Source: a virus (taxonomy: Duplodnaviria > Heunggongvirae > Uroviricota > Caudoviricetes). Taken from it: a stretch of 23,390 nucleotides of DNA. Below the pieces are notes generated by a model. That model ran no database searches and had not been told where the DNA came from. It was given only the letters and a program-made list of their open reading frames with translations. Where the stretch lies: IMG/VR virus record IMGVR_UViG_2537561977_000031, positions 1-23,390 of that record; one strand, given 5' to 3'. This document shows positions 1 to 23,390 of this stretch, piece by piece. The position numbers were made by a program, and so were the translations under genes. Numbering within the stretch: position 1 is the stretch's first letter; every line of letters begins with the position of its first letter.

Positions 1-874
<874 letters not shown>

Positions 875-1177
875 CATGTAATTTATGAGTGTCTTCTGCT
901 TGATTCCTCTGCTGGCGAGGATTTTTTCGTAGCGATCAAGCCATGAATGTAACGTAACAGAATTATCACTGTTGATTCTCGCTGTCAGAGGCTTGTGTTT
1001 GTGTCCTGAAAATAACTCAATGTTGGCCTGTATAGCTTCAGTGATTGCGATTCGCCTGTCTCGGCCTAATCCAAACTCTTTACCCGTCCTTGGGTCCCTG
1101 TAGCAGTAATATCCATTGTTTCTTATATAAAGGTTAGGGGGTAAATCCCGGCGCTCATGACTTCGCCTTCTTCCCAT
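875..1177 (-). pseudogene. int: Lambda-type integrase, N-terminal arm-binding fragment only (101 codons), cut by the IS3-family insertion
   Basis: ORF 872..1177 starts MGRRRSHERRDLPPNLYIRNNGYYCYRDPRTGKEFGLGRDRRIAITEAIQANIELF..., matching lambda Int as I recall it, then runs into the IS terminus; catalytic domain absent. Confidence 0.9.
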
Positions 1178-1373
1178 TTCTGATCCTCTTCAAAAGGCTA
1201 CCTGTTACTGGTCGATTTAAGTCAACCTTTACCGCTGATTCGTGGAACAAATACTCTCTTCCATCCTTAACCGGAGGAGGGAATATCCTGCACTCGCGTA
1301 CCCATCGACGAACTGTTTCAAGGCTCCTTGGGCGTCGCTGGCGTGCGTTCCACTCCTGAAGTGTCAAGTACAT
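1155..1373 (-). CDS. xis: Excisionase Xis (lambda-type, 72 aa)
   Basis: MYLTLQEWNARQRRPRSLETVRRWVRECRIFPPPVKDGREYLFHESAVKVDLNRP...; overlaps int start by 23 nt as in lambda. Confidence 0.9.
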   Translation of the reverse strand: MYLTLQEWNARQRRPRSLETVRRWVRECRIFPPPVKDGREYLFHESAVKVDLNRPVTGSLLKRIRNGKKAKS

Positions 1374-1429
1374 CGCAAAGTCTCCGCAATTACTCGCAAG
1401 GGAGCGAGTATTGGTTTATTTTCTCCAAC

Positions 1430-1449
1430 AAAAAAGGAGCCGAAGCTCC
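1430..1449 (-). terminator. Candidate rho-independent terminator between the AntA-like gene and xis
   Basis: Minus-strand hairpin GGAGC-TTCG-GCTCC followed by TTTTTT. Confidence 0.4.
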
Positions 1450-1457
1450 TTTGATGA

Positions 1458-2081
1458 TTAAAATTCGAATTGTCTCGCCCGAAGGCTTTTCAGCATTGGT
1501 TTTGCCCGTTCGAAAAGGGCGCTTGCTTGGTCAAGTCGTGTCGCCTCCCTTAGCAGTACATCTCTGTTTTTCGTCACCGTGTAAAAAGTTTCAAACGCGA
1601 TGTCATACAGCTTGCTCGTGTATGATGAGTTCAGTTCCTTCAATATCGGGTACAGACGTTTGCAGATGTCCTGCGCATTCTCCATCTGTACCTGCATATA
1701 GCAAAGGAGGATGATTTCTTCGTCTGTGAATTGCTGCGCTGGTTGCATGCTGCGAAGTTTCTTTTCGCACTCGATGAAGTATCGGCGTATCTGGCGGCCT
1801 TTTTCGTTACGCTCGACCATCGCCGTTTCTTTGGCTGTATCGAGGGTGAGGTGATAGTCTTTGCTACGGCGATCGCCTCCACGTCCTTTGATCCCCCTGT
1901 TTTGGTGAACCAAAATGTAATCGACATCAACGGCAAAGCCGTATTCTGTTATGCGATTTTTAATCCATGTAGAGAAGTCACGACGTACTTCCAAAAATTC
2001 GTGTAAATCACGGGCATTAACGAGAAGAGTTGTTTCGTTGGATATAGTGCCGTTGAATACGGGGATGAGTTGACTGGTCAT
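1458..2081 (-). CDS. Phage antirepressor-like protein (AntA/AntB-type N-terminal domain), 207 aa
   Basis: ORF with AAGGAC SD before the ATG; N-terminal LIPVFNGT...LLVNARDLHEFLEV..DFSTWIKNRITEYGF pattern resembling AntA/AntB family; family assignment from memory. Confidence 0.5.
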   Translation of the reverse strand: MTSQLIPVFNGTISNETTLLVNARDLHEFLEVRRDFSTWIKNRITEYGFAVDVDYILVHQNRGIKGRGGDRRSKDYHLTLDTAKETAMVERNEKGRQIRRYFIECEKKLRSMQPAQQFTDEEIILLCYMQVQMENAQDICKRLYPILKELNSSYTSKLYDIAFETFYTVTKNRDVLLREATRLDQASALFERAKPMLKSLRARQFEF

Positions 2082-2230
2082 TTTTATGTCCTTTGCATTT
2101 GTTCAGATAGCCCTGTGTTCAGCAGGGCGGTCAGGTACTTGAACACCGTGCAAAGTCGGCCCGTATCCTTAACCTTTCGGCTGTTTTTCGGTATACGCGC
2201 TACCCGACCATATCTGAAAAATGGACATAA

Positions 2231-2258
2231 AAAATCCGCATGACTGACGGGTGCGGTT
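2231..2258 (-). terminator. Weak candidate terminator downstream of the ORF6N gene
   Basis: Minus-strand hairpin CCGCA...TGCGG followed by ATTTTTTA. Confidence 0.3.
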
Positions 2259-2402
2259 TCCGCTTTGCAAGGTGTGTTCAGCACCATGAAGCGGAATATA
2301 GCCCCGTTAATGCGGTGTTGTCAAATCATGTAGGCCTTATCTTGCTGTAAGCCGCGCCATTCGGGCTTTTCCCCACATTTGGGGAAAACTATCTTGTCAA
2401 AA

Positions 2403-3185
2403 TCATGCAGCCTTTCGCCCTCCTTCGATGAGTTCCTCTATTTTGTGCACTCCAGCCTCGTTGTACCGAAATGTTTCAACCTGCTTGTCATTGTGCGCCG
2501 ATTTGTCGATGAACCACTTCCCGTACTTTTCTGTTTTGAGCATGTAGGTGTTGGCTATGCGTCCTACCTTGTTGGCTGAAATACCGTAGCGCTGGCCGAC
2601 TTCCGTAGCAGAGTAGTAGTGCTCTGAGATAGCTGGCAGAGGTACAACATCGCGACCAACAATCGGGTTGAACACTCCAGCTACTGCTGCCTGCTTTGAT
2701 TCTGAGGACAGATTCGGGAACATATTCACCAGTCGATCCGCCACGTTCAAAGCTATTTCCATGGCTCGCGCACGGTCTAGGCTACTTTCTGGTTGCGGTA
2801 CTGGTTGAGGATGGTTGGCAACCTTTTCGCGCTGATTGAAGTAGCCGTCCTCCAGTTTTTCGAACACGTCCCATGCCTGATCCGTTTCGAGCATCTTCGC
2901 GTGACGGGCGGCTCCGCGCTCTGTCCAGAGGATGAGGTGGCGTGCATTTGGGGCAATTTTCACAAAGTAGTTTAAAGCTACTTTGTGTTTTAGCGCGCGC
3001 AGCTCGTCACCAACGACCTTGTAGAAGTGTACCCCCTCAACAAAGCGCGACTTGTTTTCATGATGGTTTTGCCGGATGCGCACAACATCCGTTCCGTACA
3101 ACTGCGCCAATAGTTCGCTGGTGATGACGTTGGTTTGTTTGTAGGTGATTGGTGAAAGTGTTTCAACAGAAATTTGAGCATTCAT
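2403..3185 (-). CDS. ORF6N-domain antirepressor-like protein, 260 aa
   Basis: GAGGA SD before ATG; N-terminal domain with HHENKSRF...[22 protein letters not shown], close paralog of the N-terminus of ORF 17062..17748. Confidence 0.7.
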   Translation of the reverse strand: MNAQISVETLSPITYKQTNVITSELLAQLYGTDVVRIRQNHHENKSRFVEGVHFYKVVGDELRALKHKVALNYFVKIAPNARHLILWTERGAARHAKMLETDQAWDVFEKLEDGYFNQREKVANHPQPVPQPESSLDRARAMEIALNVADRLVNMFPNLSSESKQAAVAGVFNPIVGRDVVPLPAISEHYYSATEVGQRYGISANKVGRIANTYMLKTEKYGKWFIDKSAHNDKQVETFRYNEAGVHKIEELIEGGRKAA

Positions 3186-3251
3186 AGCGTCCTCACATTG
3201 GCTTTTGCATTGAAGAAAGCTTGACGGTGAACTCGCCGTAACGAGTTCAGA

Positions 3252-3286
3252 TAAAAGAAATCCCCGCGAGTGCGAGGATTGTTATT
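3252..3286 (-). terminator. Candidate rho-independent terminator
   Basis: Minus-strand hairpin ATCCTCGC-ACTC-GCGGGGAT followed by TTCTTTTAT. Confidence 0.45.
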
Positions 3287-3309
3287 TACCTTTGACGGCA
3301 AGTTGCAGG

Positions 3310-3528
3310 TTAGCCACGGTTAACCTCCTGCGGCGGTTCTGGTAGCTGCATCCAGTGGGTTACCTCTTTGAGATACAGGTCTTCGCCATCACCGTCATCC
3401 CAAGTGGGATTGCCATCATTAAACCAGTCGCCATATACGCCGACCTGAGTGTTGGGGATGTTTGGTGGGTAGTTGTTTTTAAAGTCAGCTGTTAACACAT
3501 AGCATTGTCGCTCTCCCATTTCTGGCAT
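3310..3528 (-). CDS. Small phage protein, DUF551-like (72 aa)
   Basis: C-terminal THWMQLPEPP motif recalled as typical of DUF551 prophage proteins. Confidence 0.55.
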   Translation of the reverse strand: MPEMGERQCYVLTADFKNNYPPNIPNTQVGVYGDWFNDGNPTWDDGDGEDLYLKEVTHWMQLPEPPQEVNRG

Positions 3529-3546
3529 TCGCTCACTACAGCTTAT

Positions 3547-3840
3547 CTAGGCATCCGGAGTTACCGGCACTGGCTGGGCGGTATAAAGCGGTGTTATATC
3601 TGCCCGAAAATTACATGCTTTATGCAGCCGCACCCACCGTTCGACTTCTGCTTTGTCAGAATACATACCAGTGAACGTGTTATATTCACGGTCAATTTGC
3701 GTGAAGGTTACCTTCCACGCCACCGGCTCTGCTGTCAGCGATGCCAGAGCAATTTCATAAGCACGGCGTTCAACATTGTCTCGCACATCCAAACTGCTGA
3801 TACGCTCTTTGATTTCTTTAATCAGTTCTTTGTCGTTCAC
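3547..3840 (-). CDS. Hypothetical phage protein (97 aa)
   Basis: ORF in compact minus-strand early-left operon; no recognisable family. Confidence 0.55.
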   Translation of the reverse strand: MNDKELIKEIKERISSLDVRDNVERRAYEIALASLTAEPVAWKVTFTQIDREYNTFTGMYSDKAEVERWVRLHKACNFRADITPLYTAQPVPVTPDA

Positions 3841-3920
3841 TTATGCCTCCGATTCCCGGATGTCACCCAAATCAACGCTACAATGCCAACCAGTGCAACG
3901 AGCGCAAAACTATCAAGCAT
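3841..3920 (-). CDS. Small hydrophobic peptide (26 aa), candidate
   Basis: MLDSFALVALVGIVALIWVTSGNRRHK; its ATG overlaps the stop of the upstream Ea22-like gene (ATGCTTGA) suggesting translational coupling; below ORF-track threshold. Confidence 0.3.
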
Positions 3921-4416
3921 CTCCAACCTCTTTAACGGTAACTGTCTGTGCCTCCAGTTCTGCTATGCGCTTTTCTGAGGCTTCAAGTAACGCCTGCTTA
4001 TCGCGTAGCGCTTCTTCCAGTTCAGCAACATGGCATTCACTATCAATAAGGTTGTTCTCTGCTGCTTCCAGCTCAACACGCAACTTCCCTACCGTTAGCG
4101 CAATTTCCTCGTTCTCCTGATCGCGGCTTTTGATGTATTGCAGGTTTCTTTCCCGTTCATCCAGTAGTGCCAGCGCAACATTTGGATTAAAAGCAGCAAT
4201 AAATTCAGCGTTTGCATAAGCCTGAACATCTGTTTCAACCAGGCAGTTAACATGACATTCCGCAATCACACCACCGGGTTCTCCTTTCCATTTTTGACAA
4301 ACAAAAACTCCTGTTATATTCCCATGCTGATTGCCCGATGTATGCCCTACGATGTAGCTCCCTTTCGTTGCCTTTTCTGCCGCATCACGCAGTGCCTGAT
4401 AATTAATTTCGCTCAC
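3913..4416 (-). CDS. Ead/Ea22-like protein (167 aa, GTG start)
   Basis: MSEINYQALR... and LLDERERNLQYIKSRDQENEEIALTVGKLRVEL coiled-coil region resembling Ea22-like prophage proteins. Confidence 0.6.
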   Translation of the reverse strand: MSEINYQALRDAAEKATKGSYIVGHTSGNQHGNITGVFVCQKWKGEPGGVIAECHVNCLVETDVQAYANAEFIAAFNPNVALALLDERERNLQYIKSRDQENEEIALTVGKLRVELEAAENNLIDSECHVAELEEALRDKQALLEASEKRIAELEAQTVTVKEVGDA

Positions 4417-4538
4417 TTCGAACCTCTCTGTTTACTGATAAGCTCCAGATCTGCATTAAGCGCAGCAAAAATCTCTGGTGGTGTGCGCCAGCTGTCGCGA
4501 TGTTCGGCAGGAGTATTGCTTCCGGTGAAATCAGTCAT
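4413..4538 (-). CDS. Small ORF (41 aa), candidate
   Basis: [41 protein letters not shown]; start overlaps upstream stop (ATGA) and stop overlaps Ea22-like GTG (GTGA). Confidence 0.35.
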   Translation of the reverse strand: MTDFTGSNTPAEHRDSWRTPPEIFAALNADLELISKQRGSK

Positions 4539-4693
4539 ACAGCCCCCCGTTTATTATTTATCTCCTCAGCCAGCCGCTGTGCTTTCAGTGGATTTCTGAT
4601 AACAGAAAGGCCGGGAAATACCCAGCCTCGCTTTGTAACGGAGTAGATGAAAGTGATCGCACCTACCCGGATATTATCGCGAGGATGCTTCAT
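4535..4693 (-). CDS. Small ORF (52 aa) immediately downstream of exo, candidate
   Basis: [52 protein letters not shown]; ATG overlaps exo stop (ATGA). Confidence 0.4.
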
Positions 4694-5370
4694 CGCCATT
4701 GCTCCCCAAATACAAAACCAATTTCAGCCAGTGCCTCGTCCATTTTTTCGATGAACTCCGGCACCATCTCGTCAAAATTCGCCATGTACCTTTCATCCCG
4801 CTCAACCACGACATAATGCAGGCCTTCACGCTTCATGCGCGGGTCATAGTTGGCAAAGTACCAGGCATCTTTTCGCGTCACCCACATGCTGTACTGCACC
4901 TGGGCCATGTAAGCCGACTTTATGGCCTCGAAACCACCGAGCCGGAACTTCATGAAATCCCGGGAGGTAAACGGGCATTTCAGCTCAAGGCCATTGCCGT
5001 CACTGCATAAACCATCGGGAGAGCAGGCGGTGCGCATACTTTCGTCGCGATAGATGATCGGGGATTCAGTAACATTCACGCCGGAAGTGAATTCAAACAG
5101 AGTTCTGGCGTCGTTCTCGTACTGTTTTCCCCATGCCAGCGCCTTAGCATTAACTTCCGGAGCCACACCGGTGCAAACCTCAGCCAGCAGGGTGTGGAAG
5201 TAGGACATTTTCATGTCAGGCCACTTCTTTCCTGAGCGGGGCTTTGCTATCACGTTGTGAACTTCTGAAGCGGTGATGACGCCGAGCCGTAATTTGTGCC
5301 ACGCATCATCTCCCTGCTCGATAGCTCTCACGTCGATCCCGGTACGCTGCAGGATAATGTCCGGTGTCAT
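4690..5370 (-). CDS. exo: Lambda-type exonuclease (Red alpha)
   Basis: 226 aa, [54 protein letters not shown]... matches lambda Exo as I recall it. Confidence 0.95.
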
Positions 5371-6152
5371 GCTGCCACCTTCTGTTCAGTGGCTTTTTGT
5401 TTCAGGAATCCAAGAGCTTTCACTGCTTCGGCCTGTGTCAGTTCTGACGATGCGCGAATGTCGCGGCGAAATATCTGGGAACAGAGCGGCAATAAGTCGT
5501 CATCCCATGTTTTATCCAGGGCGATCAGCAGAGTGTTAATCTCCTGCATGGTTTCATCGTTAACCGGAGTGATGTCGCGTTCCGGCTGACGTTCTGCAGT
5601 GTATGCGGTATTTTCGACAATGCGCTCGGCTTCATCCTTGTCATAGATACCAGCAAATCCGAAGGCGAGACGGGCACACTGAATCATGGTTTTATGACGT
5701 AACATCCGTTTGGGATGCGACTGCCACGGTCCGGTGATTTCTCTGCCTTCGCGGGTTTTGAATGGTTCGCGGCGGCATTCATCCATCCACTCGGTAACGC
5801 AGATCGGATGATTGCGGTCCTTGCGGTAAATCCGGCATGTGCAGGATTCATTGTCCTGCTCAAAGTCCATACCATCAAACTGCTGGTTTTCATTGATGAT
5901 GCGGGACCAGCCATCAACGCCCACCACCGGAACGATGCCGTTCTGCTTATCAGGGAAGGCGTAAATTTCTTTCGTCCACGGATTAAGGCCGTACTGGTTG
6001 GCGACGATCAACAATGCGATGAACTGCGCATCGCTGGCATCACCTTTAAATGCCGTCTGGCGAAGAGTGGTGATCAGTTCTTGTGGGTCGACAGAATCCA
6101 TGCCGACACGTTCAGCCAGCTTCCCAGCCAGCGTTGCGAGTGCTGTACTCAT
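5367..6152 (-). CDS. bet: Lambda-type Bet (Red beta) single-strand annealing protein
   Basis: 261 aa, [59 protein letters not shown]... Confidence 0.95.
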
Positions 6153-6157
6153 CCGTT

Positions 6158-6453
6158 TTATACCTCTGAATCAATATCAACCTGGTGGTGAGCAATGGTT
6201 TCAACCATGTACTGGATGTGTTCTGCCATGCGCTCCTGAAACTCAACATCGTCATCAAACGCACGGGTAATGGCTTTTTTGCTGGCCCCGTGGCGTTGCA
6301 AATGATCGATGCATAGCGATTCAAACAGGTGCTGGGGCAGGCCTTTTTCCATGTCGTCTGCCAGTTCTGCCTCTTTCTCTTCACGGGCGAGCTGCTGGTA
6401 GTGACGCGCCCAGCTCTGAGCCTCAAGACGATCCTGAATGTAATAAGCGTTCA
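6158..6453 (-). pseudogene. gam: gam remnant, N-terminally truncated by IS1 (retains residues matching lambda Gam from [14 protein letters not shown]... to the C-terminus)
   Basis: Minus-strand translation upstream of the 64-aa track ORF continues in frame as ...[40 protein letters not shown]... up to the IS1 boundary; no start codon remains. Confidence 0.85.
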
Positions 6454-6468
6454 GGTAATGACTCCAAC

Positions 6469-6972
6469 TTACTGATAGTGTTTTATGTTCAGATAATGCC
6501 CGATGACCTTGTCATGCAGCTCCACCGATTTTGAGAACGACAGTGACTTCCGTCCCAGCCTTGCCAGATGTTGTCTCAGATTCAGATTATGTCGCTCAAT
6601 GCGCTGAGTGTAACGCTTGCTGATAACGTGCAGCTTTCCCTTCAGGCGTGATTCATACAGCGGCCAGCCATCCGTCATCCATACCACGACCTCAAAGGCC
6701 GACAGCAGGCTCAGAAGACGCTCCAGTGTGGCCAGAGTGCGTTCACCGAAGACGTGCGCCACAACCGTCCTCCGTATCCTGTCATACGCGTAAAACAGCC
6801 AGCGCTGACGTGATTTAGCACCGACGTAGCCCCACTGTTCGTCCATTTCAGCGCAGACAATCACATCACTGCCCGGTTGTATGCGCGAGGTTACCGACTG
6901 CGGCCTGAGTTTTTTAAGTGACGTAAAACCGTGTTGAGGCCAACGCCCATAATGCGTGCACTGGCGCGACAT
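6469..6972 (-). CDS. insB: IS1 transposase InsB
   Basis: 167 aa ORF, ...[19 protein letters not shown]... Confidence 0.9.
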
Positions 6973-7166
6973 CCGACGCCATTCATGGCCATATCAATGA
7001 TTTTCTGGTGCGTACCGGGCTGAGAGGCGGTGTAAGTGAACTGTAGTTGCCATGTTTTACGGCAATGAGAGCAGAGATAGCGCTGATGTCCGGCAGTGCT
7101 TTTGCCGTTACGCACCACGCCTTCAGTAGCGGAGCAGGAAGGACATCTGATGGAAATGGAAGCCAC
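6891..7166 (-). CDS. insA: IS1 InsA
   Basis: 91 aa, [43 protein letters not shown]... Confidence 0.9.
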
Positions 7167-7221
7167 GCAAGCACCTTAAAATCACCATCATACACTAAAT
7201 CAGTAAGTTGGCAGCATTACC

Positions 7222-7374
7222 CACAATCAGACTGATACGCTTGGCTTCATCTTTTGTCAGGTCGCGAGGCAGGTTGCCAATGGTGACGATAAGATCTCCG
7301 CGCAATGGAATCGGCAGTTCAAATGTTTTTACACCAACCTGTACGTCAGCTACCGCCTTCTTCTTAGGTGCCAT
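7222..7374 (-). pseudogene. Unknown early-left gene, C-terminally truncated by IS1 (51 codons remain)
   Basis: GGAG SD 9 nt before ATG at 7374; MAPKKKAVADVQVGVKTFELPIPLRGDLIVTIGNLPRDLTKDEAKRISLIV then reads into IS1. Confidence 0.4.
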
Positions 7375-7715
7375 CTTTTTACGCTCCTTTTTTTATTTAC
7401 ATCACCAACTGACACATTAATCTCACCATTCTGGTAGGAGATAAATTTATCAATAGCACTTTGCATTCGGCTTTTGTATGCCTGCAAAGATGATTCAGAA
7501 GGTTTGCTTTCTGCTGAGTCTGCGTACGAACTTGCTAAGTTGGCAACGCTATAATCACGGATATCGGCATCGGTGAAATCCGACCCAAGAACAGTAAGAA
7601 GGCGCAGGGAAGAGTCACGGAGATTGCGGGCTGTAGCATCATTGACGATACCAAGCTCAGGAAGCATCTGTAAGAAGTCCTGAAATGCTTTGATGGTGTA
7701 GCTTTTGGTTTGCAT
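7350..7715 (-). CDS. Hypothetical protein (121 aa), Arg-rich C-terminus; no SD, ATG directly follows a hairpin/T-run
   Basis: Track ORF; compositionally protein-like; start context unusual. Confidence 0.4.
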   Translation of the reverse strand: MQTKSYTIKAFQDFLQMLPELGIVNDATARNLRDSSLRLLTVLGSDFTDADIRDYSVANLASSYADSAESKPSESSLQAYKSRMQSAIDKFISYQNGEINVSVGDVNKKRSVKRWHLRRRR

Positions 7716-7741
7716 AAAAAAGCCTCATACAGTTGATGAGG
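7715..7741 (-). terminator. Candidate terminator of the cI operon (or structured element at the start of the 121-aa ORF)
   Basis: Minus-strand hairpin GCCTCAT-CAACTGT-ATGAGGC followed by TTTTT. Confidence 0.35.
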
Positions 7742-7904
7742 CAATACTAATTTGATCGTCAAAACAAATCAAGACCCAAGAAACGATCGTTGATTCCTTT
7801 CTTTGTGACAATACAGTCAAATCAAGTTTTACAAGGATTACTTTTCTTCGATTACATTAAAGGCCGCACTTCTGCGACCATCCATCACCAAAATGTCTCT
7901 TCAC

Positions 7905-8246
7905 TCATCCGAAGAAGCAGCAATCCGGGTCAGCACGCACAAGCTCAAGCGCATCAGTCAGCGAAAGTTCAGTACTGTACTGATGCCATTTCATATCCTT
8001 CCGCATCCAATAGATTTTCCATCTATCCAGAGAACGTATGTACTTGATTCTTGCTGATGGCAGGATGTTTGTTTCACCTGGGTTGCCCTGCCACACGGGG
8101 CGCTGTTCGCCGATATCTATCGTTTGGTCATTGATGCTATAAACAATATCCAGTTCATTGCGGATATGTTCAGGCGGCCTTATGCTTTCAATGAATTGGT
8201 GAACTTCTTTTTTGACCGCTTGATATTCAAGGTCAGTGAACGCCAT
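7905..8246 (-). CDS. Hypothetical protein (113 aa) directly downstream of cI, same strand
   Basis: Strong SD GAGGAGG 4-5 nt before ATG; only 37 bp after the cI stop; occupies the position of lambda rexAB. Confidence 0.7.
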   Translation of the reverse strand: MAFTDLEYQAVKKEVHQFIESIRPPEHIRNELDIVYSINDQTIDIGEQRPVWQGNPGETNILPSARIKYIRSLDRWKIYWMRKDMKWHQYSTELSLTDALELVRADPDCCFFG

Positions 8247-8283
8247 CTATCCTCCTCACCCAAACGTTTCTTCAGGCCACTGG

Positions 8284-8991
8284 TTACCAGCTATGCGATG
8301 ACCAGAATACTCTGCCAATAATCCTTACGGTTTTATGAAATTCATCTCTATCCATTACTTCATCCGGGTACTCTTCGCGATTTATTGATCTGATTATCAC
8401 CGATGTAGGAGTGGCGATTAATGTTTTTACTCGCAACAAATCAGACTGGCAAATAGCGTAGGTTTTACCATCTCTGATGGTGGTATCTTGTGTGTTAACA
8501 CCAACAACATCGCCATCGTGAAGAGTTGGTTCCATGCTTTGACCTGTTACCCTTACCAGCTTGGCAGAACTTTCAGTTACCCCCATCTTTTTCAGATAGT
8601 ACTTTCTGAAAACCAAAGAGAACTCTGATGATTCTTCTATCTCGCAGCTACCGCTTCCAGCCGAAAGCGAAACGTTAAGAAGAGGCAATGCGACAAACTC
8701 GTCATCGTTTTTTTTAATGTCTTCCCATACCACAGCTTTTAAAGATGACTCACGGATATTGGATGGTTCTTCATGTGTACCATCCCTCATTTCACCAATA
8801 CCAGAACTAAGCCATTCAGGGCGTACTTTTAAAGCATTAGCTAACTCAACCATCTTGCGAGATCCGTTTGTTTTACCGGATGACATCTTCTGTATGGCTG
8901 GCTGAGATATTCCAACCATGTCCGCAAGCTGTGATTGCGACACCCCTGCCGATCTCATGGCTGCATTTAGTCTTTCTGCGAATGTTTTCAT
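8284..8991 (-). CDS. cI: CI-type prophage repressor (N-terminal HTH, C-terminal S24 LexA-like peptidase); start likely at Met 8991 (track ORF begins at a TTG at 9021)
   Basis: HTH segment QSQLADMVGISQPAIQKMSSG; peptidase motif GQSMEPTLHDGD with downstream Lys; divergent from cro. Confidence 0.85.
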   Translation of the reverse strand: MKTFAERLNAAMRSAGVSQSQLADMVGISQPAIQKMSSGKTNGSRKMVELANALKVRPEWLSSGIGEMRDGTHEEPSNIRESSLKAVVWEDIKKNDDEFVALPLLNVSLSAGSGSCEIEESSEFSLVFRKYYLKKMGVTESSAKLVRVTGQSMEPTLHDGDVVGVNTQDTTIRDGKTYAICQSDLLRVKTLIATPTSVIIRSINREEYPDEVMDRDEFHKTVRIIGRVFWSSHSW

Positions 8992-9102
8992 ATCCACAAA
9001 TCTATAACTACGGTTATCCAAAGTAAAATAATAAAGGTTATTGCTATCTTTTATAACTTGGGTTATCCTTGGTTATAAGTAATGGCTGAAAGAGGTATGC
9101 TC
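8992..9102. promoter_or_regulatory. Divergent operator/promoter region (OR-like) between cI and cro
   Basis: Two 14-bp palindromes ATAAC-N4-GTTAT at 9004-9017 and 9051-9064 plus further GTTAT/TTATAA half-sites. Confidence 0.5.
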
Positions 9103-9327
9103 ATGAATTTAGTAATTCAACGAGCCTTGAAGATTGTCGGTAGTCAAAAGCGGCTTGCCGACAAGTGTGGTGTAACGCAGCCAGCAGTACACAAATGGCT
9201 GAAAGGCGGGCAGGTTTCTCCAGAGAAAGTTACCGCCATCGTTAACGCCACTGGAGGGCAGATCAAGGCTTACGAAATTCGCCCAGATTTACCACACCTG
9301 TTTCCAAAACCGAATCAGGCAGCATAA
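9103..9327 (+). CDS. cro: Cro-like HTH regulator (74 aa; alternative starts at 9082/9097)
   Basis: SD AGAGG 7 nt before ATG 9103; HTH QKRLADKCGVTQPAVHKWLKG; position divergent from cI. Confidence 0.7.
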   Translation: MNLVIQRALKIVGSQKRLADKCGVTQPAVHKWLKGGQVSPEKVTAIVNATGGQIKAYEIRPDLPHLFPKPNQAA

Positions 9328-9334
9328 GTAACAC

Positions 9335-9380
9335 CGCTATTTTCACAATGGGCATTCGTCCTACGTCGCTGACAAAGCGA
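9335..9380 (+). promoter_or_regulatory. Candidate nutR-like site: boxA-like CGCTATTTT and boxB-like hairpin TCGCT-GACAA-AGCGA
   Basis: 5-bp stem with GACAA pentaloop (P22-type boxB loop) located between cro and cII. Confidence 0.3.
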
Positions 9381-18077: not shown

Positions 18078-18844
18078 ATGCCGTAATTATTGCCAACGCA
18101 GAAATCGTGCCGATTGAGTTTAATGGCGAGCGTGTTGTTACGTATCAAATGATTGCTGATATTCACGGGGTTCCAGTAGCCACTATTCAAAATGGCTATG
18201 CGCGAAACTCTGAGTATTTCATAGACAGGGAAGATACATATTTTATTGATTTTCATGAAAATACCTTTAGAAGGGGTTTTGAAATTCCTCCTCGTGGCAT
18301 GCGAGTTTTCACTGAATCAGGCTATTTGATGCTGGTTAAAACCCTGCGCGACGAGACGGCGTGGAGAGTGCAACGTGAGCTTGTTCGCAATTATTTTCGT
18401 GGCCAAAAAGAAGATAAGTCAGCCTTGCCCGACTTCACAAACCCTGCTGAAGCCGCCAGAGCGTGGGCAAACGAATATGAGCAGAAAGTGAAGCTGGAGC
18501 AACAACTCGCGATTGCCGCACCTAAAGTTGAGTTTGCCGATCGCGTTGGCGAGGCCAGCGGAATTTTGATTGGAAACTTTGCAAAGGTTGTTGGTATTGG
18601 CCCAAACAAACTGTTTGCGTGGATGCGTGATCACAAAATCCTTATTGCTTCAGGTTCCCGGCGCAATGTGCCAATGCAGGAATATATGGATCGCGGCTAT
18701 TTCACAGTGAAAGAAACAGCGGTCAACACAAATCACGGAATACAGATATCGTTCACCACAAAAATCACCGGGCGTGGTCAACAGTGGCTGACCAGAAAGC
18801 TGCTCGATAACGGAATGCTGAAAGTAACAGGGGAGGCTGCATGA
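18074..18844 (+). CDS. Phage antirepressor (ORF6N-like N-terminal domain plus KilAC C-terminal domain), 256 aa
   Basis: SD AAGGAGG; C-terminal FADRVGEASGILIGNFAKVVGIGPNKLFAWMRDHKILI...RRNVPMQEYMDRGYFTV resembles KilAC; ATG overlaps Rha stop. Confidence 0.7.
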   Translation: MNAVIIANAEIVPIEFNGERVVTYQMIADIHGVPVATIQNGYARNSEYFIDREDTYFIDFHENTFRRGFEIPPRGMRVFTESGYLMLVKTLRDETAWRVQRELVRNYFRGQKEDKSALPDFTNPAEAARAWANEYEQKVKLEQQLAIAAPKVEFADRVGEASGILIGNFAKVVGIGPNKLFAWMRDHKILIASGSRRNVPMQEYMDRGYFTVKETAVNTNHGIQISFTTKITGRGQQWLTRKLLDNGMLKVTGEAA

Positions 18845-19203
18845 ATGAGTACAGATTCACGCTTCCATACCCACCATCGCTGAATACCTACTGGCGAAGA
18901 CGGGGAAGCCAATACTACATCAGCGATAAAGGCCAGAAATACCGAAAAGACGTTCAGCAAATCATCCGCCAACTCAAGTTAGATATTTTCACCAAAGCAC
19001 GACTCCGCATCAAAGTCATCGCAGACGTTCCAGACTCCCGCCGCCGCGACCTCGACAACATCCTGAAGGGGCTACTCGACTCTCTTATCCACGCCGGATT
19101 TGCGGAAGACGACGAGCAATTCGATGACATTCGCGTAATTCGTGGTGTGAAAGTACCAGGCGGAAGGCTTGGAATAAAAATCACCGAACTGGAGAACGTA
19201 TGA
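18841..19203 (+). CDS. rusA: RusA-type Holliday junction resolvase
   Basis: 120 aa; FTLPYPPSLNTYWRRRG...DSRRRDLDNILKGLLDSL...GGRLGIKITE. Confidence 0.85.
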   Translation: MNEYRFTLPYPPSLNTYWRRRGSQYYISDKGQKYRKDVQQIIRQLKLDIFTKARLRIKVIADVPDSRRRDLDNILKGLLDSLIHAGFAEDDEQFDDIRVIRGVKVPGGRLGIKITELENV

Positions 19204-19388
19204 ACGCCACAATTCAAACGATACCAGAGCTTCTTATCCAGACACGAGGCAATCAGACCGAAGTGGCGAGGATGCTTTCCTGCGCAAGAGGAACAGTGCT
19301 CAAGTACAACCGAGACAGCAAAGGCGAGCGTCACGTAATAGTTAACGGCGTCCTGATGGTCAAACAGGGCAAGAGGGGAAGACGATGA
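19200..19388 (+). CDS. ninH: NinH-like small DNA-binding protein
   Basis: 62 aa; ...IPELLIQTRGNQTEVARMLSCARGTVLKYNRD... resembles lambda NinH. Confidence 0.65.
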   Translation: MNATIQTIPELLIQTRGNQTEVARMLSCARGTVLKYNRDSKGERHVIVNGVLMVKQGKRGRR

Positions 19389-20008
19389 GACTCGAAAGCG
19401 TAGCTAAATTTCATTCGCCAAAAAGCCCGATGATGAGCGACTCACCACGGGCTACGGCTTCTGACTCTCTTTCCGGTACTGATGTGATGGCTGCTATGGG
19501 GATGGCGCAATCACAAGCCGGATTCGGAATGGCTGCATTTTGCGGTAAGCATGAACTCAGCCAGAACGACAAACAAAAGGCTATCAACTATCTGATGCAA
19601 TTTGCACACAAGGTATCGGGGAAATACCGTGGTGTGGCAAAGCTCGAAGGAAATACTAAGGCAAAGGTACTGCAAGTGCTCGCAACATTCGCTTATGCGG
19701 ATTATTGCCGTAGTGCCGCGACGCCGGGCGCAAGATGCAGAGATTGCCACGGAACAGGTCTGGCAGTTGATATAGCCAAAACAGAGCAGTGGGGGAGAGT
19801 TGTCGAGAAAGAGTGCGGAAGATGCAAAGGTGTCGGCTATTCAAGGATGCCAGCAAGTGCAGCATATCGCGCTGTAACGATGCTAATCCCAAACCTCACC
19901 CAACCCACATGGTCACGCACTGTTAAGCCGCTGTATGACGCTCTGGTGGTGCAATGCCACAAAGAAGAGTCAATCGCAGACAACATTTTGAATGCGGTCA
20001 CACGTTAG
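19385..20008 (+). CDS. Q: Late antiterminator Q (lambda-type, 207 aa)
   Basis: MRLESVAKFHSPKSPMMSDSPRATASDSLSGTDVMAAMGMAQSQAGFGMAAFCGKHELSQNDKQKAINYLMQF... matches lambda Q as I recall it. Confidence 0.95.
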   Translation: MRLESVAKFHSPKSPMMSDSPRATASDSLSGTDVMAAMGMAQSQAGFGMAAFCGKHELSQNDKQKAINYLMQFAHKVSGKYRGVAKLEGNTKAKVLQVLATFAYADYCRSAATPGARCRDCHGTGLAVDIAKTEQWGRVVEKECGRCKGVGYSRMPASAAYRAVTMLIPNLTQPTWSRTVKPLYDALVVQCHKEESIADNILNAVTR

Positions 20009-20050
20009 CGGCATGATTGCCATGGATGGCAACATCTTAACGGCATGATA

Positions 20051-20079
20051 TTGACTTTTTGAATAAAGTTGGGTAAATT
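20051..20079 (+). promoter_or_regulatory. Late promoter pR' (lambda-type) with adjacent qut region
   Basis: -35 TTGACT (20051-20056), 17-nt spacer, -10 TAAATT (20074-20079); flanking sequence matches lambda pR' as I recall it. Confidence 0.7.
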
Positions 20080-20268
20080 TGACTCAAGAATGGCAGGTTT
20101 ATATCCGTTCACATTCTTTCGGTTTTTTACCCACCTCATCTTTAAGTTGTGACTGCTCCCCGCCCTGTCGGGCGAGGGTTTACGGCGTTTTTCGCTAAGC
20201 GCACTGACATGCGCATCATAAACTCGGGAGCACATAGGAATAGAGCCTGCTTTCGGGATTTTTTATTT

Positions 20269-20343
20269 GGGTCAGTCGTATAAAGGTCATTACGGAAGGC
20301 TGTTAACCTTCTTATCGTGGTTCGAGTCCACGCTGTCCCGCCA
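20269..20343 (+). tRNA. tRNA-like gene, anticodon GTT (Asn) by manual fold; one U-U mismatch in acceptor stem and a 3-bp D stem
   Basis: Acceptor GGGTCAG/CTGTCCC, anticodon stem GAAGG/CCTTC with loop CTGTTAA, T arm CGTGG-TTCGAGT-CCACG, discriminator G, encoded CCA. Confidence 0.5.
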
Positions 20344-20348
20344 AATAT

Positions 20349-20424
20349 GCTGGTTTAGCTCTAATGGTAGAGCAGTCGCCTTGTAAGCGAATGGGTAGCG
20401 GTTCAAGTCCGTTAACCAGCACCA
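20349..20424 (+). tRNA. tRNA gene, anticodon TGT (Thr) by manual fold
   Basis: Perfect 7-bp acceptor GCTGGTT/AACCAGC, D arm GCTC-TAATGGTA-GAGC, anticodon loop CTTGTAA, T loop TTCAAGT, encoded CCA. Confidence 0.65.
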
Positions 20425-20540
20425 TAACTGAGCCGTAGCCACTGGCTATCCTGAATTCATCAGTGACAGTTACGCTGCGGCCTTCTTTTCCCCTTCCCAA
20501 TATAAGAACTACGCCATCCGTTATTTGCGGAGGTGAGGCT

Positions 20541-20756
20541 ATGAAATCCATGGACAAAATTTCAACGGGCATTGCCTACGGCACCTCCGCCGGCAGTGCC
20601 GGCTACTGGTTTTTGCAGTGGTTGGATCAGGTCAGTCCGTCACAGTGGGCTGCGATTGGTGTGCTGGGAAGTCTGCTTCTGGGGCTTCTGACTTATCTGA
20701 CAAATCTGTATTTCAAAATAAGAGAAGACAAGCGTAAGGCTGCGCGGGGAGAGTAA
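20541..20756 (+). CDS. S: Phage-21-type pinholin S21 with dual start (MKSMDK...), 71 aa
   Basis: [71 protein letters not shown]; SD GGAGGTGAGG before ATG 20541. Confidence 0.85.
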
Positions 20757-20760
20757 TTCA

Positions 20761-21177
20761 ATGACACAAAACTATGAACTGATTGTGAAAGGGATCCGCA
20801 ATTTTGAGAATAAAGTTGCGGTAACTTTAGCGTTACGGGACAAAAAACGCTTTGACGGTGAAATTTTTGACCTGGACATCTCGCTGGACCGTGTTGAAGG
20901 TGCCGCGCTGGAGTTTTATGAGGCAGCGGCCAGAATGAGAATCAGACAGGTATTCCTGGATGTTGCTGCCGGGTTATGTGAAGGGGATGAGCAGTCGCCG
21001 GAAAAGCGCCCCATAATTTTAGAGGCGCAGAATGTGTGGATAACCTACAAAGGAAAGCTACCGGGAAGAATTACTGGTTCTCTGAAGACGCCACCGACGG
21101 CATTGCGGTCAGAAAAAGATGATATTGAATCGCCCATTGAAAAACTGGAGAAAATTGTCGGTGCTGATTCCTTCTGA
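20761..21177 (+). CDS. Hypothetical protein (138 aa) inserted between holin and endolysin
   Basis: Track ORF beginning 5 nt after the holin stop; no family recognised. Confidence 0.6.
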   Translation: MTQNYELIVKGIRNFENKVAVTLALRDKKRFDGEIFDLDISLDRVEGAALEFYEAAARMRIRQVFLDVAAGLCEGDEQSPEKRPIILEAQNVWITYKGKLPGRITGSLKTPPTALRSEKDDIESPIEKLEKIVGADSF

Positions 21178-21185
21178 AGATGAAA

Positions 21186-21215
21186 AACGCCGCGATGAGC
21201 AGTTTGCGGCGTTTT
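21186..21215 (+). terminator. Weak candidate terminator after the 138-aa gene
   Basis: Hairpin AACGCCGC...GCGGCGTT followed by TTTT. Confidence 0.3.
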
Positions 21216-21608
21216 ACGATTATTGCATTGAAGTTACTCGCAGGAATTTTGTGAAGATTTTTGAGGAGGGTAAATCTCTTCAGTAAGCTTAATGGCGGAC
21301 GCTGCAATTAATTCAGGAAGGTCCGCAAGGTCATCTGTCAGTGGATATGATGAAAAAATCGGCGGCAGTTCTGTTAAGAAGCGCTTTAACTAATTCCTTT
21401 TCCTTCTCCGGCAACAAGTTGATTAGAGCTACGACTGCTTGCCTGAGTGCGATTAAATCAGCAAAAGTTTGTTTTGGTAGATTTGTGTAATCCGTAGTCA
21501 CCTCTGTGTTTATCAGATTGACATCCTCCTCCCGCCAGTGCCCATCACTGGCGAGGTAAGATTTAACATATCCGGGGATTTGAAGCCGATAAATCCTGAT
21601 AAATATCC

Positions 21609-22142
21609 ATGAACGTAAAAATCAGATATGGCCTGTCGGCTGCCGTTCTGGCACTGATTGCTATCGGTGCGCCTGCGCCTGATATTCTCGACCAGTTTCT
21701 GGATGAAAAAGAAGGTAACCACACTACGGCATACCGCGATGGTTCCGGCATCTGGACCATCTGTCGGGGTGCCACGATGGTGGATGGTAAACCCGTTTTT
21801 CCCGGTATGAAACTGTCGAAGGAAAAATGCGACCAGGTTAACGCCATTGAACGTGATAAGGCGCTGGCATGGGTGGAGCGCAATATTAAAGTACCACTGA
21901 CCGAACCACAAAAAGCGGGTATAGCGTCATTTTGCCCCTATAACATTGGCCCCGGTAAGTGTTTCCCGTCGACGTTTTATAAGCGGCTGAATGCCGGTGA
22001 TCGTAAGGGCGCATGCGAGGCGATTCGCTGGTGGATAAAAGATGTTGGGCGCGATTGCCGCATACGTTCAAATAACTGCTATGGACAGGTTATTCGTCGT
22101 GACCAGGAAAGCGCATTAGCCTGTTGGGGGATAGATCAATGA
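21609..22142 (+). CDS. R: SAR endolysin (T4-lysozyme-type muramidase with N-terminal signal-anchor-release segment)
   Basis: N-terminal [16 protein letters not shown] weakly hydrophobic segment; catalytic-region pattern [22 protein letters not shown]; no obvious SD upstream. Confidence 0.8.
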
Positions 22143-22606
22143 GCAGAGTCACCGCGATTATCTCCGCTCTGGTTATCTGCATCATCGTCTGCCTGTCATG
22201 GGCTGTTAATCATTACCGTGATAACGCCATTACCTACAAAGAGCAGCGCGACAAAAACGCAAGAGAACTGAAGCTGGCGAACGCAACCATTACTGACATG
22301 CAGCAGCGCCAGCGTGATGCTGATGCACTCGATGCTAAATACACGAAGGAGTTAGCTGATGCGAAAGCTGAAAATGATGCTCTTCGGCGCAAGCTTGATA
22401 ATGGTGGTCGGGTGCTCGTCAAAGGAAAATGCCCTGTGCCATCCTCAGCCGAAACCTCCAGCGCCTCCGGCATGGGCAATGATGCCACCGTCGAACTCTC
22501 TCCAGTTGCTGGACGAAACGTTCTCGGTATCCGGGACGGAATCATCAGCGACCAGACAGCATTGAGAATGCTTCAGGAGTACATCAGGACTCAGTGCCTG
22601 AAATAA
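22139..22606 (+). CDS. Rz: Rz i-spanin
   Basis: [49 protein letters not shown]... matches lambda Rz N-terminus; ATG overlaps endolysin stop. Confidence 0.9.
22359..22565 (+). CDS. Rz1: Rz1 o-spanin lipoprotein, embedded in the +1 frame of Rz
   Basis: [23 protein letters not shown] lipobox followed by Pro-rich segment [11 protein letters not shown]. Confidence 0.8.
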
Positions 22607-22639
22607 ATTTTTTTGCAAATCACAAAGTCCATTTAATGA

Positions 22640-22662
22640 GCCTCGCACTTGCGGGGCTTTTA
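22640..22662 (+). terminator. Rho-independent terminator after the lysis cassette
   Basis: Hairpin GCCTCGC-ACTT-GCGGGGC followed by TTTT. Confidence 0.55.
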
Positions 22663-22808
22663 TATGTCCGCAGTAAACCGCGCATCGCAGCGCGTAACAA
22701 TCCCGAGTCTTTCAGAAAGCTGAGCCTGAGAACTGCCGTATAGGTGAGGACCTCTCGGGGACGGCTTTTCTGTGCGAACAGGCTCAACTTTCTAAAGGAA
22801 ATACCGAC

Positions 22809-23390
22809 ATGAACAAATCATTAACCGTTCTTCCTTCTGGCGAATACCCGACCATGAGCAGTCTTGAGATGGTGGATTACATTAATGCTGATCGGAAATC
22901 CAAAGCGGAGGCGGAGGGGCTTGCGTTCCCCTGTAAGAAATATCGCAAACTCGAACACCGCAGTTTCATGAAGAAAGTACCCAGGGTCCTCGGGGATGCA
23001 GCTGCAAAATTTTTTGCAACTGATACCTATATCAACGGAACAGGTGGTGTTGTGGAGAGGGATATTTGCAATTTTCCCAAGCGTGAAGCTTGCCTCATGG
23101 CAATGAGCTACAGCTATGAGCTTCAGGCGCAGGTGTATGACCACATGACGGAGCTTGAGGGCGGGAAGGACATTAACCTCCTCGATTTCTCTGGCCTGAC
23201 CGATATGGCAATCAGCGAAATGCAAAACCGTGTCGCGGCTGCTGAGAAGTTCTCATTTGAAATGCACGGTCAAGCAGGTAGCGCTCTCATGACTCGTCGG
23301 AAGAAAGAGAAGAAGGCCATTAAAAAGGCTGAGCAGCTTGTGAAGGATCTGATTCAGTTCAAGCTATGTGACATGGGGGAGTTTCCCTGA
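22809..23390 (+). CDS. Rha-like phage regulatory protein (193 aa)
   Basis: MSSLEMVDYINADRK... and ...CLMAMSYSYELQAQVYDHM pattern resembling the Rha domain; stop at the window end. Confidence 0.5.
   Translation: MNKSLTVLPSGEYPTMSSLEMVDYINADRKSKAEAEGLAFPCKKYRKLEHRSFMKKVPRVLGDAAAKFFATDTYINGTGGVVERDICNFPKREACLMAMSYSYELQAQVYDHMTELEGGKDINLLDFSGLTDMAISEMQNRVAAAEKFSFEMHGQAGSALMTRRKKEKKAIKKAEQLVKDLIQFKLCDMGEFP

Follow-up and report, generated by a model that had tools for sequence, protein, structure and literature searches.

The two ORF6N-containing genes of the prophage analyzed here most probably carry diverged modules of one protein family that occupy two different accessory slots, with one gene (C) placed under an isrK/C4-type RNA leader and the other (B) representing a mosaic that is read from the PL operon. 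The window, by which we mean the entire 23,390-nucleotide stretch of viral DNA under study, had initially been annotated as carrying an inverted pair of ORF6N paralogs. Both open reading frames and both ORF6N domains are indeed present (B at 2403..3185 on the minus strand, 260 amino acids; C at 17062..17748 on the plus strand, 228 amino acids), but neither gene was copied from the other. The ORF6N matches of B (residues 12-98, nucleotides 2892-3152) and of C (residues 12-99, nucleotides 17095-17358) score 71.5 and 75.3 bits, respectively, against a gathering score of 27.8 for Pfam PF10543, and the two proteins are clearly related (BLASTP E = 3e-61). Their C-termini are unrelated, as the initial annotation had stated, since only 19 of 142 positions are identical. 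Specifically, C carries a P22_AR_C domain (residues 128-200, nucleotides 17443-17661; 98.6 bits), and the C-terminal module of B (residues ~130-260, nucleotides 2403-2798) has no Pfam assignment. P22_AR_N is absent from both proteins in Pfam searches, with ORF6N in its place.

Two accessory slots of a decayed lambdoid prophage

The host element is a decayed lambda-like (lambdoid) prophage that has been broken up by IS3-family, IS1 and IS110-family insertions, and in which int is truncated, N is absent and the primase-helicase gene is frameshifted. In an annotated twin prophage (L001), the left part reads int-xis-AntA-B-DUF551-Ea22-exo-bet-gam, and the order continues with cI / cro-cII-O-P-ninB-ninE-HigBA-C-Rha'-D-rusA-ninH-Q. 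Of the two standard lambdoid accessory positions, B occupies the exo-xis region (leftward PL operon) and C the nin region (rightward PR operon). The genes are inverted relative to one another simply because the PL and PR operons diverge from the immunity region. A third and distant ORF6N protein is encoded by gene D (18074..18844, plus strand), which combines ORF6N (41.4 bits; PF10543 cutoff 27.8) with ANT/KilAC, is preceded by a Rha-family remnant (17817-18077), and is ~23% identical to B and to C. NCBIfam searches with B, C, D and the AntA-type protein A returned no matches, and no relative of B or C with a solved structure was found by sequence at E ≤ 1.

Gene B as a mosaic in an exchangeable slot

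In related prophages, the B slot is filled by another gene (X) that shares with B only the C-terminal module, at 65% amino acid identity overall and 90% nucleotide identity over the last 200 nucleotides. Relative to the X-type slot, B-specific DNA begins at ~3233. A terminator-like hairpin upstream of B (3280-3259 on the minus strand; -13 kcal/mol, with a U-rich tail) is also found upstream of X, and thus it belongs to the slot and not to B. Since both this module and the upstream terminator are common to X and B, the B gene represents a module replacement rather than an insertion. The same C-terminal module also follows a Bro-N domain in P0008. These comparisons show that B is a mosaic in which ORF6N has been joined to the C-terminal module of the usual slot gene and of a Bro-N protein. 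The slot itself is an exchangeable cassette position between prophages.

The initial annotation had further portrayed B and C as independently acquired morons, each lying between terminator-like hairpins. It is true that both are accessory antirepressor-type genes and that the B slot is exchangeable, but B does not fit the definition of a moron, given that it has no promoter of its own and has not been inserted between genes that are neighbors in related phages. No sigma-70-like site is present between the upstream terminator and the start codon of B in a simple consensus scan, which a weak or non-sigma-70 promoter could escape, and the sole promoter-like site within positions 1-5000 lies downstream of B (2324-2295). 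The hairpins upstream of B and downstream of C are good ones. The hairpin just after the B stop codon (2367..2388) lacks a U-tract in the sense of B and is therefore a poor intrinsic terminator for this gene, and the one assigned to the upstream side of C is the terminator of isrK. Likewise, C does not stand as a simple terminator-flanked unit but behind a promoter-isrK-C4 leader, although it does have a promoter and a terminator of its own.

Rfam models for C4, isrK and Xcc1 found nothing upstream of B at E ≤ 5, nor anything upstream of the B-type genes of L005, L007, L008 and L010, and neither of the paired target motif sets described below is present in the 5' untranslated region (UTR) of B. 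We also considered whether this UTR is the remnant of a C4 leader. The B-specific boundary does hold a tempting 8-nucleotide match (AGTTCACC), yet local alignment with C4 leaders is no better than that of shuffled sequences (p ~ 0.07 versus C; 0.55-0.94 versus Gifsy-1 and S51). In an intact phage, B would be made only when N-antiterminated PL transcription passes through the upstream terminator. Because the N gene has been lost to IS1 in the window copy, this proposed route would be inoperable there.

What B does is suggested by its relatives and by modeling. Over its full length it fits the profile of phrog_1726 'anti-repressor' (E = 2e-91), a family of ORF6N-domain proteins of Shigella and E. 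coli prophages whose name is inherited. It is conceivable, though we judge it a lesser possibility, that the name misleads and that B acts as a sequence-specific DNA-binding regulator, as is thought for Roi, Rha and KilA-N-type proteins, or as an effector of a host target. P22_AR_C gives no match to B in Pfam even at E ≤ 10, and the C-terminal module gave no sign of KilAC/ANT, for which Pfam returns nothing and hhalign against gene D aligned the ORF6N part only. An AlphaFold model of moderate quality (pLDDT 72) renders residues ~187-260 as a helix-turn-helix plus a β-hairpin, for which the best local matches are small winged-helix/MerR/Xis/BldC-type DNA binders, and B lies outside the C4 control typical of A-, C- and AnrP-type genes. 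The model thus leaves room for B as a regulator that binds DNA instead of an antirepressor. These structural matches are nonetheless non-significant (E ≥ 0.1), and a Foldseek search of the PDB yielded only local winged-helix/MerR-like matches and none at E ≤ 0.001. Furthermore, the C-terminal module weakly matches phrog_130 'anti-repressor Ant' (E = 2e-4), and the ORF6N module is common to B, AnrP and φ24B Ant, of which the latter two have derepression phenotypes.

Given the insertions and the damage to int, N and the primase-helicase gene, B might also be viewed as a functionless relic, and it is frameshifted in strain 720632. We consider this rather unlikely. The B reading frame is intact in the window, its exact sequence occurs on 34 contigs in a collection of ~15 billion proteins, and its 90%-identity cluster holds 59 members from Shigella flexneri, S. 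dysenteriae, S. boydii and E. coli. Annotated proteins from Shigella and E. coli (e.g. WP_038341319.1) reach 95-100% identity to B, and E. coli and Arsenophonus also have more distant homologues that align over the full length (45-63% identity).

An isrK/C4-type leader precedes gene C

The region upstream of C contains the components of a known antisense control system. A PisrK-type promoter (16790..16819, plus strand), which forms one arm of an inverted repeat (I2), is followed by the isrK sRNA (16826..16899; Rfam RF01394, 68.3 bits, above the gathering threshold). This RNA ends in its own intrinsic terminator (16879-16894, then U7) and carries a1/b1-type motifs (TTGGCGT at 16850-16856 and TCGAAAC at 16865-16871). 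Next comes a C4 antisense RNA (16926..17010; Rfam RF01695, 68.7 bits, cutoff 45) whose loop (GTTTCGA, 16969-16975) and bulge (ACGCCAA, 16982-16988) are exposed. The a2/b2-type targets in the C 5' UTR (17014..17050; TTGGCGT at 17014-17020 and TCGAAAC at 17044-17050) sit immediately 5' of the Shine-Dalgarno sequence. C thus has both a C4-family RNA upstream and paired motifs, as is characteristic of a C4-controlled module, and an intrinsic terminator follows the gene (17766..17785; -16 kcal/mol, then U6). The exact C sequence occurs on 31 contigs of the ~15 billion-protein collection.

For each of the two exposed C4 segments, an exact 7-nucleotide complement is present in isrK and again immediately ahead of the C Shine-Dalgarno sequence, a pattern that none of 300 shuffles reached. 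This result comes from a search for exact complementary blocks, used in place of whole-length RNAduplex energies, which proved uninformative relative to shuffles (z between -2.8 and +1.0). The same a1b1-antisense-a2b2 layout recurs with differing recognition sequences in nine elements at six loci, and hence the pairing partners covary.

A predicted switch of different specificity precedes gene A

Adjoining B on its downstream side is a second C4-type switch, of the sRNA-Xcc1 family and with a specificity other than that of the C leader. It precedes gene A (1458..2081, minus strand), which encodes an AntA plus P22_AR_C antirepressor-type protein. The PisrK-type promoter of this left cassette (2295..2324, minus strand; TTGACA-18-TATATT with the conserved CGGGGCTATATTCC) forms the other arm of I2. 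An sRNA-like leader segment follows (2228..2288, minus strand), ending in a weak terminator hairpin and a U-tract and carrying two upstream target motifs, TGAACAC (2280-2274) and TGCAAAG (2269-2263). The Rfam isrK model finds no match in this segment at E ≤ 5, and we regard it as equivalent to isrK/a1b1 by position only. The C4-like antisense RNA (2121..2209, minus strand; Rfam sRNA-Xcc1 family, 68.3 bits) exposes CTTTGCA (2155-2149) and GTGTTCA (2146-2140), and the downstream motifs TGAACA (2105-2100) and TGCAAAG (2097-2091) lie just 5' of the A Shine-Dalgarno sequence. A, like C, therefore combines a family-matched antisense RNA (2209-2121) with paired motifs, although the motif sequences differ, and it is predicted to be controlled by the left leader. 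Spurious open reading frames called by annotation pipelines may overlie such RNAs, for example at 2084-2287. A and C do not form a second paralog pair, given that identity between the P22_AR_C domains of the two reaches just 27% across 59 amino acids.

We also considered LexA control of the kind found for Gifsy antirepressors. No LexA site (CTGT-N8-ACAG, at most one mismatch) occurs near either promoter, and the window-wide count equals the chance expectation; this possibility was dropped.

Counterparts in other phages

Judged by sequence and gene layout, C is the counterpart of φ24B Ant and Gifsy-1 AnrP. The Ant protein of φ24B (vB_EcoP_24B) is 71% identical to C over the full length and has the same ORF6N plus P22_AR_C architecture. 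Its gene occupies the same slot, between ninE and a Roi/Rha-type gene upstream of Q, and it follows an isrK/c4-a1b1/C4 leader that resembles the C leader in layout, recognition sequences aside. The φ24B locus differs in having roi downstream, where the window has the Rha remnant and the ORF6N-KilAC gene, and it offers no counterpart of B. In φ24B, Ant speeds late expression, and knockout of ant lowers pR' late expression after induction to ~30-55% of wild type (Fogg et al., 2011; PMC3064807).

The isrK-orf45-anrP locus of Gifsy-1 likewise has a PisrK-type promoter, a self-terminated isrK, a C4 element and an ORF6N protein, and the core of the PisrK promoter is conserved across both window cassettes, Gifsy-1 and φ24B. 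The N-terminal domain of AnrP (187 amino acids) is 65% identical to that of C and 57% identical to that of B, but its shorter C-terminus is unlike both. Furthermore, the Gifsy-1 locus lies downstream of Q whereas C is in the nin region. Gifsy-1 orf45 overlaps the anrP start (AUGA), whereas its positional analogue here, a 35-codon reading frame that overlaps C4 (16930-17037, plus strand), stops 24 nucleotides before the C ATG without overlapping the C start. In Gifsy-1, isrK supplied in trans raises anrP translation ~140-fold, and AnrP increases transcription of the antQ operon (Hershko-Shalev et al., 2016; PMC4825925).

Two older paradigms are also relevant. The P22 Ant protein shares with C the last ~104 residues, which are 87-91% identical to those of P22-like/ε34 Ant (P22_AR_C), but in C its P22_AR_N domain is replaced by ORF6N. 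P22 Ant is controlled by Arc, Mnt and sar, whereas C has a C4-type RNA, and P22 Ant has nothing in common with B. Citron and Schuster reportedly described, in 1990, the immI operon of P1/P7 as a c4 antisense RNA followed by icd and ant. The window cassettes share with immI the two exposed antisense segments (a' and b'), a1/b1 motifs upstream, a2/b2 motifs at the ribosome-binding site, and differing specificities in differing elements. They differ in that P1/P7 are plasmid prophages and the present element is lambdoid, in that no icd homologue was identified in the window cassettes, and in that the proteins encoded downstream are chimeras of ORF6N or AntA type. The same c4-icd-ant order is given in a further source (PMC7313666).

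A predicted course of regulation

By the logic of P1 immI, the PisrK-type promoter upstream of C would yield a short, terminated isrK carrying the a1/b1 motifs, and read-through past isrK would produce the C4 antisense RNA together with the ant (C) mRNA. Pairing of the two exposed C4 segments with the motifs beside the ant Shine-Dalgarno sequence would then keep translation off, and isrK, which carries identical motifs, could compete for C4. This scheme would also fit the manner in which Gifsy-1 isrK switches on anrP in trans. By analogy with the φ24B homologue and the literature on Gifsy-1 AnrP, C is predicted to bind or inactivate a CI/C2-type repressor, and once made it may help to relieve repression by the LexA-like CI repressor of this prophage (8284-9021).

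A more elaborate and decidedly speculative arrangement is a three-tier antirepressor network, comprising two C4-type switches and B outside RNA control but wired to PL/N. Here isrK/C4 would govern C, and the left leader sRNA with the sRNA-Xcc1-family RNA would govern A; both switches would use the same type of promoter (PisrK) with recognition sequences that do not cross-react. B would come into play only once induction is under way, and would then either lock in derepression or cross-induce co-resident prophages, much as Gifsy antirepressors act in trans. If such a network were real, the sRNA-Xcc1 family would be functionally equivalent to a C4-like antirepressor regulator.

Inversion and recent duplication

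The initial annotation had proposed that B and C, as independently acquired and terminator-insulated morons, provide ~330 bp of inverted homology that could flip the ~14-kb early region between them. Several observations are compatible with this idea: the genes are inverted, their N-terminal domains are homologous, C has its own promoter and terminator, the B slot is exchangeable, and hybrid reading frames produced by in-register crossover would remain open. However, the ~110-residue N-terminal domains that had been called nearly identical match at only 85 of 121 positions (70%). At the DNA level the two genes agree at 69% of 382 aligned columns and at 68% within the domain, which falls below the 70% under which the initial annotation itself held the proposal to fail. 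The best ungapped segment spans 132 nucleotides at 81% identity (2832..2963 on the minus strand and 17287..17418 on the plus strand) and encodes the conserved end of ORF6N, and the longest exact run shared by the two genes is 17 nucleotides. In E. coli, RecA-dependent recombination reportedly has a minimal efficient processing segment of ~23-27 bp, as determined by Shen and Huang in 1986, and thus the longest B/C match counts against inversion by this route. Exchange at ~20-30% divergence is also said, following the 1989 work of Rayssiguier and colleagues, to be strongly suppressed by mismatch repair.

Neither of the two predicted inversion junctions (J1 and J2) is covered to at least 80% in 5,426 complete E. 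coli genomes, although the power of this search is limited given that only three to four of these genomes carry B. Both hybrid proteins are absent among the ~15 billion proteins in which exact B and C are present. The window is collinear with its three closest prophages, and the annotation of the twin prophage L001 includes no invertase gene. The segment thus lacks inverted repeats of sufficient length and similarity, and only one orientation was seen in these collections. Together with the lack of a detectable promoter for B, these findings make the moron and inversion proposal highly improbable, and we consider it largely refuted already; the DNA similarity between B and C is too low to drive inversion.

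Even less credible is a recent duplication or gene conversion within the prophage followed by replacement of the C-terminus, which would account for the strong similarity of the last ~40 ORF6N codons (a 22-residue motif that is the sole fully identical stretch, and the 81% DNA identity) but not for the heavy divergence of synonymous sites (differing codons at 44 of the 85 identical residues), nor for ORF6N modules in other genomes that are at least as near to B (S51 Ant, 74%; C, 70%). Nineteen of the 25 mismatches in the 132-nucleotide core fall at third codon positions, which points to selection on a protein motif rather than recent duplication as the source of the similarity, and the conservation of this motif even in Arsenophonus and Gifsy-1 likewise argues for constraint at the protein level and against recent exchange. 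B and C are, on these alignments, long-diverged members of a modular ORF6N 'antirepressor-like' family.

Implications

ORF6N is an old and well-known module typical of phage antirepressor-type proteins, and the B/C pair is a routine case of a process described long ago, the shuffling of modules among antirepressor, Bro-N and KilA-N-type regulators of phages. The pair leaves current understanding unchanged and matters little in itself. Besides the spurious reading frames noted above, two by-products of the analysis are modestly useful. First, it provides a clean picture of the wiring between the Ant gene of Stx-type phages and an isrK/C4 leader that has target repeats in the style of P1. Second, it provides evidence for a1b1-antisense-a2b2 logic, with many specificities, in sRNA-Xcc1-family elements that precede AntA-, ORF6N- and Rha-type genes, where published notes have treated these elements only as unexplained sRNAs. 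Antirepressor control bears on prophage induction, and hence on the biology of Shiga-toxin phages.

A decayed lambdoid prophage with four antirepressor-type genes

The lambdoid prophage whose early region makes up the window has an Stx-phage-like backbone and is integrated beside ybhC; a prophage of E. coli FDAARGOS_944 (hereafter the twin) is 99.7% identical to the window. The left gene order is int'-xis-A-B-DUF551-Ea22-exo-bet-gam ... cI and the right order is cro-cII-O'-P-ninB-ninE-HigBA-C-Rha'-D-rusA-ninH-Q-tRNAs-lysis, with cI (8284-9021) coding for a LexA-like S24 repressor. Four antirepressor-type genes are composed of shuffled modules: A (1458-2081, minus strand) combines AntA with P22_AR_C, B (2403-3185, minus; 260 aa) combines ORF6N with an unassigned module, C (17062-17748, plus; 228 aa) combines ORF6N with P22_AR_C, and D (18074-18844, plus) combines ORF6N with ANT/KilAC. 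D is a distant third ORF6N paralog that shares ~23% identity with B and C, and its start is overlapped by an 86-aa Rha-family remnant (17817-18844 region, plus). Two tRNA genes (20269-20421, plus) lie 3' of Q, as in Stx phages; the lysis genes come directly after them, and stx is absent.

The prophage is decayed, with damage to int, the kil-cIII-N segment, the O-like gene and the primase-helicase. An IS3-family transposase ORF with an rve domain (27-866) abuts a truncated lambda-type integrase that retains only the arm-binding N-domain (872-1177, minus); int is intact in the twin. IS1 (6454-7220; transposase 6469-6972) replaces a ~2.4-kb kil-cIII-Nmad5-N' segment of the twin, and thus the window copy has no N antiterminator. 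An IS110-family element in the 9928-12152 region, with an ISEc20-like transposase (10291-11487, minus), divides the O-like HTH replication gene into two parts (9928-10296 and 11778-12152). The toprim primase-helicase (12260-15165, plus) is present as two overlapping ORFs of 578 and 410 aa through a single-base indel, which may be a genuine frameshift or an error in the sequencing; the twin carries one 968-aa gene at 99.97% identity.

B and C share an old N-terminal domain

The observation that drew attention to B and C is real but overstated. Both ORFs are present exactly as the initial annotation gave them, and both match Pfam ORF6N far above its gathering score, with the C-terminal 130 residues of B matching no family in a Pfam search. 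A shared domain joined to unrelated C-termini is borne out by BLASTP (E = 3e-61), wherein likeness is limited to the first ~120 residues and the C-terminal parts are unrelated (19/142 identical). The N-domains had been called nearly identical, which goes too far for 70% amino acid identity (85/121) and 68-69% DNA identity with several indels. The best ungapped DNA segment is a core of 132 nt at 81% identity (2832-2963 versus 17287-17418), and no exact match is longer than 17 nt. Given that third codon positions hold 19 of the 25 mismatches in this core, and that different codons are used at 44 of the 85 identical residues in the whole domain, the pattern of substitutions points to an old homology held by protein-level selection, chiefly on a 22-aa motif that is also kept in Gifsy-1 and Arsenophonus relatives.

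It had further been proposed that this homology could drive inversion of the intervening DNA, unless identity was under 70% over a span too short for recombination; the overall value of 69% is borderline or already below that limit. Efficient RecA-dependent exchange in E. coli generally needs a perfect match of ~23-27 bp, which the longest B/C run does not reach, and mismatch repair strongly suppresses exchange at 20-30% divergence. The two junctions expected from a crossover in the B/C core were built in silico, and neither is found at 80% coverage or more in 5,426 complete E. coli genomes, where the best matches are parental halves only; B occurs in only about four of these genomes, so the power of this search is limited. 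A crossover anywhere in the identical 22-aa stretch would yield two specific hybrid proteins, and both are absent among about 15 billion proteins that include both parental proteins. The three closest prophages are collinear with the window. Nothing thus supports inversion, within the power that the rarity of B allows. The inverted orientation of the two genes is the standard layout: B belongs to the PL operon, which runs leftward, and C to the PR operon, which diverges from it to the right.

C lies behind an isrK/C4 leader

Directly upstream of C, a strong PisrK-type promoter-like site (16790-16819, plus) precedes Rfam matches above the gathering threshold to the isrK sRNA (16826-16899, plus) and the C4 antisense RNA (16926-17010, plus). 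The C4 loop GTTTCGA is exactly complementary to TCGAAAC in isrK (16865-71) and in the 5'UTR of C (17044-50), where it adjoins the Shine-Dalgarno sequence, and the C4 bulge ACGCCAA is likewise complementary to TTGGCGT in isrK (16850-56) and the same 5'UTR (17014-20). The P1/P7 immI operon has this same a1/b1-c4-a2/b2 arrangement, and the order promoter-isrK/c4-a1b1-C4-ORF6N recurs in Gifsy-1 (isrK-orf45-anrP) and phi24B, with the promoter core TTGACA...CGGGGCTATATTCC kept in all three leaders. The phi24B Ant protein occupies the same slot and is 71% identical to C; over its C-terminal ~104 residues, C shares 87-91% identity with P22/epsilon34-type Ant.

In Gifsy-1, anrP translation rises about 140-fold when isrK is provided in trans, and AnrP increases transcription of the antQ operon (PMC4825925). 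After induction, phi24B deleted for ant shows late-promoter activity of only ~30-55% of wild type, with superinfection unaffected (PMC3064807). The shared leader, the likeness to phi24B Ant and this literature make C an addition to a known, partly characterised module. The upstream hairpin, previously read as a flanking terminator, is isrK's own terminator. A 35-codon ORF (16930-17037, plus) inside C4 corresponds in position to Gifsy-1 orf45 and P1 icd, although it stops 24 nt short of the C start codon, without overlap.

A HigB/HigA toxin-antitoxin pair (16142-16755, minus) separates ninE from the C cassette, and its promoter-like site (16781-16754) is arranged back-to-back with the PisrK-type promoter; in other prophages (loci L007-L009) the pair comes after a B-type gene. 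Elsewhere in the genome of the twin, a C-type leader and ant occur a second time (NZ_CP065613.1, 3569947-3570610; 98.8% identical over 664 nt); as a substrate for recombination between prophages, this copy far surpasses the B/C pair.

B carries an exchanged N-terminal module

The phrog_1726 profile ('anti-repressor') aligns with B from end to end. Its exact sequence occurs in 34 contigs, and its 90% cluster has 59 members from Shigella flexneri, S. dysenteriae, S. boydii and E. coli. Many other prophages have a different gene in this slot, between DUF551 and the A cassette: X (242 aa, WP_032344420), whose N-terminus is unrelated to that of B and whose C-terminal module is common to both (65% amino acid identity over 131 residues; 90% nucleotide identity across the final 200 nt). 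B and X also have in common the upstream terminator hairpin and a second hairpin, B-specific DNA begins only at about 3233, and the C-module of B is found behind a Bro-N domain in another protein. These comparisons show that B is a mosaic produced by N-terminal module exchange rather than an inserted moron.

No sigma-70-like promoter was found between the upstream terminator and the B start, no C4, isrK or Xcc1 match lies upstream of B in the window or of B-type genes in four other contexts, and the target motifs of both antisense RNAs are absent from the B 5'UTR. Most simply, B would be a delayed-early gene that N-modified polymerase reaches from PL by reading past the terminator, a route lost in the window copy, which lacks N. 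The view of B and C as independent morons holds in part: C is an autonomous unit, though a regulated and not merely insulated one, and B is module-swapped and has no promoter of its own. An AlphaFold model of B (pLDDT 72) has two domains, the C-terminal ~70 residues forming a helix-turn-helix and beta-hairpin with only weak structural matches to MerR/Xis/BldC-type DNA binders, and B may bind a repressor or DNA.

A second, putative antisense switch in front of A

Just downstream of B, a PisrK-type promoter (2324-2295, minus), which is the 36-nt inverted repeat I2, precedes a leader of ~60 nt (minus) ending in a hairpin with a U-tract, an Rfam match to the sRNA-Xcc1 family (2209-2121, minus), and then A. 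The exposed Xcc1 segments CTTTGCA and GTGTTCA are complementary to sites in the leader (2269-63 and 2280-74, respectively) and just 5' of the A Shine-Dalgarno sequence (2097-91 and 2105-00). The logic is that of the C switch with other recognition sequences, and there are no cross-matches between the left and right motifs. In a comparison of nine C4/Xcc1-type elements drawn from six loci, the exposed segments occupy the same positions with different sequences, and complements recur each time upstream and at the downstream ribosome binding site; this covariation supports the pairing model. In APSE phages, an ORF6N gene preceded by an sRNA-Xcc1 element was noted without explanation (PMC7313666). 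The sRNA-Xcc1 family appears to work like C4.

A 67-aa ORF (2084-2287, minus) overlaps the sRNA-Xcc1 match and leader; it matches no Pfam family and the annotation of the twin omits it, so it probably does not represent a gene. A different E. coli prophage (L007/L008, 6326-7776) has isrK, C4 and two sRNA-Xcc1-type elements, each with its own recognition sequence, stacked in tandem before a single ORF6N gene.

Implications

All parts of this system are of known kinds, namely ORF6N/antirepressor domain shuffling and isrK/C4 immI-type control. Only two points are mildly new: that two C4-type switches of different specificity are co-resident in one prophage, and that sRNA-Xcc1-family elements can be read as C4-like regulators of antirepressors.

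Follow-up and report, generated by a model that had tools for sequence, protein, structure and literature searches.

The DNA analysed here (hereafter the window, meaning the whole stretch of 23,390 nucleotides) is a decaying lambdoid prophage integrated beside ybhC. Its sequence matches contig ADUP01000053.1 from the draft assembly GCA_000188815.2 with 100% identity; the quality of this draft sequence is not beyond doubt. The minus strand carries the recombination genes exo (4690-5370) and bet (5367-6152). Both are intact ORFs, and both were identified through the annotation of a sister prophage, locus L001, which is introduced below. They are followed by gam, a copy of IS1 and a cut ORF that begins with MAPKKK. 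Farther to the right lie a DUF3024 gene (7905-8246, minus strand; Pfam) and a cI-like repressor gene (8284-8991, minus strand; Pfam and L001 annotation). The DUF3024 gene, which matches PADLOC PDC-S43 with E = 7e-42, is located directly downstream of cI, and PDC-S43 is a candidate defence family in PADLOC.

Two further IS elements interrupt the prophage. An IS3-family element of about 1.25 kb, with a 279-aa rve-domain ORF at 27-866, occupies positions 1-874 and continues for about 375 bp beyond the start of the window. It splits the prophage int gene and matches positions 2432-3680 of locus L013 in reverse complement. The flanks of this element overlap by 3 bp in L001 coordinates. Such an overlap suggests a simple insertion that duplicated 3 bp, unlike the case of IS1, and it served as an internal control. 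The third element is ISEc20 of the IS110 family, the transposase gene of which (10291-11487, minus strand) lies inside an HTH_36 replication gene. A 21-bp indel relative to L001 adjoins ISEc20 at 10219-10239.

The IS1 copy is complete. It is 768 bp long, spans 6454-7221 and is oriented on the minus strand, as read directly from the sequence and its inverted repeats. The right inverted repeat (IRR) lies at 6454-6476 and the left one (IRL) at 7199-7221. The terminal repeats are GGTAATGACTCCAACTTACTGAT on the left and GGTAATGCTGCCAACTTACTGAT on the right (reverse complement), and both the length and these imperfect repeats of about 23 bp, which start with GGTAATG, are those of an IS1-family element. 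The coding region agrees with this assignment. The insA gene (6891-7166, minus strand, 91 aa) matches the Pfam profiles Zn_ribbon_InsA and HTH_Tnp_IS1 with E = 5e-30, as well as NCBIfam transpos_IS1. The insB' frame (6469-6972, minus strand), a 167-aa ORF, matches Pfam DDE_Tnp_IS1 with E = 1e-74. The profiles concerned are PF03811, PF12759, PF03400 and NF033558. Both insA and insB' are intact, and the A6C motif AAAAAAC for the -1 frameshift is found at about 6909-6915, position 307 of IS1 counted from the IRL. The transposase genes are co-directional with gam-bet-exo, and the window contains this single copy of IS1.

The initial annotation had placed IS1 at 6454-7221 between two 9-bp flanks that are not duplicated. 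On re-reading, the coordinates and both flanks proved exact: the flanks are AAGCGTTCA at 6445-6453 and CACAATCAG at 7222-7230. A simple IS1 insertion usually carries a 9-bp target-site duplication, rarely one of 8-14 bp. Direct repeats of 5-14 bp, a range that covers the 8-9 bp repeat sought on re-inspection, were looked for at the two IS1 junctions, and none was found. The absence of a duplication is what is expected of a rearranged copy, and it concerns the history of the copy rather than the identity of the element.

On the left side of IS1, gam retains codons 2-98 and its stop codon (6158-6453, minus strand). The Pfam Gam profile matches with E = 2e-63 over positions 2-98 of 98. In alignments with the 98-residue Gam chains of PDB entries 5mbv and 2uuz, residues 2-98 are aligned, with 3 substitutions in 97 residues relative to 5mbv. 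The similarity to the 98-residue functional form (PF06064) is thus full-length. The initiator ATG has become CTG, the C of which is contributed by IS1, and the AGGAG sequence in front of it is gone. The gene therefore lacks both its start codon and its ribosome-binding site. The gam frame stays open for 20 codons into IS1, and translation of this frame into IS1 revealed no ATG, GTG or TTG ahead of Met35. The first canonical in-frame start is this Met35 (6352), which would give 64 aa. Judged by its sequence, gam is a start-less pseudogene that would yield at best a 64-aa C-terminal fragment. Such a fragment would lack the first 34 residues; these belong to the N-terminal part with which, to judge from the published structure, Gam probably engages RecBCD.

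The initial annotation had described gam as a remnant, truncated almost exactly at the start of the short form of Gam. The position of the cut is right, since the first base of that start codon is the one that was lost. The description as a remnant of a longer protein does not hold, since the short start is the sole start of the gene. In L001, the lambda-like upstream ORF of a "long Gam" (MDINTE..., L001 6600-6752, minus strand) is out of frame with gam, so that gam in this lineage encodes the 98-aa protein. What remains in the window is the complete Gam coding sequence minus the start codon and the Shine-Dalgarno sequence.

It is worth noting that the IRR end of IS1 offers GGAG-N7-CTG in place of the native AGGAG-N7-ATG, and that the promoter of IS1 itself is co-directional with gam. 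By chance, IS1 might thus have rebuilt the initiation region of gam, so that a near-full-length Gam might be weakly translated from transcripts reading through from IS1, and the IS1 promoter might supply a low constitutive level of Gam, Bet and Exo. We regard this as extremely improbable. If it were true, these genes would not be dead; they would form a "domesticated" RecBCD inhibitor and Red module uncoupled from cI, pL and N.

On the right side of IS1, the MAPKKK gene is cut, as the initial annotation had stated, and it is its 3' end that is affected. The ORF now present (7195-7374, minus strand) is a chimera of 59 aa, in which 51 native codons (7222-7374) are continued by 8 codons and a stop codon from the IS1 IRL. 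The IS1-derived tail reads GNAANLLI, and the native C-terminus, ESFAMIDGGTKE, is lost, the missing part being 12 codons and the stop codon. The MAPKKK ORF overlaps a 121-aa ORF (7350-7715, minus strand), which corresponds to the N-terminal part of a 177-aa protein of relatives (phrog_2602). This arrangement depends on a homopolymer tract at 7388-7394, T7 on the plus strand and A7 on the coding strand, where L001 and L002 have 8 bases (about 9167 in L001). With the A8 allele, found in L001, phage SH2026Stx1 and other genomes, the Met of MAPKKK is residue 115 of the fused 177-aa protein. With the A7 allele of the window, a 121-aa ORF and an overlapping MAPKKK ORF result, and the intact form of the latter has 63 aa, corresponding to residues 115-177.

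The split form is not peculiar to the source assembly. The exact 121-aa protein followed by the 63-aa MAPKKK gene was found in 12 contigs with diverse phage backbones, one complete genome included. An AGGAG sequence stands 9 nt upstream of the MAPKKK ATG, and PHROGs keeps the two forms apart as phrog_2602 (177 aa) and phrog_36396 (63 aa). Because the split form occurs elsewhere, has an AGGAG of its own and belongs to a separate PHROGs family, to speak of a "gene starting MAPKKK" is defensible. A -1 shift at AAA-AAA-AGG, which contains a rare Arg codon, would restore the 177-aa fusion in the A7 allele. Phase variation or frameshifting at the A7/A8 tract is conceivable. Searches of Pfam, PADLOC and the PDB gave no match for the 177-aa protein, and its PHROGs matches are families of unknown function only.

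To define what had been lost, we compared the window with intact relatives, a comparison that had been suggested with the initial annotation. The sequence to the right of IS1 (7222-9100) matches over its full length six complete E. coli genomes and phage SH2026Stx1. The closest match is the prophage of E. coli FDAARGOS_944 (locus L001), which has no IS1. Window positions 875-6453 correspond to L001 1052-6630 with 99.89% identity, 6 mismatches and no gaps, and window positions 7221-18122 correspond to L001 9000-19880 with 99.6% identity. The stretch between these two blocks, L001 6631-9000 (2,370 bp), is missing from the window and IS1 stands in its stead, with both breakpoints at the IS1 termini. 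At the left junction (6453/6454), window position 6453 equals L001 6630, and the following base of L001 is complementary to the A of the gam ATG. At the right junction (7221/7222), window position 7222 equals L001 9001, with an ambiguity of 1 bp because the terminal C of IS1 is identical to L001 9000. No part of the 2,370-bp segment was found when it was sought across the whole window. The two breakpoints in L001 share no microhomology.

The window and L001 are sister prophages, because they share the ISEc20 insertion at the identical site in the replication gene. The segment that is missing from the window is present, in whole or in part, in the independent loci L005, L007 and L009 with 99.3-99.7% identity; L005 and L007 hold 2,253 bp of it at 99.6-99.7% identity. 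The state of the window is therefore derived by loss and does not reflect a gain elsewhere. The opposite polarity, in which the window would be ancestral and L001 would have gained the segment, is ruled out by several independent phages that are contiguous on each side. A simple insertion of IS1 into a phage that already lacked the region was also considered. It is ruled out because no relative joins the two points, and both flanking ORFs are cut in mid-gene with no duplication, which also speaks against it. The window thus carries an IS1-bounded deletion: both breakpoints are the termini of a retained, intact IS1, and the intervening DNA is colinear in an IS1-free relative.

The content of the lost segment can be read from L001. 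At its left end, the segment contains the A of the gam ATG (L001 6631) and the AGGAG Shine-Dalgarno sequence. These are followed by kil (L001 6707-6850), cIII (L001 6843-6983), a gene of the Nmad5 family (L001 7089-7712; Pfam PF18757, E = 4e-71) and an intact N ORF of 127 aa (L001 7774-8157; phrog_271, "anti-termination protein N-like"), all on the minus strand; kil and cIII are taken from the L001 annotation. RefSeq lists N in L001 as just a 69-bp "incomplete antitermination protein", and the ORF is uninterrupted with an arginine-rich N-terminus. The RefSeq fragment looks like an annotation artefact. Upstream of N, and within the lost segment alone, there is a boxB-like hairpin, GCGCTGACAAAGCGC, which we take to be a P22-type boxB (nutL). 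The palindrome TATAACCTAGGTTATC at L001 8408-8423, the sole exact copy of the operator motif besides the two oR operators, overlaps the spacer of a promoter-like element, TTGACC-17-TATCTT. We read the palindrome and this element as putative oL and pL. A 44-aa ORF (L001 annotation) with a terminator-like hairpin behind it and the last 12 codons and stop codon of the 63/177-aa ORF were lost as well. The two oR operators, TATAAC-N4-GTTATC, are retained at window positions 9003-9018 and 9052-9067.

The DUF3024 gene, the 121/63-aa ORFs and the 44-aa ORF occupy the position of lambda rexA/rexB, which are sited between cI and oL/pL. By analogy, this position suggests that these ORFs may be exclusion or defence genes expressed in the lysogen.

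According to the initial annotation, no homolog of N, cIII or kil is visible in the window. Searches with tblastn over the whole window, the interval in question included, agree with this statement. The N, CIII, Kil and Nmad5 proteins of the intact relative gave no match in the window better than E = 0.1, and the same was true of lambda N, CIII and Kil; the best value in the N, CIII, Kil and Nmad5 searches was E = 0.12. No lambdoid N/nutL/pL module is present to the left of the repressor gene in the window. The deletion removed the entire control head of the early-left operon, beyond N, cIII and kil, and the loss of oL/pL and nutL is an addition to what had been named before. The N gene, nutL and immunity region of the ancestor of the window resembled those of Stx-phage relatives.

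The distribution of the two junctions was analyzed with 300-bp probes against 5,426 complete E. coli genomes. Neither IS1 junction was found as a single contiguous match in any of these genomes. Five left-junction matches with a coverage of at least 80% were rejected: each joins two separate pieces, with IS1 placed 300-650 bp farther off, beyond kil or cIII. Matches of the H24 type, with the order bet, gam, IS1 and integrase, are unrelated, since IS1 lies beyond a truncated bet. An exact look-up of the 64-aa Gam fragment gives other contigs too; none of them has IS1 alongside, and the fragment was dismissed as evidence of the junction. In several other genomes (H92-H95), IS1 is no more than a few hundred bp distant from gam, kil or cIII. 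An exact-protein look-up placed the 59-aa chimera in two sources alone, GCA_000188815.2 and a Logan contig of SRR040460. This contig ends 24 nt inside IS1 and, on the other side, at the ISEc20 junction. The IS1 deletion is peculiar to one strain and happened after the insertion of ISEc20, which this strain has in common with FDAARGOS_944. Neither the 5,426 complete E. coli genomes nor exact look-ups of the junction ORFs yielded a precursor in which IS1, flanked by a 9-bp duplication, stands at one of the breakpoints.

Since the Logan assembly of SRR040460 does not bridge the element, the possibility of an assembly artefact has to be weighed. Two IS1 copies might flank an intact 2.4-kb segment and might have been collapsed into one in ADUP01000053.1. 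The window is 100% identical to a contig of a draft whole-genome shotgun assembly, and IS1 is longer than short reads. In addition, the sequence may be imperfect, as all four single-base differences from L001 are indels in homopolymer runs. Besides the tract at 7388-7394, they are located at 13967 (T6/T7), 16428 (G6/G5) and 17784 (T6/T5). The differences at these three positions are either real decay or sequencing errors of the draft assembly; the one at 13967 splits a 968-aa toprim primase/helicase-like gene into ORFs of 578 aa and 410 aa. The 462-kb contig, however, resolves three different IS elements in the prophage, and a unique segment of 2.4 kb between repeats is normally placed by mate pairs. 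Even if the copies had been collapsed, gam and the 63-aa ORF would still be interrupted by IS1 at the same positions. We therefore consider a collapse improbable.

The deletion could have been generated by IS1 in more than one way. The initial annotation had proposed either an adjacent deletion mediated by IS1 or recombination between two IS1 copies, and the colinearity of L001, the lack of a direct repeat and the lack of N and cIII support this proposal. In E. coli, missing duplications usually mean one of these two processes (PMC11708052). We moderately favour an insertion of IS1 followed by an IS1-mediated adjacent deletion, by which the early-left operon of the prophage would have been grounded. 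IS1 would first have inserted at one of the two breakpoints with the normal 9-bp duplication. One end of IS1 would then have attacked a site at a distance of 2.4 kb by intramolecular replicative transposition. The intervening DNA would have been discarded and IS1 kept, leaving two unrelated 9-bp flanks. In long-term evolution lines, all 14 of 14 IS-associated deletions had an earlier insertion at the same site (PMC11708052).

In the second route, two directly oriented IS1 copies, which had entered independently at the gam ATG and in the 63-aa ORF, would have recombined in a RecA-dependent manner, deleting 2.4 kb together with one IS1. The product would be as observed, with one IS1 and each flank derived from a different insertion. 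Three different IS elements are found within 12 kb, so that the genome looks IS-rich, and recombination of this kind is listed as a frequent cause of missing duplications (PMC11708052). This route, however, needs three events within 2.4 kb instead of two. Furthermore, no strain with either single insertion was present among the genomes and proteins searched, and the only IS1 copy in the window is the one at the deletion. It seems to us a rather unlikely course of events, though one to be taken seriously. Adjacent deletion is favoured because it takes two events, one fewer than this second route. Both routes lead to the same product, and it is parsimony alone that speaks for one of them and for a particular order of events.

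A single step, in which IS1 would have been captured into a double-strand break during a deletion independent of any IS, would likewise leave an IS in the middle of a deletion and no duplication. Such "insertion into breaks" has been proposed for IS5 and IS481 (PMC11708052). It is hypothetical and was put forward for IS families other than IS1. Both junctions lie exactly at the IS1 termini, as the chemistry of the transposase yields, and the breakpoints in L001 have no microhomology, which argues against break capture as well. We consider this explanation very improbable and retain the adjacent deletion as the preferred one.

The arrangement in the window can be compared with several known systems. 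IS1-promoted adjacent deletions were reportedly described by Reif and Saedler in 1975 in the gal region of E. coli K-12. As in those deletions, the loss in the window starts exactly at an end of IS1, leaves IS1 intact, shows no duplication and is of kilobase size. The target here is the early region of a prophage and not a chromosomal operon, however, and the event is known from its end product alone. The deletions of the long-term evolution lines of E. coli likewise have an IS at the centre and no duplication, and an insertion with a subsequent adjacent deletion was the explanation given for them. They involve IS150, and their precursors were proven by time series, whereas here the element is IS1 and a single natural end-point is available (PMC11708052).

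A similar truncation of the same operon was found in E. coli 14EC033 (L015, NZ_CP024147.1). At positions 3227-4300, IS1 comes immediately after exo-bet-gam-kil, and genes of the nin region, which are not normally adjacent, come next. Judging from this gene order, 14EC033 has undergone an independent IS1-bounded loss of N, the immunity region and replication genes, and such events recur. Unlike in the window, the break falls after kil and spares gam; far more DNA was lost, and the phage backbone is another one.

Rac and DLP12 of E. coli K-12 are defective prophages that kept recombination genes and lost regulatory and lytic functions through deletions and IS elements. The prophage of the window also keeps its recombination genes after losses of this kind. 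Unlike Rac and DLP12, it is much younger, being more than 99.6% identical to a relative that has the pL-N-kil segment.

The consequences of the deletion were considered from the gene content of the window. The Red genes would have no phage promoter, because oL/pL, nutL and N are gone and IS1 stands between the immunity region and gam-bet-exo. The early-left operon would have been left with no promoter, operator or antiterminator, and bet and exo, as intact ORFs, would be orphaned behind IS1. The toxic kil gene and cIII are gone from the prophage. Together with the IS3-family element in int and ISEc20 in the replication gene, the IS1 deletion would make the prophage non-inducible and harmless. 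The prophage thus appears to be multiply defective, the homopolymer frameshift of the primase/helicase-like gene relative to L001 also being counted, and the IS1 deletion would be one step in its decay.

An IS1-bounded deletion with no target duplication in a cryptic prophage is textbook and routine. The present case is of little import beyond annotation, and it raises no new question on transposition or phage biology. For annotation, gam should be called a pseudogene that has lost its start codon, and the 59-aa ORF a fusion artefact of IS1. The deletion explains the absence of N, cIII, kil and the left promoter in the prophage. It provides one more example, dated to a time after the ISEc20 insertion, of the IS-driven grounding of a lambdoid prophage.

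Follow-up and report, generated by a model that had tools for sequence, protein, structure and literature searches.

The closest described counterparts of the genes analyzed here are accessory genes that lie next to the repressor of a prophage. In lambda, rexA and rexB lie on the cI strand, bounded by cI and OL/pL. The 434 Hex and BstA genes each represent a single accessory gene directly downstream of a lambdoid repressor; Hex is an inhibitor of RecA-mediated repressor cleavage that also excludes P22, and BstA acts by abortive infection. In phage 933W, the annotated series is cI-L0084-L0083-stk-L0081-tM, with L0084 as the first gene after cI (Plunkett 1999). The 933W kinase Stk is reported to be an abortive infection factor against HK97 (Friedman 2011, as cited in PMC3564112), and this protein matches the PD-T4-6 models. 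In addition, PADLOC holds 145 candidate systems named PDC, which are bioinformatic nominations that rest on the genes lying within BREX, DISARM or type I RM loci. Prophages also carry morons, in Hendrix's sense of the word: autonomous cargo units that have their own promoter and terminator and are found in varied contexts.

The stretch of DNA that we analyzed (the window; 23,390 nt) carries a defective lambdoid prophage of the 933W/SH2026Stx1 type, i.e., a Shiga-toxin-type prophage. Two ORFs of 113 and 121 aa follow its cI on the same strand and had been taken, in a sequence-only reading, for a Rex-like pair of cotranscribed genes. The explanation that best accounts for our results, to which we assign a probability of roughly 60%, is that each of them is an independent piece of lysogeny cargo in a cI-to-pL hotspot, in a prophage that was later crippled by IS1. 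The site is a real and ordinary hotspot for lysogen cargo, not a new two-gene system. The features from the operators to the end of the first gene are as follows.

9003-9018 and 9052-9067, with a degenerate copy at 9062-9077, no strand assigned: OR operators, TATAAC-N4-GTTATC
8284-8991, minus strand: cI-type repressor, 235 aa from MKTF, with HTH_3 and Peptidase_S24 domains (Pfam); stop TAA at 8286-8284
7861-8301, no strand assigned: mosaic block of 441 bp with 96.8% nucleotide identity to 933W (blastn)
8257-8251, minus strand: Shine-Dalgarno sequence GAGGAGG of the DUF3024 gene, 4 nt ahead of the ATG at 8246, as read from the sequence
7905-8246, minus strand: DUF3024 gene, intact, 113 aa, with Pfam, PHROG and PADLOC matches
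7879-7862, minus strand: hairpin after the DUF3024 stop, GGUCGCA-GAAG-UGCGGCC, 7 bp including 5 G-C pairs, centroid -11.9 kcal/mol

The 113-aa ORF is a real, intact gene. As had been claimed, it has a strong Shine-Dalgarno sequence and starts 37 nt past the cI stop on the same strand. Its product matches the Pfam family PF11225 (DUF3024) with 108.7 bits against a gathering cutoff of 24.9, residues 4-113 corresponding to profile positions 2-112 of 112, and it also matches phrog_3467. The PADLOC model PDC-S43 aligns over its full length (E = 7.2e-42; residues 1-113 on profile positions 1-115 of 115), although PDC entries are nominations and membership says nothing yet about activity. The earlier statement that neither ORF matches a family therefore does not hold, given these three matches for the 113-aa ORF and one to phrog_2602 for the 121-aa ORF; an NCBIfam scan of the ORF proteins returned no match. 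In the literature, PDC-S43 was found named only in one strain inventory, beside PD-T4-6, and the PDC supplement tables in text form do not name S43. Our searches found no paper naming the DUF3024 family and, for L0084/L0083, only unrelated papers, with no published role for L0084.

Several features indicate that this gene is maintained. Its dN/dS of 0.08 to 0.16 points to purifying selection, and about 40 homologues have 113 aa with conserved or invariant ends (N-terminal MAFxD, C-terminal CFFG). The orthologue in 933W is L0084, with 98% amino acid identity. Most 933W-type Shiga-toxin phages carry the gene, which is present in 144 phage records and over 220 complete genomes of E. coli. The wider family, gathered by a profile search, comprises 1,314 clusters at 50% identity from many phyla; nearly all of its members are stand-alone proteins of about 115 aa, and fusions to an XRE-type HTH exist and are rare. 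In the VT2-Sakai/1717 lineage the gene has decayed, about 50 phage records matching it in two pieces at 83%, and it is therefore dispensable.

The likeness to 933W is limited to a short segment. Namely, the mosaic block contains the end of cI (~18 nt, with the stop), the DUF3024 gene and the hairpin, and its flanks are unrelated to 933W on both sides. Upstream, the two cI proteins share 29% identity over 68 aa only and represent different immunity alleles (in the closest relative of the window, PGAP annotates the same 708-nt cI CDS). Downstream, homology ends at 7861; L0083-stk-L0081 is absent from the window, which has a PHROG 2602 gene instead, and the ORF list contains no kinase ORF between cI and IS1. 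The two loci thus have in common the DUF3024 orthologue, its place and the hairpin downstream of it.

This hairpin, which the sequence-only reading had also noticed, is confirmed as a 7-bp stem and ends in a weak U tail, UUUAAUG. The same hairpin lies between L0084 and L0083-stk in 933W. PMC3564112, citing Tyler 2004, reports that 933W stk is cotranscribed with cI; therefore, the shared hairpin must be leaky in 933W, and its probable role is that of a leaky terminator or 3' stabilizer. We found no terminator-like or promoter-like site on scanning the sequence of the 37-nt gap between cI and the DUF3024 gene. Given this gap, the cotranscription of 933W stk and the leakiness of the shared hairpin, coexpression of DUF3024 with cI is plausible. 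In the lysogen, the gene would be transcribed from pRM together with cI, and the hairpin would end or stabilize most of the cI-DUF3024 transcript.

DUF3024 is the first gene behind at least six unrelated prophage repressors. It directly follows the repressor in the window, in 933W, in the P22-like phage ST160 and in prophages of Izhakiella and Kluyvera, and a decayed copy lies behind cI in VT2-Sakai. The repressor is c2 in ST160, an S24 protein 36% identical to the window cI in Izhakiella and, in the Rac-like prophage of Kluyvera, a 127-aa HTH protein without an S24 domain. In other genomes the gene occupies different places: in Erwinia and Rahnella it is found at prophage ends near dinI and tail-fibre genes, and in Yersinia ruckeri it is part of an ssrA island. 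Other occupants of the cI-to-pL hotspot in related prophages are BstA, the PD-T4-6-like Stk and a gene that resembles component C of PD-T4-9. As with Hex and BstA, the window has a single accessory gene directly downstream of a lambdoid repressor; BstA shares the hotspot with the PHROG 2602 gene in Yersinia, and DUF3024 has no match to the PADLOC BstA model.

In the AlphaFold (AF2) model of the DUF3024 protein (pLDDT 89.7), five antiparallel strands are preceded by one helix and followed by another. The product is accordingly predicted to be soluble, an alpha-beta5-alpha sandwich for which no enzyme-like match turned up and which shows no catalytic signature. It is a 13.5-kDa, acidic protein (pI 5.3) without a hydrophobic segment. 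The maximum hydropathy over 19 residues is 0.63 to 0.81 for the two ORF proteins, and hence neither has a transmembrane segment. Searches of both sequences against the PDB returned only noise (AvrPto, CagZ; E > 0.07), and a Foldseek search of the DUF3024 model against viral structure models found nothing at E <= 0.001. Overall, homology searches and structure prediction, the checks that had been proposed for the two proteins, yielded a family for each of them and, for DUF3024, a fold that has no enzyme-like match.

DUF3024 is an already catalogued defence candidate, and the idea of an anti-phage role is a reasonable one on sequence grounds. A link to defence is supported by the way in which PDC systems were nominated, by the other occupants of the hotspot and by the wider family, in which a minority of 63 same-strand neighbours, roughly one in ten as estimated from family-level counts, matched PADLOC models. 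Our preference, held at somewhat less than even odds, is that the gene encodes a factor which is expressed in the lysogen and by itself protects against heterologous phages. The product would most likely act by binding another macromolecule; as a protective factor it would sequester or sense a phage or host protein, by a mechanism neither enzymatic nor membrane based. Several observations count against our overall explanation. A 113-aa protein without an enzymatic fold would be an unusual complete defence system, and the wider family has no conserved neighbour and many contexts that are not obviously related to defence. The decay of the gene in the VT2-Sakai/1717 lineage and the modest consensus score of the promoter-like site before the second gene also weigh against it.

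The neighbours of DUF3024 bear on a different possibility, namely, that the protein is a helper (a sensor, adaptor or inhibitor) for a downstream cassette, originally the L0083-Stk-L0081 kinase cassette for abortive infection of 933W. An Erwinia prophage remnant carries DUF3024 (59% identity) followed by the 153-aa, kinase and small-ORF cassette of 933W, so that the order of DUF3024, a 153-aa gene, a 348-aa Pkinase gene and a gene of ~50 aa is common to both. Defence-like genes are also often located downstream of DUF3024: ST160 has a ParA-like gene there, and Kluyvera the one that resembles PD-T4-9 component C. Yet no Stk accompanies DUF3024 in ST160, Kluyvera, Rahnella, Yersinia ruckeri or the window, and in about 60 distant genomes its neighbours are unrelated. 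All-against-all neighbour clustering and Pfam counts across 80 distant genomes found no conserved partner gene; the 63 same-strand neighbours contained 78 Pfam families, the commonest of which (an HTH) was present in 3. PADLOC lists the gene as a single-gene candidate. We consider the helper role unlikely.

It is about equally unlikely that DUF3024 tunes lysogeny in the manner of 434 Hex, PsiB or DinI, by binding the repressor or RecA and altering spontaneous or SOS induction. Near-identical copies stand behind unrelated repressors, including the 127-aa HTH protein without S24, which argues against a repressor-specific partner, and most members of the family lie outside prophages. While there is some structural similarity to PsiB, a dozen unrelated sandwich folds resemble the protein at least as well. 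Less probable again is a role outside defence, either in anti-defence or self-protection of the prophage (Acr-like or anti-restriction) or as a host fitness factor, given that anti-defence genes are usually early lytic rather than linked to pRM and that the structural scores are weak and nonspecific. The features of the second ORF and its surroundings are as follows.

7744-7772, minus strand: promoter-like element of the second gene, with -35 TTGATT (7772-7767), a 17-nt spacer and -10 TAGTAT (7749-7744)
7722-7742, minus strand: hairpin before the ATG at 7715, GCCUCAU-loop-AUGAGGC followed by U6, with a GAGG Shine-Dalgarno sequence in the 3' arm
7350-7715, minus strand: 121-aa ORF, the 5' part of a pseudogenized 177-aa gene of PHROG 2602
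7388-7394, minus strand: A7 run, the frameshift site; A8 in intact relatives (alignment with SH2026Stx1)
7222-7374, minus strand: 3' part of the PHROG 2602 pseudogene in the other frame, with the beta-beta-alpha domain; phrog_2602 positions 114-166, phrog_36396
6454-7221, minus strand: IS1, 768 bp with insA/insB and inverted repeats as read from the sequence; present in place of 2,369 bp of ancestral prophage sequence

The sequence-only reading had counted the 121-aa ORF as a gene. The ORF exists, but it is not an intact gene, as a frameshift from A8 to A7 and a truncation by IS1 have broken it. Our references for the intact form, of 177 aa, were phage SH2026Stx1 (gp20) and E. coli FDAARGOS_944 (WP_001193679.1); the same protein is found on 662 contigs in the protein collection. 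On the phrog_2602 profile of 173 positions, the 121-aa ORF covers positions 1-118, and a 59-aa ORF (7195-7374, minus strand), which overlaps the former and runs into IS1, covers positions 114-166. The 121-aa ORF comprises a core-binding-like domain and an out-of-frame tail from about codon 108, and the last 12 codons of the gene have been replaced by IS1. Six E. coli relatives that match over the whole query do so over 1062 nt, compared with 1061 in the window. A sequencing error was considered and is unlikely, as the exact 121-aa product is recorded in Shigella boydii (7 contigs). This record, together with a 63-aa member of the same cluster on 613 contigs, presumably the C-terminal fragment of the PHROG 2602 gene, indicates that the frameshift allele is real, and several Shigella and E. 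coli assemblies carry the broken form. Judged from its reading frames, the 121-aa ORF belongs to a pseudogene, frameshifted and cut short by IS1, that is nonfunctional in the window. Cloning the second ORF from the window strain is inadvisable because the gene is dead there.

Intact copies have evolved under purifying selection, with dN/dS of 0.06 to 0.17. The protein that they encode consists of a core-binding domain of the tyrosine recombinase type, the fold of which it shows, a basic disordered linker (residues 102-128) and a small beta-beta-alpha domain. In the latter, residues 131-168 form a nearly invariant unit, FELPIPLRxDLIVxIxNLPRDLTxxEAxRIsxIVESFA, within a C-terminal unit of about 45 residues. 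The closest known proteins are the core-binding (SAM-like) domain of tyrosine recombinases and the recombinase-derived regulators MrpR of SPbeta and SroF of phi3T. In contrast to these, the PHROG 2602 protein has the basic linker and the 45-residue beta-beta-alpha domain and lacks a catalytic domain: there is no Phage_integrase match and no RHR-Y, and the protein ends at residue 177. A PADLOC scan of the protein returned no match. The intact protein probably binds DNA.

The PHROG 2602 gene is found in several genomic contexts. In Serratia and Yersinia it lies between cI and N, once beside BstA in Yersinia; in Salmonella it follows dinI at the end of P2-like prophages; in Enterobacter it belongs to an island with integrase, AlpA, primase and capsid genes; and it also occurs beside SSB and D5 primase genes. 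The family therefore exists without an upstream cI, at Salmonella prophage ends and in satellite-like islands. An ORF of 44-45 aa is often located downstream of the gene and is at least 90% identical across genera, with a conserved leader of ~170 nt; in the window, this 44-aa partner has been deleted. PHROG 2602 is the more original, uncatalogued cargo gene of the locus, present in the window as a dead copy.

The region upstream of the second gene suggests that it has its own control. About 190 nt separate the DUF3024 gene from the 121-aa ORF. The promoter-like element in this gap agrees with the consensus at 8 of 12 positions, which is under the threshold of the scanner, and its -10 TAGTAT sits two nt upstream of the stem at 7722-7742. 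The order of -35, 17-nt spacer, -10, hairpin and ATG is kept across four genera, including Salmonella, Serratia and Yersinia, in which the proteins are 52-79% identical. In these three genera the stem shows compensatory changes in its outer pairs and variable loops, and the Yersinia version has no U-run. Terminators downstream of the PHROG 2602 gene can be seen in relatives, and its genomic contexts vary. We infer that the PHROG 2602 gene is a moron, an autonomous piece of cargo with a sigma-70 promoter of its own, and not an obvious operon partner of cI. In such an arrangement, the hairpin and U-run before the ATG would terminate or mask read-through from cI, whereas a transcript from the gene's own promoter, starting ~7 nt after the -10, would begin inside the stem's 5' arm, with the Shine-Dalgarno sequence left free.

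The promoter region of the second gene also contains TTGATTTG repeats at 7750-7830. An Rfam search over the intergenic regions, at gathering thresholds and at permissive E-values, found no family. Two candidates for the ~190-nt gap were rejected: a LexA box, the best match to which is an off-consensus CTGT-N8-AAAG, and pL/OL, which would have made the second gene the first gene of the pL transcript. There is no operator copy in the gap, and OL of the intact relative is located beyond the 44-aa ORF.

The position of the two genes was correctly described as that of rexAB. Beyond the OR pair, the window contains no perfect TATAAC-N4-GTTATC and no matching OL copy. The intact relative has one perfect leftward operator, which lies between the 44-aa ORF and an N remnant and overlaps a TTGACC-17-TATCTT promoter. 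This is its only perfect leftward operator and it is placed beyond both genes, next to N; thus, both genes ancestrally lay between cI and OL/pL. They share with rexA-rexB this place and the cI strand, and probably, to judge from the layout, expression in the lysogen. They differ in that they have no similarity to RexA or RexB, include no membrane component and are not a pair.

The loss of OL from the window can be traced to IS1. In blastn against FDAARGOS_944, window positions 4325-6453 correspond to L014 1-2129 and positions 7221-12804 to L014 4499-10062, the flanks on both sides of IS1 being 99.3-99.9% identical. The 2,369 bp that are missing held the end of the 177-aa gene, the 44-aa ORF, OL/pL, the N remnant, a gene of the Nmad5 family, cIII and kil. 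The prophage is crippled because this IS1-linked deletion took OL/pL, the N remnant, cIII and kil. In addition, the gam start codon has changed to CTG and ISEc20 splits a replication gene. The region is a case of typical Shigella-style decay, in which the IS1-associated loss of pL, the N remnant, cIII and kil locks the prophage in place.

Since the PHROG 2602 family has a promoter-like element of its own and occurs without cI, its gene is not a Rex-like partner of DUF3024, and the pairing proposed in the sequence-only reading has to be given up. A single functional, Rex-like operon made up of the 113-aa and the 121-aa ORF and transcribed from pRM is very improbable. In its favour, the two are neighbours on one strand where rex would be, and SH2026Stx1 carries the pair as well, as does VT2-Sakai with a decayed DUF3024. 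The window sequence, however, contradicts the idea, the 121-aa ORF being frameshifted and truncated; two hairpins and a conserved promoter-like site lie between the genes, each gene is widely found without the other, and Pfam, PHROG, NCBIfam and PADLOC scans of both ORFs found no Rex family and no RexB-like polytopic membrane protein.

With two independent pieces of cargo as the favoured explanation, each of them allows a bolder interpretation, although the two taken jointly seem doubtful to us. First, DUF3024 may be a new minimal, nonenzymatic cytoplasmic immunity protein that is expressed with the repressor and binds a conserved phage or host factor, which would explain why near-identical copies have been swapped behind unrelated repressors. 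Second, in the intact relatives, the PHROG 2602 protein, which has only the core-binding domain of a recombinase, and its ultraconserved 44-aa neighbour may constitute an uncatalogued DNA-sensing exclusion module, and such a module may be common to lambdoid prophages, the ends of P2-like prophages and capsid-forming satellites. The intact 177-aa and 44-aa pair of these relatives is the more original target; the value of follow-up work is moderate and lies mainly there. As for DUF3024, if it protects lysogens, it would be among the smallest soluble defence proteins known and would bear on which phages are able to superinfect EHEC and Shigella or to serve therapeutically against them. If it instead tunes induction, it would bear on the release of Shiga toxin.

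The window carries an IS1 element in its leftward early region.

6454-7221: IS1 (flanks examined: 6158-6453 and 7222-7374)

Compared with the intact relative E. coli FDAARGOS_944, 2,369 bp are missing beside this element; the deletion removed a 44-aa ORF, OL/pL, the N remnant, an Nmad5-family gene, cIII, and kil, and left gam with a CTG start codon in place of the previous ATG. The leftward early operon cannot be run by this prophage. FDAARGOS_944 also carries, in its O-like replication gene, the second insertion found in the window.

~10291-11487: IS110-family element (ISEc20 transposase, 398 aa), within the O-like replication gene

The small ORF that the window has lost neighbors the gene for the 177-aa PHROG 2602 protein in relatives, as in the following comparison loci.

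L001, 4653-4960, minus strand: 44-45-aa ORF (MAHDVNRDDFIYEHDKPVYVRSYCRIRFGELEHVRQHFRSYP..)
L007, 5535-5841: further copy
L095, 4535-4835: further copy
L099, 4487-4793: further copy

Its identity is at least 90% among E. coli, Salmonella, Serratia, and a Raoultella-type element, and that of the 177-aa partner protein falls to 43% across the same set. A conserved leader of ~170 nt with several stem-like repeats precedes the ORF, a terminator follows it, and neither Pfam nor Rfam returned a match. In the window, the PHROG 2602 gene itself is broken, and repeats span its promoter-like region.

7745-7830, minus strand: direct repeat TTGATTTG, two copies

Inverted partial copies (AATCAA, GATCAAAT) accompany these repeats, and similar TTGAT repeats lie upstream of the Salmonella homolog. 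The repeats may form an operator for the gene's own core-binding-domain protein. Elsewhere in the window, RNA matches at the Rfam gathering level were as follows.

16826-17010: isrK sRNA adjoining C4 antisense RNA, in the antirepressor region
2121-2209, minus strand: sRNA-Xcc1
20269-20421: two tRNA genes

The DUF3024 gene, intact in the window, occurs elsewhere in further settings, among them the following.

L102 (VT2-Sakai), 2501-2802: decayed DUF3024 gene; likewise in ~50 other Stx2 phage records
L004 (Erwinia aphidicola), 6001-8130: complete 933W-type cassette (DUF3024, 153-aa gene, 348-aa protein kinase, 47-aa gene)
P0108; L021, 1229-1993; L029, 3551-4315: XRE-type HTH fused to a C-terminal DUF3024 domain, 254 aa

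In the VT2-Sakai/1717 lineage, the gene is unannotated and was matched as two pieces (83%); given this decay, it is dispensable for those phages. Downstream in VT2-Sakai lies a 173-aa ORF (orf22), whose size fits the PHROG 2602 gene. The four-gene DUF3024-kinase cassette of 933W is kept complete in Erwinia aphidicola; there it sits at a prophage end, adjoining dinI and tail-fiber genes and remote from any repressor. The rare HTH-DUF3024 fusions hint that, within a transcription regulator, DUF3024 can serve as the sensor domain or as a partner domain.

Follow-up and report, generated by a model that had tools for sequence, protein, structure and literature searches.

Two tRNA-like genes in the interval between the late promoter and the holin gene of a lambdoid prophage, with no Shiga toxin gene beside them, raise the question of whether they are genuine tRNA genes and, if so, which task they may have in the late operon. 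The window, that is, the whole stretch of DNA analysed here, comprises 23,390 nucleotides of a virus of the class Caudoviricetes, and in its initial annotation the two genes had been folded by hand as Asn (GTT) and Thr (TGT), with a mismatch in the acceptor stem of the first one, in the slot that holds tRNA genes and stx in Shiga-toxin phages.

The tRNA pair and its place in the late operon

Run on the whole 23.4-kb window, ARAGORN detects exactly two tRNA genes, both on the plus strand; neither of the hand-folded genes is rejected and both anticodons are the ones read by hand. Rfam calls both genes as well, with full-length matches to the tRNA model RF00005 of 55.3 bits for tRNA-Asn and 63.2 bits for tRNA-Thr (gathering score 29), and no other RNA family matches either strand of positions 19950-20600 down to E = 1. 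The features of this part of the window are the following:

19385-20008, plus strand: late antiterminator gene Q of the lambda type, 205 of 207 amino acids identical to lambda Q (Pfam Antiterm PF03589, 191 bits)
20051-20079, plus strand: pR' late promoter (TTGACT, 17 nt, TAAATT)
20087-20268, plus strand: late leader, equivalent of the 6S RNA, ending in a tR'-like intrinsic terminator
20269-20343, plus strand: tRNA-Asn(GUU), 75 nt, CCA encoded, discriminator G73, U4·U69 mismatch (ARAGORN and Rfam)
20344-20348, plus strand: spacer AATAT, 5 nt between tRNA-Asn and tRNA-Thr
20349-20424, plus strand: tRNA-Thr(UGU), 76 nt, CCA encoded, G27·A43 mismatch leaving a 4-bp anticodon stem, pyrimidine at position 14 (ARAGORN and Rfam)
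20426-20486, plus strand: conserved hairpin-forming linker of about 61 bp, bounding the cassette at its 3' side
20541-20756, plus strand: S21-type class II holin (pinholin), 68 of 71 residues identical to phage 21 S (Pfam Phage_holin_2_1 PF04971)

Both genes have the features of elongator tRNAs, namely a 7-bp acceptor stem, D, anticodon and T arms, a 7-nt anticodon loop with U33 and a purine at position 37, and a GGTTCRA T-loop. Non-standard pairs in the Rfam alignment are limited to 4:69 and 13:22 in tRNA-Asn and 27:43 in tRNA-Thr, and the acceptor-stem mismatch noted initially is real, as the strands GGGUCAG and CUGUCCC place U4 opposite U69. The identity elements of the E. coli AsnRS are G34, U35, U36 and G73, and those of the ThrRS are G1-C72, C2-G71, G35 and U36; the AsnRS set is present in the tRNA-Asn of the window, and the ThrRS set in its tRNA-Thr.

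A lambda-type Q followed by pR' had been proposed for the upstream side, and the identity of Q to its lambda counterpart and the hexamers of the promoter bear this out. Position 20051, where the locus was first said to begin, is the -35 hexamer of the pR'-like promoter, which has two mismatches to lambda pR', the same two as HK446. By analogy with lambda, transcription would start near 20087. The leader then departs from lambda 6S RNA after about 10 transcribed bases and its body is unrelated to that of lambda, until the alignment resumes in lambda tR' with the 3' half of the terminator hairpin and the U-tract. As folded, this tR'-like terminator is a hairpin at 20223-20257 with a 10-bp stem, followed by AUUUUUUAUUU, and its U-tract occupies 20259-20268; G1 of tRNA-Asn is the base directly after it. 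The full leader is found in 2 of 5,426 complete E. coli genomes, and its full length (20085-20262) has no match in phage records. An internal piece of the leader, 45-60 nt long, recurs elsewhere on its own.

A consensus scan of positions 19900-20800 detects no sigma-70-like site other than pR' on either strand. A separate tRNA promoter such as pT of 933W was rejected on the basis of this negative scan and of the position of the tRNA-Asn 5' end, which leaves no space after the U-tract. Since no separate promoter was found, transcription of the pair from pR' under the control of Q alone is expected.

On the 3' side, the linker hardly varies among lambda (without tRNAs at this place), HK446, phage 21, Sf6 and some 100 further loci, whichever holin type comes next; the 121-nt stretch that contains it (20425-20545) folds better than its shuffles (z = -3.35). 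Among the protein genes of the late operon the S21-type holin comes first, and behind it lie a DUF1327 ORF, an endolysin of the phage lysozyme family and a gene of the Rz family (Pfam). Between tRNA-Thr and the holin, about 116 bp with no toxin ORF had been estimated; the gap up to the holin ATG measures 116 bp, which leaves no room for stx, and the ORFs across 20149-20572 are only 44-97 aa long and each overlap a tRNA gene or the holin gene. An attachment-site remnant was also rejected as an explanation, because neither gene is truncated or lacks its CCA, and no integrase is anywhere near the late operon in which they lie.

Distribution and conservation of the cassette

The Asn/Thr tRNA pair is already known and is ordinary for lambdoid prophages, being present in hundreds of those of E. 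coli and Salmonella. The Q-holin interval with its tRNAs has matches in 156 phage records, many of them at 96-99% identity, and tRNA-Asn and tRNA-Thr are annotated there in phage 21, Sf6, SfI, BTP1, Kapi1, mEp506 and others; the phage 21 record places the pair immediately 3' of the late terminator, and the Sf6 record annotates it as "similar to phage 21". Tandem Asn(GUU) and Thr(UGU) genes downstream of Q have been described in SfI, with one or both tRNAs also present in Sf6, ST64T, PS3 and phage 21 (PMC3636060), and the same tRNA slot has been discussed for phage L (PMC8022706). Of 5,426 complete E. coli genomes, 347 contain the 156-bp pair over almost its entire length. The chromosome of E. 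coli FDAARGOS_944 holds a prophage 99.7% identical to window positions 7221-22251, in which both tRNAs are annotated by PGAP. As a genome feature the pair is nothing new, and lambdoid prophages normally lack stx.

Alignment with lambda, HK446, phage 21 and Sf6 delimits a cassette of about 158 bp, with the terminator U-tract as its left edge and AACTGAGCCGTAGCC...GCTGCGGCCTTCT as its right edge; lambda keeps the right-hand edge sequence, but where the tRNAs would lie it has DNA of about the same length that is unrelated to them. The cassette is paired with antiterminators of the Q21 type (phage 21, Sf6, ST64T), of the lambda type (window, HK446) or of a Klebsiella type, and with holins of the S21 or the lambda type, and because it occurs with different Q and holin types it is regarded as an independently assorting unit.

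Its distribution was scanned with a pattern on the unusual D arm of tRNA-Asn in two collections, one holding one genome per species and the other viral contigs. In the former, matches to this pattern were found in Escherichia, E. albertii, Phytobacter, Shimwellia and Mixta, together with two contigs labelled as gut MAGs (Segatella copri and Collinsella), while the viral contigs yielded at least 120 loci. Asn followed by Thr is the arrangement in 93 of 127 sampled loci, and among the remaining ones are Asn-Gly(UCC) and Asn-Phe-Thr-Arg(UCU), besides large arrays at a few loci. Relatives that share the unusual Asn D arm are found in large tRNA arrays of uncultured viral contigs; among cultured phages, none matches these large-array relatives at more than 80-90%. 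Neither tRNA is a copy of a host gene: the tRNA-Thr of the window is 72% identical to thrU and its tRNA-Asn 63% identical to asnT; an origin of tRNA-Asn from asnT or from T5, the anticodon arm of which is different, was ruled out.

The cloverleaves are supported by compensatory changes across the phage copies. Changes on both sides were found in 10 of 21 pairs of tRNA-Asn among 26 distinct variants, whose loci had been fetched with a pattern fixing part of the D arm and the anticodon loop, and in 6 of 21 pairs of tRNA-Thr among 21 variants; the covariation score was reached by 0 of 500 shuffles for either tRNA, and slid controls collapse in both tests. Anticodons and encoded CCA are conserved across cassette copies, and so are the identity elements. 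Positions 4 and 69 are unpaired (U4·U69) in 22 of the 26 distinct Asn variants, on three acceptor-stem backgrounds, those of the E. coli/Salmonella, Klebsiella and Mixta types, between which the pairs 5:68, 6:67 and 7:66 have changed in a compensatory way, and 4:69 is C-G only in Asn copies from large arrays. As the mismatch persists across three compensated backgrounds, it is, judged from these alignments, a maintained or tolerated trait of the phage tRNA-Asn family and not damage, and a reading of the gene as a decaying pseudo-tRNA is ruled out. The conserved U4·U69 is a small detail, perhaps worth a biochemical look. The best explanation of the two genes in the window is that they are probably intact, functional phage tRNA genes belonging to the Asn(GUU)-Thr(UGU) cassette of the phage 21/Sf6 type.

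Anticodon arms, proposed role and alternatives

Two studies of tRNA-cutting nucleases, P2 Old and AriB of the PARIS system, both date from 2025 and offer one reason for the presence of both isotypes. P2 Old, which acts as the effector in classic P2-lambda interference, kills by removing the anticodon arm from host tRNA-Thr(UGU), its fastest substrate, while Lys(UUU), Asn(GUU) and Val(UAC) are cut more slowly, and these substrates have in common a paired CNG motif at positions 28-30/40-42 (PMC12445682). Phage tRNA-Thr(UGU) species, expressed from plasmids in the published experiments, rescue cells from P2 Old; the tRNA-Thr of phage 21 is protective and owes its resistance to cleavage to a shorter anticodon stem and to C28U/G42A, and the restoration of ACA decoding was shown with alleles other than that of phage 21 (PMC12445682). 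AriB cuts Lys(UUU) and Thr(UGU), then Asn(GUU), at positions 40/41 beside U36AAU39, and the Lys, Thr and Asn variants of T5 jointly neutralise PARIS (PMC12409363). At these positions the anticodon arms of the host and of the window read as follows:

Host thrU: CUG/CAG at 28-30/40-42, UAAU at 36-39, C/A at 40/41
Window tRNA-Thr, same as phage 21: UCG/CGA at 28-30/40-42, UAAG at 36-39, C/G at 40/41, with the G27·A43 mismatch
Host asnT: CGG/CCG at 28-30/40-42, UAAU at 36-39, C/C at 40/41
Window tRNA-Asn: AAG/CUU at 28-30/40-42, UAAC at 36-39, C/U at 40/41

Read in this way, both phage alleles are without the reported cleavage determinants of P2 Old and AriB. The tRNA-Thr of the window combines the UGU anticodon with a lost CNG pair and a short anticodon stem, the sequence features linked to P2 Old resistance (PMC12445682), and resistance and rescue by it would follow from the phage 21 allele, from which it differs only at D-loop position 14. 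The tRNA-Asn, with its GUU anticodon, is changed at the Old motif and at the AriB site (U39 and 40/41), which are the corresponding features proposed for this isotype.

The best reading of the pair, and a probable one, is that of Q-dependent, nuclease-resistant replacement tRNAs. As the first genes of the late operon, directly behind tR', the two would be transcribed from pR' only upon Q-driven readthrough of this terminator, leak aside, and host tRNA-processing enzymes would excise both of them from the late transcript, with the CCA ends already encoded. Thr(UGU) would then be a nuclease-resistant stand-in for the sole host tRNA that reads ACA and would also serve the phage genes, which use ACA about twice as often as the host, and Asn(GUU) would most likely do the same job for the host tRNA-Asn, which P2 Old and PARIS AriB both attack as a secondary target.

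Some observations speak against this proposal. The cassette contains no tRNA-Lys(UUU), the main target of AriB, and therefore could not by itself defeat the PARIS system that was studied. Among the distinct Asn variants, 8 of 26, those of the Klebsiella type, have CAG/CUG with C28:G42 and thus regain a paired CNG. Moreover, Old is triggered early, by Gam, and Q is needed for expression of the pair yet has ACA for 5 of its 12 Thr codons (19385-20008), so that the benefit in cis is possibly limited by timing. Searches of the literature on BTP1 and on lambdoid tRNAs yielded no useful data on expression of the cassette.

An alternative, considered rather unlikely, is pure codon supplementation, in which the tRNAs would top up the host pool for ACA and AAC/AAU during the late protein burst. 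Counted over its annotated genes, the near-identical FDAARGOS_944 prophage has 15.5 ACA per 1000 codons in early genes and 12.4 in late genes, as compared with 7.0 in a sample of 34 K-12 genes and 3.7 in ribosomal genes; the codon is thus 1.8-2.2 times commoner in the prophage than in the K-12 sample, but it is richer in the early genes, although the tRNAs lie in the late operon. Asn codons show no significant excess in the prophage (37.5-40.8 against 36.6 per 1000 in the K-12 sample) and the AAC share among them is not shifted relative to that sample. E. coli K-12 has four asn tRNA genes, of which asnT alone was examined here, and this number, too, speaks against codon supply. In SfI, ACA is likewise enriched (17.3% against 7.1% in the host, units as printed), and its authors concluded that tRNA-Thr fits codon supply and tRNA-Asn does not (PMC3636060). 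Further support for codon supply comes from the single tRNA-Thr(UGU) gene of E. coli (PMC12445682) and from the capsid gene of phage L, in which 24 of 25 Asn codons are AAC (PMC8022706). Codon usage explains the Thr tRNA and not the Asn tRNA, and codon supply leaves unexplained that both alleles differ from those of the host exactly at the anticodon-stem positions read by the Toprim nucleases.

Another alternative concerns only the copy in the window, which could be an inert passenger, intact but never expressed in a defective, IS-riddled prophage. The prophage is indeed defective as judged from its sequence, with an IS1 at about 6455-7222 that adjoins gam, takes its start codon and, by comparison with the FDAARGOS_944 prophage, replaces the segment holding kil and cIII there, so that the region from gam to about 7221 is lost; ISEc20 lies within a replication gene (10291-11487), and a primase-like gene of 968 aa with a toprim domain is split in two. 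As the prophage is defective and the tRNAs have no promoter of their own, the cassette in the window would probably stay silent without a lambda-type Q supplied in trans or a leak of the terminator. Both routes are conceivable, because lambda pR' is not repressor-controlled, and a leak of the terminator or the Q of a superinfecting lambda-type phage could still express the tRNAs, both of which remain at or near the family consensus; such inertness is judged improbable. A function as RNA-processing punctuation, with the tRNAs serving mainly as RNase P/RNase E sites that part the leader from the lysis/structural mRNA and with decoding being secondary, would suit both their location, precisely at the junction of the leader terminator and the first protein gene, and the conserved hairpin behind them, but it is very improbable, given that lambda and many relatives keep the hairpin with no tRNAs at this junction and that processing alone does not require conserved anticodons, identity elements and CCA.

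Returning to replacement tRNAs that resist cleavage, a further-reaching version is put forward tentatively, with somewhat more doubt than confidence: the Asn(GUU) and Thr(UGU) pairing in lambdoid phages and P1 may exist because both isotypes are shared targets of OLD-family Toprim nucleases, the Asn allele, with U4·U69 and an altered anticodon stem, being the second resistant tRNA of a two-part counter-defence module. If true, temperate, Gam-encoding phages would use the cassette against P2-type prophages and their satellites. The value of the locus would lie in its use as a worked example, in which the lost determinants of the Asn allele allow a cheap and direct experiment.

Comparison with named phages

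The comparison of the Q-S interval suggested by the initial annotation covered 933W as a Stx phage, plus lambda, HK446, phage 21 and Sf6. The closest likeness is to phage 21 and Sf6, which share with the window the position right after tR', the gene order, the 5-nt spacing and the 3' linker. The tRNA-Asn is identical to the copies in phage 21, Sf6 and ST64T, and the tRNA-Thr agrees with that of phage 21 at 75 of 76 positions, with one differing D-loop base (T instead of C at position 14) and an identical anticodon arm. The holin is also of the phage 21 type, but the cassette in the window is joined to a lambda-type Q and pR' and not to Q21 as in phage 21. HK446 likewise combines the lambda Q with the cassette, but it has the leader and the S gene of lambda.

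In 933W, the same slot, from Q/pR' to the holin, is occupied by a few tRNA genes, ileZ-argN-argO, and then by stxA2B2, so that the likeness to Shiga-toxin phages first noticed at this locus is a real one. The isotypes had been suspected to differ from those of Stx phages, and they do, as 933W has Ile, Arg and Arg and the window GTT and TGT, with the ileZ-argN-argO set being absent. Additionally, the tRNAs of 933W are followed by about 5 kb with stxA2B2 and other cargo, in contrast to the 116 bp in the window, and the annotation of this phage gives its tRNAs a putative promoter of their own; its Q type is also different from that of the window.

P1 and P7 carry adjacent tRNA-Asn and tRNA-Thr genes with the same anticodons and in the same order, separated by a 2-nt spacer, in a genomic context different from that of the window. 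The tRNA-Thr of P1 is 83% identical to that of the window but keeps the paired CNG motif, while its tRNA-Asn is only 59% identical and is a different, canonical-looking molecule without the 4:69 mismatch. In T5, the anticodon arms of tRNA-Asn and tRNA-Thr differ in sequence from those of the window, and arrays of the T5 type are large and have their own promoters, whereas the window has a two-gene unit, without tRNA-Lys, in the late operon of a temperate lambdoid phage.

Relatives and variants of the two tRNA genes

The unusual D arm of the tRNA-Asn in the window (TCGTATAAAGGTTATTACGG) is also found in tRNA-Asn genes of uncultured viral contigs in IMG/VR (the loci L054, L063 and L046), which sit in arrays whose size ranges from 5 tRNA genes in L046 to as many as 13 on other contigs. 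The array genes do not encode CCA, and their acceptor-stem pair 4:69, a U·U mismatch in the window copy, is C-G in L054 and L063 and U·G in L046. This pattern suggests that the lambdoid tRNA-Asn is derived from an older phage tRNA lineage.

The tRNA-Thr has a peculiarity of its own. Position 14 is normally A14 in tRNAs, and the window-type phage tRNA-Thr family carries a pyrimidine there (window 20362), being C in most copies and T in the window and a few others, with G seen once; unlike this family, the tRNA-Thr of P1 and the host thrU keep A14.

In the second cassette tRNA of ST64T (1276-1360 of its locus, L004) the anticodon arm has a 4-nt deletion, as in phage L, and ARAGORN makes no call for this tRNA. 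The phage L gene was reported as a tRNA-Leu(UAA) (PMC8022706). In both phages this second tRNA may represent a Thr gene that has decayed. In prophages of E. coli EC187792 (locus L011, 1770-2261) and four other genomes, a lambda-type pR' leader is separated from the same Asn-Thr pair by an inserted HNH endonuclease gene. In T5, too, HNH homing endonuclease genes are scattered among the tRNA genes.

Sequences flanking the tRNA pair

The pR' leader (20085-20262, plus strand) resembles lambda 6S RNA only at its two ends. Of 5,426 complete E. coli genomes, only 2 contain the leader in full, and a search of phage records did not recover it. A stretch of 45-60 nt inside the leader (about 20139-20200), in which a T-run follows a GC-rich hairpin, was found again in some 385 E. 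coli genomes and also in Klebsiella and Providencia phages, one of which has three copies.

On the 3' side of the tRNAs, a hairpin-forming sequence of ~61 bp (20426-20486, plus strand) is nearly unchanged in about 100 loci, irrespective of the downstream holin, and is present in lambda even though lambda lacks the tRNAs. It may mark a mosaic boundary, serve as an RNA-processing site or act as a terminator-like element.

Further downstream, one ORF lies between the holin and the endolysin:

within 20761-21608, plus strand: DUF1327 (YdfR-like) ORF, 138 aa

No gene is annotated in a further 430 bp or so of the same interval. The S and R genes of phage 21 directly adjoin each other. PGAP describes the FDAARGOS_944 counterpart of this ORF, in the near-identical prophage of that E. 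coli strain, as an incomplete YdfR-family pseudogene.

Insertions, losses and putative regulatory genes

The prophage in the window is defective, and several of its genes are interrupted or altered:

6158-6454, minus strand: gam, its first codon altered by the adjoining IS1 (Leu, not Met)
~6455-7222: IS1 (InsA and InsB ORFs), abutting gam
10291-11487, minus strand: ISEc20 transposase gene (IS110 family) in the replication region, breaking a helix-turn-helix gene
12260-15165, plus strand: large toprim-domain gene split into ORFs of 578 aa and 410 aa

The toprim-domain gene is intact in the FDAARGOS_944 prophage (968 aa), which also has a segment absent from the window that carries kil, cIII, an Nmad5-family gene and the remnant of an antiterminator gene.

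RNA-family matches, a toxin-antitoxin pair and an antirepressor ORF occur in two regions:

2121-2209, minus strand: sRNA-Xcc1 (Rfam, full-length match, 68.3 bits against a gathering score of 53)
16142-16755, minus strand: HigA antitoxin and RelE/ParE-family toxin pair (FDAARGOS_944 annotation)
16826-16899, plus strand: isrK Hfq-binding RNA (Rfam, 68.3 bits)
16926-17010, plus strand: C4 antisense RNA (Rfam, 68.7 bits)
17062-17748, plus strand: phage antirepressor (Ant) ORF

According to the FDAARGOS_944 genes, the sRNA-Xcc1 match is flanked by an antirepressor-family gene (1458-2081, minus strand) and an ORF6N-domain gene (2403-3185, minus strand), and the toxin-antitoxin pair lies between ninE and the antirepressor region. 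There, ant is directly 3' of the isrK and C4 RNA matches, and the three together look like an antirepressor control unit resembling immI of P1 and P7, here placed within the nin region of a lambdoid prophage.

Follow-up and report, generated by a model that had tools for sequence, protein, structure and literature searches.

The window, that is, the whole stretch of 23,390 nucleotides analysed here, contains the late region of a lambdoid prophage. The gene for the antiterminator Q (19385-20008) is followed by a pR'-like promoter (20051-20079) and then by a terminator-like hairpin, and the genes for tRNA-Asn and tRNA-Thr (20269-20424) are located between this promoter and the holin gene S. Gene S (20541-20756, + strand) encodes a class II holin (pinholin) of the phage 21 type with a length of 71 residues (PF04971, Phage_holin_2_1; E 1e-35), and the locus of FDAARGOS_944, which is nearly identical, carries the annotation 'class II holin family protein' for it. 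The N-terminus of the holin reads MKSM, and the second methionine codon, at position 20550, is a possible alternative start. Further downstream lies the endolysin gene R (21609-22142, + strand; PF00959, E 7e-24), whose 177-aa product is annotated in relatives as 'lysozyme' or rrrQ and has a hydrophobic N-terminal segment, from which we infer that it is an endolysin of the signal-anchor-release kind. Next comes an Rz-type spanin gene (22139-22606, + strand; PF03245, E 2e-30), and a 68-aa open reading frame (ORF) embedded in it (22359-22565) is likely to be Rz1, judging from its lipoprotein-like N-terminus. All three components, a PF04971 holin, a PF00959 lysozyme with a hydrophobic N-terminus and an Rz with an embedded, putative Rz1, are present in this cassette. 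The Q-dependent late transcript has the order Q, pR'-like promoter, the two tRNAs, S, ydfR, R and Rz. An earlier note on this DNA had supposed that the region between the holin and the endolysin genes is co-expressed with the late genes, which agrees with the gene order and with the presence of the pR'-like promoter.

The minimal lysis cassette of the DLP12 prophage of Escherichia coli K-12 (S-R-Rz/Rz1) has the same holin family, PF04971, and an Rz with an embedded Rz1, as does the window. There is no intervening gene between essD and rrrD in DLP12, however, and rrrD has a length of 498 nt, versus 534 nt for the endolysin gene of the window. Compared with this cassette, in which the two genes abut, the window does contain extra DNA, as the earlier note had claimed. 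It consists of an ORF of 138 codons followed by 431 bp (21178-21608) that separate the stop codon of this ORF from the endolysin ATG at 21609.

The YdfR family gene downstream of the holin gene

The 138-aa ORF (20761-21177, + strand) begins with an ATG codon that is separated by 4 nt from the holin stop codon (TAA, 20754-20756), and a Shine-Dalgarno-like sequence, GGGGAGAG, is located 7 nt 5' of this ATG. The earlier note was right in placing an ORF of this size just after the holin stop, but its description of the product as a protein of unknown family did not hold. The protein matches the Pfam family PF07041 (DUF1327, YdfR) with a score of 136.6 bits (Pfam cut-off 25; E 3.3e-40), the match spanning positions 1-92 of the 93 in the profile, and it matches the PHROGs 2091, 406, 1085 and 2735. 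Moreover, the nearest genomes, including FDAARGOS_944 (99.5%-identical locus), carry the RefSeq label 'YdfR family protein' at the same place. The DUF1327/YdfR family is already known: Pfam, PHROGs and RefSeq cover it together with its position and its variants, and its genes are routinely found next to those of class II holins.

This gene is common. DNA encoding the N-terminal domain of YdfR is present in 4031 of the 5426 complete E. coli genomes (~74%), with up to nine copies per genome, and a module formed by its C-terminal extension and a convergent gene, orf86 (see below), is present in 352 of them. In lambdoid late operons ydfR is located directly downstream of the gene for a class II (S21-type) holin, in the window and its relatives alike. 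The YdfR of the Qin prophage of K-12 (b1555, P76160) belongs to the same family, and its gene is part of the order essQ-ydfR-rrrQ, in which it starts 4 nt after the stop codon of the holin gene essQ, as in the window. The N-terminal ~70 residues of the two proteins are nearly identical, and in both cases the next gene is the same rrrQ-type lysozyme gene, preceded by the same ~12 nt before its ATG. On the other hand, the K-12 protein has only 103 residues and its stop codon overlaps the lysozyme start (ATGA), whereas the lineage of the window is characterized by a different middle part, a 176-aa product, an ORFan on the opposite strand and an uncoupled leader of 76 nt; in addition, the window copy is frame-broken.

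The idea that the ORF is an unusual insert was not upheld either, given its presence in about 74% of the complete E. coli genomes and its annotation since K-12 (b1555). We conclude that ydfR belongs to the standard equipment of prophage lysis cassettes in E. coli, though extra with respect to the minimal cassette; it is not universal in holin-endolysin cassettes, because cassettes without ydfR exist, such as that of K-12 DLP12. The earlier note had named, as the case that would speak against it, relatives in which the gene is a conserved, standard part of the cassette and has a known function; standard and conserved it is, but a known function it does not have.

The 72-aa core that is conserved in the family (Y5, V9-K10, E46-G-A and EFYE 51-54 are invariant in the alignments) is fully preserved in the window ORF. 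When 1.84 billion representatives were searched exhaustively with the profile, only 102 clusters of the YdfR family were found, the most distant members being free-standing proteins of 72-76 aa, whose extent is that of the same core. Searches for the genomic context of these distant members, both alignment-based and by single-protein locus, yielded nothing, and a tblastn search for distant YdfR members in the phage collection returned E. coli phages only. The AlphaFold2 model of the 176-aa protein has a mean pLDDT of 54.7 and is confident for residues 1-70 only, which are arranged as strand-strand-strand-helix. Scans of YdfR and of the orf86 product with NCBIfam and PADLOC gave no match. The sole match in a sequence profile search of the PDB was a marginal one between the C-terminal extension and the BRCT domain of PARP-1 (E 0.007), which we dismissed as compositional noise.

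Frame breaks in ydfR and in the convergent gene orf86

Comparison with relatives shows that the window ORF is a shortened form of a longer gene. The loci of phages 2H10 (183-aa YdfR) and PhiR5_1 (211 aa), and of FDAARGOS_944 and CFSAN029787 (176 aa), have the same architecture as the window and are 94-99.5% identical to it (94% in the case of 2H10). In all of these, as well as in C25, the ydfR stop codon corresponds to window position 21286, and the products have 176, 183 or 211 residues. The alignments, the list of blastn indels and a repair test all point to the run of four adenines at 21151-21154 (+ strand), which has six adenines in FDAARGOS_944, CFSAN029787, C25 and 2H10. This shortfall of 2 nt shifts the ydfR frame after residue 131. 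Residues 1-131 of the window protein are authentic, and over this length it is 100% identical to the 176-aa protein P0002; the last seven residues are out of frame. The displaced 3' part of ydfR (21155-21286, + strand), which encodes the C-terminal extension ...KLSVLIPSEDEK(K)RRDEQFAAFYDYCIEVTRRNFVKIFEEGKSLQ up to the stop codon, is now in the frame of a 55-aa ORF (21119-21286). A second run, at 21183-21187, has five adenines here versus eight in the relatives, a change that is in frame. When both runs inside ydfR are restored, the resulting protein is identical to P0002, an allele found unchanged in E. coli and Shigella, on 463 contigs.

A third run is located outside ydfR, within the remnant of an 86-codon ORFan on the opposite strand, which we refer to as orf86 (21234-21495, - strand; PHROG 2572, corresponding to a hypothetical protein of the WP_001306174 type in RefSeq). 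This gene is convergent with ydfR and overlaps its 3' end by 53 nt. The run at 21353-21358 has six adenines in the window versus five in the relatives, which causes a +1 frameshift of orf86, and the start codon of the window copy (21493-21495) reads ACG instead of ATG. An intact 86-aa orf86 is present in 2H10, PhiR5_1, C25, OkiPb01691 and JNEC-KY204, and is absent from FDAARGOS_944 and CFSAN029787, which share the ATG>ACG change with the window. The intact products match phrog_2572 over positions 1-86 of 86 (E 1e-53), which the window copy, with its defects in start codon and frame, does not. What is left of the broken gene is a minus-strand frame of 56 aa (21331-21501) with a GTG start, the same frame that the earlier note had described as lacking a good start.

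Within this module, then, the lengths of three A-runs are all that sets the window apart from FDAARGOS_944 and CFSAN029787, these being A4, A5 and A6 in the window and A6, A8 and A5 in the relatives with a long YdfR. An in-frame deletion of 21 nt in ydfR is common to the window, FDAARGOS_944 and CFSAN029787, and both this deletion and the ATG>ACG change of the ORFan unite the window with the group having a 176-aa YdfR. The full-length 176-aa frame of these nearest relatives is absent from the window copy. The stretch of ~430 bp in which the earlier note had seen no convincing ORF is real as far as its length is concerned (431 bp), but relatives carry the 3' third of ydfR and the 86-aa convergent gene at this position, and it is degraded coding sequence of these two genes. 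The normal state of the locus in this lineage is an intact ydfR of 176 codons, whether the lesions are errors or mutations.

The convergent gene itself has a limited distribution and appears to be weakly constrained. A word-indexed search identified homologues of orf86 in 14 sequence clusters only, nearly all of them from E. coli. The indels among these homologues are all in frame, the variable sites are distributed 7/2/11 over the three codon positions, and codon differences are 3-5 synonymous versus 7-8 non-synonymous, a pattern suggesting that purifying selection on orf86 is weak at best. AlphaFold2 predicts three helices (pLDDT 73), and no informative structural neighbour of this model was found. 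The label DUF1823 (PF08853) that orf86 has received in records of PhiR phages is unsupported, with scores of 13-15 bits (E 0.02-0.1) that fall short of the cut-off of 25. In the relatives, a Shine-Dalgarno sequence, GAGGTG, precedes the ATG of orf86 by 5 nt. A scan for sigma-70-like promoters upstream of orf86 revealed none at the threshold used, neither in the window nor in 2H10.

A hairpin that the earlier note had reported behind the 138-aa ORF was confirmed at 21183-21215 (AAAAACGCCGC-N12-GCGGCGTTTT). It has a 10-bp stem with six G-C pairs and a 12-nt loop, a predicted free energy of -18.7 kcal/mol, and a fold z-score of -4.9 for the + strand and of -4.1 for the - strand. Read on the minus strand, the hairpin comes 18 nt after the stop codon of orf86, and a run of T residues follows it (T8 in relatives including 2H10, T5 here). 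Judging from this position, orf86 probably has its intrinsic terminator here, within the ydfR coding sequence. Our terminator scan, which was limited to loops of up to 8 nt, missed the hairpin.

Lambdoid phages are known to contain morons, for instance bor and lom; these are additional genes, inserted between conserved phage genes, each with a promoter and a terminator of its own. The orf86 gene resembles these in that it is likewise additional, has a ribosome-binding site of its own and a hairpin similar to a terminator, and is present in some cassettes only, unrelated genes taking its place in others. Unlike morons, it is antisense to the late operon and the scan detected no promoter for it. 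It might be regarded as a moron-like cargo gene.

The slot between ydfR and R and the endolysin leader

The size and content of the region between ydfR and R vary among phages. In the short type of cassette, exemplified by vB_EcoS-689R5, YdfR has 116 residues and R starts 63 nt later; the long type contains ~460-485 bp more, between about window position 21097 and 21558-21581. YdfR has 268 residues in phage 86 and 72 in phage Evi, and these two phages carry, at the position of orf86, different opposite-strand ORFans (phrog_1853 and phrog_25324) without pairwise similarity. In Stx2_14040, the module encoding the C-terminal extension (phrog_36381) is present without the DUF1327 domain. The slot between ydfR and R holds unrelated cargo ORFans in different phages. 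The proposal that the extra DNA carries a cargo gene or a lysis regulator is supported in its first part by this observation; for its second part, nothing ties the gene to the timing of lysis.

The right-hand border of the slot is formed by a conserved, AU-rich leader of the endolysin gene (21533-21608, + strand; ~76 nt), recognized in the alignments. As the earlier note had stated, the endolysin ATG has no Shine-Dalgarno sequence: no such motif is present in the leader, including the 20 nt 5' of the ATG (ataaatcctgataaatatcc). The leader begins with a perfect 8-bp hairpin, CGCCAGTG-CCCAT-CACTGGCG (+ strand; fold z -4.6), which had also been noticed before but which is located at 21533-21553 rather than at 21530-21550. 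The hairpin is conserved in phage 86, Evi, Stx1_14040 and PhiR5_1, and it marks the exact point at which sequences that are unrelated further upstream converge into the leader. Analysis of covariation in seven phages revealed single-sided changes only and no compensatory ones; the variants have G.U pairs on the + strand in three cases and a C-A mismatch in Evi, and neither strand is favoured. A search of Rfam with permissive thresholds over 21100-21700 gave no match with an E-value below 0.3.

In the Qin prophage of K-12, the last ~12 nt of the leader constitute the 3' end of ydfR, and the ydfR stop codon overlaps the start of R (ATGA). The absence of a Shine-Dalgarno sequence in front of R looks like a legacy of translational coupling to ydfR. 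A 24-aa ORF on the + strand (21538-21612), which overlaps the start of R with ATGA, was considered as a leader peptide for coupling and was rejected, since an indel of 1 nt in leaders of the PhiR5_1 type breaks its frame.

Taking the locus as a whole, we have little doubt that the region is an accessory slot in a phage-21-type lysis cassette (pinholin plus signal-anchor-release endolysin) of a defective lambdoid prophage of E. coli/Shigella, and that a YdfR family gene, a convergent ORFan and a conserved leader jointly provide the best explanation of what was observed there. The view of the earlier note, according to which an unrecognized cargo gene or lysis regulator, together with a non-coding regulatory spacer, was inserted between the holin and the endolysin genes, appears very unlikely in comparison. 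It can draw on the fact that holin and endolysin genes adjoin in DLP12, on the different ORFans that occupy the slot in different phages, and on the function of YdfR being still unproven. Yet the family is a defined one (PF07041), named for the K-12 gene and present in 74% of the E. coli genomes, the supposed spacer is frame-broken coding DNA, and PADLOC, NCBIfam and Rfam all remained without a match.

Origin of the frame breaks and possible role of YdfR

Whether the A-run changes arose in the prophage or in its sequencing can be judged from their distribution. The exact 138-aa product is encoded on one contig only, ADUP01000053.1, among 153 billion gene positions. This contig belongs to a draft assembly (GCA_000188815.2, a whole-genome shotgun (WGS) project of 2011) and does not differ from the window in the 5630 nt that were compared; no mention of the accession GCA_000188815.2 was found in the literature. 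Over 20.6 kb, the window and the FDAARGOS_944 prophage differ by 24 substitutions and eight indels, and all but one of the latter are changes in homopolymer length. Three of the five homopolymers of at least 7 nt differ from FDAARGOS_944, all of them being shortened, while three runs of 5 nt are lengthened. Elsewhere in the window, such changes split a 968-aa gene with a toprim domain and truncate a 177-aa gene.

We favour sequencing error over slippage private to this prophage because such a large proportion of the long homopolymers (three of five) differ from the nearest genome, and we consider it probable, though far from certain, that homopolymer miscalling in an early draft is the source of the A-run changes. 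Miscalling is also indicated by the steps of -2 and -3, by the shrinking of long runs while short ones grow, by the constancy of the runs in relatives that are up to 6% divergent, and by the singleton product. It is nevertheless quite possible, if less than probable, that the frame breaks are real and that slipped-strand mutations at the A-runs have cost ydfR its C-terminal third and the prophage its orf86, as part of ordinary decay of a cryptic prophage; the identities of the genes would be the same. Long homopolymers are quick to mutate in vivo, and a complete genome has an independent frameshift at the same A8 run (P0073). Moreover, the prophage lineage is defective, with ISEc20 inserted within a gene of the replication region and several partial genes in the FDAARGOS_944 copy (99.7% identical), and the ATG>ACG change in orf86 is a genuine substitution common to FDAARGOS_944 and CFSAN029787, so that orf86 was already decaying. 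Mutation, however, usually proceeds in steps of +/-1 at such runs, not of -2 and -3, and it would have to account for a change in 60% of the runs of at least 7 nt at a substitution divergence of 0.12%, for the constancy of the same three runs across relatives up to 6% divergent, and for a 138-aa product that is unique among 153 billion gene positions and comes from a WGS draft of 2011.

That all three window-specific changes in the module fall in A-runs, including an A8, and that the frameshift at the A8 run in the second genome (P0073) gives an alternative tail that is hydrophobic, might suggest that the A-runs of ydfR and orf86 are functional slippery tracts, serving as phase-variable switches or generating alternative C-termini by transcriptional or ribosomal slippage. 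We regard this as extremely improbable: the 176-aa allele is present without variation on 463 contigs, the run lengths are constant across relatives spanning 6% divergence, similar homopolymer changes affect unrelated genes elsewhere in the window, and runs of 5-8 nt are shorter than those usually tied to efficient slippage. Returning to miscalling as the probable source, the finding is an ordinary one, namely a common accessory gene and a small opposite-strand gene, both broken by A-run changes that are confined to one draft assembly.

The interest of the locus lies in the protein family rather than in this copy. A two-hybrid screen by Göpel et al. (2026; PMC13232886), in which RNase G served as the bait, yielded residues 1-72 of K-12 YdfR. 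In the two-hybrid assays of the same study (PMC13232886), K-12 YdfR interacted with residues 1-597 of RNase E: the full-length protein gave a signal, and an interaction was also reported for its residues 1-72. In addition, RNase E 1-598 co-purified with tagged full-length K-12 YdfR, RNA was present in the YdfR eluates, and over-expression of K-12 YdfR changed few transcripts (PMC13232886). No functional studies of YdfR/DUF1327 other than this one were found in the literature, where the term DUF1327 turned up in a single paper. The link to RNase E comes from one paper and from over-expressed K-12 YdfR, which has only its N-terminal ~70 aa in common with the window protein. Even in its shortened form, the window protein retains the 72-aa core that matches the part of K-12 YdfR for which RNase E binding was reported.

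YdfR would be translated, like S, R and Rz, from the late transcript that Q antiterminates. Because its conserved core corresponds to the part of K-12 YdfR for which binding to the catalytic N-terminal half of RNase E was reported, and because co-purification with RNA was reported for K-12 YdfR, its most likely role would be that of a late modulator of host RNA decay or of an RNA-binding factor. We tentatively suggest, as a reading that is open to considerable doubt, that YdfR, expressed late, binds RNase E and/or RNA and is not a lysis protein. Another phage protein, Dip (gp37) of phage phiKZ, binds the C-terminal scaffold of RNase E. The interaction reported for YdfR is with the N-terminal half instead, and the structural match between the two proteins is far too weak for homology. 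A more specific version of this idea, which we consider unlikely as it stands, is that the members of the YdfR family, as late proteins, use the 72-aa core to dock on RNase E, at its catalytic half, and on RNase G, and so protect or reprogram late mRNA before lysis, with the variable C-terminal tails and the ORFans of the slot tuning this activity.

For the annotation of prophages, the present case implies that when a short ORF followed by an empty spacer is encountered in an older draft, the homopolymer lengths should be compared with those of relatives before a biological reading is attempted. As a discovery, the window has little value, and the interest that remains concerns the YdfR family as a whole: a gene present in about three quarters of the E. 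coli genomes, in a very well-studied cassette, is still without an established function. If the proposed docking on RNase E were true, the commonest uncharacterized gene of E. coli prophage lysis cassettes would represent a new class of viral modulators of RNase E.

Homopolymer changes and the annotation of ydfR

Two further genes of the window carry lesions whose homopolymer signature is that of the A-runs in the region of ydfR, the gene located between holin and endolysin. The gene for a toprim-domain replication protein is split on the plus strand into two pieces (12260-13996 and 13933-15165) by a T7>T6 change near position 13967; compared with this, its counterpart in the prophage of Escherichia coli FDAARGOS_944, the closest relative, is unsplit and encodes 968 aa. 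On the minus strand, the gene for a 177-aa hypothetical protein (7350-7715) is cut short by a T8>T7 change near 7388. The A8 tract of ydfR itself may be recurrently unstable: P0073, a 172-aa YdfR variant from a complete E. coli genome, has an independent frameshift at this run, which generates a hydrophobic alternative tail (…DEKNTAMSSLRRFTIIALKLLAGIL).

In all five RefSeq loci examined, long ydfR is labelled by the PGAP annotation as a pseudogene of 336-342 nt with a "missing C-terminus" (L003, 3221-3556; L004, 3212-3547; L005, 3221-3556; L010, 446-781; L011, 362-703). Because the frame is intact and reads through to 176 or 183 aa in each of the three loci checked (those of strains FDAARGOS_944, CFSAN029787 and C25), this label looks like a systematic annotation artefact.

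Replication region, immunity RNAs and window ends

Relative to FDAARGOS_944, the window contains a 21-nt tandem duplication (GGTGGGGCAGGAGCTGCCCGG) at about position 10219, within a helix-turn-helix gene of the replication region; the FDAARGOS_944 copy of this gene is interrupted by ISEc20. Rfam matches above the gathering score identified isrK (16826-16899) and C4 antisense RNA (16926-17010) on the plus strand, directly upstream of the antirepressor genes, an arrangement that is a P1/P7-type immunity element, and sRNA-Xcc1 on the minus strand near the left end (2121-2209). At the right end, a 193-aa ORF downstream of Rz (22809-23390) reaches the end of the window; an IS600 copy is inserted at the equivalent site of the closest relative (L007, 26094-27249). 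No structural (head and tail) genes were seen within the window.

Variable segments in and near the lysis cassette

The late-operon leader encodes tRNA-Asn(GTT) (20269-20343) and tRNA-Thr(TGT) (20349-20424) between pR'/tR' and the holin gene. The tRNA set at the equivalent site varies among relatives, being Ile-Arg-Thr-Gly in CFSAN029787 and Thr-Gly in phage vB_EcoS-689R5.

Upstream of the endolysin gene, a plus-strand 24-aa ORF (21538-21612) has a GTG start inside the hairpin at the left edge of the conserved endolysin leader and ends in a TGA that shares bases with the endolysin start codon (ATGA). Since a 1-nt indel in PhiR5_1-type leaders breaks this frame, the ORF is unlikely to encode a coupling peptide.

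The slot between ydfR and this leader holds mutually unrelated ORFs on the opposite (minus) strand, which differ from phage to phage. Those of three phages encode 104 aa (L012, 1594-1908), 98 aa (L013, 854-1150) and possibly 233 aa (L015, 517-1218), and none of the three has a Pfam match. In its behaviour, the ydfR-endolysin slot is a hotspot at which antisense cargo accumulates.
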